64,000 bases of DNA from an uncultured Candidatus Saccharibacteria bacterium. GTDB taxonomy: Bacteria; Patescibacteriota; Minisyncoccia; Phycocordibacterales; UBA9973. Shown here in pieces: positions 1-64,000 of the stretch. Position numbers and translations under genes: made by a program. The stretch lies in assembly GCA_964553015.1 (NCBI GenBank), contig CAZKJE010000001.1, positions 94,278-158,277 on the forward strand. The letters run 5' to 3'. A model generated the notes under the pieces. That model was not told where the DNA came from. It saw only the letters and a list, made by a program, of their open reading frames with translations, and did no database searches. Numbering within the stretch: position 1 is the stretch's first letter; every line of letters starts with the position of its first letter.

Positions 1-374
1 GGCCATCTCCGGACAGAAAAAACCGCCCGGCTGATAGTCAGGGAAAAAATGTTTCAGAGTTTCTGTGTTTAATTCAATCTGTCTGACAATTTCTTCATCA
101 GAGAGCAGCGACAAAAGCGCATGATACTTCGCCGAACCGGTAATCTCGATACGATTTTCAGCTAATAAATTTTTCAGATCTTCAATGATGTCGTGATATT
201 CATACTTATGCAATAATTCAAGAAGGGCGCCATTGATATTGATTGAGAGATGCACTCTCTTATTTTTCTTTATTCCTTCAATAATAGGCCGGTAGCTCTG
301 GGCCACAATCGCCTCAAGAATATCCGGTTGCTGGTTGACTGGTTGGTAAAAATGTAAAAAATTGGCCCATTTCA
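1..374 (-). CDS. Glycoside hydrolase family 57-like protein, N-terminal part (gene runs off the window start)
   Basis: Minus-strand translation from ATG at 374 gives MKWANFLHFYQPVNQQPDILEAIVAQSYRPIIEGIKKNKRVHLSINING.. and stays open to position 1. The FLHFYQP/HxHQP-type N-terminus is typical of GH57 amylase/branching enzymes. The gene sits next to glgA. Confidence 0.5.
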
Positions 375-383
375 TATTTATTT

Positions 384-1886
384 TTATCGTTTGAATTGAT
401 TAAGCGCGCGCAGAAAAAGCTTCTCGTATTCTTTCGCGGATTTTTCCCAAGAAAAATTTTCTTTCATAGCTCGTTTCTGAATTTCACGCCAAACTTTGGG
501 ATATTTGAATATCTCATAGGCGCGCATGAAAGTCCCAAAGAAAGCAAGTTTGTCGTATTTCTCAAACACAAACCCCGTACCCGGCTCACCTTCGGATTTG
601 TGATCCTCTACACTATCAGCCAAGCCCCCTATTTTTCTCACTATCGGCACTACTCCGTAACGCATTGCTTCCATTTGGGTCAGTCCGCACGGTTCAAATC
701 TGGACGGAATAAGTATCACATCGGCTCCGGAATAAATGACGTGCGGCAACACATTGTCAAAAGAAAGATGTGTGGCCACTTTGTCGCTTTTTTTGTCTAG
801 CTCGCTGAAAAAGGAAATATAACGCGATTCTCCAGTGCCAAGCACGACGAGCTGAAAATCGAAATTTTCAATTAGCGGTTCAATCGTTTCGGTTATCAGA
901 TCTATGCCTTTTTGTTCTGAAAGACGAGAAATCATGCACACCACAAAAGCATCTTTCTTCTCGGGTAAATTGAATTTTTGCTGGAGAATCTTTTTATTTT
1001 TCGCTCGTTCGGATAAATTCTTTTGGTTATATTTGAATTCCACGTATGGATTTGTTTCCGGATTGTAGTTGTCGTAATTGATCCCATTTAGAATTCCAAA
1101 AAGCCTCGAGCGCCTTTCCTGCAAGAGCTGATCGAGAAGCTCTCCGTACTCGGGTGTGGTTATTTCTCGCGCGTAGCTTGGAGACACCGTGCTTATGACG
1201 TCAGCATATCTGATACCTCGGCGCATGAAATTAAGCTTGAGCAAGCGCGGATCTGTGATAGATGGAATTTGAGATTGCCCATCATCGTAATCAAGCTCGC
1301 TTCCGTATCGATGATCAAACATTCCCTGATAATAAATATTATGAATTATGAATAAAGACGCGATTTTTGATATTATTGGATCTTTGCTGTACTCGCATTT
1401 CATGTAATTCGGGATAAGCCCTCCCTGCCAATCATTCCCTACGATAATATCCGGCTTCCATTCATTCGAAACATGCCTAATGAATTCAATCGTGCCCCGC
1501 GAAAGCAGTGCCCACCTGGCTGGATCATCGTCATAACCATAAACACTCCCTCGCTTCTCATAATATTCTTGGTTTTCTAAAAAATAGTTTATAGAACTGG
1601 TATCATCCCTGTATTCTTTCACATTACAGATAATATCTTCACTGCCATAATTAGGTACCATCAATCCTTCGACGATGACTTTCATTGGAAACTCCTCTTC
1701 GTTTATTGAAGCATATTTGGGAGTCATGGTTCTGACATCATGACCCAATAGGGCAAGAGCTCTGGGAAGAGCATGTAGAACTTCCCCGAGACCTCCGACT
1801 TTCACAAACGGCGCAACTTCTGAACCCACGAACAAGATTTTAAGAGAACGCGATTTTTTATTCAAATTAGAAGAAAACATGGTCAT
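384..1886 (-). CDS. glgA: Glycogen/starch synthase (GT5, ADP-glucose type)
   Basis: N-terminal KILFVGSEVAPFVKVGGLGEVLHALPRALALLGHDV is the canonical GlgA K-x-GGL motif. Full-length 500 aa with two Rossmann halves. Confidence 0.85.
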   Translation of the reverse strand: MTMFSSNLNKKSRSLKILFVGSEVAPFVKVGGLGEVLHALPRALALLGHDVRTMTPKYASINEEEFPMKVIVEGLMVPNYGSEDIICNVKEYRDDTSSINYFLENQEYYEKRGSVYGYDDDPARWALLSRGTIEFIRHVSNEWKPDIIVGNDWQGGLIPNYMKCEYSKDPIISKIASLFIIHNIYYQGMFDHRYGSELDYDDGQSQIPSITDPRLLKLNFMRRGIRYADVISTVSPSYAREITTPEYGELLDQLLQERRSRLFGILNGINYDNYNPETNPYVEFKYNQKNLSERAKNKKILQQKFNLPEKKDAFVVCMISRLSEQKGIDLITETIEPLIENFDFQLVVLGTGESRYISFFSELDKKSDKVATHLSFDNVLPHVIYSGADVILIPSRFEPCGLTQMEAMRYGVVPIVRKIGGLADSVEDHKSEGEPGTGFVFEKYDKLAFFGTFMRAYEIFKYPKVWREIQKRAMKENFSWEKSAKEYEKLFLRALNQFKR

Positions 1887-1891
1887 AAAAT

Positions 1892-2467
1892 TTACGCAGT
1901 TTCAATAATAATCTCCGGCACATTTTTATAATTTGGATTTTTAACAAAAGCGGGTTTCCCGTCTTTTTTTATTATGTAATACGCAAAGCCGTGCATCTTT
2001 TTCACCAAGCTGTAATCCGCATGCGTAGGCCAAGCTGCTTCTTTGTTTTTATCAAAATTAACAGGACTGTCGTCTATAGTAATAAGCCATGAGTCTCCAG
2101 TATTGACTAAGAGGTGCCCGGCATATGCAGGTATCGCTATCATACTGCCCTTTTTTACAAAAATTGCCTTGACATATTCCACTTCGTCACCAACTAGCTC
2201 CCCCTGTGTATTTTTCTTCTCTGCCTGTAATAACAAAATACCTTCACCATATAAGATTTCGTAAGTTTCAATAAAATCGTCCACGTGATAGTGTCCGTAA
2301 GTTTTTATATATTCTTCGCCCACCAAGCCACTTTGCCAAACAGTGATATTTTTCTTTTCACTTCCCCCTCTTATCATAAAATAATGAACATCTGGATCTA
2401 TAGCTTTGGGATCCATCAGGACATCAATCATTTCTTTGTGTGTGCGAAGCGCAAAAGCGTCATTCAT
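1892..2467 (-). CDS. Cupin-type (archaeal-type) glucose-6-phosphate isomerase
   Basis: 191 aa. Metal-binding signature TYGHYHVDDFIETYEILYGEG matches T-x-G-H-x-H-x(5-11)-E-x-Y of cupin PGIs such as Pyrococcus PGI. The second His motif IPAYAGHLLVN is also present. Confidence 0.7.
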   Translation of the reverse strand: MNDAFALRTHKEMIDVLMDPKAIDPDVHYFMIRGGSEKKNITVWQSGLVGEEYIKTYGHYHVDDFIETYEILYGEGILLLQAEKKNTQGELVGDEVEYVKAIFVKKGSMIAIPAYAGHLLVNTGDSWLITIDDSPVNFDKNKEAAWPTHADYSLVKKMHGFAYYIIKKDGKPAFVKNPNYKNVPEIIIETA

Positions 2468-2867
2468 ATTGATTTTTGATTCTTTCTCTTAAACTACTGC
2501 TGCTGAATTTATGATCGCGGCTATTGTATATTACTTTGATTTCCGGCAACCTGTCTCTGGCAATATTCGGTTTGTCCCTCCAGTCTGCCCCCATGAACCT
2601 CACGTCTGGTCTTAATTCTTTAAGTAGATTAAATAAATCCTCTTCAGTATTATAAAGCATAATCTCGTCTACATATTTACACCCTTCAAGTCTTATCCTC
2701 CTTTCTTCTATAGTCTCAATCGGCTTATGCTTATCAGGACGATCAATAGACGGATCGGCCTGAAGACCAACGATCAAATAGTCGCATTGAGATCTGCATT
2801 CTTTAAGCATTAAAATATGCCCCGCATGCAACAAATCCATCGCTCCGCATGTAAATCCTTTAATCAT
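2460..2867 (-). CDS. Cytidylyltransferase-like nucleotidyltransferase (HxGH family; RfaE-domain-II / glycerol-3-phosphate cytidylyltransferase-like)
   Basis: 135 aa with FTCGAMDLLHAGH (HxGH) at the N-terminus, a small Rossmann nucleotidyltransferase. Confidence 0.65.
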   Translation of the reverse strand: MIKGFTCGAMDLLHAGHILMLKECRSQCDYLIVGLQADPSIDRPDKHKPIETIEERRIRLEGCKYVDEIMLYNTEEDLFNLLKELRPDVRFMGADWRDKPNIARDRLPEIKVIYNSRDHKFSSSSLRERIKNQYE

Positions 2868-2897
2868 ATTGTTACTCTATTGAGTATAACATAATTT

Positions 2898-4262
2898 TTA
2901 GGTTTTTATTAATTCCAAAAACTCTTGAGTTTTTTGCTTCATCAGGCTTTCTGACTTCGCTTCCACGTTTAAGCGTATAAGCGGCTGGGTATTGGATGAG
3001 CGTACGTTTGCCCGCCAATCCAAATATTCAACCGACACGCCATCCGTGTGGTCAATCTTCCCTTCTGCAAATTTCTCTTCAATATCTTTGAAAATCAGCT
3101 TTATTTCTGCCTGTGATTTAAGGACTGTATTTATCTCGCCCGAAACAAAATACCGCTGGAAATAAGAATTAAATAATTCTGAGACCTTTTTCCCCGATTC
3201 TGAAATAATTTGCAAAATCAACAAAAAAGGAACAAGGCCGTTATCTGCATAATAAAAATCTTTAAAATAAAAATGTCCGCTTCCTTCACCGGCAAATACA
3301 GCATCCTCTTTTCTCATTCTTTCCTTGATAAAACTATGGCCCACTTTATTTAAGAGTGGCGTACCGCCAGCTTCTTTTACTTTATCTATAATAGCCCAAG
3401 TTTCCCTGACGTCATGGATAATCTTTGCGCCGGGATATTTCTCGCAAAAATATTTACCCAAAAATGCCGTCAGATAATATCCGGGAATTGACCGCCCATT
3501 TTCGTCAAAAAGAAAAAATCTGTCGGCGTCGCCGTCCCAGGCCGCGCCCATATCCGCTTTTTCTTTTTTTATCAACTCCTCGGTTTCTCCCCTGTTTTCC
3601 TTTAAAAACGGATCTGGCGGACCCTTGGGAAAGCTCCCGTCGGGAATCTCGTTTAAGGGAATAATTTTTATTGGTAAATTTAATTCTAAAATATTTTGCA
3701 CCGCCAAACCAAACATGCCGTTTGCGACCACTTTCATCGGCTTAATTTTACTTTTATCAATAAAACTGAGGCATTTATTTAAATAGTCGCTTGCAATATC
3801 TTTTTTTGTAAAAGTGCCGGGAATGGGTGATTTAAAATCATACCCAGACAATACTGTTTCTTTAATATCATTAATTCCGCTGTCTCCGGAAATTGGGACC
3901 GCATTTTTACGAACCATTTTTATTCCATTGTATTCCCGCGGATTATGCGACGCTGAAATGATCAAGGCATCATAGCCGTATTCTCCGGAAACAAAATAAA
4001 TCATATCGGTGCTGATTACTCCGATATCAATGACATCTACACCGTGATTAATCAAGCCGTTTTTCATTGCTTCAAAAAGAGCCGGCCCGGACAGTCTAAC
4101 ATCGCGGCCAATGACAACCGTCTTCGGTTGCGCAAATTTGGCGTAAGCCTGAGCTATTTTATAAGCTATTTCGGGATTAATTTGCTCGGGATAAATACCC
4201 CGAATGTCATACGCGTGAAAAATTGAAGGATCCAAAGTTATAATTTTTTTATTTGGCAGCAT
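2898..4262 (-). CDS. Phosphoglucomutase/phosphomannomutase
   Basis: 454 aa. Active-site loop SASHNPREYNGIKM (phosphoserine motif S-H-N-P), Mg loop GAAWDGDADR and sugar-binding GEGSGH. Confidence 0.85.
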   Translation of the reverse strand: MLPNKKIITLDPSIFHAYDIRGIYPEQINPEIAYKIAQAYAKFAQPKTVVIGRDVRLSGPALFEAMKNGLINHGVDVIDIGVISTDMIYFVSGEYGYDALIISASHNPREYNGIKMVRKNAVPISGDSGINDIKETVLSGYDFKSPIPGTFTKKDIASDYLNKCLSFIDKSKIKPMKVVANGMFGLAVQNILELNLPIKIIPLNEIPDGSFPKGPPDPFLKENRGETEELIKKEKADMGAAWDGDADRFFLFDENGRSIPGYYLTAFLGKYFCEKYPGAKIIHDVRETWAIIDKVKEAGGTPLLNKVGHSFIKERMRKEDAVFAGEGSGHFYFKDFYYADNGLVPFLLILQIISESGKKVSELFNSYFQRYFVSGEINTVLKSQAEIKLIFKDIEEKFAEGKIDHTDGVSVEYLDWRANVRSSNTQPLIRLNVEAKSESLMKQKTQEFLELIKT

Positions 4263-4722
4263 TTTTTTTCTGAACTTTTTTTACTAATTCTGAAGAACTT
4301 TGGATTTTGCCGCCACGTCCGAGTCCATTTACTATTTCACATCCTATTTCATTGCAGACAAAAACTTCCGGACCGGGAATATTTCCTGAATGCCTGTCTC
4401 CCCCTTTGGCAAAAACATGCGGACGAAGCTTGCGTATATCTTCACTAATGCTTATATCTTTTGTATTTTTTTTATGACTGCTTAACAGGACCCGATCTAC
4501 TGAATAAAAAGCTTCAATAATTTCTTTTCTCTCATGCTCCGGCATAAAGACATAGCCTTTTTTAAGTTTTAGCCAATTATCGTTGTTTATTACCACCACA
4601 AGCTCATCTCCAAGCTTTTTCGCTTCATTAAACAGCCGTACATGCCCGATATGCACTGGATCAAAGCCGCCAGAGACCATCACCACTTTCTTCTGTTTTT
4701 TGGATGAAGGTTTTTTTCTCAT
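4249..4722 (-). CDS. Cytidylyltransferase-like nucleotidyltransferase (HxGH; ADP-heptose synthase domain-II-like)
   Basis: 157 aa. VMVSGGFDPVHIGHVRLFNEAKKLGDELVVVINNDNWL resembles RfaE/HldE domain II and FAD-synthetase-like adenylyltransferases. Confidence 0.6.
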   Translation of the reverse strand: MRKKPSSKKQKKVVMVSGGFDPVHIGHVRLFNEAKKLGDELVVVINNDNWLKLKKGYVFMPEHERKEIIEAFYSVDRVLLSSHKKNTKDISISEDIRKLRPHVFAKGGDRHSGNIPGPEVFVCNEIGCEIVNGLGRGGKIQSSSELVKKVQKKNAAK

Positions 4723-4737
4723 TTATTTTTATTTTAT

Positions 4738-4866
4738 TTAGTATTCCTGCTCCTGCGAACCGCCTTTTTAGCAAGCATTCCTCTCTTTGCTTCTAATCGC
4801 TTTTTGGTCTTGTGCGAACGTCTGGATTTCTTTTTTGGACTAAGCGTTGTTCCTCTTTTTGCCATG
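4738..4866 (-). CDS. Small basic ribosomal protein, bL34-like (possibly bL32-like); not in the ORF track
   Basis: Manual translation of the minus strand gives MAKRGTTLSPKKKSRRSHKTKKRLEAKRGMLAKKAVRRSRNTK (43 aa). KR.T..P...KR.R.H and R[LM]..K.G..LA..R are spaced as in bL34. The N-terminus KKKSRRSH is also bL32-like. Confidence 0.45.
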
Positions 4867-4938
4867 ATTTTTATCAATTAATTAATAAGATACCTATATA
4901 TAGTAGCTTAAACTAAAAAATAACTCAAATATGCTTAG

Positions 4939-5940
4939 TTACTTATTCTCTGCTGAATAATCCAAGCTCTGCATTATTACCATGCTCTTGTAGCTGTATT
5001 GATAGTTGGCAACGAATATTGCGCCGATAATGGCGATGACCGCAAAGCCGTTTGTAACCAGATCCATGTGATGTTCCCTTCTTTTTATAATTAGGTAAAG
5101 CAATAATGCAAAAGCAACAACAGAGAAAATAACTGCCAAGAACACGTTTGTCGTATTTCTAGGTGAAGCCAGAAGTTTCTGCCACAACGTAGGCTTTAAA
5201 TTTGTCTCATTATTTAATTCTGTTTTTATGACTTTTACAACCTCACTCGAAGTATCTGCTTCTGTCCTTTCAGAATTAGCTTCTGCCCCCAAAATATCAG
5301 CCGGTTTTGCAACTGCTACGGGAGCTTTTGGTGCAGGCGTTGGAACAGGTGTTTTTGGTGCGACTGCCACTGTCGGAGCTGGATTTGCATATACCTGCGC
5401 GACAAAAATTGTATTCCTGCCCTTATACATACCTTGGGCTATGCCAGTGCCCATCTCTGTATAATTTCCTTTGACTATATTTGCTTTATGAGTCGGACTG
5501 TTCAGCCACGCAATCGTCACGTCTTTGGAATCGCGAAAATTCACGGCGAGATTTTCTCCGGCATATTGATATTCGTAGCCTGCAAGTTCAATCCAATACC
5601 ATGGAGTTAGACCCTCGGGGCTCGTGTGCGCGAAATATCCCTTGGTGGCCATATCCTGCGCTTTCATTTCAGCTGCGTGGGTTAAAACCGGATTTACAGA
5701 AAGCACAGCGAGATTCTGCGACTGGCGTTCAGAATTTGTAAGTTGGTCTAATACTGCGGGCAATACAGCTGCCAGTCCGCCGGAAAGATTTATATTTGCG
5801 ATCGCAGGTATGAGAAAAGTAAAAATTTCCAAAAAGATAACGACGGCTACGATGTTACAAGTACTGCGATCGCGCAAGATGTGCGGACGATGATTATTTC
5901 CGGCATGCGGAATAAAATGCTTTTTGAGCCAAGAAAACAT
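4939..5940 (-). CDS. Membrane-anchored CAP/SCP/PR-1-like domain protein with Pro/Ala-rich linker
   Basis: N-terminal TM, then a CAP-like core (GYFAHTSPEG..YAGENLA..NSPTHKANI), then a PAPTVAVAPKTPVPTPAPKAP linker, then a C-terminal TM. Confidence 0.55.
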   Translation of the reverse strand: MFSWLKKHFIPHAGNNHRPHILRDRSTCNIVAVVIFLEIFTFLIPAIANINLSGGLAAVLPAVLDQLTNSERQSQNLAVLSVNPVLTHAAEMKAQDMATKGYFAHTSPEGLTPWYWIELAGYEYQYAGENLAVNFRDSKDVTIAWLNSPTHKANIVKGNYTEMGTGIAQGMYKGRNTIFVAQVYANPAPTVAVAPKTPVPTPAPKAPVAVAKPADILGAEANSERTEADTSSEVVKVIKTELNNETNLKPTLWQKLLASPRNTTNVFLAVIFSVVAFALLLYLIIKRREHHMDLVTNGFAVIAIIGAIFVANYQYSYKSMVIMQSLDYSAENK

Positions 5941-6008
5941 AATGATGCATTATAACGTACAAAAAACTACCTGTAAAGGTAGTTTTTTGCTTGAAATTAT
6001 TAATCAGG

Positions 6009-9000
6009 TTACTTATTTAACACCGCGCGCGTGAGAGGTCCTACGATTCCATCCCCTTTGAGTCCGCTCACAAGCTGAAACCTTACAACACAGGCTTTAG
6101 TTTTTGGACCAAACTTCCCATCCACAAGGCCGCATTCAAACCCTTTTGCATTCAAGAATTTCTGAAGTTCCATGACTTCATTCAGCACGGCCGCGCTGTA
6201 TGGAGGGCCCATCTTGAGGAAAAGAGTGAAGATGAATTTTGGAACAGTCTCCGCACCAAGAACTTCTCCTGAGACTGGGGCTAGAGGAGGTGTTATTGTG
6301 GGAGAAATTTTTCGTGACCCAGAGCTGCCACCGCCTGAACTAGGTTGTGGATTTATATCAGCAATAGTATCTGCTGTTGTGTTGAGCAAATTGTAATTGC
6401 CTGCGTCAGTTCCGGAAATTGAAATTCCAGTTACAGAAACAGGTTTAGCATTCCCAACGTCCGCATCTGCAAACGAGGCTGAAATATAAGATACAGTGAG
6501 CACATCTCCAGCCACGCGATCATCGGAGAGATCTACCGTCGCATCCGTATTTCCATCAAATGTTTTATTAACTCCTGTTGCTGTGACTGTAAGATCTTTT
6601 GCGGTAATATCCGCTGTGGTCATCACGGGAGAAGCTGTCGGAGTGTAATTTCCTAAGTCTGCGCCTGAGAGAGTAAAATTCGCTGTTACTGTTTTACCTA
6701 CTCCGACATTTTTATCAGAGAAAGTTGCGCCGGTGTTTGTAACCACAACGTCATCCCCCGAAATTTTATCGTCAGAAAGAACGACACTGGCAGTATTATT
6801 TCCATCGTAAACTTTATCTGAGGCGAGAGCTGTAATTGTCAAATCCTTTTCGGTAATTTCTCCCGTCGTATCTGTTACAAAAGTTATGGCGTAATTATCA
6901 GTTACATCATCCCCAGAAAAACTGTCCGTTATTATTCCCTCCGGTATCAAAGTCTTGCCGGTGCCGACATTTTTATTGTCATAAGTCTGTGTCCAGTCTT
7001 CTTCATCGCCCGAAGCTAGACTGCCTGAAGTGATGCTCGGAATTCCGGAAGAACTGTTTGTGCCGTCATACTCTTTTGTATCAGTAACGGCGGTAACCGT
7101 AATTGCTCTTTGAATTACATTTACAGTTCTAGTTACTTCAGTTGCCGCATTGCCTGCAGCGTCTGTAACATTATAGGTTACGGTGTAAGTGCCAAGAACA
7201 TCGGTATCAACAGGATCTACGGTAACTATCGAACCGGTAATGTCGCCATCATTGGTGTCAGAGGCTGTAGCTCCATCATCTGTATATGTTTCGCCATATT
7301 CAATATTAACAGGACTTGCGCCTAGCATTGTGATTACAGGGGCCACGCTGTCATAAGTAATTCCAAATTGCGTCGCGGCAGTATTGTTGTTTCCCGCTAG
7401 ATCTTGAACCTCGCTTGCATCAATATCCACCTTAATATCTCCCTGCCCGAGAGGAATAACACTTAGGCTGTAAACAGCACCAGATGTTGGTGTTAAAGAA
7501 AAGATACCACCGTTTTGAAGTTGAACATCTCCGCTGGTGAATCCTGTTACTGCCTCACTAAAGGTGATGGTAAAAAATATCGGGGAATCATTTGTCGGGT
7601 CACCACTTAATGATGAAATAACTACAGTGGGTGGAGTTGTATCCACGGTAAAGCTCGTAACTGCCAAGAGACTGCTTTCATTTCCGCTTCCGTCCGTAAC
7701 TTTTATAGTGCAGTTACTATAAACACCGTCTGCTAAAGGACCAAAAGTAATAGTGTTGGAGCCTGCTATTGCAGGTGGTAGAGCTAGTGCACAATCGCCC
7801 CCGACGGTAATCGCGCCTCCTTCGTCAGGTGAACTGAAAGTATAATCTGGCGTATCGTCATTGCCCGGAGTCGGCAACACGGGCGTAATTTCGGATAACA
7901 CAGGCGCCACGCCGTCGTCGGCCGTAACCATAGTTGGAGATACAGCCTGATTGCCTGCAAGATCTTTGAAGTTATCTATGTTTGTGAATGTTACGTCCGG
8001 TGTTTCCTCAGTCCCCATAATCGTTGAGAGTGTAAGTGTGACAACTCCTGTTCCTGTTTCGCTGGCTCCTGATACCGTGTGCCCAGCAACAGCAAACTCG
8101 CTTCCACTACCATTAACAGTGCTTCCATCCAGATCTTCACTGAAAGTTAGATCAATAGTCGTGGTAGAAGTAGTTTCTGCTGAAACAAAAGTCGGAGCAT
8201 TTGCATCAATCGCCAGAGTATTTGCTACTACTGTCGTGTATGCTGCGTTAGAATTTCCGTCTCCATCGTCAAGCACGACGCTCGCCGGAGTTGCTCCGGA
8301 AGCTCGATCAGTATTTCCTGATATTACAGTATAAGTAGCGGAATATAATCCTCCGCCGAGATCAGTGAAACTCAATGCATCAATCACTTCTCCATTCACA
8401 GTAATAGCATCTTCCAAGTATCCTGCTTGGTCGGACGTTATGTTTAAAGTAATTACATCGCCGATCTTTGCTGTTCCAGTTGATGGTGTGAATGATAATG
8501 AAGAAATAGATGGAGGAGTTATGTCTACAACTGTTGCTGCATATGTGAATGGCGTGCCAGCTACAAATGCCGTACATGTAACTTTTAAATCATCTTCACT
8601 ACAAACAACATCTGGGTTCGCATCCATGAGCGGAGCAAGAGCTGTAACAACTTCTGCAACACCATTGCCTGCAGCTGCGAGGTAATCATAATCAGTTCCA
8701 TTAATAGTTGCTCTGAAAGTTTCTCCGACCGAAACTGAGGCCGGAGTAAAGGTCACTTCTTGGGCAATTGCTGTTCTGTTTGTGGCGCTAGATGTCTGAA
8801 CAAATCCTGTTCCAGCAACTTTTGCGGTTAAGGTGATAACATTTCCGGCAACACTGGAAGTAAAATCTTGCGTAGCGTAATTTAGCGAAGCTTGAATGGC
8901 AGTGTTCAATCCAAGAGCTATATCGTCGTTAGTAGTATCGCCAGCTAAAACTGTATAACTTACATCGCCGTCAGTTGGCAGGGTTGCGGTGAATACATCA

Positions 9001-9896
9001 CCTTCTTCCACGGTGCCGGTAATGGTTATTTCGTTGACTTGGGCTGTAGCTTTATCAACTGCTCCAGATGTCTGCGCAAATCCAGTTCCAGCAACTTTTG
9101 CGGTTAATGTGATAACGTTTCCTGCAACTCCGGAAGTAAAATCTTGCGCAGCATATCCTGCTGAACCTTGTATAGCCGTGTTAAGTCCAGCGGCAATAAG
9201 ATCATTAGTAGTATCTGTAACTAAAACTGTGTAATCCACATCTCCGACAGTTGGAAGAGTAGCTGTGAATACATCTCCTTCTTCTGGAGTGCCGGAAATT
9301 GTTATTTCATTGATTTGAGCGACAGCATCTACACCGCCAGCTAAAGTAATTGTATCGGCAGTAACAGTATTTCCTCCTGTACCTTTTAGAATAGCTGTCA
9401 AATCAGGAGCTCCATCTATTAATGCGGTAAGTGCTGTAGCTGTAAGGACTGTGCCTGCAGTAACAGAGGCATCCAGATCACAATCAACAGTATAGGCTGG
9501 AGTAATTCCTCCTAAAGTAGCAACGGCACAGTCGGTAGTGTTGTCATCGGTAATTGTAATACTAATTCCATTTGATGAAGTTCCGGCAGCATCTGCTGTA
9601 ACAGTAGAACCATCTGCCCCAGCGCTATCATCAGACGCCTGCACTCCTACCACATTTGCTTGAGTTGTCGCTGTGGCCGCATCTTGATCATCTACGCCTG
9701 CTGGAACATTCGCAACAGTTGTCGCGGTAACGGCAGACTGGTCGGGAACTGCAGAAAGATTGGCGACAGTTTCAACATCTGTAAAAGTACTAGTAATTGC
9801 GGCAACGGTGACTTTGGCAATAAAAAAACCGCCAAACGCCAAAAGCAGTGCGGTTGCTAATAAGCCCAAACGAGAAGAAAAAGTGAGTTTTTTCAT
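6009..9896 (-). CDS. Giant secreted cell-surface protein (1295 aa): Ig-like/BIG domains, two ~95-aa near-identical tandem repeats, MBG(YDG)-type repeats, C-terminal PG_binding_1 peptidoglycan-binding domain
   Basis: Signal peptide MKKLTFSSRLGLLATALLLAFGG. The unit QVNEITI[ST]GT.EEGDVFTATLPT.GDV.YTVL..DTTND.IA.GLNTAIQ.S..YA.QDFTS.VAGNVITLTAKVAGTGF occurs twice. Repeated ..K.YDG..sa....sD....GD.v......sF.DKNVG.gK.V match the MBG domain. The C-terminus LNEVMELQKFLNAKGFECGLVDGKFGPKTKACVVRFQ matches PG_binding_1. Confidence 0.8.
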   Translation of the reverse strand: MKKLTFSSRLGLLATALLLAFGGFFIAKVTVAAITSTFTDVETVANLSAVPDQSAVTATTVANVPAGVDDQDAATATTQANVVGVQASDDSAGADGSTVTADAAGTSSNGISITITDDNTTDCAVATLGGITPAYTVDCDLDASVTAGTVLTATALTALIDGAPDLTAILKGTGGNTVTADTITLAGGVDAVAQINEITISGTPEEGDVFTATLPTVGDVDYTVLVTDTTNDLIAAGLNTAIQGSAGYAAQDFTSGVAGNVITLTAKVAGTGFAQTSGAVDKATAQVNEITITGTVEEGDVFTATLPTDGDVSYTVLAGDTTNDDIALGLNTAIQASLNYATQDFTSSVAGNVITLTAKVAGTGFVQTSSATNRTAIAQEVTFTPASVSVGETFRATINGTDYDYLAAAGNGVAEVVTALAPLMDANPDVVCSEDDLKVTCTAFVAGTPFTYAATVVDITPPSISSLSFTPSTGTAKIGDVITLNITSDQAGYLEDAITVNGEVIDALSFTDLGGGLYSATYTVISGNTDRASGATPASVVLDDGDGNSNAAYTTVVANTLAIDANAPTFVSAETTSTTTIDLTFSEDLDGSTVNGSGSEFAVAGHTVSGASETGTGVVTLTLSTIMGTEETPDVTFTNIDNFKDLAGNQAVSPTMVTADDGVAPVLSEITPVLPTPGNDDTPDYTFSSPDEGGAITVGGDCALALPPAIAGSNTITFGPLADGVYSNCTIKVTDGSGNESSLLAVTSFTVDTTPPTVVISSLSGDPTNDSPIFFTITFSEAVTGFTSGDVQLQNGGIFSLTPTSGAVYSLSVIPLGQGDIKVDIDASEVQDLAGNNNTAATQFGITYDSVAPVITMLGASPVNIEYGETYTDDGATASDTNDGDITGSIVTVDPVDTDVLGTYTVTYNVTDAAGNAATEVTRTVNVIQRAITVTAVTDTKEYDGTNSSSGIPSITSGSLASGDEEDWTQTYDNKNVGTGKTLIPEGIITDSFSGDDVTDNYAITFVTDTTGEITEKDLTITALASDKVYDGNNTASVVLSDDKISGDDVVVTNTGATFSDKNVGVGKTVTANFTLSGADLGNYTPTASPVMTTADITAKDLTVTATGVNKTFDGNTDATVDLSDDRVAGDVLTVSYISASFADADVGNAKPVSVTGISISGTDAGNYNLLNTTADTIADINPQPSSGGGSSGSRKISPTITPPLAPVSGEVLGAETVPKFIFTLFLKMGPPYSAAVLNEVMELQKFLNAKGFECGLVDGKFGPKTKACVVRFQLVSGLKGDGIVGPLTRAVLNK

Positions 9897-9989
9897 ATAA
9901 TTTATATTAAATTTATAATATTAATAATATTTTAATTATTTCTTCACATTACAACTCCTTCTTTTATTGTCAATAGCTTTAGTGCATAA

Positions 9990-10394
9990 CTAAGTGGATA
10001 AAAAGTGACTAAAATAGGCTTCTAATTTAAAAGATAGATATCCTAAAAAACCAAGCTGGATTGTCGGTGTCAAGCCCGTGCCAAGAAATGGAATGATCGG
10101 CATCATGGAATTGTACTCCCACCTGCCGGTCGAAAGAGCATAATATTCTATCAATATAGAAATGATGAGTCCGAAAACAATTATCAGCCAGTCCCATTTT
10201 TTAAATGCAGGCAACAGCACAAACGGCAAAGTTATGAGAACAATATAAATCGCATCCGAAAGCGTAGCGCGTAAAAGAATAAATTCGGTAATTTTCCCGC
10301 CCATATAATTTGCATACAAAACGGCATGCAAATTTTCCCAAATTAGATTTAAGATAAAAGCGGTTATAAATATAAAAAATATTCTTTTTGCCAT
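9990..10394 (-). CDS. Hypothetical small integral membrane protein (about 4 TM)
   Basis: 134 aa, hydrophobic throughout, no recognisable motif. Confidence 0.45.
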   Translation of the reverse strand: MAKRIFFIFITAFILNLIWENLHAVLYANYMGGKITEFILLRATLSDAIYIVLITLPFVLLPAFKKWDWLIIVFGLIISILIEYYALSTGRWEYNSMMPIIPFLGTGLTPTIQLGFLGYLSFKLEAYFSHFLST

Positions 10395-10415
10395 ATTAAT
10401 TTTATTTCAAATATT

Positions 10416-11210
10416 TTATTTTAAATATGTGTCTATATTTTTCTTATGTTCCTCGTAAGTCTTTGTGCAATGAATTTTTCTATTTTTATCATGCAGGTAA
10501 AATAAGCAGTCCGTCTTTTGCGGATTGTAAGCAGCCGTTATGGCATCGATGCCCGGATTGGCAATAGCGCTCGGCGGCAGGCCTTCATACAGGTATGTAT
10601 TGTAAGAAGATTTTATTTTTTTATCCGCGGAGTCTACTTCTTCCCACCATCCTTCCTCCTCACTCCCCTTCGCATATTGCAAAGTGGCGTCTATCTGAAG
10701 CCTCATGCCCTTGAAAATTCTGTTCCAGATAATGCCGGATATCAAGGCCATGTCCCCCTTGCCGGCCGCTTCCCGCTGAATCAGCGAGGCTATTTTAAGC
10801 GCCGTATTCTCATTGATTATTTTTGAGGATTTAGGCTTTTTAATCTTGCTCAATTGCGCGGTAAACTCGTTTGCCATAGTCGCGCCGACCAGCGCCGGAT
10901 CCGCATCTTTGTATATCAGATACGTCTTTGGAAAATAATGCCCTTCCACTTTTACGCTGTTCATAAATTCTGCTTTTTCCGTATTGTCCCAGTCTAGTTT
11001 GCCAGCTACCACTTCTGCCACTTCTTCTCGGCGCAGCCCTTCCTGCACGCGAACGATGCGCACATACGGATTTGCCAGACTGATATAAAAAGAAAGCTTG
11101 GATAGAAGCGCCGGATCAAATTTGTAATAGAAAAACATCGATAAAATTATCAAAATTATTGAGACTAAAATTACAGGCAAGGCAATGATATATTTTTTCA
11201 CACGCTTCAT
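10416..11210 (-). CDS. mltG: Endolytic murein transglycosylase MltG/YceG family
   Basis: N-terminal TM. RIVRVQEGLRREEVAEVVAGKL matches the YceG R.TIPEG.T...I motif. The C-terminus NTYLYEGLPPSAIANPGIDAITAAYNPQKTDCLFYL matches the MltG catalytic end NTY...GLPPgPI.NPG..ai.AAl.P. Confidence 0.8.
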   Translation of the reverse strand: MKRVKKYIIALPVILVSIILIILSMFFYYKFDPALLSKLSFYISLANPYVRIVRVQEGLRREEVAEVVAGKLDWDNTEKAEFMNSVKVEGHYFPKTYLIYKDADPALVGATMANEFTAQLSKIKKPKSSKIINENTALKIASLIQREAAGKGDMALISGIIWNRIFKGMRLQIDATLQYAKGSEEEGWWEEVDSADKKIKSSYNTYLYEGLPPSAIANPGIDAITAAYNPQKTDCLFYLHDKNRKIHCTKTYEEHKKNIDTYLK

Positions 11211-11287
11211 GACGTATAGGCATTATATCATGTAATAAATGGATGCATAAAGCGTCTTAATCGTTACACAGAGGAATAATCAAAATT

Positions 11288-11644
11288 ATGGAAACTATCA
11301 AAAAAAGAGATTTGAAAACGGAAAGAAGCATCCAAGATTGCGGCAAGTGCTACAAAGCATGCACCGCCACTTTTAAGCATTGCATGGAGCTCGGCGGAGA
11401 TCATGTGCTTCCTAAACATTTAAACACTTTAAAAGACTGCATGGAAATCTGCAAAATAACCGAAGATTTTATGCTTCGTGATTCAGAACATGTAAAATGT
11501 CTCTGCGACGAATGCGAAAAGATAACTGAACTCTGCGCGCAGAGCTGCGAGGAGACAGATCCGAACGACGAACAGATGAAAGAGTGTGCCAAAGCCTGCC
11601 GAGAATGCGCCGAATCCTGCAAGGACATGCTCATGACTGCGTAG
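11288..11644 (+). CDS. Cysteine-rich four-helix-bundle protein (DUF326 / Csp-like putative metal-storage protein)
   Basis: 118 aa with about 18 Cys in repeated C..C / CxxxC heptads (CGKCYKACTATFKHCMELGG..CMEICK..CLCDECEKITELCAQSCEE..CAKACRECAESC), typical of DUF326/Csp3-like proteins. Confidence 0.6.
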   Translation: METIKKRDLKTERSIQDCGKCYKACTATFKHCMELGGDHVLPKHLNTLKDCMEICKITEDFMLRDSEHVKCLCDECEKITELCAQSCEETDPNDEQMKECAKACRECAESCKDMLMTA

Positions 11645-11647
11645 TCA

Positions 11648-11672
11648 CTAGGGCAAGGACCGTCCTTGCTAG
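11648..11672. repeat. REP-like GC-rich palindrome, family 1 (ctagggcaaggaCCGtccttgctag); also a bidirectional terminator-like hairpin between convergent genes
   Basis: 7-bp stem gcaagga/tccttgc with loop ccg, exactly in the 28-bp gap between the 11644 and 11673 gene ends. Related copies at 12869, 42565 and 43267. Confidence 0.7.
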
Positions 11673-12815
11673 TTATCTATCCGGTAATAATTTCTCGGCA
11701 TTCTTGTAGGCGTATTTTTCTTGAACATCCGGATTAAGCCTTCCAATAAATGCGCGACTGTATCTTATCAGCGCTTCGCCCACTTTCAAATCGAGCGACC
11801 ATGGCGCTCCGGCGCCGCGATCTGTTCCCCAAATTATCTGATCGGGATGCTTTTCAATAAAACTCTTCCACGTTTCAAGATCTTTTTTAAGAAGCGGTTC
11901 GTAATCTTTAAAGTGAGCCAGAAACTCTTGCTTGCTTACTTCTGGTCTCATAATAAAGGTGTCTCCATAAAGCTCGTCTACTTCATAATAAGCGTTTGGG
12001 TGGCGAGAGAGAATATCATCTATATGTTTCAAATTTTGCCTGCCTCCTTCTTCGTATGGAATGAGCTGGTCTCCATGCCAGATAAAATTTACATCAGAAT
12101 TTTCCGAAAGCACTTTTTCAAACGCCTCCTTTTGACCCCTTCCCAAATGAAAATAAACAAACAGATTATTTTTCTTAATCACAGGATAAATCGCTTCAAG
12201 CCTCGGAGAATCAGGCGGGAGCGCTGGGGCGCCTTTCGGCCCGCCGTTGTCTCCTCGCTCATAAAGGCCTATCTCTCCGTAGCCTTTGAATAAATTTGGA
12301 TAGACCGCAAGCATTTTTCGCAATTCTCCGGCCGTGACTGTCGGAAACCCATCAGCTCTGTCATCGCGGTCTGGCGGCATAATGAGAGGGACAAAGCGCT
12401 CGGGGTATTTTTCCATCGTTTGTTTAACCAGTAAAAGAGATTCGTCAATGATAGGTTCCCACACCGGGAAAAAAGCAAATACCTTTTTAATATTTTCTGA
12501 TTCCATCAGGCAGACATAATCCGCCATGGCAACATTTATTCCCATGCCGAGACGTTTCATAGGACCGTCAGGCTTTCTGAAAGGTCCATCGGGAATTGGG
12601 GGCACATGCATATGCGCGTCGATCAAAGCGCCTTGATATGAATCCGGATATGGCTTTTCTTTTTCTATAGCCTCGCAATTTTTGGGAGCCACTGCGGCTT
12701 CCACCCATTTATCACTCCCTCCCGCTTCTATTCTTTCTCTGATGCGAGGCGCAACAAAAGCTATTCCTGCTAAGAGAATAACAGCTACAACCATCCAGGT
12801 AATTTTCTTTTTCAC
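11673..12815 (-). CDS. Amidohydrolase-superfamily (TIM-barrel metal-dependent) hydrolase with N-terminal signal/TM
   Basis: 380 aa. N-terminal TM, then LIDAHMHVPP (the HxH metal motif of amidohydrolase-2 family) and downstream His/Asp ligands. Confidence 0.6.
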   Translation of the reverse strand: MKKKITWMVVAVILLAGIAFVAPRIRERIEAGGSDKWVEAAVAPKNCEAIEKEKPYPDSYQGALIDAHMHVPPIPDGPFRKPDGPMKRLGMGINVAMADYVCLMESENIKKVFAFFPVWEPIIDESLLLVKQTMEKYPERFVPLIMPPDRDDRADGFPTVTAGELRKMLAVYPNLFKGYGEIGLYERGDNGGPKGAPALPPDSPRLEAIYPVIKKNNLFVYFHLGRGQKEAFEKVLSENSDVNFIWHGDQLIPYEEGGRQNLKHIDDILSRHPNAYYEVDELYGDTFIMRPEVSKQEFLAHFKDYEPLLKKDLETWKSFIEKHPDQIIWGTDRGAGAPWSLDLKVGEALIRYSRAFIGRLNPDVQEKYAYKNAEKLLPDR

Positions 12816-12868
12816 AAAATTAAGTATACCAAAAAATAATCAATACGACCAAACCATAGACAGTAATA

Positions 12869-12892
12869 AGCAAGGACCGTCCTCGCTAGTGC
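12869..12892. repeat. REP-like palindrome, family 1, degenerate copy (agcaaggaccgtcctcgctagtgc)
   Basis: 22/23 nt identical to the 11648 copy, with one stem mismatch. It lies upstream (promoter side) of the amidohydrolase gene, so it cannot be that gene's terminator, consistent with a dispersed repeat. Confidence 0.6.
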
Positions 12893-13062
12893 AAAAAACT
12901 AATTATCTGGTTTTGTGCGCCAGTTAATCTCAAAAGAAATTGAATATTTATTTGGTATTTGCCATTTAGAAAATCTAAAACAAAATAGCTGAAATTTATT
13001 TTCAGAAATTTTCCCAAAACCGAATCTATTCAAAGTAAGCTCTATATCTATGACCATTATTG

Positions 13063-13134
13063 CTCCGGGGGTAGGGATCGAACCTACGACCAATCGCTTA
13101 ACAGGCGACCGCTCTACCGCTGAGCTACCCCGGA
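13063..13134 (-). tRNA. tRNA-Asn (anticodon GTT)
   Basis: Manual fold of minus strand TCCGGGGTAGCTCAGCGGTAGAGCGGTCGCCTGTTAAGCGATTGGTCGTAGGTTCGATCCCTACCCCCGGAG. 7-bp acceptor, D-arm GCTC/GAGC, anticodon loop CTGTTAA, T-arm GTAGG-TTCGATC-CCTAC. No encoded CCA. Confidence 0.85.
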
Positions 13135-13292
13135 ATTTTTATTTATTCTTATCCATTCCCTTTCTACCGCTAAACCCCGCCCGCCTGTGGCGGATACCCC
13201 GGAGCGATGTTTTTTACTTTTAATTTTATAAAGGACTTTTACCATCTTAGCAGAAAACGCAGAAAAAACAATAAAAGAAATCTATAATTCCA

Positions 13293-13538
13293 TTATTTAG
13301 AACGATGAACGCACCCGGCCCAACAGCACGGTCGGCGCATTCCTCCTTTGAGCTTTGAGACAGCTTTTTCTATCCGGATACCCCTTGTTTCTGCTTTTTT
13401 ACCAGAAGTGACCCAGCAGATCCATTCATTGCGCGCGAGCGGAGTGATATTTCTCCATGTTTCCTGTGCTGCTTTAGCAGAATTAAGAGCCTTTCGTAAA
13501 TCTGCTGGCATGCTATGAAGTGTTTCTTTTTTGCCCAT
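13293..13538 (-). CDS. YdeI/OmpD-associated family protein (DUF1801-like)
   Basis: 81 aa. PADLRKALNSAKAAQETWRNITPLARNEWICWVTSGKKAETRGIRIEKAVSKLKGG matches the YdeI/OmpD-associated consensus. The last ~14 codons read into a GC-rich stretch and may be a C-terminal extension. Confidence 0.6.
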   Translation of the reverse strand: MGKKETLHSMPADLRKALNSAKAAQETWRNITPLARNEWICWVTSGKKAETRGIRIEKAVSKLKGGMRRPCCWAGCVHRSK

Positions 13539-13583
13539 CTCAATACTAAAATTTTACTAATAATTTTTATTTCTATTTTTATA

Positions 13584-14816
13584 TCAGGAAAAATCCGAAG
13601 ATGGTTTTTCTTTGCGAGCCAAATATAGAAATGGCAGAGCGGCTAACTGGAAAAATGCTGCGACCCCATAAGAGGCAGCATAGTGTGAAATGTCGGCTAC
13701 TTTGCCCAAAATCGGCTGAATGATTATTCCGCCGCCAGAACCCATGAGTGAATCAAAAGAAAGCACAGTGGCTCTCTCCCCGCTTGGAATTAATCCATTT
13801 AAATACGTCTGGCGCACAGGGGTAAGCGCCGCAAAAATGAGTCCCCAGACAAAAATCAAAATGATTACTGCATAAAAATTATGCGCAACTAAAATTAATA
13901 ATAAAATAAGTGCGGATAAAAATGTTCCGGCAATTAGCACGCCCGTCCTTCTTTTGAATAATTTCTTTATTTTTGTCGCTGACATTCCTCCGACTATCTG
14001 CGCGAAGGCAATGAGAGCAGCGACGAGCCCGGCTATGCCGTAAGCTTTGCCTTTGCCATAAAGCTCGAGCAGAAAAGGCTGCAGGGCGTAAAAAATATAA
14101 AAGCTCACACCGACGGTAAAAGGCGCCGCAAGCATCACCCACCGCACAGGTCTATTTTTTAAACCATTATCGATTGAACTTTTAAAAATCTTTTTAACCT
14201 GCTCTAAGGCTTTATCTTTATTTTTTGGAGTAAAACCTAAATCTTTCATTAGGAAGAAAGCTATTAAAAAGTTTATAGCTAAAACAGCTGATCTTAAAAC
14301 ATAAGGAACGCCTAGATTGGTAAACTGGGCGATTATTCCCCCAGCTATGGAGCCTACAAGCATCGCTCCGCCTCCGGCAATTTGCCCTTTTGCAAAGACT
14401 CCCTCGAGTCCTTTGTTAAAATTGGTAGCGTGCAGGGCATCAACCAGCCAAGCCTCCAGCGCGCCTGAGAAAAAAGTAAAACCGAGGCCTAAAAGGAGCG
14501 AAGATGCTGCCCAGCCCCAAAAAGGTCCCTTGGTATACCACATAAAAAGATAAAGCAAAGTTGAGATCGAAAGAGTAACGCAGCCTAGAAGATATGACAT
14601 TCTCCTCCCCCACATATCGGCGATGATTCCAGTCGGTATTTCAAACAAGACTCCCCCTAAGGTAAAAAAAGCATTTGCCAAAAAAGCCTCAAAATTACTA
14701 AGCCCGGCGTCCAGTAAAAAAAGAGTATTTATACCCCAGATAAAAGAAGCCGCTAAGGTGTTAGTGAGTGTCAGATAAATATAAATGGATTGAATGCTTC
14801 TCGGCTCCTTGAACAT
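13584..14816 (-). CDS. MFS transporter
   Basis: 410 aa, about 12 TM. MFS signature in loop 2-3 (GIIADMWGRRMSYLLG, consensus G-x-LaD-r-x-G-rk-x-x-l). Confidence 0.8.
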   Translation of the reverse strand: MFKEPRSIQSIYIYLTLTNTLAASFIWGINTLFLLDAGLSNFEAFLANAFFTLGGVLFEIPTGIIADMWGRRMSYLLGCVTLSISTLLYLFMWYTKGPFWGWAASSLLLGLGFTFFSGALEAWLVDALHATNFNKGLEGVFAKGQIAGGGAMLVGSIAGGIIAQFTNLGVPYVLRSAVLAINFLIAFFLMKDLGFTPKNKDKALEQVKKIFKSSIDNGLKNRPVRWVMLAAPFTVGVSFYIFYALQPFLLELYGKGKAYGIAGLVAALIAFAQIVGGMSATKIKKLFKRRTGVLIAGTFLSALILLLILVAHNFYAVIILIFVWGLIFAALTPVRQTYLNGLIPSGERATVLSFDSLMGSGGGIIIQPILGKVADISHYAASYGVAAFFQLAALPFLYLARKEKPSSDFS

Positions 14817-14876
14817 ATTTAAATTATACTACTTTATTAAAATGTTATATAATTAAGGTATTATTATAGTTCGTTT

Positions 14877-15254
14877 TTGCATATTTTTATGACAAATGAA
14901 AAAAAGTTAGAGTGGATTTTGAGAATCGGTGTAGCCGGAGAATTTTTGGGCCATGGAGTTTTCGCCGTCTTAGGCAAAGCTGACTGGATAAAGTGGACAC
15001 AGCAGCTGACTGGACTGGATTTAGCGACAGCTACGATGTTTATGACTGCAATAGGAGTGTTAGATATTTTATTAGCTATTCTGGTGCTCACCAAGCCTAT
15101 GAAGCCTCTCCTCTTATGGATGGCTTTTTGGGGATTCTGGACCGCCCTCGTCCGCCCGCTGGTAGGTTTGCCAGTATGGGATTTTATTGAAAGATTTGCA
15201 AATTGGGCGGCGCCTCTTGCACTGTATTATTTTTATAAAAGCCGAGGCCGTTAA
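14877..15254 (+). CDS. Hypothetical small membrane protein
   Basis: 125 aa, 3-4 hydrophobic helices, no recognised motif. Confidence 0.4.
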   Translation: MHIFMTNEKKLEWILRIGVAGEFLGHGVFAVLGKADWIKWTQQLTGLDLATATMFMTAIGVLDILLAILVLTKPMKPLLLWMAFWGFWTALVRPLVGLPVWDFIERFANWAAPLALYYFYKSRGR

Positions 15255-15264
15255 ATAAAGTAAT

Positions 15265-16296
15265 TTAAAATATTCTAGAGAAAAGCCTGATGACTGGAGA
15301 TAAAATATAATCCAGAAATTTTGGCTTGTAAGAGAGAGGGTCAAACAACACCGCTTCTTTTTTCCAGCCTTGTATTATTTCGGAGAGCTTGTCTACGGCA
15401 TTCTTGTTTTTAAAAAAAATTCCGACTTCTGAATTTAATTCAAAAGAGAGAAAGTCCAGATTGTGAGAGCCTACTATTCCTTCAACGCTGTCTATGATCA
15501 TAGCCTTTGCGTGATTCATCCGCGGCAAGAGAAAGAAATTTACCCCGAGCTTGGAGAGCTTGTACATAAAAAAATACACTATGCGGTCCGGCAAGTAATG
15601 ATTGCCCTTTTTGGGAACCAATACTTCGACTTTTACTCCGCGCAGTACTGCCTGGTGCAGCGCCCCGATAAACCAATGTTTCGGCATGAAATACGGAGTT
15701 ACAAAAATAATATTACTCTGCGCTTCGGCGATTTTACTTTTATAAAGTTTTTTTAAGGCGAATCTTTTACTGATTGGAAAATTTTCTATGAGCCAAGAAC
15801 GGGTTTTGGTTAAAAAAACTCTTTTGTTTTGAGCGAGTATAACCGGATCTTTTCCTCCGCATTCCGCATATACTTTGGCAAAAGAAGCAATGATAGCTAA
15901 AACGATTTTTCCTCTTACGCGGACGGCGAGATCGTCCCAGCGCCTCGCAACCTGATGAAAATTTACTCCGCCGATAAAAGCTACCTCTTCATCCACGACA
16001 AGAATTTTCCTGTGTATCCTATGCAAAAATCGGCTGAAGAAAAATATTTCTGCTCCGCTTTCGCGAAGTTCTTGGACTGCTTCTTTGCTTAAGTCAGAGC
16101 TGCCAAATGAATCCAGCACTACGCGAACCCGAAGCCCTTCTTTTGCTTTATTTGTGAGCAAGTTCAAAAAATCAAAACGCTTTACGTCGTCGTTGAAAAT
16201 ATACATTTCTAGATACACAGATTCTTTCGCAGCTTCTATGGCCTCAAACATAGCCTTCCAAGTGGAATAAGAACTGGCGAAAAATTTATACTGCAT
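15265..16296 (-). CDS. Phospholipase D-family protein (two HKD motifs; cardiolipin-synthase-like)
   Basis: HRKILVVDEEVAFIGGVNF and HAKAMIIDSVEGIVGSHNLD are two HxK(x4)D motifs. Start trimmed to MQYKFF (16296) because the longer ORF-track start at 16329 overlaps tRNA-Ala. Confidence 0.75.
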   Translation of the reverse strand: MQYKFFASSYSTWKAMFEAIEAAKESVYLEMYIFNDDVKRFDFLNLLTNKAKEGLRVRVVLDSFGSSDLSKEAVQELRESGAEIFFFSRFLHRIHRKILVVDEEVAFIGGVNFHQVARRWDDLAVRVRGKIVLAIIASFAKVYAECGGKDPVILAQNKRVFLTKTRSWLIENFPISKRFALKKLYKSKIAEAQSNIIFVTPYFMPKHWFIGALHQAVLRGVKVEVLVPKKGNHYLPDRIVYFFMYKLSKLGVNFFLLPRMNHAKAMIIDSVEGIVGSHNLDFLSFELNSEVGIFFKNKNAVDKLSEIIQGWKKEAVLFDPLSYKPKFLDYILSPVIRLFSRIF

Positions 16297-16301
16297 TGCA
16301 G

Positions 16302-16374
16302 TGGACCGTACAGGACTCGAACCTGCCACCCCCTCATTGCAAATGAGGTGCTCTACCAGATGAGCTAACGGCCC
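16302..16374 (-). tRNA. tRNA-Ala (anticodon TGC)
   Basis: Minus strand GGGCCGTTAGCTCATCTGGTAGAGCACCTCATTTGCAATGAGGGGGTGGCAGGTTCGAGTCCTGTACGGTCCA. G3:U70 Ala identity pair present, anticodon loop TTTGCAA. An upstream sigma70-like promoter TTGCAT-16nt-TAGAAT lies at forward 16386-16413. Confidence 0.85.
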
Positions 16375-16429
16375 ATAACAAAGATATTCTATCTTATTTC
16401 TCTAATAATGCAACTAGTTTTATGGCTAA

Positions 16430-16516
16430 AAACAAACCCCGCCCAAGACGAATCAAGAGCGGGGTTTGCGGCACTTATGTTGTTTACGATAAATGTAAGA
16501 TCACCCTTACACTCAC
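16430..16516 (-). ncRNA. Candidate small RNA (~87 nt) with its own promoter and intrinsic terminator, between rnpB and tRNA-Ala
   Basis: On the minus strand, TTGCAT (fwd 16546-16551) - 17 nt - TATACT (fwd 16523-16528) precedes GGGCUGUGAGUGUAAGGGUGAUCUUACAUUUAUCGUAAACAACAUAAGUGCCGC. That ends in hairpin CCCCGC-17nt-GCGGGG (fwd 16440-16467) plus UUUGUUUUU. No ATG in the transcript. Confidence 0.4.
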
Positions 16517-16573
16517 AGCCCGAGTATAGCATATATATAAAAATAATGCAAGTTTTTAGGGTTTAGTAACAGA

Positions 16574-16601
16574 AAAATCCTCTCTTTCAAGAGGATTTTT
16601 C
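16574..16601 (-). terminator. Intrinsic terminator of rnpB (aaaaatcctctctttcaagaggattttt)
   Basis: Perfect 9-bp stem plus U-tract immediately 3' of the RNase P RNA on the minus strand. Confidence 0.7.
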
Positions 16602-16611
16602 ATGTTTTGCC

Positions 16612-16950
16612 CTGTATTCTATAAGCCGAATTCTGTTTCATCACGCCGTAGCTTTCGCAGAGGCGGATAACGATAGCAATTTGTCTAGGCCCCAAATTAC
16701 TCGGGGGCTCAAGCGATTCTTCCCACTATGCATAAAGCTTCGCGGGACACGATCTTGCACAGGAGTAAGTATTTAGCCGTTTCACTCCGGATTCACCCCG
16801 CTAGGCGGGGCAAGCCGGCATCGTCTCTGTTCGCAACTCCACATCGCTATGGAAGGGCGTTACCCTTTACTTTTCCCATCCCTAAGGGACTCGCTGTGTT
16901 CGGACTTTCCTCTCCAGCTTGCGCCAGAGTAGCTATCAAAATACAGAACT
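16612..16950 (-). ncRNA. rnpB: RNase P RNA, bacterial type A (ribozyme subunit)
   Basis: Minus strand has GGAGAGGAAAGUCCGAAC (P4 5' strand, consensus AGGAAAGUCCGGGCUCC), GGUAACGCC, GCGAACAGAGACG, GAGUGAAACGGCU and 3' ACAGAAUUCGGCUUAUAG (P4 3' strand, consensus ACAGAAcCCGGCUUA). P1 pairs CUGUAUU/AAUACAG. The ORF-track entry 16728..16952 (+) falls inside this RNA and is spurious. Confidence 0.85.
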
Positions 16951-16973
16951 AAAGACAATGATACTATAAATTT

Positions 16974-17414
16974 TTAATATGTAAATAGCGCTTTGTCCCC
17001 AACTTTGAGATTATTTCTTTCAGAGAAACCTGACACAACCTCGAGGACATATTTTGCATTAACCTTCGGATCAAAAGTTTCCGGATAGGATTCCGGTCGA
17101 GCGTCTTTTTTAACATAAATTACTTTTTTATCCACGCTCAGCCATATAATATCTATCGGGAAATTCATATCCTTCATCCAGAAGACATACGGGCCCGGCT
17201 TTTCAAACACAAACAGCATGCCGGCGTTTTGGGCGAGACCCGTCCTGCCGGAGAGACCTTTTTCTTTTTCTGCATCACTTATAACCAGATCAACTTTTAT
17301 ATTCTGCCCCGCTATTTTTATTATTTTACTATTATCAATATTGACGACCGTCCAAAAGTGATAACATGCTGCAAGTAAAATAGCTGCAATAACAAAAGGC
17401 AAAATCTTTTTCAT
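16974..17414 (-). CDS. DUF192 (COG1430) family protein with N-terminal signal/TM
   Basis: 146 aa. GLSGRTGLAQNAGMLFVFEKPGPYVFWMKDMNFPIDIIWL matches the DUF192 core G.mgR..l....GMLF.f......FWMknt..plDiiF. Confidence 0.6.
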   Translation of the reverse strand: MKKILPFVIAAILLAACYHFWTVVNIDNSKIIKIAGQNIKVDLVISDAEKEKGLSGRTGLAQNAGMLFVFEKPGPYVFWMKDMNFPIDIIWLSVDKKVIYVKKDARPESYPETFDPKVNAKYVLEVVSGFSERNNLKVGDKALFTY

Positions 17415-18844
17415 TATAATTTTTTAGGGTCTCCGTTCCAGCCGAATATTTTGCCGAGATCGTCCGCGCTTTGCCTTTTGCGTGCAAGCTTTACTTCCCC
17501 GTTCTGGCACACAATCATGGCTGGTTTTGATAAGAGGCAGTGATTGTTGGAAAGGGTGTATTGATAGCTGCCGGTGTCATAGGCAACTACATACAAATCC
17601 GACATGTCTTCAGTTAATTTTGGCAATAGCACGTAATTGCCAGAAGCAGTATACCTGTCGTCAGCGTCGCAGGTAGATCCAGCGATCCAGACTTTCTGCA
17701 AGCGCTTAGTATTTAAATAATTCGCAGAAGTAAAATGCCATTTGCGGCGAACCACGGACCATGTGTCCGTCAGATTGCAGATAAAGCTTCCGTCAATAAA
17801 ATACCATTTTGTGTCAGCTTTGTTTGCAATATTCTTAGCGCCCAGTACTTTGAAAATAGATATTTGGGCCGGAGCAGTAAAATAGCTTCCCCACTCGCAG
17901 ATCAGGTTTGGATGCCTGATACCGAGCCGTTCGCTTTCCTTTTTGGCAGTTTTGATCATCTGGTTTACTAAATTTTTGACGGAAATCATCTTTTTTCTTT
18001 TTTCATAAGGTACTGCCATGCCGCCGCCGAAATTTATAGTATCCAAACCCGGATTGCTTTCTTTCAGCTTTGCATACAAAGGAAAAGCACGCTTGAGAGG
18101 CTTGATAAAGCCCTCTATTTTTTCGTTCTGGGTGGATATATGATAGTGCAGCATAGACAGATTGCGGATCTTGCCTATCTTCATTAGCTCTGTTTCGTCA
18201 AAACCAAAATGGTTGTACTTTTTATCCCAATGCGAATCTACCTTTACGTCGAGGTTTACCCGCACTCCTACTTCGCCTTTAAATTTTTTAAGCCTGTCTA
18301 ATTCTTCAGAGTTTTCAATAATCGGAATTACGATTAGTCCTTTGCCGCGCAGTTCTTCTATGAGGCTTATGTATTGGTCGGTTTTGGGGCCGTTGCAGGT
18401 AACTCGGAGCTTGCGATTAAATTTTTCCTGCTCCAGCATTCTTTTTACCAAAAAAAGCTCGTTTGCAGAAGATACTTCAATGTTGGCTCCTTCCGATAGC
18501 GCCGCCAGCACAAAATCGCGGTTCTGGTTGGACTTCATTACATAGTGATAATAAAATTTACCTTTATAATTTAGAATTTTTATGTAGGCATTAAAAAATT
18601 CCAACAGATCGCGAACTCGATGTTCCAGAATATAAGGAAAAAAAATCTCGGTGGTAGTGCCATACTTTCGGACAATATCCATAATATTATACTGATAGTG
18701 CCCTTCTTTTACGACAAGCTCGCCATTTGGATTCACGTCAAAATGCTGGGTGTTGAATTCATCCATGCCGAGCCTCCAAAATTTTTTCCAGTTCGCGTTG
18801 TTCTTTTTTGATTTCCTGGATTTTTTAGCTTTTGCCTTGACCAT
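17414..18844 (-). CDS. PLP-dependent decarboxylase, Orn/DAP/Arg decarboxylase family (fold III)
   Basis: 476 aa. YVMKSNQNRDFVLAAL matches Y[AV]vKaNsn..vl, and HYHISTQ matches the HfHiGSQ region. Could be arginine or carboxynorspermidine decarboxylase. N-terminal Lys-rich extension. Confidence 0.55.
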   Translation of the reverse strand: MVKAKAKKSRKSKKNNANWKKFWRLGMDEFNTQHFDVNPNGELVVKEGHYQYNIMDIVRKYGTTTEIFFPYILEHRVRDLLEFFNAYIKILNYKGKFYYHYVMKSNQNRDFVLAALSEGANIEVSSANELFLVKRMLEQEKFNRKLRVTCNGPKTDQYISLIEELRGKGLIVIPIIENSEELDRLKKFKGEVGVRVNLDVKVDSHWDKKYNHFGFDETELMKIGKIRNLSMLHYHISTQNEKIEGFIKPLKRAFPLYAKLKESNPGLDTINFGGGMAVPYEKRKKMISVKNLVNQMIKTAKKESERLGIRHPNLICEWGSYFTAPAQISIFKVLGAKNIANKADTKWYFIDGSFICNLTDTWSVVRRKWHFTSANYLNTKRLQKVWIAGSTCDADDRYTASGNYVLLPKLTEDMSDLYVVAYDTGSYQYTLSNNHCLLSKPAMIVCQNGEVKLARKRQSADDLGKIFGWNGDPKKL

Positions 18845-18909
18845 CTAATTAAAAACTAGTATACCCCCACACTTATTATAAGTCAAAGAAAATAAGGTGG
18901 GGTAAAGCT

Positions 18910-21900
18910 TTATAGAGTTATTTCAGATGCAGGCCGTTCAGGCTCTGAAGAGCCCTCAGGCTCGATGAGTTCAGGATCCGGCTCGGGTGTAGGTTCGGGA
19001 GCTGGCTCGAGGGCGGACTCTTCCACAACCTCACCTCCTCCTACCTCCTCCGAAGGAAGAGGTTCACTCACTTCACCCTCTCCTTCGGGGAGGGTTGGGG
19101 CAGGGTCTCCTTCTGGCGCGGGACTTGGCTCGGGTGTAGGTTCTGGGATTGGTTCAGGTGTAGGCTCCGGTTCTGGCTCGGTAGCTGGAACTGGGTCAGG
19201 CGTCATTCCCGCATTTTGCAACAGAGTTTGAAGCTGGTCTTCAGTCACGCAGGTTTCATTGATACAAAGTTTATTTTTAGCTTTAAAAGTTTCGGCGAAA
19301 ATTTCCCCTATGCCATTTGTAGCCTCCGAGAGCCAAGTGGAGATTTTGGCATAGATAGTATTGTTCAAATCTTGAATGGCCTTGGTGAGAATTGGAATCA
19401 TGCCGGTGGTGTTTAAAGACTTCATGCCGTTTTCGTCGGTAGCAACTAGTTTAGGAATAACGAGTTCTACTTCCTGGGCGATGAAGCCGAGATTTTTAAC
19501 TGTATCACCGTCTTCATATTTCCAGTTGAATAGGACGGGTCTTAGATTCATGACTGTGTCTAGACCATAAGTAATGTCTTCTATGTTTTTCTTCATTCTT
19601 TCGTCAGAAGTACAGGTGATGGTTCCTCCATCGGCTAGGGTACAGCCGGTAGCGTTGTCGCTGTTAAAGCGGGCGATGACTCCGGTGCCAGTGGCCAGGA
19701 CATCTAGGGCGTAGGTGGGATCTGATCTGCCGATGCCGACTCTTTTATTAGTAGAATCTACATTAAGAATGACAGTGGCATCTGTTTGTTGAACCTGAAA
19801 TGCAGTTGTGCTATTGGCACCTGGTTTAACTATTGTTGCCTTAGCCGCGTTATTTAATTTGCCAGCTTGAAGCATGATGTTACCGCCATATGACTTCAAA
19901 ATAACGTCATTATTCGGGAATGTTCCACTTTCTAGTCCTATATGAGCCACCCCTGAATTGTAGTTAATATAGCCAGGAAAAGTAGCATAACCATTGGCAT
20001 TAAGATTTAATGAACCATTATTCAGTATTTGTAAATCCGCTGAACTATTGCCCATAAAAGTGGCTATGGATGTACCATTTCCCAGTGAAGATTCTATAAG
20101 ATGCAGTGGGGCTGTTGGAGCTGTCGTGTTGATCCCCACTCTTCCCTCAAAATAGGCAGAGTTGGCTCGGGTGATGGTAGTGTTCGTTCCGGCAATTGGT
20201 TTAGGAACATATAACGAGAAAGCATCTGTAACCGTAATCGCATTCGTGGAAGCAAAAGTCGGAGCGCCGAAGCTGTTGGCGGTGCGGATGGCTACTGTTC
20301 CGGATGCTGCTGTGCTTGTGTCAGTATATGTGGCGGCATTTGAATCAAAAGCAATACCATCGGTGGTCCAAGCGGCAGCTGAAACATTGCCGTCAATTTG
20401 CAGATGAGAGGCGGGGGTGGCGGTGCCGATGCCGAGATTGCCATTATTCAAAATCGTCATTCTCTCGGTCAAAACTGAAGGAGCGGCGTCGGTGCCCGTC
20501 CAGAAAGAAAGTTGTCCCGGCACTCGGCTGTCGGCTATAGTGCCGGAAGAAATTGCTTTGATGGCTGCTCCCGTAATGTAGCCCGCGGCTCCTCCATAAC
20601 CTGTAAAGTTAATGACCCCCAGTTCATCAGCTGTGGTGATAACGGTAGGAGAAGCTCCGGTGCCTCTGGCTTTTCGGAAATTGAAGTCAAAACTGTCAGC
20701 GGAAGCGTTGGCTTGAGTAAAATATCCTTTTCCTAGGTCTACAGTATCGGAAGAGACGTGTAAAAGTCCTGCGGGTGCAGTGGTGCCGATGCCGACAGAA
20801 CCTTGTATTATTGCGCCGTTTGTTGGAGCAGCTGTAGCGGTGTAAGAGTTGCCTATTGAAACCCCACCGTTTACATTAAAGGCAGAGCCTGAATTAGTTG
20901 TTTTAATACTAACATTACCGCTTGCAGAGTCTGCAGATAATGCGGTGAGAGAGGGAGCCGCGCCTGCAGTACCATATAGAAGTTGGAAAAGACCGCCACC
21001 AGCATTGTCATTGGTTAATCGCCATCTGCTTCCACCAGTTTTACCGACTTCTATATATCCAGAGTTGCTCGATTCCACACGCAAACCGTCAACATTTCCG
21101 GTTAATATGTGCAGTTGAGAAGTTGGACTTGCCTTCCCAATCCCCACCTTTCCATCTCCCAAGACTGTAATCGCAGCTGTGTCGTCGTTGTTTGCAACTT
21201 GGAAAACCGTCTCTGCGGCACCCAAGTCAGCGATACCGGTGGTGCCGTTTGACTTAGCTCCGATAATTTTTATGGCAGGAGTAGCGTCAGTGGGATTAGT
21301 AGAACCCATCACACCTCTGATAGAGAGAGCTTGTGCATCGGTATCAGAAATAGTGGTCCACTGGACTCCTCCCTCTGTCGTTGAAAGAGATGTCAAATGT
21401 GAAAAGACATCAGTTTCTGCTAAAGTAGTTAGTCCATGTATTACATCATCATCGGACAAAGCAAAATCGGGAGTGGTGGTTGCTTCGTAAAGTTCTAATA
21501 TATAGTCGGGAGTAATGTCACCTATGCCGACGTTGCCCGTACTTGTATCCACATACAGATCATCCGTATTAACTGCAAAGTCTCCAGTGGTTGCAAGGGA
21601 AACATTTAAATTTGAGCCGGCAGCAGGAGTGATAGTGACTGCGCCAGTGGAAATGAGAGACGGAGTAGAAACTGAAGTAGGAGATAGAAGTTTAGTAGCG
21701 GACAAGGTGTCAGTCGCAAAGGTCAAGTCTGCATCGTCAGAAAGAATTCCAGCAACTCCGGCAAAAGTTACCCTCGTTGCAGTAAGTGCGGAATCAGTAA
21801 TATTTCCTCCGGATAAAGTCGTGTACGTGGCTGCGCCTAAGGCTGGGGTTACGAGAGCAGGCGAATTAGCAAAAACCAGCGCTCCCGTACCGGTTTCATC

Positions 21901-23118
21901 AGAAGCAGAAGTTAAAAGTTGCAAAGAAGTAATGGAACCCGTAGCTGTGCCATAGAGAGTACCGGAGGTTGGCAGAGTTACGTTCGTGGCGCCAGTTGAG
22001 GTAAGGGTAATGGAGTTTGTGGCAGAGGTGGCAAGAGTACTGCCTGCGCCCAGAGTAAGAGTACCGGTACCAGTCGTGATAGTGTTGCCGTTAATGGAAG
22101 CCGCGGTTAATGCTCCCCCTACTGTCAGGGCGTTAGTCGTATCATTGAAAGCAAAATTCGCATTGTCCTGCGCTAAATTTCCGGAAGCGTCCACGAAGAG
22201 GACAGAGTTAGCAGTACCGCTCCCGACTTCTCCGCCGATTTCCGGATTACCCACGTTCTTCCAGGTAGTGCCATTGTAAACCTGCATCTTGGAGACAGTG
22301 GTATTGAAAATGGTCATACCGGCTGCGGGAGTGAGCGCATCTCTCTGCGCCGTTGTTAAATTATTTATTTTTATGCCAGCATGGTTGGTACCGGAGAAGG
22401 AGATCAGTCCAGAAAAGGTGGTGGCTCCACCGACACCCAGACTGCCGGAGAGCGTAGTTATTCCCGTCACATCCAGATTGCCGGAGAGCGTAGTGGCTCC
22501 GGTGACGGACAAGGTTACCGTAGTCAGTAGGTCGGTATTCACTTGGTCACTAATAGAAGTGGATAAGCTGCTTAGACCATCCTCAATGGAATTTAAAAGT
22601 CCGTTGGTTTGATTATCAAAATCAGTTTGGGAGACGAAGGAAGAAGTGTCTGTACTGCTGCTGCTGCTTCCAGAGCTACCTGCTGGACCTCGGGGGCCAA
22701 CTGGGCCTTGCGGACCGGTATCTCCTTTGGGTCCTTGAGAGCCTTGGCTGTAAATTACATTCGCCGACTCCCTGCCGATGACTACCACAGGAGGGTTTTC
22801 GATTGGTATCGGAGGTGTATCGAATCCAGAAACTGTTCTTGGCGGAGTTTCTGGCGGAACAATTTGGAAAGTATTTCCATCCAGCAGAGAAGAAATTAGT
22901 CTTTGCAGACTGTCATTCATCGGCTCTACTATGCTGCTAGTGTAAAATTCCCAGGCATTTTCTGCCAGGTTAGCAGTCAAAGTAGAAGCTTTAACAGAGG
23001 CAGACTTGAGATCAAAATTAAAGTCAAACGCAGAAGCAGGATTAAATGCAGAAAAGAAAAATACCAACACAAAAAAGGATGGAAAAAGCGAACTTTTTAG
23101 AGAAGGTTTCTGGCGCAT
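18910..23118 (-). CDS. Giant secreted fibre protein (1402 aa): collagen-like Gly-X-Y triplets, long Thr/Gly/Ala-rich beta-repeat body, peptidase-S74 intramolecular-chaperone domain, Pro/Glu-rich tail
   Basis: Signal peptide. GSQGPKGDTGPQGPVGPRGPAGSSGSS is 9 consecutive GXY triplets. Near the C-terminus SDERMKKNIEDITYGLDTVMNLRPVLFNWKYEDG..LGFIAQEVELVIPKLV matches the S-D-x-R-x-K-x-N-I start of the Peptidase_S74 domain. Final tail PEPEPTPEPIPEPTPEPSP. Confidence 0.8.
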   Translation of the reverse strand: MRQKPSLKSSLFPSFFVLVFFFSAFNPASAFDFNFDLKSASVKASTLTANLAENAWEFYTSSIVEPMNDSLQRLISSLLDGNTFQIVPPETPPRTVSGFDTPPIPIENPPVVVIGRESANVIYSQGSQGPKGDTGPQGPVGPRGPAGSSGSSSSSTDTSSFVSQTDFDNQTNGLLNSIEDGLSSLSTSISDQVNTDLLTTVTLSVTGATTLSGNLDVTGITTLSGSLGVGGATTFSGLISFSGTNHAGIKINNLTTAQRDALTPAAGMTIFNTTVSKMQVYNGTTWKNVGNPEIGGEVGSGTANSVLFVDASGNLAQDNANFAFNDTTNALTVGGALTAASINGNTITTGTGTLTLGAGSTLATSATNSITLTSTGATNVTLPTSGTLYGTATGSITSLQLLTSASDETGTGALVFANSPALVTPALGAATYTTLSGGNITDSALTATRVTFAGVAGILSDDADLTFATDTLSATKLLSPTSVSTPSLISTGAVTITPAAGSNLNVSLATTGDFAVNTDDLYVDTSTGNVGIGDITPDYILELYEATTTPDFALSDDDVIHGLTTLAETDVFSHLTSLSTTEGGVQWTTISDTDAQALSIRGVMGSTNPTDATPAIKIIGAKSNGTTGIADLGAAETVFQVANNDDTAAITVLGDGKVGIGKASPTSQLHILTGNVDGLRVESSNSGYIEVGKTGGSRWRLTNDNAGGGLFQLLYGTAGAAPSLTALSADSASGNVSIKTTNSGSAFNVNGGVSIGNSYTATAAPTNGAIIQGSVGIGTTAPAGLLHVSSDTVDLGKGYFTQANASADSFDFNFRKARGTGASPTVITTADELGVINFTGYGGAAGYITGAAIKAISSGTIADSRVPGQLSFWTGTDAAPSVLTERMTILNNGNLGIGTATPASHLQIDGNVSAAAWTTDGIAFDSNAATYTDTSTAASGTVAIRTANSFGAPTFASTNAITVTDAFSLYVPKPIAGTNTTITRANSAYFEGRVGINTTAPTAPLHLIESSLGNGTSIATFMGNSSADLQILNNGSLNLNANGYATFPGYINYNSGVAHIGLESGTFPNNDVILKSYGGNIMLQAGKLNNAAKATIVKPGANSTTAFQVQQTDATVILNVDSTNKRVGIGRSDPTYALDVLATGTGVIARFNSDNATGCTLADGGTITCTSDERMKKNIEDITYGLDTVMNLRPVLFNWKYEDGDTVKNLGFIAQEVELVIPKLVATDENGMKSLNTTGMIPILTKAIQDLNNTIYAKISTWLSEATNGIGEIFAETFKAKNKLCINETCVTEDQLQTLLQNAGMTPDPVPATEPEPEPTPEPIPEPTPEPSPAPEGDPAPTLPEGEGEVSEPLPSEEVGGGEVVEESALEPAPEPTPEPDPELIEPEGSSEPERPASEITL

Positions 23119-23190
23119 GTTTTGTATTTAGAAACACATATATTTTAACATATAACCCCCAAAAAAAAAGAAAGTTATACACAACACCTT

Positions 23191-24387
23191 TTATGTTGAA
23201 TATCCCTTCAGAAATTCTTCTTTAAACTCAAAAAAGTTATCGTCCAAAATTGACTGTCGGATTTTTTTTACCAAGTTTACAATGAAATATAAGTTGTGTA
23301 TGGAGGCGAGAGTTCCGGCCAGCATTTCTTTGCCGTGAAAAAGATGAGCTATGTAGCTTTTTGTAAAATTTTTACAGGCATAACAGCCGCAATCTTCTTC
23401 AATCGGAGAAAAGTCATTTCTAAATTTTGTATTCATTATGATTATTTTTCCTTTTTTTGTATAAATAGTCCCGTTTCTGCCAAGCCTAGTAGGCAAGACG
23501 CAATCAAACAGATCTACTCCATTTTCTATACCCATAAATAAATCCTCCGGCTCGCCAATTCCCAAGAGATGCTTGGGCTTCTCTTGCGGCAAAATTTCAT
23601 TCACCCATTTCACAGCCGTAGACATATCTTCTTTTGCAAAACTCCCACCGATGCCAAAGCCGTCAAAATCTAAATTTTTTAAAAAGTTTGCAGATGCTTT
23701 TCGTAGAAATTCTTCTCGTCCGCCCTGCACAACGCCGAACAGAGCTACTTCATCTTCTTTATTTAATCTCTTATGCTCAACAAGACTCCGTTTTGCCCAA
23801 CTATGAGTTCGCTCCAGCGCTTCTTCCTGGTAGCGCAGATCTTCGGTAGGTGAAGTGCATTCGTCAAATGCAAAAATTATATCGGCGCCGAGATTGTGCT
23901 GAATCTGTATTGATTTTTCCGGAGTAATGTAATGAATAGATCCGTCGAGATGTGATTTAAAGGAAACTCCGTCCTGCCCTATCTTTGCGAGACGCGGAGC
24001 ATCGCTGTCATCAAACCTCTCCGGAATCATGAGCGACGGATCAGTAATTTTAGTAACTTTTGAGATCTCCTTGCCGTAAGCGGCACCCAAAGAAAAAACC
24101 TGAAACCCGCCGGAATCCGTCATCGTCGGTCCCGGCCAATTCATAAACTTACCGATACCTCCAGCATCACGGACTATTTCATCCCCCGGCTGTAGATATA
24201 AATGATAGGTATTTCCGAGCACGACTTCCGTGCCCGCTTCCCGCACCTGTTCGGGGTTCAAAGATTTCACAGTTGCTTTAGTCCCGACGGCCACAAAAGC
24301 CGGAGTATGTATTACGCCGTGAGAGGTTTCAAGTATACCGACCCTTCCTAAGCTATTTTTTAATTTTTTTTCTATTTTAAAATCCAT
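23191..24387 (-). CDS. tgt: Queuine tRNA-ribosyltransferase
   Basis: 398 aa. N-terminal GRVGILETSHGVIHTPAFVAVGTKATVKSL, then GGFQVFSL, and Zn site CGCYACKNFTKSYIAHL. Confidence 0.9.
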   Translation of the reverse strand: MDFKIEKKLKNSLGRVGILETSHGVIHTPAFVAVGTKATVKSLNPEQVREAGTEVVLGNTYHLYLQPGDEIVRDAGGIGKFMNWPGPTMTDSGGFQVFSLGAAYGKEISKVTKITDPSLMIPERFDDSDAPRLAKIGQDGVSFKSHLDGSIHYITPEKSIQIQHNLGADIIFAFDECTSPTEDLRYQEEALERTHSWAKRSLVEHKRLNKEDEVALFGVVQGGREEFLRKASANFLKNLDFDGFGIGGSFAKEDMSTAVKWVNEILPQEKPKHLLGIGEPEDLFMGIENGVDLFDCVLPTRLGRNGTIYTKKGKIIIMNTKFRNDFSPIEEDCGCYACKNFTKSYIAHLFHGKEMLAGTLASIHNLYFIVNLVKKIRQSILDDNFFEFKEEFLKGYST

Positions 24388-25212
24388 TTACTGTTCTATT
24401 TGAACAAACTTTATTTCTTGTATATTTATCGGACTGATAAGCAGCACTTTGGTAAAAGGATCGCGCGGGTCGGAAATTGTGGTTTCAACTTTAGCAAGCA
24501 CATAGGGATAAAGCCCCGGCATCACCGCTTCGCCTCCTTTTTGTATCACAATGTCTCTCGGCAGGATCATTTCAAAATTTCCTCCTCCCCTGCCTACTAA
24601 TTCGTAGAAAGTGTTCCCGCCTGCTCCCGACACAGGAGGGCGGGCAGGACTTGGACCGACTACTGCCTGCGTCTTTTCTTCAGCGCTTGAGAATAAAACT
24701 ATTTTTGAAGTGTTCGGAGTTACCGCCCCCACCCGCCCAATCGGAATATCTCCGAGCGCAAAAACCATGTCGCCTGCTTTTATTCCTTTATCTTCTCCCG
24801 CATCAATAAGGAGCGTGTCATAAGTGCTTTGATTTGGTTTGGACAAAACAGCGCTGAGAATAATTTTTCTTTCATCTTTTATTCTGCCTAAAATTTCTTT
24901 AAGACTTTCGTTTTCCGTTCGAAGCAGATCGTAATTTAATATTTTTGCATCAGCTTCACTTAACTTTGACCACAGAGCTTCGTTTTCATTTTGAAGAGAG
25001 CTTTTAAAAGCAAGGTACGCGCCTAAATTTCTAAATTTCCCGCTGGTATTATTTCCAAGAACTAAAACCGGACGAAAAATTTCTCCGCTTACATATGAAA
25101 GTCCGCTCCAGATTCCTGTCTTAAAATAAAATAAGACGGCAAAAAATAACAAAACAGCAGTAACTGCCCAGATTTTTTTTCTTCTCCTCGTTTTATCTAG
25201 GAGGTAGCTCAT
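24388..25212 (-). CDS. mreC: Rod shape-determining protein MreC
   Basis: 274 aa. N-terminal TM, coiled coil, C-terminal beta domain. Immediately downstream of mreB in the conserved order. Confidence 0.8.
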   Translation of the reverse strand: MSYLLDKTRRRKKIWAVTAVLLFFAVLFYFKTGIWSGLSYVSGEIFRPVLVLGNNTSGKFRNLGAYLAFKSSLQNENEALWSKLSEADAKILNYDLLRTENESLKEILGRIKDERKIILSAVLSKPNQSTYDTLLIDAGEDKGIKAGDMVFALGDIPIGRVGAVTPNTSKIVLFSSAEEKTQAVVGPSPARPPVSGAGGNTFYELVGRGGGNFEMILPRDIVIQKGGEAVMPGLYPYVLAKVETTISDPRDPFTKVLLISPINIQEIKFVQIEQ

Positions 25213-26239
25213 CTTGGTTGCCGATCAAAACTTCTTTATAAAAAGGAAGATCATCCAGTATTACTCCCGTACCGCGAGCCACGGCCGAAAGCGGATCTTC
25301 CACCACATAGATAGGAATTTTTAGTACGCTTTGCAAAAGTTCTCCTAGCCCGGGCAAAAGCGCTCCGCCGCCAGATAGAGTGATGCCACGATGCATAATG
25401 TCCGAAAGTATTTCCGGCGGAATAGATTCCAGCATATCTTTCACGCCTTCTACTAGTCCTTTTACTGAAGAAGAAAGCGCCTCGCGAATATCTGAATCGG
25501 TGACCACTACTTCTCTCGGCAGGCCGGTAAGCAAATCGCGCCCTTGAATTTCAGTTTCCATATATTCTCCAGCAACTGCAGAGCCGATAGCTATCTTTAC
25601 CATTTCCGCGGTTCGTTCGCCGATAAGTATTTTGAATTCATCCCGCATATAAGAGATGAGATCATTGTTGAGTCTGTCTCCGGCTATTTTTAAATTTTTT
25701 GATTTAACAATTCCACCGAGCGATATTACGGCTATATCAGTAGTCCCTCCGCCGATATCTATGATCATAGAGCCGACTGGATCCTTGATTGGAAGACGTA
25801 TGCCGATAGCTGCAGCCATGGGCTCTTCGACCAAGAAAACTTCTCTAGCACCGGCTGAACGTGCGGCATCATATACTGCCCGTGTTTCCACGTTTGTCGT
25901 GCCGGAAGGTACCCCGACTACGACACGCGGACGCGCTAATTTTTTAGAAATTTTGTCTGCCTTATTGATAAGATAAGAAAGCATCTCCTCGGTTACTTCA
26001 AAATCTGATATCACGCCGTCTACGAGCGGACGAATCGCTTTGACGTGTCCCGGGGTTCGGCCAAGCATTTCTTTCGCCTGCGTACCTACGGCTAGAATTT
26101 GGCTCGTCTTCGTATTGACTGCAACGACCGAAGGCTCGTTAACGACAATGCCGTGGCCCTTCAAATATACGAGTGTGTTTGAAGTGCCGAGATCTATGCC
26201 GATATCATTTGAAATTAATTTGTAGAATTTTTCAAGCAT
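25193..26239 (-). CDS. mreB: Rod shape-determining protein MreB (actin homologue)
   Basis: IGIDLGTSNTLVYLKGHGIVVNEPSVVAV phosphate-1 motif, MIIDIGGGTTDIAV phosphate-2 motif, 348 aa. Confidence 0.95.
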   Translation of the reverse strand: MLEKFYKLISNDIGIDLGTSNTLVYLKGHGIVVNEPSVVAVNTKTSQILAVGTQAKEMLGRTPGHVKAIRPLVDGVISDFEVTEEMLSYLINKADKISKKLARPRVVVGVPSGTTNVETRAVYDAARSAGAREVFLVEEPMAAAIGIRLPIKDPVGSMIIDIGGGTTDIAVISLGGIVKSKNLKIAGDRLNNDLISYMRDEFKILIGERTAEMVKIAIGSAVAGEYMETEIQGRDLLTGLPREVVVTDSDIREALSSSVKGLVEGVKDMLESIPPEILSDIMHRGITLSGGGALLPGLGELLQSVLKIPIYVVEDPLSAVARGTGVILDDLPFYKEVLIGNQDELPPR

Positions 26240-27477
26240 TCAAGTAATTCATTAAGTGTTACAATTTTTCCTTTTTCTTCTGTGCGCTTTTTTAACTCTA
26301 TTCCCTTTTCCTTCATGCTTCGCGCCGAAACTACTGCACGAAAAGGCATACCGAGAAGATCTGCGTCTGCAAACTTTTCTCCGGCCGACATTCCGGCTCG
26401 ATCATCAAACAAAACTTCAACTCCCGCCTTTTCTAAACTTTCATAAACTTTCTCGGCTTCTTTCAAAACTTCCTCATCTTCCCCTAAACAAAGAAGGTGG
26501 ATCCTAAACGGCGCGATAGTTTCCGGCCAGACTATTCCCTTATCGTCAGAAAGCACTTCTACTACGGTACCTATCAGCCGTCCCAGACCGATACCATAAC
26601 TACCCATCACTACTAGTTTTTCTTCCCCGTTTTCATCTTTATACGTAAGGTCAAAAGGAGCTGAAAACTTTGTCCCAAGGTAGAAAATATTCCCCACCTC
26701 GACTGCTCTTTTTTCAACCAAATTCTCTTTCTTTAATTTAAGTTCCTCAATAATCTCATCGCTGTAAACTTCTTTATTTATAGCAATACCTGAATTTTCA
26801 TCCAAATAAACAGTGTCTTCGCCGACAGAAGTTATCGTCTGAAATTCGTGTGAAAATTTTGAAAAACTGCCGCCGGAAGCAAAAGTCAGATAAGTCAGAT
26901 GGCCAATTCCCGATCTTTTGAAAATATTCTGATAAGCCCCCTTTGTCTTTTCATAAAACGCATTATGCTCTCTCTCGTCTTTTGAAAAAGAGTAGAGCGC
27001 TTTCCAGTAAAACTCTCTGCCTCTCATTATTCCGGACTTGCTTCTGATTTCGTTCCTGAAAATATTTTTAAAATCATATGGGTACATTGGCAAATCTTTA
27101 TAAGAGTTTACATACTGTTTTAGCATGCTGGCGTAAGCTTCTTCATTTGTAAATGATAAGCCGACTTCTCCCCCGTTTTTTAACTGCGTCTTAAACCAAT
27201 TATCTACAACTTCATCACTCCATCTGTTTGATTTTTCCCACACTTCTTTGCTTTGAAGTACGGAAGTTCTCATTTCCATTCCGCCAATGTGATCCATTTC
27301 TTCTCGGATAATCTTTTCTACTTTATTTAAAACACGCAAACCAAGAGGCAGATAACTATACACTCCGGCCATTTCTTTATGTATAAACCCGCCTCTGGTC
27401 AAAAGTTCTGCATTTTTAGAAACCTCATCTGCCGGAGCTTCTTTTCTGGTTTTTGTAAAAAGTTTAGATTGTCTCAT
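26215..27477 (-). CDS. proS: Prolyl-tRNA synthetase (compact, no editing insertion)
   Basis: MRQSKLFTKTRKEAPADEVSKNAELLTRGGFIHKEMAGVYSYLPLGLRVLNKVEKIIREEM matches the ProRS N-terminus. Class II motifs and C-terminal anticodon-binding domain present. Confidence 0.85.
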   Translation of the reverse strand: MRQSKLFTKTRKEAPADEVSKNAELLTRGGFIHKEMAGVYSYLPLGLRVLNKVEKIIREEMDHIGGMEMRTSVLQSKEVWEKSNRWSDEVVDNWFKTQLKNGGEVGLSFTNEEAYASMLKQYVNSYKDLPMYPYDFKNIFRNEIRSKSGIMRGREFYWKALYSFSKDEREHNAFYEKTKGAYQNIFKRSGIGHLTYLTFASGGSFSKFSHEFQTITSVGEDTVYLDENSGIAINKEVYSDEIIEELKLKKENLVEKRAVEVGNIFYLGTKFSAPFDLTYKDENGEEKLVVMGSYGIGLGRLIGTVVEVLSDDKGIVWPETIAPFRIHLLCLGEDEEVLKEAEKVYESLEKAGVEVLFDDRAGMSAGEKFADADLLGMPFRAVVSARSMKEKGIELKKRTEEKGKIVTLNELLECLKNSTN

Positions 27478-27502
27478 ATAGATTCATACTACCCGAAAAA
27501 AC

Positions 27503-27520
27503 CGCTTTGGTCAAAGCGGA
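27503..27520 (-). terminator. Intrinsic terminator downstream of the PaaX-like gene (ccgctttggtcaaagcgg + U-tract on minus strand)
   Basis: 7-bp stem, 4-nt loop. The minus-strand reading is followed by UUUUUUCGGG. It lies between the paaX-like gene end and the proS start. Confidence 0.6.
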
Positions 27521-27611
27521 AATTAACCTATATATTCCTATGATTTCTACTGTTTAATAAAATCTCTTTACTGTTCCCAACTTTCTAGCATATGCTAAAA
27601 TATTAAGAAGA

Positions 27612-28211
27612 TTATAGATGAAAATGTTTCTTTAGATGTCCATCTCTTAAAATATTTTCTATAGTCAAAATCTCTACAAACTTCCCTACTCCAAAGAAAT
27701 CGGCAATAAAAATTATTTCATCTTCACATGGATAGGGAAAAATCCATGCAGATTTTTGGAACTGATAAAAACCTAGCTCTTTTAAATGATGGCGCAAAGC
27801 TTCTCTGCCTTTTGTAAATCTAATCGGAATATCAAACATTACTAATCTCCATTTTCCATTCCACTTATTTGGTTTTTTTATTTCCATAAGATCAATAGCA
27901 AAAGCTCTTAATCTTGTCTCTCCCTTTTTAGTAATTTTCACTATTGTTTTTCCACTACTGTCGCAAACATATTCAATGAGCCTTTGGCGCTTGATGCTAT
28001 CAATCGCACTATTGATCTGTTTTTTGGAATATTTTTTGGAGCCCTTAAAAATTTGCACTGCGTTACCTATAGCTCCCGCCCCGACCACAAGCACAGGAAT
28101 TGAGGCGACCGCTAATGTGCACAAGACAATATTCGCAATTTTCGCCTTAGGTGTATCAGAATTTAAGAAATCTTTTAATTGCTCTAAGTAATTGTCTTTG
28201 CTTGCATGCAT
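27612..28211 (-). CDS. PaaX-family-like transcriptional regulator with N-terminal TM segment
   Basis: 199 aa. wHTH-like LIEYVCDSSGKTIVKITKKGETRL, then a PaaX_C-like region KWNGKWRLVMFDIPIRFTKGREALRHHLKELGFYQFQKSAWIFPYP. Confidence 0.5.
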   Translation of the reverse strand: MHASKDNYLEQLKDFLNSDTPKAKIANIVLCTLAVASIPVLVVGAGAIGNAVQIFKGSKKYSKKQINSAIDSIKRQRLIEYVCDSSGKTIVKITKKGETRLRAFAIDLMEIKKPNKWNGKWRLVMFDIPIRFTKGREALRHHLKELGFYQFQKSAWIFPYPCEDEIIFIADFFGVGKFVEILTIENILRDGHLKKHFHL

Positions 28212-28267
28212 ATATCTAATATTATAGCATATGCAGAATTTTTATGTACTTATTTATGTTAAATTAC

Positions 28268-28287
28268 TGAGTTAACTCATGAGTTAA
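28268..28287. promoter_or_regulatory. Perfect 16-bp palindrome TTAACTCATGAGTTAA in the divergent intergenic region between the PaaX-like regulator and rpsB (candidate operator)
   Basis: tgagttaa-ctca-tgagttaa, 53 bp upstream of the rpsB ATG and 57 bp upstream of the regulator ATG. Confidence 0.4.
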
Positions 28288-28339
28288 GCCACGAGGAGAA
28301 AATTTGCAAAAGGTATAGCTTTCTGTTATATTTAAGCCT

Positions 28340-29077
28340 ATGCAAAAAGTTAAAACCGCAAGTGTAAGCAATGAGAATAAGCCAGAAAATGACAAAATCA
28401 TAGAGGCAATGTTCCAAGCCGGCGCGCAATACGGATACAGTAAGACCCGAAGACACCCTTCTGTTTCAAAGTATATTTATACTACAAAAAACAAAGGAGA
28501 CATCATTAATCTTGAAAAAACAAGCGAGCTTCTAGATGAGGCTTCTCTTTTCATAAAAAATCTCGGCGCACAAAACAAAACTGTGCTTTTTGTAGGCACC
28601 AAGCCTGAAGCCAAAGTAACGACAAAAAATATCGCAGAATCTCTATCCATGCCATACGTCATGGAACGCTGGATCGGCGGCACGCTTTCAAATTTCACTG
28701 AAATAAAAAAAAGAATTATGGAACTGGAGAATTATCAGAAAGACACAGCTTCCGGAGGATTAGACAAATATACCAAGAAAGAAAGAGTTGTTATGGCAAA
28801 GAAAATGGAAAAACTTGCTCGATATTACACAGGTTTGCTTGGCTTGAAAAAAGCTCCAGATGCACTTTTTATCATAGATGCAAAAAGCGAGCATATCGCC
28901 GCTACTGAAGCCAGAAAATCCGGAATACCCGTGATCGCTTTAGTAAATTCTGATTCAAACATAAAAGGAATTGACTTCCCCGTCATTGCAAACGATTCCG
29001 GCATACCTTCAATTAAATTCTTCGCAGCGGCCATCGCTGACTCTTACAAAGAAGGCCAGACAAACGTTACTAAATAA
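28340..29077 (+). CDS. rpsB: 30S ribosomal protein S2
   Basis: GDIINLEKT, LFVGTKPEAK, ERWIGGTLSNFTEIKKR, PDALFIIDAKSEHIAATEARKSGIPVIALVNSDSN are all canonical uS2 blocks. Confidence 0.95.
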   Translation: MQKVKTASVSNENKPENDKIIEAMFQAGAQYGYSKTRRHPSVSKYIYTTKNKGDIINLEKTSELLDEASLFIKNLGAQNKTVLFVGTKPEAKVTTKNIAESLSMPYVMERWIGGTLSNFTEIKKRIMELENYQKDTASGGLDKYTKKERVVMAKKMEKLARYYTGLLGLKKAPDALFIIDAKSEHIAATEARKSGIPVIALVNSDSNIKGIDFPVIANDSGIPSIKFFAAAIADSYKEGQTNVTK

Positions 29078-29136
29078 CAGAGCAAACCCCATACCAGAGC
29101 AAAGCTCGGTACGGGGCAAGTAAAAGAGCTTTTTTT

Positions 29137-29919
29137 ATGTCATCAACACAAATAACAACTGAACAAATTAAGGAATTGAGAGATGCTACGGGTATTTCCG
29201 TGATGCAATGCAAGCGCGCCTTAGAAGAGGCCGAAGGCGACATGAAAAAGGCTTTGGCCATCCTTAAAAAAACCAGTTCTGATATTGCGCTAAAAAAAGT
29301 TGACCGCGAGGTAAAAGATGGCCGAGTAGCTATAAAATCTGATAATAAAAAAGCTGTTTTGGTATCGTTATTATGCGAAACTGATTTCGTAGCAAAAAAT
29401 GAAGATTTCACCAACCTTTTAAATAACCTCACAGAAGAAGCTTTTAAAAACGGCGTAGAAAAAATGAAAGCTAGTGCCAAAGACATGATAGATCCGGTTA
29501 TTCAAAAAACAGGAGAAAATATCCAGCTTGGCGAGGCTTACGAGGTTACTGGGGAAGTCCTGGAAAGCTACTTGCACAATAATAAAATAGGAGTAATCGT
29601 GTCGCTAGATGGTGGAAACGCAGAGCTTGCAAAAGATATAGCCATGCACATCGCCGCAATGAAACCAGAATACATTTACGCGAGTGAAGTGAGCATTGAG
29701 GCGAGAAAAACCATGCAGGAAGTTTTTGAAAAAGAAGTAGCCGGCATAGACAAACCCGAAGAAATAAAGAAAAAAATGCTTGATGGAAAAATGATGACAT
29801 ATTTCAAAGATCGTACCCTTACAGATCAGCCTTTCATAAAAGATGGAGATATGACCGTAGGCAAGCTCTTAGAAACTAAAAATGCTAAAATAAAAGAAGT
29901 AAAGAGATATTCAATATAA
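29137..29919 (+). CDS. tsf: Elongation factor Ts
   Basis: ITTEQIKELRDATGISVMQCKRALEEAEGDMKKALAILKK is the EF-Ts UBA-like N-terminus. Follows rpsB as in most bacteria. Confidence 0.95.
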   Translation: MSSTQITTEQIKELRDATGISVMQCKRALEEAEGDMKKALAILKKTSSDIALKKVDREVKDGRVAIKSDNKKAVLVSLLCETDFVAKNEDFTNLLNNLTEEAFKNGVEKMKASAKDMIDPVIQKTGENIQLGEAYEVTGEVLESYLHNNKIGVIVSLDGGNAELAKDIAMHIAAMKPEYIYASEVSIEARKTMQEVFEKEVAGIDKPEEIKKKMLDGKMMTYFKDRTLTDQPFIKDGDMTVGKLLETKNAKIKEVKRYSI

Positions 29920-29932
29920 ACCTGAGTATCCT

Positions 29933-30346
29933 TTGCTAAATCATATGTATATACTTTTTACTTTATTTTTTGTTTCTCTTCTTGGAATCATATTTATGAT
30001 AGGAAGAAAGCTTTTGCTTATACAAAATGGATACGTTTTCAAAGAAGAGACTTTTGCTCTTGACGGAAAATACCTCGAAGAACTAAAAACAAAGACAGTG
30101 CGAAGTATACAAAAGCTCGGATTCGTGACCCTTGTGATAACGATCAGGATTTATGTAAAAGTTTCAAATTTCTTTCAGAGTGAATTCAAAGAAGCATTGG
30201 AAAAAATAAGAAATATGCGTGCTAAAAAATCAGACGGTATAACGATAAAAATAAAACGGGAAAATAAGTTCTTAAAGATGGTAAGCCAATACAAAAGAAG
30301 AATAAAAAAGATAAAGGAAAAGGTAAAACAAGAAGAAAGTTTGTAA
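29933..30346 (+). CDS. Hypothetical protein with N-terminal TM and Lys-rich C-terminus
   Basis: 137 aa, no recognised motif. Confidence 0.4.
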   Translation: MLNHMYILFTLFFVSLLGIIFMIGRKLLLIQNGYVFKEETFALDGKYLEELKTKTVRSIQKLGFVTLVITIRIYVKVSNFFQSEFKEALEKIRNMRAKKSDGITIKIKRENKFLKMVSQYKRRIKKIKEKVKQEESL

Positions 30347-30378
30347 ACTTCATAATGTAGTGTATAGTGTTTACCATT

Positions 30379-30451
30379 GCCGGCATAGCTCAGTTGGTAG
30401 AGCGCCAATTTTGTAAATTGGATGTCGTGGGTTCGATCCCCTCTGCCGGCT
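30379..30451 (+). tRNA. tRNA-Thr (anticodon TGT)
   Basis: GCCGGCATAGCTCAGTTGGTAGAGCGCCAATTTTGTAAATTGGATGTCGTGGGTTCGATCCCCTCTGCCGGCT. 7-bp acceptor, anticodon stem CCAAT/ATTGG with loop TTTGTAA. One U-U mismatch in the T-stem. Confidence 0.75.
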
Positions 30452-30461
30452 CAAAAAATAC

Positions 30462-31448
30462 TTAAGAAGTAGACATACCGTCCATTTTTTTGCCTATAAC
30501 CTCTTCTGCTTCTGTAAGTTCCTCTTCAAAATTTTGAAGGAACAATATTTCTTCTTCTGTGAGTTTGCGTTTGGATTGGGCTCTTTTAAGCAGAGATATA
30601 TGCTCGTTTATGTCTTTGCGAAGCAGTTTAAAAGATTCATCCACCATTTTCCCCGTCTCGCGGCTCTCTTTGCGCAGGCGGCGAACGAGGCCTAAAGAGT
30701 TATACCAAACGTATGCTCCGCTTCCAAAAAGAACAGCGAGCGCGAATAGACCAAGAATGATAGCTGAAATATAATTTAGTACGAGGCCTATAAAATCAGC
30801 CAAAAATTTTGAAACAGTTCCCTGCTTCGTTTCTTCGGGATAGTAAGTCATAGCCGGAGGCTCAGTTATAAAATCCTCCAATATTATTTCTGTATTATTT
30901 TCTTCTACGACTGGCTTCACAGGTGACGAAGAAGGACTGGTAGATTCTAATACCTTAGATTCTATGGAAAAATTGGCTGTGCCAAGATTTTCAAGAATAT
31001 TGGTTCCCGCGCCGTCATTGGCCAATACCGAACCAGAGGTAAAATAGACTTTCGCCTGTCCGGAAGATTTAGCTCTGAAAGTTACGCTAATAATATTCCC
31101 TCTGCTGCCTATGAAGCCAGGGTTAAGGGCAATGCCTTCAAAGCCAAATGTTCCCTCTGCGTTGGAAAATGCCGGTTCCTGCACCCACAGACTTACTATT
31201 GACTTGGCTTTAGATATGCCGACTATTTCGAGCTTGTCGGCAGGAAAAGAAATGGTTCCCGAAACAGCATTGACCGTTTTGTCAGGACTTGAAACATAAA
31301 CAACAACAGAAAATGTATTGCCAACCGTCCGCGACAAAACAGCGGGAGAAAAATTGAGACTCGCCGCCATGGCTGTGAAAGGCAGTAAAAATAACATACC
31401 TAGAATAAAAGAAGAGATAAAAGTTTTTATATGTTTTTTCTTGTCCAT
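30462..31448 (-). CDS. Type I membrane protein with extracellular cohesin-like domain and cytoplasmic coiled-coil tail
   Basis: Start taken at MDKKKH (31448) to avoid overlap with the upstream gene. Signal peptide, then SLNFSPAVLSRTVGNTFSVVVYVSSPDKTVNAVSGTISFP (cohesin-like beta-sandwich signature), a TM near residue 230, and a charged C-terminal tail. Confidence 0.55.
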   Translation of the reverse strand: MDKKKHIKTFISSFILGMLFLLPFTAMAASLNFSPAVLSRTVGNTFSVVVYVSSPDKTVNAVSGTISFPADKLEIVGISKAKSIVSLWVQEPAFSNAEGTFGFEGIALNPGFIGSRGNIISVTFRAKSSGQAKVYFTSGSVLANDGAGTNILENLGTANFSIESKVLESTSPSSSPVKPVVEENNTEIILEDFITEPPAMTYYPEETKQGTVSKFLADFIGLVLNYISAIILGLFALAVLFGSGAYVWYNSLGLVRRLRKESRETGKMVDESFKLLRKDINEHISLLKRAQSKRKLTEEEILFLQNFEEELTEAEEVIGKKMDGMSTS

Positions 31449-32314
31449 ATTTTTGAAATAAGAATAACAATAGAAAGCGCTACAGCAATAATTATACCCC
31501 AATAAAACAAATATTCATACCACAAAAGAGAATGGGAAGGGGCAATTTTTACAGTTTGGGCATTGCCGGCGTTATCCACAGCCTGTATTATAATATGGCT
31601 TTTAAGCGCTTGATCTGCCAGGACATGGGGACTTTGAGCAATTCTCCAACGTGAAAGAAATGGAAATGATTTCAACCGATATTCTTTTATACGATAGTGA
31701 GATACACCCGAATTTTTATCTTGCGTGGCAAACACTACAAATGATTTTTCTAAAAAGAGGGCGGAGTCGCTTGACACAACCGGCGAGAAAATTTCAGGCA
31801 GTTCTTTGTCTATTATTGACTCCGAGCGCCTCTCACTGTCTCCCTGTCCGACAAAAATAGCTACATTGTCAACAACAGCGGAATCTTTAGTGCCCTCGCC
31901 ATCGTTTAAAAGCAATTCCAAATCTTTTATTTGGATCATGGCAATTCCCTCCTTTTTCGCTTCAAAAACAACGGAGAAAACAAGATTGTTAGTTCCGCTA
32001 AAACCGCCCGGCGTGATGCCGGAAAATGAAACAGCGCCGAGTTTTTCAAGATAAGGCTTTTCTATCCAAAAATTTATGGATGAGTTGCCGTCGCGGATCT
32101 CTTTAACTTCAAGCATATACGGCAAAAACACAAGCCGTCCTGAAAGAGCATTGATGGATTCTTGTGAATGCACGATAATGCTCACGGTAAATTGCTCCCC
32201 CGTCTTTATTTTTATTTTATTGGACTCAAGGCGAACTTCCGCGGCGGAAGCTGTGAGCGGAAAAAGAATAAGTATAGCTAAACTTATAAAAATATTTTTT
32301 ATAATATGATTCAT
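31427..32314 (-). CDS. Membrane-anchored cohesin-like domain protein (paralogue of the downstream gene)
   Basis: Signal peptide. AEVRLESNKIKIKTGEQFTVSIIVHSQESINALSGRLVFLPYMLEV is the same cohesin-like N-domain pattern. C-terminal TM. Confidence 0.55.
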   Translation of the reverse strand: MNHIIKNIFISLAILILFPLTASAAEVRLESNKIKIKTGEQFTVSIIVHSQESINALSGRLVFLPYMLEVKEIRDGNSSINFWIEKPYLEKLGAVSFSGITPGGFSGTNNLVFSVVFEAKKEGIAMIQIKDLELLLNDGEGTKDSAVVDNVAIFVGQGDSERRSESIIDKELPEIFSPVVSSDSALFLEKSFVVFATQDKNSGVSHYRIKEYRLKSFPFLSRWRIAQSPHVLADQALKSHIIIQAVDNAGNAQTVKIAPSHSLLWYEYLFYWGIIIAVALSIVILISKIWTRKNI

Positions 32315-32315
32315 A

Positions 32316-33347
32316 TTAACCCGTCCAATTAAATGCCATGATGCTAAAATCTACTAGATTAACCTTGCCATCGCCGTTCAGATCGCTTCCCGCCGGAGGA
32401 TTAGGGCGCTTATACCAATAAGCTGCTATTGAAAAATCAATAAGATTAACCCTATTATCGCCATTCGTGTCCCCTCTTGGGACATTTTTAGGCAATTCAT
32501 CATTAATATTCTTTGTCCCTACTATGAAGCCTGCGACTTTTCCGAATGCGGTTATTTCTCCGCCTAGTGAGGCCTTGGACTTTGTTTGATGCTGTCCTGC
32601 TTCAAGAACTGATGTGTCAAAGTTCACCAGATAACCTCCGCTTGTATCTGCTATTTTTTTTATAAAAAATTCCTCTTCAGAACTTACGCTGATTGTTATT
32701 TCCGAAGAAGGAGCGCTCTGCCCGAAAATGGCAATGTTGTCTCCCCTCCGTACTTCGCTTTTATCGGTTGCAATTGTCGGTGCGATGAAGATACTGCCTA
32801 CTTTAGTGGTAACGCCGGATGTTACGCTGACCGGAAAGGCAAGAAGCGAAGAGCGTGTTCCTTTGCTATCTTCAGAATAAATACTGAAAATATAGTTCCC
32901 GCCAGAAATATTTGAAATGGTAATTTGAAAATCAGCGTCCGCGTCGGCCACACTTGTCGCCACAACTTGGGCGTCTTTCAGGAGCGTTATAATGCTCCTC
33001 GGGTATGCTCTGCCCGTAAATACGACATTAGTGGAAGGAATGGTGGTTTGACCTGAGTAGTTCCCCCCTCCTCCGCCGCCGCCACCCCCGCCGCCGCTTG
33101 AAACGCATTGCGAAGTATTAAAAGTGCAGGCAGAAGTACAAGACAATGTTCCGCTGGAAAACCCCAAAGAAGAGCAGGAAGCCCCGCCCAAATTAGCGCC
33201 GTCGCATTGCTCTCCCCCCGCAATAATCCCATCTCCGCAACCGGGAACTGTTGCCGTTATCTCAACGGTTATGGCAAACGCTGGGAGCGGTCCTGCGATA
33301 AAAATAAGAAAAAACGTATATATAAATAAATTTTTTATACCATTCAT
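32316..33347 (-). CDS. Secreted dockerin-containing protein with Myxococcus-type Cys-rich repeat, poly-Gly linker and Ig-like domain
   Basis: Signal peptide. CGDGIIAGGEQCDGANLGGASC matches the Cys-rich repeat CGDG..(x)GEeCDdGN. G12 run. C-terminus DTNGDNRVNLIDFSIAAYWY...DLNGDGKVNLVDFSIMAFNW is two dockerin type-I Ca-binding repeats (D.NgDg.VN..D). Confidence 0.65.
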   Translation of the reverse strand: MNGIKNLFIYTFFLIFIAGPLPAFAITVEITATVPGCGDGIIAGGEQCDGANLGGASCSSLGFSSGTLSCTSACTFNTSQCVSSGGGGGGGGGGGNYSGQTTIPSTNVVFTGRAYPRSIITLLKDAQVVATSVADADADFQITISNISGGNYIFSIYSEDSKGTRSSLLAFPVSVTSGVTTKVGSIFIAPTIATDKSEVRRGDNIAIFGQSAPSSEITISVSSEEEFFIKKIADTSGGYLVNFDTSVLEAGQHQTKSKASLGGEITAFGKVAGFIVGTKNINDELPKNVPRGDTNGDNRVNLIDFSIAAYWYKRPNPPAGSDLNGDGKVNLVDFSIMAFNWTG

Positions 33348-34363
33348 TCATTTTGTTGTTGGCGCATTGCTTGGCCGATGATAAACCGATTGTATTTCCG
33401 AAGTCCGGCCCTGCCGATAAATCCAAGTACTAAAATAATAAGCGCCAGTATTGAAAGCAGCTGCCATGGCATTATGAAAAAATTATATGAAGCGTCCGCT
33501 GTCTGATTTGTCTCTCCCCAAGAAAGATTGAGCTTTGCGGTATACCAGCCAAAATGAAAATTTTTTAATTGATCCAAGGCTGTTTTAAAGAATCCCGGAT
33601 TTGATTTTCCTTCATTTGCCTTCATTAAGTCCTTCCCCCATACAACGCTGAATTTCCTAGTACTGCCAGGAAGCACGCTTCCCTGGTTTTCGTTGGCTAG
33701 AAGCGTCGCAGAAGTAAATCTGAATGTATTTTTAACTTTGATTTCTCCCAATGGAACCACGCGATTGCCGCCGATGTTGTTAAGGCGATATTCAAAAGTT
33801 ACGGGAAGCGAGCTTGCTACTCGGCTGTTTTCTTTGACAAAAAAGTCCAAAAGGCCCCCACCCTCCGCCACTTCTCCGGAAACTCTAAGCAGAACCAAAA
33901 TACCTATCTTCCCCCCAATTGACACTTCACCCCCGCCTTCTGCTTTGGGTGGCTGACTGCCGAAGAATATGGCGGCAAAATATCCTCCTGGATCAGTGCC
34001 ATTGGGAACGGTAATGGAATAAGGAACAATAACTCGCTCTCCGGATTTGAGCGTAACGCTCGCATCCGTCTTTATCCAGGTGGCAAGGCCGTCCTTTGCC
34101 CCTACGAAGTATGGAGCACCAGAATCACCTCTCGGTTCAAAATTCTCGTAGGAGGTATAAAAAATCTTTTCGCTGTCCTGTTCGTTGAAAAGTTCAATTT
34201 CGCCCCCAACTGTCTGCCCAGGATCAGCAGTTATCTCAATCTTGGCTGGAGAAACAGTCAAGGCAAGCGCCTTGTTTGAAACAGCGAACAACAGGCCGAT
34301 TAAGAGAATTATGTGGAGTGTGTTTTTCATAGGTGTAATGAAGGTACTGTGTCCCATATACAC
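33344..34363 (-). CDS. DUF916/DUF3324-like (WxL-interacting-protein-like) surface protein with C-terminal TM anchor
   Basis: Signal peptide. ALTVSPAKIEITADPGQTVGGEIELFNEQDSEKIFYTSYENFEPRGDSGAPYF..ATWIKTD..VTLKSGERVIVPYSITVPNGTDPGGYFAAIFF resembles DUF916. C-terminal TM plus a short basic tail, as in CscA-type anchors. Confidence 0.45.
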   Translation of the reverse strand: MYMGHSTFITPMKNTLHIILLIGLLFAVSNKALALTVSPAKIEITADPGQTVGGEIELFNEQDSEKIFYTSYENFEPRGDSGAPYFVGAKDGLATWIKTDASVTLKSGERVIVPYSITVPNGTDPGGYFAAIFFGSQPPKAEGGGEVSIGGKIGILVLLRVSGEVAEGGGLLDFFVKENSRVASSLPVTFEYRLNNIGGNRVVPLGEIKVKNTFRFTSATLLANENQGSVLPGSTRKFSVVWGKDLMKANEGKSNPGFFKTALDQLKNFHFGWYTAKLNLSWGETNQTADASYNFFIMPWQLLSILALIILVLGFIGRAGLRKYNRFIIGQAMRQQQNE

Positions 34364-34368
34364 CTATG

Positions 34369-35409
34369 TTAAAAATTCGCAGTTGCTACATAGGTTAATG
34401 TGGCGGTGTATGCTCCGGCTTCGGTACTTGATGTAATGTTTCCAAGATAACGCACTGAATAAGTGGTGTTGGCTGAAGCGCCGGAAGCGGAAGCGACCTG
34501 GTCCGGAAAAGCGGCGGTGTCAAAAGCAAAACCGGCTGCGGCATAGGGAGCAGTTACACTGCCGGAACCGCCGGAAGCGGTCATGCGCAGGCCGAACTGT
34601 TCTGTGCCGGCTGATGAAGCTGTGTTAGTAGCGCCGATTGCGGTAATGGTATTACCGCCGGAAGTAAGTGTGGCCCCATTTAAAGTCATAGTATAACCAT
34701 TGGCAGCATTTGTGCCGACAACCAGCGTATGCGCTTCTGTTTCAGTTGCTGAACCGTTCGTATCGCCGGTAGCAAAGAAGTCGTCCGCGGCGGTCAAGGT
34801 GCCGAAACCGATTGAGTTGTCCGAGATGGTAAAAGTAAGCGATTCGTCTACGGTCGCTGTTACCGCAACTTGGTCATCGGTTAAAATGTTAATGACAATA
34901 TCTCCCGTATCGCCGAATGTACCTGAAACTGCGATGGTATATGAAGCCGCAGAAGTTGCGTTGGTTGAGTTTGTGCTGTCGTAGGTGAGAATTATCTTAT
35001 CACTCGCCGCAACAACAGCTGTACCAACGCCGTCTGTCGGCGCAGTGAGCGTTAGAATACGATTTTGAGTACCGGAGAAAACTGCGCCCCAGGCAGTAGC
35101 GCTCGGACTTGCGGCTAACGTTTCAGTACTTTCAGCGCCCGTCGTGGCGCCGTGGGTAAAAGTTACTGTGCCTATTGTCTTTGAAGTGAAGTTAAAGTCC
35201 GAAGGAAAGGTTATTATTATGGTATCGGTTGAATCACCTGCTCCTGTCGGGGTGGTAAACTTTATAGTGTGACTCGAAAGAGTGCTTACCTTTTGAGAAG
35301 ACAGGGTATCTGATTTGCTTGTCAAAGCGGCCGCATTTGCCACCTCTTTAGGAAAAGCAAAAACGAGAAGCGCAAAAATTAGAATCGCACCGGTTAGTTT
35401 ATTTGACAT
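34369..35409 (-). CDS. Secreted surface protein with ~165-aa C-terminal domain shared with the next gene (candidate divergent WxL-like domain)
   Basis: Signal peptide. The C-terminal domain LTFTISDNSIGFGTLTAADDFFATGDTNGSATETEAHTLVVGTNAANGYTMTLNGATLTSGGNTITAIGATNTASSAGTEQFGLRMTASGG..TTYSVRYLGNITSSTEAGAYTATLTYVATANF is about 80% identical to the C-terminus of 35534..37168. Confidence 0.6.
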   Translation of the reverse strand: MSNKLTGAILIFALLVFAFPKEVANAAALTSKSDTLSSQKVSTLSSHTIKFTTPTGAGDSTDTIIITFPSDFNFTSKTIGTVTFTHGATTGAESTETLAASPSATAWGAVFSGTQNRILTLTAPTDGVGTAVVAASDKIILTYDSTNSTNATSAASYTIAVSGTFGDTGDIVINILTDDQVAVTATVDESLTFTISDNSIGFGTLTAADDFFATGDTNGSATETEAHTLVVGTNAANGYTMTLNGATLTSGGNTITAIGATNTASSAGTEQFGLRMTASGGSGSVTAPYAAAGFAFDTAAFPDQVASASGASANTTYSVRYLGNITSSTEAGAYTATLTYVATANF

Positions 35410-35533
35410 AATAATTTAAAAAATTTTTAAAAATAAAATTATAATCTCGACTTAAAATTAAACGAAAAGTTACAATATATTATATTAAAATCTCATTATA
35501 ATAGCCAACTTCGCCTGTGGATAACATTTTTAA

Positions 35534-37168
35534 TCAAAAACTGGCGGTAATGACATAGGTTAACACCGCACTGTAACTGCCTGCCTCGGTGTTGGCGGTA
35601 ATGTTGCCTAAGTAGCGAACTGAATAGGTCGTGGAAACATCGTCTCCATCCGCATCGGAAGCCACTTGGTCTGGAAAATTGCCAGTGTCTAAGGCAAAAC
35701 CTGCGGCAGCATAAGGGCTAGACACTGCACCGTTTCCTCCGGAAGCAGTCATGCGGAGTCCAAATTGCTCCGAGCCGGCAGAAGAAGCAGTATTTGTTCC
35801 GCCGATTGCGGTAATGGTATTACCGCCTGAAGTCAAAGTTGTCCCGTTTACTGTGATTGCATACCCGCTTCCGGCATTAGTGGATGCTGTGATAGTGTGC
35901 GCCTCAACTTCTGTCGCCGAACCGGTACCAGCTCCATTGGCAAAGAAATCATCTGCCGAAGTAAGCGTGCCGAAGCCGATAGTGTTGTCGGAGATACTAA
36001 ACGTGAGAGATTGCGCTGCGCCAGTGGTAAAAGTGTTGCAAGTTGACGAATCGGTAAAACTTCCATTCCCGTCGGGATCTTTGGCTGATGCTTTCCACCA
36101 ATATTGAGTGCTTGCTGACAGCGCGGTTTGGGTCAAAAAGCTTCCTTGGGTGCTGGAAGTATAACAGGCGGTTGGAGCGGCAGTGCAGGTTGCGTTGCTT
36201 CCTGTCCAGCCGGTTGAGCTTACTGCCTGGTCGTTGGTTTGCACTACCGTGGTACACCCGCTGTTTGAATAAATTGTAACTTTATAACTTAAATTATCTA
36301 CGGTTGTGTCAGCATCGGTAGCAGTCATTGTAAAGGTTGGTGTCACTGAAACACCGGTAGCGGCATTGGCCGGCGAATCCTGCGTAGGCGCGTTTGGCGG
36401 CTTATTGTAAGTAAGAATGACTTTTCCTACGGCTCCGCTTCCGCCGCTAATATTAGTTCCATCAGCCGCTCCTCCGCCTCCGCCTCCATTTCCAGAGGCT
36501 GGAGCAGAACCAGCGGCGTTAGCAGAAGCACCGCCATCACCGCCATGTCCTCCGCCTGTTGGAGTGTTTGCAGTTGGATAAGTTGCAGTACTCCATGTTT
36601 GAGGACCGCTCCACCCGTCCGCAGCAGTGCCGGCAGAAGAACCTCCGTAACCGCCTAGGCCGGCGTTGTTATTTCTTCCCTTTTCTCCTTGTCCTCCGCT
36701 AAATTTTGTATCGCCTACTCCCGAGGCTGCCGCGCCGCCAGCCCCGCCAGCTGGCGGTGTTCCCGTTGAACAGGCGCCGGGAGAACCTCCTTTTGCTAAA
36801 ACGGTTGAAGTATTTACAAACCAGCTGTCGCCTCCGGCGGTTGACGCGGTGCAACCAGCGTTTCCTGTACCAGCCGCACCAACCGTAACTGTATAATTAT
36901 TACCTGGAATTACAGTAGTTGTGTTGTCTTTTGAATATGCTCCGCCGCCTCCGCCGCCTCCGCCATCCGTAGTTGCGTTTTCTCCTCCTCCTCCGCCTCC
37001 GCCTCCCCAAACTTCAGCAGTGACAGAAGTGACGCCTGTCGGGGCTGTCCAGGTCGTTGAACTGGTAAAAGTTTCGGTAGTACTTGCCTCTGCAATTATT
37101 ATCTGGACAAATAAAAAGATAGAAAAAGATAGAAAAAATAATTTTGGCAGGTATTTTATTATTTTCAT
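35534..37168 (-). CDS. Secreted surface protein: Gly-rich segments, FN3/Ig-like middle, C-terminal domain paralogous to the 34369..35409 C-terminus
   Basis: Signal peptide. GGGGGGGENATTDGGGGGGGG runs. C-terminus LTFSISDNTIGFGTLTSADDFFANGAGTGSATEVEAHTITASTNAGSGYAITVNGTTLTSGGNTITAIGGTNTASSAGSEQFGLRMTASGG..TTYSVRYLGNITANTEAGSYSAVLTYVITASF. Confidence 0.6.
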   Translation of the reverse strand: MKIIKYLPKLFFLSFSIFLFVQIIIAEASTTETFTSSTTWTAPTGVTSVTAEVWGGGGGGGGENATTDGGGGGGGGAYSKDNTTTVIPGNNYTVTVGAAGTGNAGCTASTAGGDSWFVNTSTVLAKGGSPGACSTGTPPAGGAGGAAASGVGDTKFSGGQGEKGRNNNAGLGGYGGSSAGTAADGWSGPQTWSTATYPTANTPTGGGHGGDGGASANAAGSAPASGNGGGGGGAADGTNISGGSGAVGKVILTYNKPPNAPTQDSPANAATGVSVTPTFTMTATDADTTVDNLSYKVTIYSNSGCTTVVQTNDQAVSSTGWTGSNATCTAAPTACYTSSTQGSFLTQTALSASTQYWWKASAKDPDGNGSFTDSSTCNTFTTGAAQSLTFSISDNTIGFGTLTSADDFFANGAGTGSATEVEAHTITASTNAGSGYAITVNGTTLTSGGNTITAIGGTNTASSAGSEQFGLRMTASGGNGAVSSPYAAAGFALDTGNFPDQVASDADGDDVSTTYSVRYLGNITANTEAGSYSAVLTYVITASF

Positions 37169-38643
37169 TTAATATTAAAATTGGCAGTTTCAAAAACCGC
37201 AAAAAGCGGGTATTCGGCTATATCAAAAGCTTCACAACTTTCTTTTGTTTCCCCTAAGCTTATCGCTGTTTTATAATCTCCCGCCCTTAAATTAAAAATC
37301 GCTGTTGGCAGCGGTAAGGCCGTAGAAACGCATTCAGAGATAAAATTTTCTGTCTCCGTATAAACAGCTATTCCCCAATAATTCATAACGTCTATTATTT
37401 GACGGGGTACCCCTATTTCCCTTGATTCAAGAGCTATCAAATCATAGAAGGCGGCAGAGATGTTTATGGAAACTGGTGATAAAATGTTTGTCCCGTCTGG
37501 TATCCGCTGAAAAATTATTTTATCCTGGACATTGCCAATTTTAATAGCATCAGTTTCATCTTTGGACTCAATAGTTTGTTCATCCGTAAATCCACCTAAG
37601 GCCAGTGCAGGCTGCTCTTCTAACACATTGAGATTATCTTCATTTAAATCAGCTTCAATTGGCAGACTTTCGTATTCCACTTCCAGCCAAACAGAATCCA
37701 GGTAGATTGTAGGCATATCGTCAAAAGTCGGCAGAGTATGGATGGCTATTTGCACGCGTTCCAGATCTGTGATGGTTGTAAAAATATCCATCGGCATTTC
37801 AAAGCTTACGTCATTTGTTATATCTGATACATATCCTATTGTGCTCCAGTTGCTTCCATCAAGGGTGTACAGAACTTTAAGCAGAGCTGCAGTAGTAGTT
37901 GTTTCTGTTTCTAAGGTCGTGTCTTCAGGGATTTCAGAAGTGGTCCCATTAATATTTTCAGCAGATATTTCTTCTGTAGTTTCAGTAGAATTTTCTTCAC
38001 TTGCGTCAACCTCTTGGGCATGGACTCTAGAGAAAAATAATTTATTTAAAAAAGAAACTTCCTCGCTAGCCGGCAATTCTTCCGCTGGTTCTTCTTCTGT
38101 AGGAAGAACTTCCTGCTCCATTACTGCAGGCTCATCGGCAACAGGTTCTGGAGTTTCTTCTGTTATGGGAATTTCCTCCGGGATTTCTGGCGCGATTTCT
38201 TCTTCCGACTCAGAAATATTCTCTTCTGATTCCGGAGCATCTGACTCTTCAGCTATAACAGGCTCGCCTGGAGTGGCCCAGGAGAACTTTAGGATTATTT
38301 TCTTTTGAAATGCATCTATGGGTATTTCGCCCGTAAATTCGCCGCAAAAGATTTGCCCGACAGCATTTGAAATTGATGCTGAATTTGAGTCATTGTAATT
38401 ATTCGCGTCTCCATCTGTTACGTCCGGCGCACCGACAGCTTTATCTGTATTCTTCCATCCGCCAAGACAAGAAGCCGGATAAAAAGAAGAAATTTGCGCA
38501 TTCGCATTACCCGCGTTTCTCAATAGGAAAATTCCCACTATTAAAATAACGACAGACAGGCAAAAGGTACCTAATACTTTGCTTGAATCTGAAATAGTAT
38601 CAGATTTTTTTATGATTTTTTTACGTATATCTCCTGGAAGCAT
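37165..38643 (-). CDS. Hypothetical membrane-anchored acidic (Glu/Pro/Thr-rich) protein
   Basis: 492 aa. N-terminal TM, long low-complexity acidic stretch (EEIAPEIPEEIPITEETPEPVADEP..), structured C-terminal ~250 aa. Confidence 0.5.
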   Translation of the reverse strand: MLPGDIRKKIIKKSDTISDSSKVLGTFCLSVVILIVGIFLLRNAGNANAQISSFYPASCLGGWKNTDKAVGAPDVTDGDANNYNDSNSASISNAVGQIFCGEFTGEIPIDAFQKKIILKFSWATPGEPVIAEESDAPESEENISESEEEIAPEIPEEIPITEETPEPVADEPAVMEQEVLPTEEEPAEELPASEEVSFLNKLFFSRVHAQEVDASEENSTETTEEISAENINGTTSEIPEDTTLETETTTTAALLKVLYTLDGSNWSTIGYVSDITNDVSFEMPMDIFTTITDLERVQIAIHTLPTFDDMPTIYLDSVWLEVEYESLPIEADLNEDNLNVLEEQPALALGGFTDEQTIESKDETDAIKIGNVQDKIIFQRIPDGTNILSPVSINISAAFYDLIALESREIGVPRQIIDVMNYWGIAVYTETENFISECVSTALPLPTAIFNLRAGDYKTAISLGETKESCEAFDIAEYPLFAVFETANFNIK

Positions 38644-38685
38644 TTGTGGCCTAATTATAGCAAACTTGCGAAATATATTCTATGT

Positions 38686-39381
38686 CTATTGCTTGATTTC
38701 CTCATCTGCAGTTTTATTTTCTATTCCCTGAAGCTTGAAAGATTCTTTGACTTTTGCAGACAGCTCCTCTACCTCGTGAAATCCAGTCAGCACATCGTCG
38801 TCTATGACCAAGGCCGGCAGCTCGGTATCTTTTATTTTATAGATCTGGATCATAGCTTTTACGGCCGAAAGATCTATACTATAGTCAAAAGAATAGACCC
38901 GGAGCTCCGGATATTCCTCGCGCAGTTTAGACAAGACCAGGCTTTCTTCCCTGCAGAGAGTACAGTTTTCCGCTGTGGTGTAAAAATAAAGAATAAAAGC
39001 AGATTTTACTTTGCAGCGGTCAGAAATTTTTTTTGCTAAAAGATAATCCTTGATCTGGAGAAGCGAGTAATATTTTTTTAAATAAGATACTTCTGCTGTA
39101 TCGCCCAAGTTCTCCTCGCTCCACTCGAGCTTGCTGCCTAGCTCGGAAAGCTCGCTTGAAAAAACGGAGTCTGAAATATTCTTGCAGGAAAGATCTGACA
39201 AAAGTGAAAACTGCGTTTCTGAAGAAAGAATGTCTATCGCAATTTTATCCTGTATGTTTTTTAATTGGTCTATTTTTTTGTCGCCAAAATAATTGCTGAC
39301 ATAGCTCGCAGTAAAGAAAAGGGCTACAGTAATTAAAAAAACTATTAAATATTTTCTCCAGTCTATATTGTTTGAGTCCAT
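38686..39381 (-). CDS. Membrane-anchored thioredoxin-fold protein (CxxC)
   Basis: N-terminal TM. C-terminal ILYFYTTAENCTLCREESLVLSKLREEYPELRVYSFD has a CTLC active-site motif in a Trx/Grx-like context. Confidence 0.55.
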   Translation of the reverse strand: MDSNNIDWRKYLIVFLITVALFFTASYVSNYFGDKKIDQLKNIQDKIAIDILSSETQFSLLSDLSCKNISDSVFSSELSELGSKLEWSEENLGDTAEVSYLKKYYSLLQIKDYLLAKKISDRCKVKSAFILYFYTTAENCTLCREESLVLSKLREEYPELRVYSFDYSIDLSAVKAMIQIYKIKDTELPALVIDDDVLTGFHEVEELSAKVKESFKLQGIENKTADEEIKQ

Positions 39382-39406
39382 AATTTGAAATTCGTAATTT
39401 ATCTCT

Positions 39407-40651
39407 TTATCTCCACGAAGGCTTCCTTGATAAGATAGTATTGTAAATTCCGCGCAGGAACCAGAAAGGAGCTATAATTCCGAAAATAGGGAAAAAATAA
39501 AGTATGTGTAAAGAAAATTTGTTCTTTTCTCCTGTCATCCTCTGTCCGAAAAGTATCGCAAAAATTACGAGCAGATATATAAAACCAATAATAAAAATAG
39601 TAGATTGGGTATTGATAAAAAATGGATCGAAATTAAAGCTCCTTGCGCTGAAATCAAAACCGATGGTGCTTACCTGTAATACTTTTGAATATATAAAGTT
39701 GTAAAAATTATAAGCTATCCTGCCAAAAAGAAAGCTTACCGAAAAAATCGACACGACACCCATAGGCAATGTAAAAGTCGCAAAATTGCCATATTTTTTC
39801 CTGAATAAAACGTGCCGATAATCTATCGTATTGTTGATAAAGCCGTAGATCCAGCGCAGCCTCTGGCGATATAATTTTCGGATTGTTTTCGGCGTATTTG
39901 TATATACATACGCATCGTTGCAATGCTCTATTTTATAGAGATTTTTCTGCATGCGGTAAGCTATCTCCATGTCTTCGGTGCTGTGACCGTGCCTGTAATG
40001 GCCAAGATTGTCAAAAACTTGCCTGCGGAATACAGTAAGCGGTCCGGGCGTTACGTTTATAGCCCCGAGGATACCGAGCATTTTTTTGAAATAAACTCCC
40101 ATGTGATATTCCGCTTTCTGGGCATACTGAATCATATTCTTTGGTTCATAAACAGTCACAGAGGGAGCCACGGCCATCACACTAGCATCCCGTTCAAAGT
40201 AACTCATAATACGAACAAGGGCCTCAGAGTCTGCGACAGAATCCGCATCCAAGCATCCGAAAAAATCAGTTTTGGAATTTTCCAGCGCTAAATTCAAAGC
40301 AGTGTGTTTTCCGCCATTTTTCTTTTGAAAAATTTTTATGTTAGAGTGTTCTTTAAATTTATTTATTTCTTTTAAAGTACCGTCAGTTGAACCGTCATCT
40401 ATGAGAAAGATATTTATTTTGTCTTTAGGATAGTTCAGATCAAGGAGTGATGCTACTGTATTCCCCACTGTCTCTTCTTCGTTCCAGCAAGGCACAGCTA
40501 TGGTCACCGCTGGATAAAAAGCTAACTTGACATCCCCTTTTCGGGTGACAATTTTTTTCCTGTTTTCAATAAAAGTTATCAGGAAAAAGACCTGCACATA
40601 TGCAGACAAAAAAACCAATATGTAAAGTATAACGTCTCCGATTGAAGTCAT
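39407..40651 (-). CDS. Processive family-2 glycosyltransferase (membrane-integrated; NodC/PgaC/cellulose-synthase-like)
   Basis: DDGSTDGT and DADS (the D,D,D motifs), TEDMEIAYRMQ, and QRLRW (the Q-x-x-R-W motif of processive beta-glycosyltransferases). Several TM helices flank the catalytic domain. Confidence 0.75.
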   Translation of the reverse strand: MTSIGDVILYILVFLSAYVQVFFLITFIENRKKIVTRKGDVKLAFYPAVTIAVPCWNEEETVGNTVASLLDLNYPKDKINIFLIDDGSTDGTLKEINKFKEHSNIKIFQKKNGGKHTALNLALENSKTDFFGCLDADSVADSEALVRIMSYFERDASVMAVAPSVTVYEPKNMIQYAQKAEYHMGVYFKKMLGILGAINVTPGPLTVFRRQVFDNLGHYRHGHSTEDMEIAYRMQKNLYKIEHCNDAYVYTNTPKTIRKLYRQRLRWIYGFINNTIDYRHVLFRKKYGNFATFTLPMGVVSIFSVSFLFGRIAYNFYNFIYSKVLQVSTIGFDFSARSFNFDPFFINTQSTIFIIGFIYLLVIFAILFGQRMTGEKNKFSLHILYFFPIFGIIAPFWFLRGIYNTILSRKPSWR

Positions 40652-40713
40652 GTTATGAGTGTTACTATAGCACTTTTATTCCAAACTGCCAAGGATAATA
40701 AAGGGGGGAATGA

Positions 40714-40737
40714 AAAAGCCCCCTAGGGGGCTTTTTC
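40714..40737 (-). terminator. Intrinsic terminator (perfect palindrome aaaaagcccccTAgggggcttttt) 3' of the DUF378 gene
   Basis: 10-bp GC-rich stem flanked by A/T tracts on both sides. It lies between the DUF378 gene end and the GT2 gene start. Confidence 0.7.
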
Positions 40738-40774
40738 CGAAAAAACAATAAGCGAAAGAACAAAAAGTATTAAA

Positions 40775-41041
40775 TTACATCTTCTGGCTCATGCCTCCCT
40801 CGCTCATACCGCCCATGCATGTCTTGCATCTGCAGCCAAAGCATTTCATTACGGCCGCAACACCTACTAATATGTAAACGATAGCCTCTACGATTGGCCA
40901 TGACCCCAAGAGCATATTTACCACGTTCCAATCTGAACCCAAAAGCATACCGACCCCTACAAGACCCCAGTTCAAACCTCCGACCACAAGGAGCCATTTG
41001 ACGGAGTGCATAGGTCCGCAGCACATTTTTCCATTCATCAT
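40775..41041 (-). CDS. DUF378-family small membrane protein
   Basis: VKWLLVVGGLNWGLVGVGMLLGSDWNVVNMLLGSWPIVEAIVYILVGVAAVM matches the DUF378 consensus (..iall.vGglnWgLvG.f..dlVa.lfG....lsrivYilVGlaal). Confidence 0.65.
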   Translation of the reverse strand: MMNGKMCCGPMHSVKWLLVVGGLNWGLVGVGMLLGSDWNVVNMLLGSWPIVEAIVYILVGVAAVMKCFGCRCKTCMGGMSEGGMSQKM

Positions 41042-41171
41042 ATATTTTTATTCTTACTTTATACTACTCTGTCCCTCGACCATGAACCGAGTTTAATTAT
41101 TAATACTTTGATTATACCATACTGAAAAAAAATGCTACAATGTGGATATTAACAAATAACAATATAAACAA

Positions 41172-41951
41172 ATGGAAGAGAATAATGTAAGTAACGTTGA
41201 AAAAGCAACGGAAAACGAGGGCAATAACGTGCAAAATAGCTCAAAACAGATAGGGAGCGCTATAATCATAGCCGGCGTACTCATAGCCGGAGCAGTTTTA
41301 TTAAAAGGAAACATCGCACCAGTCCAAAATAATAACGGCGTAAAAGCACCAGCACCCATAACAAAAGAGGATAGAGTTCTTGGAAACCCGAAAGCGAAGG
41401 TATCGGTCATTTTGTACGAAGATTTTCAGTGTCCTTTCTGCGGAGCGGTGTCCGGACTTGTGACAGATTCAGGGGCCATACAATACTTGAAACAAAAAGT
41501 TTCTCCGGACTGGACCCCGTTTATGCCGGAGATTATGAAATATGTAAAAAACGGAGAGGTATTATTTGTATACAGAGATTTTCCATTCCTAGGGCCTGAA
41601 TCTTTGCAGTCGGCAGAAGCTGCGAGGTGCGCCGGAGACGAGGGTAAGTTCTGGGAATATCACGATTACCTTTATGCTCACCAAGACGGAGAAAATGAAG
41701 GTGCTTTTTCAGACAATAACCTGAAATCTTTCGCTAAAATACTAGAGCTGGATAGTGCAAGCTTTGACTCTTGTCTTGATGGCAATAAATACGAACAGGC
41801 AGTTTTGGATTCCAGAGACGAAGCATCCAGCGCAGGCGTAACCGGAACTCCAAAAGGATTTATTCTTAAAAAAGGGAAAGTGGTAAGCACGATAGACGGC
41901 GCTGAGGGAGGAGAAACAATACAGCAAAAAATAGACGCCGCGCTGAAGTAA
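41172..41951 (+). CDS. DsbA-family thiol:disulfide oxidoreductase (membrane-anchored, extracytoplasmic)
   Basis: N-terminal TM. ILYEDFQCPFCGAV (CPFC active site) in a thioredoxin fold with an inserted helical domain. 259 aa. Confidence 0.75.
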   Translation: MEENNVSNVEKATENEGNNVQNSSKQIGSAIIIAGVLIAGAVLLKGNIAPVQNNNGVKAPAPITKEDRVLGNPKAKVSVILYEDFQCPFCGAVSGLVTDSGAIQYLKQKVSPDWTPFMPEIMKYVKNGEVLFVYRDFPFLGPESLQSAEAARCAGDEGKFWEYHDYLYAHQDGENEGAFSDNNLKSFAKILELDSASFDSCLDGNKYEQAVLDSRDEASSAGVTGTPKGFILKKGKVVSTIDGAEGGETIQQKIDAALK

Positions 41952-41972
41952 ATCTCCACCCCGCCCTAAAGG

Positions 41973-41993
41973 GCACCCCTCAAGAGGGGAATT
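41973..41993. repeat. REP-like element, family 2 (gcaCCCCTCaaGAGGGGaatt), copy A
   Basis: Stem cccctc/gagggg. The same ~38-nt unit (c.cc.accc.gc.c.aa.g.gc.cccctcaagaggggaatt) recurs at 42392-42430. Confidence 0.6.
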
Positions 41994-42013
41994 ATAAAAC
42001 ATTAATTTAAAAA

Positions 42014-42385
42014 ATGAGAAAAATAGGAATAGTGATTTCTGGACTTATAAGTTGTTTGGGAATATTCGGAACTATAATAGGATTAAGTGATCCACGTGCT
42101 TTAGTTTCTTTAATACCATTGATTTACTCAACACTGATCTTTATCAAATTGAAAAGAAACACCGAGTTTGAGAAAACACATAAGTTTACTGTAATTTCTT
42201 TGGTATTATTTTCGCTTTTTGCAGGATTTTTGTCATTGATATTTTTGTCCTTCCTTAAAGTAACGGCATCGGGTGATGGTGTAGGTTGGTATGGAATTAT
42301 AGGGTTGGAAATTTTATTGACTTATGCTTCAACACTATCTTTTTTGATCTACATAGTAGAATCAATTGTTCATAAGAAATTCTAA
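42014..42385 (+). CDS. Hypothetical small membrane protein (3-4 TM), bracketed by family-2 REP copies
   Basis: 123 aa, hydrophobic, no motif. Confidence 0.45.
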   Translation: MRKIGIVISGLISCLGIFGTIIGLSDPRALVSLIPLIYSTLIFIKLKRNTEFEKTHKFTVISLVLFSLFAGFLSLIFLSFLKVTASGDGVGWYGIIGLEILLTYASTLSFLIYIVESIVHKKF

Positions 42386-42408
42386 ATATACACCTACCCG
42401 GCGCAAGC

Positions 42409-42473
42409 GCCACCCCTCAAGAGGGGAATTTGCACATCCGAATTTTGTATTTTATTCCCCTCTTGAGGGGTGG
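42409..42473. repeat. REP-like family 2, copies B and C in inverted orientation (19-bp perfect inverted repeat cacccctcaagaggggaat / attcccctcttgaggggtg around a 24-nt spacer)
   Basis: Read directly. The arms can form a long stem-loop, resembling a subterminal hairpin of an IS200/IS605-type element or a BIME-like REP pair. Confidence 0.65.
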
Positions 42474-42505
42474 ATCGCTTTAGCGAGACGGGGTGGACGC
42501 ATCTT

Positions 42506-42562
42506 TTTAGTCGAAATAATTCTTAAGCCTTGAGATTTTTTCGTGCTGGCGGAGTTTTTCGA
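42506..42562. repeat. 57-bp direct repeat, copy 1 (duplicate of the rpoD 3' end; encodes ..[17 protein letters not shown] on the minus strand)
   Basis: tttagtcgaaataattcttaagccttgagattttttcgtgctggcggagtttttcg versus the 43324-43379 copy gives 51/57 identities. All 6 differences are synonymous in the rpoD reading frame. Confidence 0.75.
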
Positions 42563-42564
42563 AG

Positions 42565-42589
42565 TTGAGCAAGGACCCCCCTTGCTCAA
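42565..42589. repeat. REP-like family 1 copy (ttgagcaaggaCCCCCcttgctcaa), left flank of the RAYT gene
   Basis: Stem gagcaagg/ccttgctc, the same stem as the 11648 and 12869 copies. Confidence 0.65.
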
Positions 42590-42616
42590 AATTATTTTCA
42601 GGTTTATAATGGATGC

Positions 42617-43297
42617 ATGGAAAGAAAAACACCGTTTGTTGAGGGCGAACACTACCATGTATATTCCAGAGGAGTAGAAAAGCGAAAAATATTTATGACT
42701 ACAAAAGACTACGATCGCTTTGTGGCTCTTTTGTATATTATGAATCAAGATGCTTCGTTTAGAATGGAAAATTTTCTACGAGACAAACAAAAAAGTTTAA
42801 AAGATATTTTTAAAGAGCAAAGAGGGAAACCCCTTGTATCGATTCTAAGCTATTGCCTTATGCCCAATCATTTTCATTTGATTTTATATGAACACAGAGA
42901 AGGCGGAATTAGTAAATTTATGGGCAAACTTTTAACTGCGTACTCAATGTACTTTAATACAAAATATGAGCGAAGCGGTCCCCTACTAACTAGACCATTT
43001 CGTTCAGAACACATAAGTAGTGAACCGCAGTATATGTATATATTTTCATATGTTCATCTCAACCCAATATCAATAATTGATGGAAAATGGAAAGAAGAAG
43101 GCGTAAAAAATAAAAAAGAGGTAGAAAAATTTCTGGAAAAATATCAATTCTCAAGCTACCAAGATTTTCTAGGAAAAAACAGAGGAGAAATCGCTATTAT
43201 TGATTTTTCTTTTATCCCGGAATATATAAAGGAAATGAAAATAGATTTCAAATGCTTAGAACACAATTTTGAGCAAGGGGAGTCCTTGCTCAGTTAA
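42617..43297 (+). mobile_element. REP-associated tyrosine transposase (RAYT; IS200/IS605 Y1 HUH transposase fold)
   Basis: 226 aa. HYHVYSRGVEKRKIF, LSYCLMPNHFHLILYEH (HUH motif H-F-H) and the catalytic Tyr region LLTAYSMYFN. Flanked by family-1 REP hairpins at 42565 and 43267. The last ~8 codons are encoded by the right REP. Confidence 0.75.
43267..43293. repeat. REP-like family 1 copy (ttttgagcaaggGGAGTccttgctcag), right flank of the RAYT gene
   Basis: Same gagcaagg/ccttgctc stem in inverted-loop form. Confidence 0.65.
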
Positions 43298-43323
43298 AGC
43301 CTTCGTCCATAATCAGAATTATA

Positions 43324-43379
43324 CTTTAGTCGAAATAGTTTTTCAATCTTGAGATTTTTTCGTGCTGACGAAGTTTTTC
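43324..43379. repeat. 57-bp direct repeat, copy 2 (the functional 3' end of rpoD)
   Basis: See copy 1. This copy is contiguous with the rpoD ORF. Confidence 0.75.
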
Positions 43380-44540
43380 GTGCACTTTGGCCTCAATCTG
43401 GCGGATACGTTCGCGAGTAACTCCGAATTCTTCACCTACTCTCTCGAGGGTGTGTTGTATCCCGTCTAAAAGCCCGTAGCGCATTTCCAGTATTTTCCTT
43501 TCTTTCGGATTTAACTCGTCCAGCACTTCACGGATCTGATCTGACAAAATACGGCGTGAAGATTCCTGATCGGGACGCAAAATTTTGTCGTCCGGAATAA
43601 AGTTCTCCAGAGTTGATTTATCATCGTCGTCCCCTACCGGCTGCTCGAGAGACACAGTTTCTTGTGAAATATTTTCTATAACATGGATCTTTTCCACGGG
43701 TATGCCCATCTCGGTCGCAATTTCTTCAGCCAGAGGCTCGCGGCCCAAATCCTGCGAAAGCCTGCGGTGCGTCTGCTTGTATTTAGAAATTGTTTCCACC
43801 ATGTGCACCGGTATGCGAATAGTCCTCGATTGGTCGGCAAGAGCGCGGGTGATAGACTGGCGGATCCACCACGTAGCATAGGTGGAAAATTTATACCCTT
43901 TTGTCCAGTCAAATTTTTCCACTGCCTTAAACAAGCCGAGGTTTCCTTCCTGAATAAGGTCGAGCAAGGTAAGGTTTGCCGACCGACCTACATATTTTTT
44001 AGCAATAGAAACCACGAGACGCAAGTTTGCGCGGGCCAGCAGATTCTTCGCCTCCAAGTCCCCTTTTTCAATTCTTTTTGCCAAGTCTTTTTCATCGCCT
44101 GCGTGAATGAGCGGATACTGCCCGATTTCTTTCAGATACATCTGGATGGAATCATGCATCGCCCCCTTGTTCAGATCTTTGTCATTTGCATCGAGGTCGA
44201 GATTGAGCAGGTTTCCGCCTTCAAGCACGTCTATGCCAGCCACGCCGAATTTCTCATACAGCTCGTCTAGGAACAAAATGTTGTTTTCTATGTCAGGGAA
44301 AGTTTTTAGTATCTCGTCATACGTGATAAATCCCCGCTTTCGCCCCTTTTCTATGATGCTGTTTGCGAGCGTTTCCAGAACTTCGGCCTTTTTCTCAATG
44401 TTAGATAACTTTTTTACTTTTTCTTTTTTGACAACTTTTTTCGCAACCTTTTTTAACTTAGGTCTGGCTTTTTTCCGGATTTTTTTTGCCTTTTTTACAA
44501 CTTTCGCTTTTTTATTCAGCTTTTTATTTTTCTTTTTCAT
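43326..44540 (-). CDS. rpoD: RNA polymerase sigma-70 factor RpoD with Lys-rich N-terminal region
   Basis: Region 2 ([65 protein letters not shown]) and region 4 ([54 protein letters not shown]) are canonical. Start moved to MKKKNKK (44540) to avoid a 53-nt overlap with dnaG. The ORF-track start is 44597. Confidence 0.9.
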
Positions 44541-44544
44541 GGTC

Positions 44545-46278
44545 TTATTTTTTTGAACGACTATTTTTAATATCTTCTTTTTTCTTATTGAGCTCATTTA
44601 TTTCTTTTAAAAGTTCTTGTCCGGTTTTTTCATTTGTGGCATACCGGAGCTCAAGCATCTTTTTTCCCAATTCTTCGTTTATCTTTTCTTCTTCCAGATT
44701 TAAAGTCATTTCTGTTATATTTCTTTTCAAATTATCATCATTTTCGTAAAATATTTCTGCTTCAAAGATGAGATCCTCTTGGCTATTTTCATATTTATCG
44801 TATGCGACTTTTAGTTTTTCAAATATGCTTTCAAAATCTATGGCAGGAGCAGGTAGGGACTTCTGCCACAGCGCAATGCCTAAGAGCCTCCGTTCTATAT
44901 AATCTTTTCTATACAAGTTCGTGAGTGTTTCACCGGCTTTCTGTATTTCTTCCTTTTCATATTTATGTTCTTGCTCAATCTTTTTTAAATCTTCCAATAA
45001 GAATGCTTCCGAAATGGAGGTTTCGTCTTGTATTTTTTTTAAAAAATTTGCTTTTTCAGAAGACTTGCTAAGCGCTCCGACAAAAGGTAGGACTTTTTCT
45101 TGAATTACTCTGCTCATTTTGTGCGAATCACTGCCTGATTCTTTGACAGCTTTCGCTAATAAAAATTCTATTATGTGTTTGGAATTTTTTATAGCTTCCC
45201 GCCAGGCATCTGCACCAGATTTACTAATCAAATCTGCCGGATCTACTCCTTCCGGCATGTCTACCACTTTTACATCCATACCCAAGGATAAAGCTATCTT
45301 GCCAGCACGAACCGTGGCATTTACGCCGGCCTTGTCTGCATCAAAGGAAAGAACGAGGTTCTCTGACAGACGCCGTATGAGGCCAAGATTGCTTACAACC
45401 CGCTCTTTGGAAATTGTTGAGTCTGATAAAGCTGTGCCGGAAGTTGCGACTGTATTCCTGTATCCTGCCTGATGAGACAAAATCAAATCCATCTGCCCTT
45501 CCACTAAAATAGAAAAATTATTTTTTCGGATTGATTCTTTGGCTTTATCTATTCCATATAAAACTGCGTTTTTGGTGAAGATCGGAGTTTCAGGACTATT
45601 TAAATATTTAGCGGACTTGCCGTCATCCACAAAAATTCTGCCGGAAAAAGCTACGATGCGTCCGCTTGAATCCGCGATCGGAAACATTATTCGTCCGCGA
45701 AACCTGTCATACATGGCCTTATTTTTATCCTCGGGTCTCTTGGCAAGTCCGGCAAGCTCTATCTCTTTGTCGGTAAAGTTTTTAGACTTAAGATGATCAT
45801 AGAGAAGCCGCCAGTCGAGAATTGCGAATCCAATCCTGAAATCTTTGATACTTTTTTCATTCAATCCGCGAGCTTTTAAATATTCTAATATCTGTGAGTT
45901 ATTTTTTAAATTATTCTCAAAATAGTTAGTAGCCTCTTCCATTACTTCATACAATTTTTCTTTTTCACTCTTACTCTCTTTGGCTTCTTTTGTATAAGGC
46001 TCGAGTGGAATTCCGGCGCGATCGGCGAGAAGCTTTAGTGCGCCTTTGAAATCCAGCCCCTCAAATTCTTCCACAAAAGTAAAAATATCTCCGGACGCCG
46101 CGCAGCCAAAGCAATAATATGTTCCCCGTCCTGGCGAAATAAAGAACGAAGCTGTCTTTTCATTATGAAAAGGACACTTGGCCTTTAAGTTTGCGCCTGC
46201 CCCATCAAGCTTTATATATGAAGAGACTACTTCTTCAATTGATAGCCTCTCCTTAATTTTTTGTACGGGAGAATTCAT
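44545..46278 (-). CDS. dnaG: DNA primase
   Basis: CHC2 zinc finger [30 protein letters not shown], then a Toprim domain ([19 protein letters not shown]). dnaG-rpoD order conserved. Confidence 0.9.
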
Positions 46279-46280
46279 TT

Positions 46281-46793
46281 TTATTTTGTAAACTTAAAGG
46301 TTGAAAGAATTTGATCTATTATTGGCTCTGCTTCTTTTGTTTTATCTTGGTTAAAGGTAAAAGTTTGTATATACCAATTCTGGTCTTTCTCAAATTGTAC
46401 GAAAACTTGAGTCATATTGTCCCACATTCCTTCCGAGATTGTAATTTCTTCTGCATTAAATCCTGCGACTGTTACTGAGGTTTTTGATAAATCCATCCCT
46501 TCGGCAACGATTTTTTGTGGTTGCACCAAAACACCATAGGTCTGACAATATAGAGGGTATATTCCGCCTCCATCTAAAAGCGTTTTACAGCCTTCTGATC
46601 TGAGAGAAATACTTGAATCGCCAGACTTGTGAAACTCAAAATAATTTTCAGGATACTTCACCTCGAATCCATATCGAGCATTAATAAAGGTTTTCCAATC
46701 TGAATTTTTTGACCATGTGAAGTACCCACCTAACCCAAGAAGGATAATAATGCCTCCAATTAAAACTAGATTCGCAAAACCTTTTTGACCCAT
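46281..46793 (-). CDS. Hypothetical membrane-anchored protein
   Basis: N-terminal TM (LVLIGGIIILLGLGGYF), no motif. The ORF-track start at 46856 would overlap the rpoC 3' end, so the internal Met at 46793 is used. Confidence 0.45.
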   Translation of the reverse strand: MGQKGFANLVLIGGIIILLGLGGYFTWSKNSDWKTFINARYGFEVKYPENYFEFHKSGDSSISLRSEGCKTLLDGGGIYPLYCQTYGVLVQPQKIVAEGMDLSKTSVTVAGFNAEEITISEGMWDNMTQVFVQFEKDQNWYIQTFTFNQDKTKEAEPIIDQILSTFKFTK

Positions 46794-46827
46794 ATTGTTT
46801 TTAGTTAAATTGTTAATAACCAAAAAA

Positions 46828-49800
46828 CTATTCTTCGCTTTGAGCTTCTGCTGCAATTCTTTCCTTAAAACCAGTACCAGCCGGAATCAATCGTCCGATG
46901 ATGACATTTTCTTTTAGTCCTCGAAGGTTATCCACTCCGCCTTTTACGGCATTTTCAATAAGCACGCGGTTAGTGTTCTGGAAGGATGCCGCAGAGAGCC
47001 AGCTCTTGGTTCGAAGCGATACTTCGGTAATACCAAGTACCACTGTTTCCGCTGTAGCTTTTCTGCCGCCGATCTCTTCTACTCTCAAATTTTCTTCGAT
47101 AAAAGCAGTATTTTCAACTATGTCTCCGATAGAGAAATTTGTTTCGCCGGCATCTTTTATTTTTCGGCGTGAGAACATCTGGCGAATAATTATTTCTGTG
47201 TGTTTGCGGGAAATAGAAGCGCTCTGAAGCTCATACACTTTATTTATTTCTTCAATAATATATTCTTCGACAAGTTCCTTGCCTCCAAGCCTGAACATTT
47301 CGGCAATGTCTGCGGATCCGTCGGTAAGAAGCTGGCCCTTTTTGACTTTATCTCCTGCTTTTACGATCGGAGTTCGGCGGAAGGCGACTATGTATTCCAT
47401 TTCGTTCTTCTTATTGTCAATTTTGCCGTCTTCTTTCAGGCCTGCTTGCGCAGACAGATCAGACAAAACTTTTATAACTTTTTCTTTGCTGTCTTTTGCG
47501 GTTATAGAAAGTACTTCGCCGTCTGTCTCGGAAATAATTGCAGGATTTTTTGGAATTCGTCTCTCGAATATCTCCTCGACTCGGGGTAAACCAGTAGTTA
47601 TGTCAGTTCCGGCGACACCTCCGGCGTGGAAAGTACGAAGTGTAAGCTGAGTTCCCGGTTCGCCGATAGCTTGGGCGGCGATGATTCCGACAGCTTCGCC
47701 CGGCTCTACCACGTGGTTGCGGCCTAAGTCTAGACCATAGCACATCACACACAGGCCATGCACCGTTTTACAAGTGAGCGGAGATCGCACGAATACTTCG
47801 GTAAACCCTTCTCCTTCTATGTTGTAAGCTTCTTCTTTAGTTATTAGGAATCCTCTCTTGTAAGCGACTTTGCCCGATGAATCTTTAAGGTCAGCGGCAA
47901 GCACGCGTCCGCGGATATTTTTTGACAGAGGAATTTCAATTCCGGAAATGTTTTCCCTTGAAACCATCTTGCCTTCTTTTGTACCGCAGTCTTCTTCGGT
48001 GATGACCACGTCGTGAGCGACATCCACCAATCTTCGGGTCAAGTATCCGGCTTTGGCAGTGTTAAGCGCGGTGTCAGATGCTCCTTTTCGAGCTCCGTGC
48101 GTGATAATGAAATATTCTATCGGAGAAAGACCTTCCTGATACGAAGGGATAATCGGGAATTCCAAAATTTTACCCTGGTTGTTCTGGATAAGACCGATCA
48201 TGCCCGCCATCTGCACGAGGGATCCCATGTTTCCTCTTGCTTTGGAAGTAAATAGGTCGTAAGCCGAGCCGTTTTTATCAAGCGTAGCTGGTAAAACTTT
48301 TTCCAAGCTTTTTTTTGTGCGAGTCCAGATCTCTATTATTTTCTGATATTTTTCCTCTTCAGAAAGAAGACCTTCGCTCCATTCGGAAACGACTTGCTCT
48401 TCATGTTTTTTGCTGTCACTTATAATCTGCTTTTTTTCTTCGGGCACTTTTACATTGTCCAGTCCCCAGGTAGTTCCTGAAACCGTGGAATATTGAAATC
48501 CGAAGGATTTGATTTTGTCTAAGATTGCCGGAGTGTTATCTACGCCAGAGTGAACTATGAGCTCGTCTAATAAGGCAATCAGTCTGTCCTGAGTCATTTC
48601 ATCATTAACATAAGAGAAATCAGTCGGCAATATGCTGTTAAAGAGAAGCTTGCCGACAGTGGTATCAAAAATTCCGCCGTCAAATTTTCTGTATTTTTCA
48701 GAATCAGTCGCAAGAACTTTTATTTTTGCCCGCAAAGTTATAACTCCATATTCGTATGCAGTGATCGCTGTGTTTGGGTTTGAGAAATATTTTCCTTCGC
48801 CTGTTTCTCCGTCAACAACTTTGGTCATCCAGTAACTTCCGAGCACCATGTCCATACGAGGGTTCACTATCGGCTCGCCGTTTTGAGGCTTTAGGAGGTT
48901 TTTGTTTGAGGCCATGAGCTCTTGTGCTTCAGACTGAGCTTCTTCAAGTAAAGGCACGTATACTGCCATCTGATCGCCGTCAAAGTCGGCATTGAAAGCC
49001 TGACAAACGAGAGGGTGAACCTGAATAGCATTTCCTTCGATAAGAATCGGATTAAAAGCCTGAATACCGAGCCTGTGCAAAGTCGGCGCGCGGTTTAAAA
49101 GCACATATTTTCCTTCGATAACTTCTTCGAGCATCGCCCACACTTCCGGAGTTCTCTCTTCTATGAGCTTGTTTGCTCCGCGAATGTTGAATGCAAGTTC
49201 TGCTAAAAGTATTTTTGAAATTACGAATGGGCGGAACAGTTCGAGCGCCATATGCTTTGGAAGTCCGCATTGATTAAGCTTAAGCTGTGGACCGACGACA
49301 ATAACCGAACGTCCGGAGTAATCCACCCGCTTTCCGAGGAGGTTTTGTCTGAACAAACCTTGTTTTGATTTTAGGTTGTCAGACAGAGATTTGAGCGGAC
49401 GCTTCTGGGACTGGCTCATTGCAGCAGAATCGTTCTGCTTGGCGATAGAGTTGTCTATGAGCGCATCCACTGCTTCCTGAATAATTCTTTTTTCATTTCG
49501 AAGAATGACGTCCGGAGCATTTATTTCTTTAAGTTTCTTTAAGCGATTATTTCGGTTTATAACTCGGCGATACAAGTCGTTCAAATCTGAAGTCGCATGC
49601 CGTCCTCCGTCTAAGGCGACCATCGGGCGCAAAACCGGCGGGATAACAGGAATAACAGTCAGAAACATCCATTCCGGCCTGATACTTGCATACGTCATCG
49701 CCCGGATAAGAGAAAGTCTTTTCTGTAATTTTTCTTTGTCAGCGGTGCTTGCTTTCTCAAGCATCTTTTCGGTAAGAGTTTTCAGCTTGCCGAGATCAAG

Positions 49801-50472
49801 ATTCTTGAAAATGGAGTAGATAGCCTCGGCGCCGATATTTGCCTCAAAACAGGTGCCGTATTTCAAAGAATAATGATGAAAAGAAATTTCGTTTAAAACT
49901 TTTCCTTCGTAGATTTCTCCAATTTCTTTTTTGGTGACTGAAAGAAGATTTTTTAGCTTCTCGCGAGTATCTTCGTCGGCGGCGTTTTTTAGCTTAGATT
50001 TAAATTCTTTATCCAAGCCGGACAAAATAGTTTCTTTTTCGTCTTCGTGAACTTTGGTGATTATATATCCGGCGAAGTAAATAACTTTTTCAAGATCAGA
50101 GACAGAAATATTTAGAAGTATGCTCATGCGGGATGGCACACCTCGCAGAAACCAGATGTGAGACACGGGAGTAGAAAGCTCTATATGGCCCATGCGCTCG
50201 CGGCGAACAATAGAACGAGTAACTTCGACTCCGCACTTCTCGCAGATGATATCTTTGTAGCGGATTCGGCGATATTTTCCGCAGTAGCATTCATAATCTT
50301 TTTCCGGTCCGAAAATTTTCTCGTCGAAAAGGCCTCCGCGCTCGCTTCGGCCGGTGCGATAATTTATCGTTTCAGGCTTGGTGACTTCTCCAAAAGACCA
50401 TTCCTTTATCTGCTCAGGGCTTGCAAGCCGGAGAGCAATTCGATCAAATTCAGTTGTGTTTAGTGTTTTCAT
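46828..50472 (-). CDS. rpoC: DNA-directed RNA polymerase subunit beta'
   Basis: Zn-binding CYCGKYRRIRYKDIICEKCGVEV, catalytic NADFDGDQMAV, bridge-helix and trigger-loop regions. 1214 aa. Confidence 0.97.
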   Translation of the reverse strand: MKTLNTTEFDRIALRLASPEQIKEWSFGEVTKPETINYRTGRSERGGLFDEKIFGPEKDYECYCGKYRRIRYKDIICEKCGVEVTRSIVRRERMGHIELSTPVSHIWFLRGVPSRMSILLNISVSDLEKVIYFAGYIITKVHEDEKETILSGLDKEFKSKLKNAADEDTREKLKNLLSVTKKEIGEIYEGKVLNEISFHHYSLKYGTCFEANIGAEAIYSIFKNLDLGKLKTLTEKMLEKASTADKEKLQKRLSLIRAMTYASIRPEWMFLTVIPVIPPVLRPMVALDGGRHATSDLNDLYRRVINRNNRLKKLKEINAPDVILRNEKRIIQEAVDALIDNSIAKQNDSAAMSQSQKRPLKSLSDNLKSKQGLFRQNLLGKRVDYSGRSVIVVGPQLKLNQCGLPKHMALELFRPFVISKILLAELAFNIRGANKLIEERTPEVWAMLEEVIEGKYVLLNRAPTLHRLGIQAFNPILIEGNAIQVHPLVCQAFNADFDGDQMAVYVPLLEEAQSEAQELMASNKNLLKPQNGEPIVNPRMDMVLGSYWMTKVVDGETGEGKYFSNPNTAITAYEYGVITLRAKIKVLATDSEKYRKFDGGIFDTTVGKLLFNSILPTDFSYVNDEMTQDRLIALLDELIVHSGVDNTPAILDKIKSFGFQYSTVSGTTWGLDNVKVPEEKKQIISDSKKHEEQVVSEWSEGLLSEEEKYQKIIEIWTRTKKSLEKVLPATLDKNGSAYDLFTSKARGNMGSLVQMAGMIGLIQNNQGKILEFPIIPSYQEGLSPIEYFIITHGARKGASDTALNTAKAGYLTRRLVDVAHDVVITEEDCGTKEGKMVSRENISGIEIPLSKNIRGRVLAADLKDSSGKVAYKRGFLITKEEAYNIEGEGFTEVFVRSPLTCKTVHGLCVMCYGLDLGRNHVVEPGEAVGIIAAQAIGEPGTQLTLRTFHAGGVAGTDITTGLPRVEEIFERRIPKNPAIISETDGEVLSITAKDSKEKVIKVLSDLSAQAGLKEDGKIDNKKNEMEYIVAFRRTPIVKAGDKVKKGQLLTDGSADIAEMFRLGGKELVEEYIIEEINKVYELQSASISRKHTEIIIRQMFSRRKIKDAGETNFSIGDIVENTAFIEENLRVEEIGGRKATAETVVLGITEVSLRTKSWLSAASFQNTNRVLIENAVKGGVDNLRGLKENVIIGRLIPAGTGFKERIAAEAQSEE

Positions 50473-50495
50473 ATATTTTTATTATTCTGAATTAG

Positions 50496-53400
50496 TTAAA
50501 TTTTATCTCCAGACTTTTTCAAGTCCACATCAAGCGCGAGACCTCTCAGATAATTCAAAAGCACATTGAACGACGCCGGAGAATTTGGCGGCCTGATAGT
50601 TTCATTTTTGATAATGGAATCGAAAGTCGCCGATCTTCCGAGGATGTCGTCAGATTTGATGGTAAGCATTTCGCGAAGAGTATAAGCCGCGCCGTAGCCT
50701 TCGAGAGCCCAGACTTCCATTTCTCCGAATCTCTGTCCTCCGCCCTGCGCTTTACCGCCGAGAGGCTGCTGAGTGATGAGCGAGTAGGGACCAATTGACC
50801 TCATGTGGATCTTGTCTTCCACCATGTGGTGCAATTTTAGCATGTACATATATCCGACGGCGACGTCCTGCTGAAAAGCTTCTCCGGTTCGTCCGTCAAA
50901 CAGCTGTAACTTTCCGTTTTCTGGAAGTCCGGCTTTTACCAACTCTTCTTTTATCTCTTCCTGTTTTGCCCCGAGGAATGGGGGTACGATTGCCTGATAG
51001 CCGAGAGTGTTTGCGGCCATGCCGAGATGCATTTCCAAAATCTGTCCTAAGTTCATACGAGAAGGAACGCCGAGCGGAGAAAGTATGATATCTACAGGAG
51101 TACCATCTGCTGTGTACGGCATATCTTCTTCCGGAAGGATTGTAGATATGACTCCCTTGTTTCCATGGCGGCCAGAAAGTTTGTCTCCGACGGAAATATT
51201 TCTGATCTGGGCCACTTCTATAACTATCTTTTTGATGATACCCGCTTCAAGAGTGTGTCCAAGATCTCGGGAAAATATTTTTACACCGATGATGCGTCCG
51301 CGCTTGCCGTGCTCCATGCGAAGCGAGGTGTCTTTCACATCGCGGGCTTTTTCAGCAAATATAGAGCGGAGCAGTCTTTCTTCCGGAGTGAGTTCTGTTT
51401 CGCCTTTCGGAGTAATTTTACCGACCAAGATATCATTTTCTCTGACTTCGGCGCCGATGCGGACGATACCGTCTTCATCAAGATCTTTCAGTTTCAGTTC
51501 ACCTACGTTTGGAATATCGCGAGTAGTAATTTCGGGCCCGAGTTTTGTATCGCGAACTATACAGGTAAATTCTTCCACATATACAGATGTAAATTTGCTT
51601 TTCTTTACAAGTCTTTCGGATACAACAATGGCGTCCTCGTAAGTAGAACCAGACCATGATAAAAATGCCACGAATATATTCTGTCCGAGTGATATCTGTC
51701 CGGCAACGGTACTGGAGGTGTCTGCAAGCACATCTCCCTTTTTAATTTTATCGCCGACGTTTACTAAAGGACGCTGGTGAAACACTGCGAAGTTGTTATT
51801 TCGGAGAAAGTTTACGAGATCATAGGTGTGTTCTTTCTTGCCTTCTATAACTATTTTCTTGGCATCAAGATATTTCACGACGCCGTCTTCCTTTGCGATG
51901 ATAAGTCTGCCTGAATCTTTCGAAGCTAGTTCCTCTACTCCAGTAGCCACAAGAGGCATTTCAGGAAGTACGCAAGGCACAGCCTGTTTCTGCATGTTAC
52001 TTCCCATGAGCGCGCGGTTTGCATTGTTATGTTCCAAAAACGGGATCATTGAAGTGGCGATAGAGAATGCTTGGTTTGGGGCAACGTCAATAAAATCTAC
52101 TTCGAGCGCTTTCACCATGCCGGGCTCTGTCTTGATACGAGCTTCCACTTTTTCTTTGGTTATTTTACCGTTCTCATCATAAGGAATACCGGCATGCGCT
52201 ATGTTGTATTTTTCTTCTTCTAGCGCATTTAGATACACTATCTCGCCGGTGATCTTGCCATCTTTAACTTTTGCATAAGGAGTTTCAATTATTCCGAAAT
52301 CATTTATCTTGGCATAAGTTGAAAGGTGTAAAATCAGACCGATGTTCGGACCTTCAGGCGTATGAATAGGACACACCCTGCCGTAGTGCGAAGGATGCAC
52401 GTCGCGGACTTCAAGTCCGGCACGCTCGCGGGTAAGACCGCCGGGCCCTAGGGCTGACAGCGTGCGCAAATGTTCCATCTCGTACAGCACGTTTTCCTGC
52501 GCCATGAATTGCGAGAGCTGGTTGGTGGTAAAAAATTCTTTGATGCGGGCCTGTAGCGGGCGCTGATTTATGATCTGGATCGGCATCGCGGTGTCCACAT
52601 CTATGATCGACATTCTGTCCTGAATGTTTCTCTTGATCTGCATCATACCGGTGCGAACTTTTTGCTGGAGAATTTCTCCGACAAAGCGCACGCGCCTCTG
52701 GCCCAAGTGATCTATGTCGTCCGCCTTGGCACCGGCCGTATTGTTTAATTCTATTATATGAGAAATTACGGTAACGAGATCCTCTTTGGAAATTGTTCGG
52801 CGGGCCATTTCTGCTTCACCCATAGATTTGCCGAACCTTTGATTAAATCTGAATCTTCCAACAGGCGAAAGATCGTAGCGTTCGGCAGTAAATAAAGAAT
52901 TTATAAATTCTTTGGCGTTTTCTGCTGTCGCCATGTCTCCGTCGCGGAGGCGCTTGTATATTTCTATATATGCATCGTTCAAACTTTTGAGGCCATCTTT
53001 CGCCAGAGAATTTTTTATTGTTTCCTGCGCAACTGCGTTCCCCTTGAAAGCTTCCATGATCATTTCGTTCGTCTCGTAGCCGAGTGCACGAAGAAGCGCG
53101 GTTGCCGGAAATTTTCTCTTTTTATCTATTCGTATATAAATCGCGCCGTCTGCTTCGGACTCCATTTCTATCCATACTCCGCGGGCAGGGATCATTTTCG
53201 CGCCGAAATATTTCTGTCCTTTTGACTCTGATTCAGTAAAGAATACTCCGAAACTTCTGGCAAGCTGCGGCACGATGACACGCTCGACGCCGTTTATGAT
53301 AAAAGTTCCATGCGGAGTCATGAGCGGCATCTCTGACATAAATATCTCCTGTTCTTTTACAGTACCTAAAATTTTATTCGTCAATTTTACCCGCGCCTTC

Positions 53401-53690
53401 AGAAGCCCTTGGTAAGAGAGCTTGTTTACTTTAGAATCATTTTCGTCAGTCTTGGATTCGCTTAAAGTAAAAGAAGTAAACTCCAATTGGAATTTTTTTC
53501 CGGAGTAATCTATGATCGGCGTGAATTCTTTGAAGACCTCGCTAATGCCGATCTCCACGAGCCACTTGAAGCTCTTCACCTGCGCCTCTATCAGGTTTGG
53601 AAATTGAACCAGGGGCTTTTTATACCTTGAAAAATACTTCTTTGGACGAGACGTTGCACTTATTTCTTTGGGCATATTGATTGAGTACAA
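50496..53690 (-). CDS. rpoB: DNA-directed RNA polymerase subunit beta
   Basis: 1064 aa. Canonical beta blocks (GRHGNKGVISTILPEEDMPY, FGEMEVWALEGYGAAYTLREMLTIKSDD). Immediately upstream of rpoC. Confidence 0.97.
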   Translation of the reverse strand: MYSINMPKEISATSRPKKYFSRYKKPLVQFPNLIEAQVKSFKWLVEIGISEVFKEFTPIIDYSGKKFQLEFTSFTLSESKTDENDSKVNKLSYQGLLKARVKLTNKILGTVKEQEIFMSEMPLMTPHGTFIINGVERVIVPQLARSFGVFFTESESKGQKYFGAKMIPARGVWIEMESEADGAIYIRIDKKRKFPATALLRALGYETNEMIMEAFKGNAVAQETIKNSLAKDGLKSLNDAYIEIYKRLRDGDMATAENAKEFINSLFTAERYDLSPVGRFRFNQRFGKSMGEAEMARRTISKEDLVTVISHIIELNNTAGAKADDIDHLGQRRVRFVGEILQQKVRTGMMQIKRNIQDRMSIIDVDTAMPIQIINQRPLQARIKEFFTTNQLSQFMAQENVLYEMEHLRTLSALGPGGLTRERAGLEVRDVHPSHYGRVCPIHTPEGPNIGLILHLSTYAKINDFGIIETPYAKVKDGKITGEIVYLNALEEEKYNIAHAGIPYDENGKITKEKVEARIKTEPGMVKALEVDFIDVAPNQAFSIATSMIPFLEHNNANRALMGSNMQKQAVPCVLPEMPLVATGVEELASKDSGRLIIAKEDGVVKYLDAKKIVIEGKKEHTYDLVNFLRNNNFAVFHQRPLVNVGDKIKKGDVLADTSSTVAGQISLGQNIFVAFLSWSGSTYEDAIVVSERLVKKSKFTSVYVEEFTCIVRDTKLGPEITTRDIPNVGELKLKDLDEDGIVRIGAEVRENDILVGKITPKGETELTPEERLLRSIFAEKARDVKDTSLRMEHGKRGRIIGVKIFSRDLGHTLEAGIIKKIVIEVAQIRNISVGDKLSGRHGNKGVISTILPEEDMPYTADGTPVDIILSPLGVPSRMNLGQILEMHLGMAANTLGYQAIVPPFLGAKQEEIKEELVKAGLPENGKLQLFDGRTGEAFQQDVAVGYMYMLKLHHMVEDKIHMRSIGPYSLITQQPLGGKAQGGGQRFGEMEVWALEGYGAAYTLREMLTIKSDDILGRSATFDSIIKNETIRPPNSPASFNVLLNYLRGLALDVDLKKSGDKI

Positions 53691-53792
53691 AAATTACGCT
53701 TAAAATATAACTATATTATAAGCCTTATAATGAAAACGAGGATTGCATCCGATACTCAATCAATGAATCTAAAGTAGCCTACTCTTTTTTTA

Positions 53793-54470
53793 CTAAGAAG
53801 TCAAGCGTTTTTTCCAATCTTCTATTTTTTTATGATTGCCGGAAAGTAAAACCTTTGGAACTCCATAGTTTTTAGATTTATATTTTAAAATTTCAGGACG
53901 GGTGTACACTTCGCTTGATGACACTCTTTCTTCTTCGAGCGATTCATATTTACCCAATATACCTTTTACTTGGCGGGAAATTGAATCTATTAGAATCATA
54001 GCTGGAAGTTCTCCGCCGGTAATGACATAATCCCCTATTGAAATTTCTTCTGCTTTCAATATTTTCTGTACTCGCGCATCTATGCCTTCGTATCTGCCAG
54101 AGATCATAATGATATCTGTGTATTTTTTCGCAGATTTTTTTGCATAGGCTGTGTCAAATTTCTTGCCGGATGGAGAAAAAAGAATTATTTTTATTTTTTT
54201 ATTCGTAATTCGTAATTTATAATTCGTAATTTTTCTTAAAGCTGCTTCAACGGCTTTAAGAACAGGTTCGGCGCGCATTACCATTCCTGGCCCGCCGCCA
54301 TATGGTTTGTCATCTACTGGCCGATAGTTATTTTTTGGGGCTTTGATAAAATCGCGGGGATTATAAAATTTTACGTCTATCAATTTATTCTTTATTCCCC
54401 GCCCGATAATAGACTCATGCAAATATGAATCAAAAATGTCCGGAAAAATTGTAATTATATGAAAACGCAT
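53793..54470 (-). CDS. trmD: tRNA (guanine37-N1)-methyltransferase
   Basis: MRFHIITIFPDIFDSYLHESIIGRGIKNKLIDVKFYNPRDF, DDKPYGGGPGMVM and SIGDYVITGGELPAMILIDSISR are canonical. Contains a short internal AT-rich tandem repeat at 54201-54231. Confidence 0.9.
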   Translation of the reverse strand: MRFHIITIFPDIFDSYLHESIIGRGIKNKLIDVKFYNPRDFIKAPKNNYRPVDDKPYGGGPGMVMRAEPVLKAVEAALRKITNYKLRITNKKIKIILFSPSGKKFDTAYAKKSAKKYTDIIMISGRYEGIDARVQKILKAEEISIGDYVITGGELPAMILIDSISRQVKGILGKYESLEEERVSSSEVYTRPEILKYKSKNYGVPKVLLSGNHKKIEDWKKRLTS

Positions 54471-54565
54471 CTGTATGTTTATTTACTTGTATTTATATCA
54501 CACATAAATTAGAAGAGCCATTAGGACAGCATAGCTCCCCTAATGGCCCTGATTTTTTTCGGCGT

Positions 54566-54766
54566 TCATCGCCGACGGAAAACCGCCCTGATGTACTGCA
54601 CGTTCGCGAGAACATTACGCGACCTGATATCTTGCTGTGCGCTGAGAAGGCACGAGCCTTCTCCTTCAGTCCACTCCTGTGCTTTCTTATGCCCCTGCCC
54701 AAGCAGACGCATGCAATACAACACAACTGCCACGGCAATGATGTACAGCACAATGGTTACCCACAT
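54566..54766 (-). CDS. Candidate 66-aa small membrane protein inside a GC-rich island
   Basis: AAGGAGGG lies 8 nt upstream of ATG at 54766. MWVTIVLYIIAVAVVLYCMRLLGQGHKKAQEWTEGEGSCLLSAQQDIRSRNVLANVQYIRAVFRRR has a TM helix and a charged tail. GC-rich codons (CTG/GTG/GCC) are atypical for this genome. A 9-bp-stem hairpin follows (54524-54554). Confidence 0.35.
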   Translation of the reverse strand: MWVTIVLYIIAVAVVLYCMRLLGQGHKKAQEWTEGEGSCLLSAQQDIRSRNVLANVQYIRAVFRRR

Positions 54767-54891
54767 GTCGTTGGCCCTCCTTAGGCCTTCCAAAAAAACT
54801 TTACCATAAAAAAACTAAAAGTCCATAAAAACAAAAACTCGGATCTCTCCGAGCCTTTGCTAAAGCCTAGCGCCTAATGCCTAGAGCCTAT

Positions 54892-55248
54892 TTATATTCC
54901 CTTCAATTCGTCCATTGCTTCATCCACAGTCTTCAGTGTTGAGGGAGCTTGCCCCATGCCGCTGCCGGTAGAAGTCATTCCGCCTTCGTGCCTCATGCTT
55001 CCGGCAGGCTCGTTGATCTTCAAATTAACGCGGGCATTATTCTTCATGCCGATGATGCGGAGCAAGGTGCGGATAGCTTTCGCGGTATTACCCATTCGTC
55101 CGATTATCTTGCCCATGTCGGCAGGATTTACGGTGAGAGTAATTAGTACGCCCATTTCGTCCACAGTTCGCTCTATCTTTACATCGTTTGGATTATCCAC
55201 GAGAGCTTTCACCACGTATTCCAAAAATATCTTATCTGCTTCTTCCAT
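54892..55248 (-). CDS. khpA: KH-domain RNA-binding protein KhpA (UPF0109/YlqC-like) with C-terminal extension
   Basis: VKALVDNPNDVKIERTVDEMGVLITLTVNPADMGKIIGRMGNTAKAIRTLLRIIG has the KH GXXG loop (GRMG). The position between rpsP and trmD is conserved. Confidence 0.8.
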   Translation of the reverse strand: MEEADKIFLEYVVKALVDNPNDVKIERTVDEMGVLITLTVNPADMGKIIGRMGNTAKAIRTLLRIIGMKNNARVNLKINEPAGSMRHEGGMTSTGSGMGQAPSTLKTVDEAMDELKGI

Positions 55249-55347
55249 AGTTTTAATAAAAATTAACTTTTATAATTTGCGCAGTCGTTCCGACTTTATA
55301 TACTGCATTAACTGTAATTATACTTCACCTCGCCATGGCGGGGCAAG

Positions 55348-55668
55348 TTATTTTTTTGCTTTAAGTTCTTTGCGTTTTACGGTAGGCTTTTTCTTTGGCA
55401 ATACATTTATTTTCTTTCCTGCTGTGACTTTGTCATGCACAAGAAAATTGTGCATCGTATCCGAAGGCTTTGCGCCTTTTGATATCCAGTACTTTATCCT
55501 GTCAGTATTCAAATTTTTCTTCTGTGCATCATCTTTGGCTTTAGGATTGTATGTGCCTAAAATTTCCAAAAACTTTCCGCTCTTAGTGCTGTTTTTGGAA
55601 TCAGTCAAAACTGCCCGAAAAGATGGATCGTTCTTCCTGCCTATCCTCTGAAGTCTTATTTTTAACAT
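55348..55668 (-). CDS. rpsP: 30S ribosomal protein S16
   Basis: MLKIRLQRIGRKNDPSFRAVLTDSKNSTKSGKFLEILGTYNPK is the canonical bS16 N-terminus. Confidence 0.9.
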   Translation of the reverse strand: MLKIRLQRIGRKNDPSFRAVLTDSKNSTKSGKFLEILGTYNPKAKDDAQKKNLNTDRIKYWISKGAKPSDTMHNFLVHDKVTAGKKINVLPKKKPTVKRKELKAKK

Positions 55669-55768
55669 TTTCTTAGCTTAACATAAATTGTTAAAAAGGC
55701 AACCTAAACGAGTAACGGCGTTGCTCAAGAGAAATCTCTCGAGCAACGCCGTCGATGTGATTTGGCCG

Positions 55769-56188
55769 TTACCATGTCCTGTTGGAACCCGATGATCCAC
55801 CCGTGATTCCGCCGGGAGGTCGGGTGGTTACCCGCGGACGACGCGAGGTCTGGTAAGTGGTGTTGTAACCACTTGAACCATAATACACCCTGCCGTAGTT
55901 CCCGCCGTAACAGTACGACGGAGCGAGAACCCAGCTCGCACATGGGTTGCGCTGAGCCTCGGCTGCTTGCGCCGAAGCTGCCGCCCTTGCGGCTTCGGTA
56001 GCACGTTGCGCCTCGAGTTTGGCAAGCTCGAGACAGAAAGCCCTGACATCTGAATCTTTGATGAGATTCCCCGCGCATAAGCGCGGAAGATTGATCAGAG
56101 TAGATTGCGGGTTGGCTGCTCGAGCCAATTCGCTCGATGCGCACCCCGTCACCAACATCACTGCTAGTACAACAAGGAACAGTTTCAT
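55769..56188 (-). CDS. Small lipoprotein encoded in a GC-rich island (Ala-rich helical segment, Gly/Tyr/Ser-rich tail)
   Basis: GGAG lies 7 nt upstream of the ATG. MKLFLVVLAVMLVTGCASS is a signal peptide with lipobox VTG-C. GC-rich codon usage unlike neighbouring genes. A 140-aa Ala/Gly/Tyr-rich product. A strong 11-bp-stem hairpin (55706-55744) follows. Confidence 0.5.
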   Translation of the reverse strand: MKLFLVVLAVMLVTGCASSELARAANPQSTLINLPRLCAGNLIKDSDVRAFCLELAKLEAQRATEAARAAASAQAAEAQRNPCASWVLAPSYCYGGNYGRVYYGSSGYNTTYQTSRRPRVTTRPPGGITGGSSGSNRTW

Positions 56189-56298
56189 CTCTCATCTCCT
56201 TTGAGAAGGGGCTCAAACTGCCTCCCCTAGCTCATTCTCTACAAGTATAGCACATTTCATTGCTATTGTCAATGTTAATTTGATGCTATAATTAAAGG

Positions 56299-64000: not shown

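Follow-up and report, generated by a model that had tools for sequence, protein, structure and literature searches.

The canonical operon of E. coli and Bacillus has the gene order rpsP-(khpA)-rimM-trmD-rplS. The hypervariable surface-protein loci of pathogens have conserved flanks between which alleles are replaced by homologous recombination. In small lipoproteins of the Lpp/OprI type (NCBIfam NF040598) an Ala-rich helix comes after the L-x-G-C lipobox, and they are encoded with a strong promoter and a strong hairpin. Phage morons are autonomous promoter-gene-terminator units found between conserved genes (PMC3594210). The locus described here, part of a 64-kb stretch of DNA (the window), can be compared with each of these. 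It contains island A, between khpA and trmD, and island B, between rnr and rpsP. Like morons, both have a predicted promoter of their own, a terminator-like hairpin and a GC content unlike that of their neighbors, and both are extra inserts between genes that are adjacent in relatives, with the products often being small membrane or surface proteins. Unlike morons, they are part of a bacterial chromosome and not of a phage or prophage, their neighbors are the housekeeping genes rnr, rpsP, khpA, trmD and rpoB, they have no PHROG match, and promoter and slot are conserved across the lineage rather than scattered. We consider it probable that the islands are accessory gene cassettes in variable intergenic slots, belonging to a pool with host-decoupled GC that is exchanged among related lineages.

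The gene identities and their order were confirmed by Pfam (Table 1), as was the absence of rimM from the rpsP-khpA-trmD cluster that a preliminary description had pointed out. Read along the minus strand, rpsP and khpA are followed by a 421-nt spacer and trmD, and rnr and rpsP lie 630 nt apart. The order and strand of rpsP, khpA and trmD are those of the canonical operon, but rimM is absent and trmD is followed by rpoB instead of rplS. The 421-nt spacer contains ORF A only, with no RimM/PRC-barrel Pfam match, and no RimM match was found among window ORFs of ≥120 aa. The suggested search for rimM, run by phmmer on 945 kb (the window plus 83 related loci), returned no RimM-like segment, and rimM is absent from the khpA-trmD junction in 74/74 relatives examined. 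With no rimM between khpA and trmD, the locus was rejected as a canonical rpsP-khpA-rimM-trmD operon. It has been reported that rimM is nearly absent across CPR (PMC6744442, PMC12641178), and since it is already documented there, its loss cannot be counted as a discovery here. In 52/74 related genomes khpA and trmD are ≤125 nt apart without rimM, and therefore rimM has not been replaced by anything; to place island A in the position of rimM was to misread the locus, as a member of this lineage would not be expected to have rimM.

The earlier term core operon is loose: unlike in the canonical operon, the sequence predicts separate, conserved promoters for rpsP and trmD and a terminator after khpA. 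The rpsP promoter motif lies directly 5' of rpsP in about 35 insert-free relatives and also in insert-bearing ones; in the window it persists 3' of the island B cassette. The trmD -10 element forms the right edge of island A and is near-identical before trmD in L047, L074, L028 and L041, while the khpA-trmD junction of most relatives has a hairpin and T-run. The divergent rnr gene has its own TGCTATAAT element, read from the sequence, 6 nt 5' of its ATG. Core genes may be driven by their own short promoters placed directly at the start codon (leaderless type).

Table 1. Features of the locus, in window coordinates.
Feature	Coordinates	Strand	Basis or properties
rpoB	50496-53690	-	Pfam
trmD, tRNA m1G37 methyltransferase	53793-54470	-	Pfam PF01746, E=1.8e-38
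trmD promoter-like extended -10 TGTGATATAAAT, ~21 nt before trmD ATG	54491-54503	-	Near-identical in L047, L074, L028 and L041
Two hairpins 3' of ORF A	54514-54575	-	Inverted repeat I8; fold -35.2 kcal/mol, z=-5.9
ORF A, orphan, 66 aa, N-terminal TM helix and basic tail	54566-54766	-	GC 0.53, GC3 0.61
Ribosome-binding site AAGGAGG, 9 nt 5' of ORF A ATG	54776-54782	-	Sequence and scan
Inferred ORF A promoter: TGGACT, 16 nt, TGgTAAAGT	54798-54825	-	Read from sequence
khpA terminator, hairpin then U-run	54828-54861	-	Fold -28.5 kcal/mol, z=-5.45
TAGGCNN heptamer repeats directly 3' of khpA stop	54860-54890	-	Tandem Repeats Finder, period 7, 4.4 copies; pattern search
khpA, KH-domain RNA-binding protein	54892-55248	-	Pfam PF13083, E=6e-21
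rpsP, ribosomal protein S16	55348-55668	-	Pfam PF00886, E=1.3e-19
rpsP promoter: TTGCCT, 16-nt spacer with TG, TAAGCT, 6 nt, ATG	55675-55702	-	Leaderless type
18-bp GC-rich hairpin 3' of ORF B, terminator-like	55715-55752	-	Inverted repeat I5, 94% complementary
ORF B, predicted lipoprotein, 139 aa, begins MKLFLVVLAVMLVTGC	55769-56188	-	GC 0.57, GC3 0.57
Ribosome-binding site AAGGAG, 7 nt 5' of ORF B ATG	56196-56201	-	Sequence and scan
Island B cassette promoter: TTGACA-17-TGcTATACT, extended -10	56244-56272	-	Consensus scan, 11/12 matches
rnr, RNase R, divergent from island B cassette	56299-58317	+	Pfam RNB/CSD2/S1

The locus was compared with 80 trmD loci from Nomurabacteria/Paceibacterota MAGs, in which the same gene order was seen. 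Spacer lengths are bimodal across relatives at all three slots. At rnr/rpsP the spacer is ≤169 nt in 37/64 relatives and ≥320 nt in 27/64; at khpA/trmD it is ≤125 nt in the 52 genomes noted above and ≥252 nt in 22/74; at trmD/rpoB it is ≤251 nt in 33/71 and ≥467 nt in 38/71. As this comparison, proposed at the outset, makes clear, the islands are accessory, and relatives either lack them or carry other content at those sites. The entire island B arrangement is repeated in L081 and L083. In L082 and L033 a second, tandem cassette in the rnr/rpsP slot is AT-rich like the host, the insert of L012 at this slot holds a TSCPD-domain ORF, and HicAB- and RelE-like ORFs, identified by eye from translations, occupy the same slots in relatives. 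In view of the recurrence of this architecture in many independent MAGs and read assemblies, an assembly artefact or chimera was rejected.

Relative to the nearest relative, L001, island A is a clean insertion of ~420 nt, with positions 54890 and 54469 aligning to the adjacent L001 bases 6001 and 6002. L046 and L047 share its edges but not its centre, which is unique; the left edge consists of the heptamer repeats, which blastn finds in L046. No meaningful direct or inverted repeats were found at the island boundaries, and each island occurs just once in the window. Hypervariable surface loci differ in this respect, as no silent donor copies or repeats were seen near the islands. An integron gene cassette was also rejected, with no integrase domain in window ORFs of ≥120 aa and a hairpin unlike attC: the 18-bp near-perfect palindrome has, by eye, no extrahelical bases and no GTTRRRY core.

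The cassette promoter of island B is the sole zero-mismatch match in the window. It is present in 19 of the 27 relatives with an insert at the rnr/rpsP slot and can be aligned between the window and L001, L062 and L071. The consensus promoter occurs almost solely at this slot, and a mobile promoter common to many sites was rejected accordingly. Its near-consensus form suggests high expression of the predicted unit. Both ORFs are preceded by AAGGAG(G) 7-9 nt before the ATG, and such a strong Shine-Dalgarno core was, as first remarked, rare elsewhere: it was found at none of 48 long ORFs when scored at the longest-ORF start. The unusually strong hairpins noted after each gene were likewise recovered by folding, with z=-8.4 (-37.9 kcal/mol) for ORF B and z=-5.9 for ORF A. 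The ORF B hairpin is predicted to set the cassette apart from the promoter of rpsP. Because this hairpin lacks a clean U-tract, termination may be inefficient. At the equivalent position relatives have hairpins of other sequence, followed by a T-run in at least 15 of 27.

ORF B consists of a signal peptide with the lipobox LVTG-C, a Cys-containing Ala-rich helical region and a tail rich in Gly, Tyr, Ser, Thr and Arg. Its start, MKLFLVVLAVMLVTG followed by Cys at residue 16, matches the lipobox pattern [LVI][ASTVI][GAS]C; the putative lipoprotein with a VTGC lipobox is thus present as first described, although its length is 139 and not 140 aa. A simple pattern search found the lipobox in 34 of 55 retrieved family sequences, the others having a signal-peptidase-I-type ASAQ site. 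There was no Pfam match to Lgt or LspA within the window, which covers part of the genome. The window also contains a DsbA-like gene. Homologues of ORF B include P0001 (51%) and P0002 (44%), and the family comprises 53 clusters in which Cys and motif positions are conserved. It has no match in Pfam, NCBIfam or PDB sequences, and ORF B had none in metagenome contigs. All of the approximately 12 members with genomic context, from which the taxonomic range is drawn, lie at the rnr/rpsP slot behind the conserved promoter in related Nomurabacteria/Paceibacteria.

The preliminary description also offered structured RNAs as an explanation. If one or both islands were a non-coding RNA such as an sRNA, riboswitch or leader, the ORFs would be artefacts of GC-rich sequence, in which long open frames arise naturally. 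The strong hairpins, the orphan status of ORF A, and the flat GC by codon position in ORF B (0.56/0.59/0.57), which is not typical of coding sequence, are consistent with this idea, as is a public gene call of 163 aa on island B that uses a different frame from ORF B. However, the ORF B frame is the sole frame open in 10/10 homologues, frame, signal peptide and lipobox are kept across more than 50 clusters, and dN/dS among relatives is 0.24-0.34. The claim of open frames on both strands was overstated for ORF B, as its antisense frames hold 5-7 stops and one same-strand alternative is open. ORF B is, on this comparative evidence, protein-coding. The public call is in the wrong frame, and the family is therefore probably under-represented in protein databases. 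The recommended cmscan gave no Rfam match at gathering score in either island; over the whole window such a scan found three tRNAs only, and a permissive scan (E≤10) of 54400-56350 yielded only noise, the best match being SNORD111 at 29 vs 46 bits, taken as chance. The 5' leaders fold no better than shuffled sequence and the hairpins are located where terminators are expected. We thus regard an RNA origin of the islands as very improbable.

AlphaFold2 with a 7-sequence alignment gave ORF B a pLDDT of 49.9, with a helix at residues 46-80 and the tail below 50. The lipobox followed by an Ala-rich helix, together with a strong promoter and hairpin, resembles Lpp/OprI. As an Lpp/OprI alanine-zipper lipoprotein ORF B was nevertheless rejected: it scored 15.9 bits against an NCBIfam cut-off of 43, over residues 1-25, which are signal peptide only. 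Conserved Cys pairs and a long tail rich in Gly and Tyr also set the ORF B family apart from Lpp/OprI. To our knowledge, CPR cells lack an outer membrane that such a lipoprotein could tether.

In island A, the 66-aa TM protein was present as described, with an N-terminal hydrophobic helix. A search of 5.8 billion proteins returned only ORF A itself (P0003), the contig look-up for this protein gave no record, and no relatives were found in the 83 loci, viral contigs or metagenome contigs. A weak similarity over 14 residues between ORF A and the C-terminal motif of TrmD (E about 0.3) was judged to be chance. As ORF A has no homologue anywhere, it is from its signals (ribosome-binding site, TM helix and terminator) that we infer it to be translated. 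Its promoter resembles the lineage's own rpsP promoters and falls under the consensus-scan threshold, and for that reason is only inferred. The larger of the hairpins 3' of ORF A (54514-54550) lies between an A-run and a U-rich stretch and has the form of a bidirectional terminator. The size of ORF A, its single TM helix and basic tail, the structured flanks, and the HicAB- and RelE-like ORFs in the same slots of relatives are compatible with the toxin of a type I toxin-antitoxin module controlled by antisense RNA, which would explain stable retention in the slot. However, the opposite strand has no promoter-like site within 54480-54890, there is no family match, and 66 aa is near the top of the lengths known for type I toxins. 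Such a module is extremely unlikely in our assessment.

Mean GC of the window is 0.424, with a 99th percentile of 0.58. ORF B has a GC of 0.571, and its 200-nt peak of 0.63 is level with the window maximum. The islands had been called clearly GC-richer than their surroundings; this holds for island B and for the GC3 of both ORFs, but not for island A as delimited (0.467), in which ORF A alone is raised and the adjoining khpA is at 0.479. As the sliding-window and codon-position check shows, the anomaly reaches synonymous sites: the GC3 values of both ORFs stand 2.8-3.5 SD above that of 48 long window ORFs (0.397±0.061, maximum 0.50). The remaining GC peaks of the window reflect the second codon position of Gly-rich surface proteins, with GC3 of 0.41-0.44. 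Across the ORF B family, GC is 0.57-0.65 and GC3 0.57-0.79, vs a core GC3 of 0.28-0.53 in the hosts; family GC does not track host GC3. Cassettes behind the consensus promoter have on average +0.18 GC3 over core genes, and in L008, a GC-rich host, cassette GC3 is below that of the core.

This composition, the reliance of the cassettes on ribosome-binding sites unlike core genes, the clean insertion of island A with no relative anywhere, and relatives' inserts at the slot with GC3 up to 0.86 (the L012 ORF) might be taken to indicate that the genes were recently acquired from an outside GC-rich source (a different phylum, host bacterium, phage or plasmid) and lodged by chance among these core genes. 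However, neither PHROG nor PADLOC yielded a family for ORF A, ORF B or the other family members, island A DNA had no plasmid match, and no ORF B homologue bears annotation from outside the lineage. The edge elements and promoter style of ORF A resemble the lineage's own. For ORF B such an origin fits poorly, because the family is seen solely at this slot, with the conserved promoter, in relatives. We consider an outside donor decidedly unlikely; of the initial proposal of horizontally acquired small genes, the accessory nature and the differing composition and expression signals stand, and the recent outside GC-rich donor does not stand for ORF B.

The genes could also be long-term residents whose GC excess arose in place and does not reflect a foreign origin. 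Its cause would be either GC-biased gene conversion, in a recombination hot spot delimited by the conserved flanks, or selection on the mRNA or codons of a very highly expressed gene. The conserved promoter and terminator flanks around a hypervariable ORF, the restriction of the GC elevation to that ORF, the near-consensus promoter, and the high family GC across hosts of differing core composition agree with this explanation. It is at odds with the AT-rich second cassettes of L082 and L033, and it leaves unexplained why the unrelated small genes of the khpA/trmD slot are also GC-rich. On balance we view it as possible though rather unlikely.

Island B resembles hypervariable surface loci in that a highly divergent exported-protein gene lies between conserved flanks, its allele type is incongruent with core phylogeny, and presence or absence varies among relatives. 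Cassette identity does not follow core identity, with a rho of 0.22 in 10 genomes; L001 and L083 are the closest core relatives (92-93%) yet have the least similar cassette (30-33%). It is conceivable, but in our view unlikely, that the rnr/rpsP slot is a dedicated expression site, in which conserved promoter and terminator frame hypervariable surface lipoprotein alleles swapped by homologous recombination, the gene being kept GC-rich (e.g., by GC-biased gene conversion) and its product acting in host attachment or phage recognition, or diversifying under it. Much of the pattern could also arise by vertical descent, with no horizontal exchange, if losses were numerous and divergence was very fast.

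We favor accessory cassettes in an exchanged pool. The window belongs to a Candidatus Nomurabacteria (Parcubacteria/CPR) genome. The baseline of this lineage is rnr divergent from rpsP-khpA-trmD-rpoB, without rimM, and its rnr/rpsP, khpA/trmD and trmD/rpoB slots would gain, lose and swap small accessory genes. Island B would be a self-contained unit in the first of these, with a near-consensus sigma-70 promoter, a lipoprotein gene and the 18-bp hairpin. Its product would leave the cytoplasm, be held by a lipid anchor at Cys16 and be displayed at the cell surface, and the displayed part may be a disulfide-stabilized Ala-rich helical region followed by the Gly/Tyr-rich tail, as predicted at low confidence. 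The product belongs to a small, rapidly diverging and uncharacterized family at this slot. Island A would form a second such unit, in which the khpA terminator is followed by a promoter-like element, a ribosome-binding site, ORF A and hairpins, with the trmD promoter next. Raised GC and GC3 would mark these genes as members of an accessory pool with a base composition independent of the individual host, and related lineages may exchange its members by recombination through the conserved flanks.

Overall, the islands are of moderate interest and of an ordinary kind, namely accessory cassettes that occupy intergenic slots of variable content. For CPR bacteria, which are uncultured episymbionts, very little surface biology has been described. 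Given its fixed and strongly promoted slot, a divergence far above that of the core and a composition independent of the host, the ORF B family is a concrete candidate for a host- or phage-interaction factor. In reduced genomes, the locus could also help to separate horizontal transfer from the effects of recombination or of biased gene conversion.

Islands A and B, which carry ORF A between khpA and trmD and ORF B between rnr and rpsP, are best read, by their predicted signals, as self-contained accessory transcription units. The preliminary description, which reported GC-rich islands in a ribosomal operon without rimM, was largely correct as an observation; the absence of rimM is already explained in the literature, and its alternative of structured RNAs is not supported. 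Relatives were taken from a trmD-based scan with one genome per species, and all 80 loci (L001-L080) came from Candidatus Nomurabacteria, Paceibacterota or Patescibacteria MAGs (TrmD identity 67-83%); the window accordingly belongs to this CPR lineage.

Features of the window discussed here, with strand and basis or remarks
Feature	Position	Strand	Remarks
rpoB	50496-53690	minus	Pfam
trmD	53793-54470	minus	Pfam
khpA	54892-55248	minus	Pfam
rpsP	55348-55668	minus	Pfam
rnr (RNase R)	56299-58317	plus	divergent
khpA-trmD spacer	54471-54891		421 nt
rpsP-rnr spacer	55669-56298		630 nt
Island B promoter	56272-56244	minus	TTGACA, 17 nt, TG-extended TATACT; 11/12 consensus matches
ORF B ribosome-binding site	7 nt ahead of ATG at 56188	minus	AAGGAG
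ORF B	ATG 56188, end 55769	minus	139 aa
Hairpin 3' of ORF B	55715-55752	minus	18 bp; -37.9 kcal/mol, z=-8.4
Recorded gene call P0057	55725-56216	minus	163 aa, TTG start
rpsP promoter element	55702-55675	minus	
rnr promoter element	56284-56298	plus	TGCTATAAT, 6 nt ahead of ATG
trmD extended -10 element	54491-54503	minus	shortly ahead of ATG
khpA terminator	island A centre		z=-5.45
ORF A promoter-like element			TGGACT-16-TGgTAAAGT; read by eye, below scan threshold
ORF A ribosome-binding site	9 nt ahead of ATG at 54766	minus	AAGGAGG
ORF A	54566-54766	minus	66 aa; TM helix, then basic tail
Two hairpins 3' of ORF A			z=-5.9
TAGGCNN repeats past khpA	54860-54890		
ATTCGTA repeat inside trmD	54201-54231		4.4 copies, in frame
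Second consensus-like promoter	18858-18886	minus	TTGACT...TATACT, 2 mismatches; then GGAGG and ATG
GC-rich patches	18910-23118; 32316-33347; 35534-37168	minus	large surface-type proteins
IS200-like Y1 transposase domain protein	42617-43297	plus	

Spacer lengths among the relatives are bimodal at rnr-rpsP (37/64 at ≤169 nt, 27 at 320-1953 nt), khpA-trmD (52/74 at ≤125 nt, 22 at 252-2394 nt) and trmD-rpoB (33/71 at ≤251 nt, 38 at ≥467 nt). Small accessory genes, typed from translations unless stated, make up the inserts. Most of those at rnr-rpsP lie on the same strand and encode proteins carrying a hydrophobic segment at the N terminus (present in at least 19 of 27 scored sequences, namely the window and 26 insert-bearing relatives). 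Those at khpA-trmD include zinc-ribbon-like and single-TM peptides, NYN-like and HicAB-like genes, and an ORF in which Pfam finds a TSCPD domain. The rnr-rpsP slot can also hold a second or alternative cassette (L082, 557-1153; L033, 4579-5091; L010; L022) for AT-rich-encoded secreted proteins with Tyr/Gly/Asn/Gln-rich repeats such as GSYxIPG or NQNFQT units. At least eight relatives (L006, L016, L020, L025, L033, L051, L060, L079) have their khpA-trmD spacer filled by a conserved palindromic element of ~90-110 nt (AAAGAGCGAATACAAAAGTTTTC...GAAAAC.TTTGTATTCGCTCTTT), which resembles a MITE or REP. The window encodes a Y1 transposase domain protein, and the trmD-rpoB slot of L020, L028 and L048 holds ORFs whose translations begin MSIRKV.LVSGEYYHIYNRGN; a tie between either and the palindromic elements would be speculation.

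On the minus strand, island B runs from promoter through ribosome-binding site, ORF B and hairpin to the rpsP promoter, and L081 and L083, loci found via ORF B homologues, repeat the whole arrangement. Its promoter is the sole perfect match in a consensus scan of the window; 19 of the 27 relatives that carry an rnr-rpsP insert have it in near-identical form, base for base, and in the sampled loci it is almost confined to that slot. Of the 27 scored sequences, at least 15 end in a hairpin followed by a T-run, and these hairpins differ in sequence. Since the U-tract past the ORF B hairpin is imperfect, its predicted termination efficiency is uncertain.

For island B, the structured-RNA reading finds no support in the reading frames, as that of ORF B is the only one open throughout ten homologues examined. 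The recorded call, P0057, lies in a different frame that is broken by stops in most homologues, and the 139-aa lipoprotein sequence was absent from the protein collection searched. Homologues at 51% and 44% identity were found, and weaker relatives occupy the same slot in L071, L033, L030, L040, L050 and L046. Searched with a profile, 1.84 billion representatives yielded a family of 53 clusters (116-231 aa), which share a signal peptide ending in a lipobox or ASAQ-type cleavage site, the motifs LA.AA.P...L, a Cys, FCLE..KLEA.RA and often NPC.SWF.APS.CYG, and a Gly/Tyr/Ser/Thr/Arg-rich tail. Three related members gave dN/dS of 0.24-0.34. ORF B had no family match in Pfam, NCBIfam, PDB, PHROG or PADLOC, and AlphaFold2 models nothing beyond one helix (residues 46-80) and a tail of low confidence, with a mean pLDDT of 49.9. 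Extracytoplasmic disulfides would be in keeping with the DsbA-like gene that the window also encodes. Judged by these sequence features, ORF B is a real gene, and island B adds a new member to a family of predicted lipoproteins that is uncharacterised and evolves fast.

The core genes are built differently from ORF B at their starts. In about 35 insert-free relatives the element TTGCCTTTTT-N12-TATGTTAAGCT lies ahead of rpsP, 6-8 nt from the ATG, and the window keeps the identical element. Across the window and L001-L080, the promoters of rpsP, rnr and trmD are conserved and end 6-20 nt ahead of the start codon, with no ribosome-binding site; in most relatives a terminator hairpin also separates khpA from trmD. 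Because the promoters sit so near the start codons, the core genes look leaderless or nearly so, which suggests that leaderless or short-leader mRNAs are widespread in this lineage. At none of the long-ORF starts in the window does a strong ribosome-binding core occur, which bears out the earlier remark that Shine-Dalgarno sites are rare there. In the paper collection searched, none treated leaderless mRNAs together with Shine-Dalgarno sites in Patescibacteria. The second consensus-like promoter precedes an Orn/Arg decarboxylase-family gene, whose true start may be 18766 (minus) rather than 18844.

Against a window mean of 0.424, GC is 0.571 in ORF B, with a 200-nt peak of 0.63 (joint window maximum), and 0.53 in ORF A; island A as first delimited reaches only 0.467, and the claim of higher GC thus holds for the two ORFs and not for that whole stretch. 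Both are third-position outliers (GC3 0.57 for ORF B, 0.61 for ORF A, versus 0.397±0.061, maximum 0.50, in 48 long ORFs). Since the remaining GC peaks, in Gly-rich or tail-fibre-like surface proteins, arise from second codon positions (GC3 0.41-0.44), the anomaly is genuine and confined to ORF A and ORF B. Domains at the GC-rich patches elsewhere are a Peptidase_S74 chaperone domain, Ig plus dockerin, and Gly_rich_2, again with second codon positions, not GC3, responsible.

The ORF B family has GC of 0.57-0.65 and GC3 of 0.57-0.79, against only 0.28-0.53 for GC3 of flanking core genes. Consensus-promoter cassettes exceed the core in GC3 by 0.18 on average and by near 0.45 at most; in L008, a GC-rich host, cassette GC3 lies below the core. 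Identity between cassettes does not track that of the core (rho 0.22 over 45 pairs): L001 and L083, nearest by core genes (92-93%), have the cassette type that differs most (30-33%), and when the DNA of the window is aligned with L001 the promoter is all of island B that matches, with flanking core genes 79-87% identical. These findings favour cassettes being exchanged or replaced between related lineages, or allele classes of long standing, and do not favour a one-off import from outside; they do not account for the family's GC richness.

Island A is a clean insertion relative to L001, with window positions 54890 and 54469 aligning to adjacent bases 6001 and 6002. Its left edge, of TAGGCNN heptamer repeats, is common to L046, its right edge, the trmD promoter, to L047 and others, and its centre is unique. 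In order, that centre comprises the khpA terminator, the promoter-like element, the ribosome-binding site, ORF A and the two hairpins. ORF A is a probable though unproven protein-coding gene by its signals; no homologue was found in any collection searched, and island A is an orphan. Residues 21-34 of ORF A (LLGQGHKKAQEWTE) weakly resemble a motif conserved at the C terminus of TrmD, LLSGNHKKIEDWKK (14 aa, about 50%; E about 0.3); the codons are little alike by eye, and the likeness is probably chance. Heptamer-period repeats, sometimes forming long imperfect palindromes, flank the khpA-trmD terminator (TAGGCNN past khpA; TATAAGC or CTAGNNN before trmD in relatives); relatives with such repeats are L046, L009, L018, L045, L029, L032, L012 and L019, and the repeats put TAG in all three frames. 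The ATTCGTA repeat encodes ITNYKLRITNKK in a variable TrmD loop, where relatives carry other, unrelated inserts of 10-30 aa (such as ITNYELRIT, KFSSGPRISS and NFSRVLGKNPQTT), and looks like small repeat elements tolerated within coding sequence.

Island A had been taken to stand in place of rimM. That gene is indeed absent, as RimM is from most, or nearly all, CPR genomes (PMC6744442, PMC12641178), and direct tests agree: window ORFs of ≥120 aa contain no RimM or PRC-barrel domain (Pfam), and E. coli and B. subtilis RimM queries, which recognise each other at E about 1e-23, gave nothing at E≤10 across the 945 kb made up by the window and related loci. Together with the spacing of khpA and trmD in the 52 short-spacer relatives, some abutting or overlapping, this rules out the replacement.

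By their predicted signals, both islands would work like phage morons, which are defined as self-contained units of this kind (PMC3594210), but their place is at fixed variable slots in the chromosome of a CPR bacterium. They are unusual only in that the slot is fixed, the strong promoter is conserved and GC is independent of the host.
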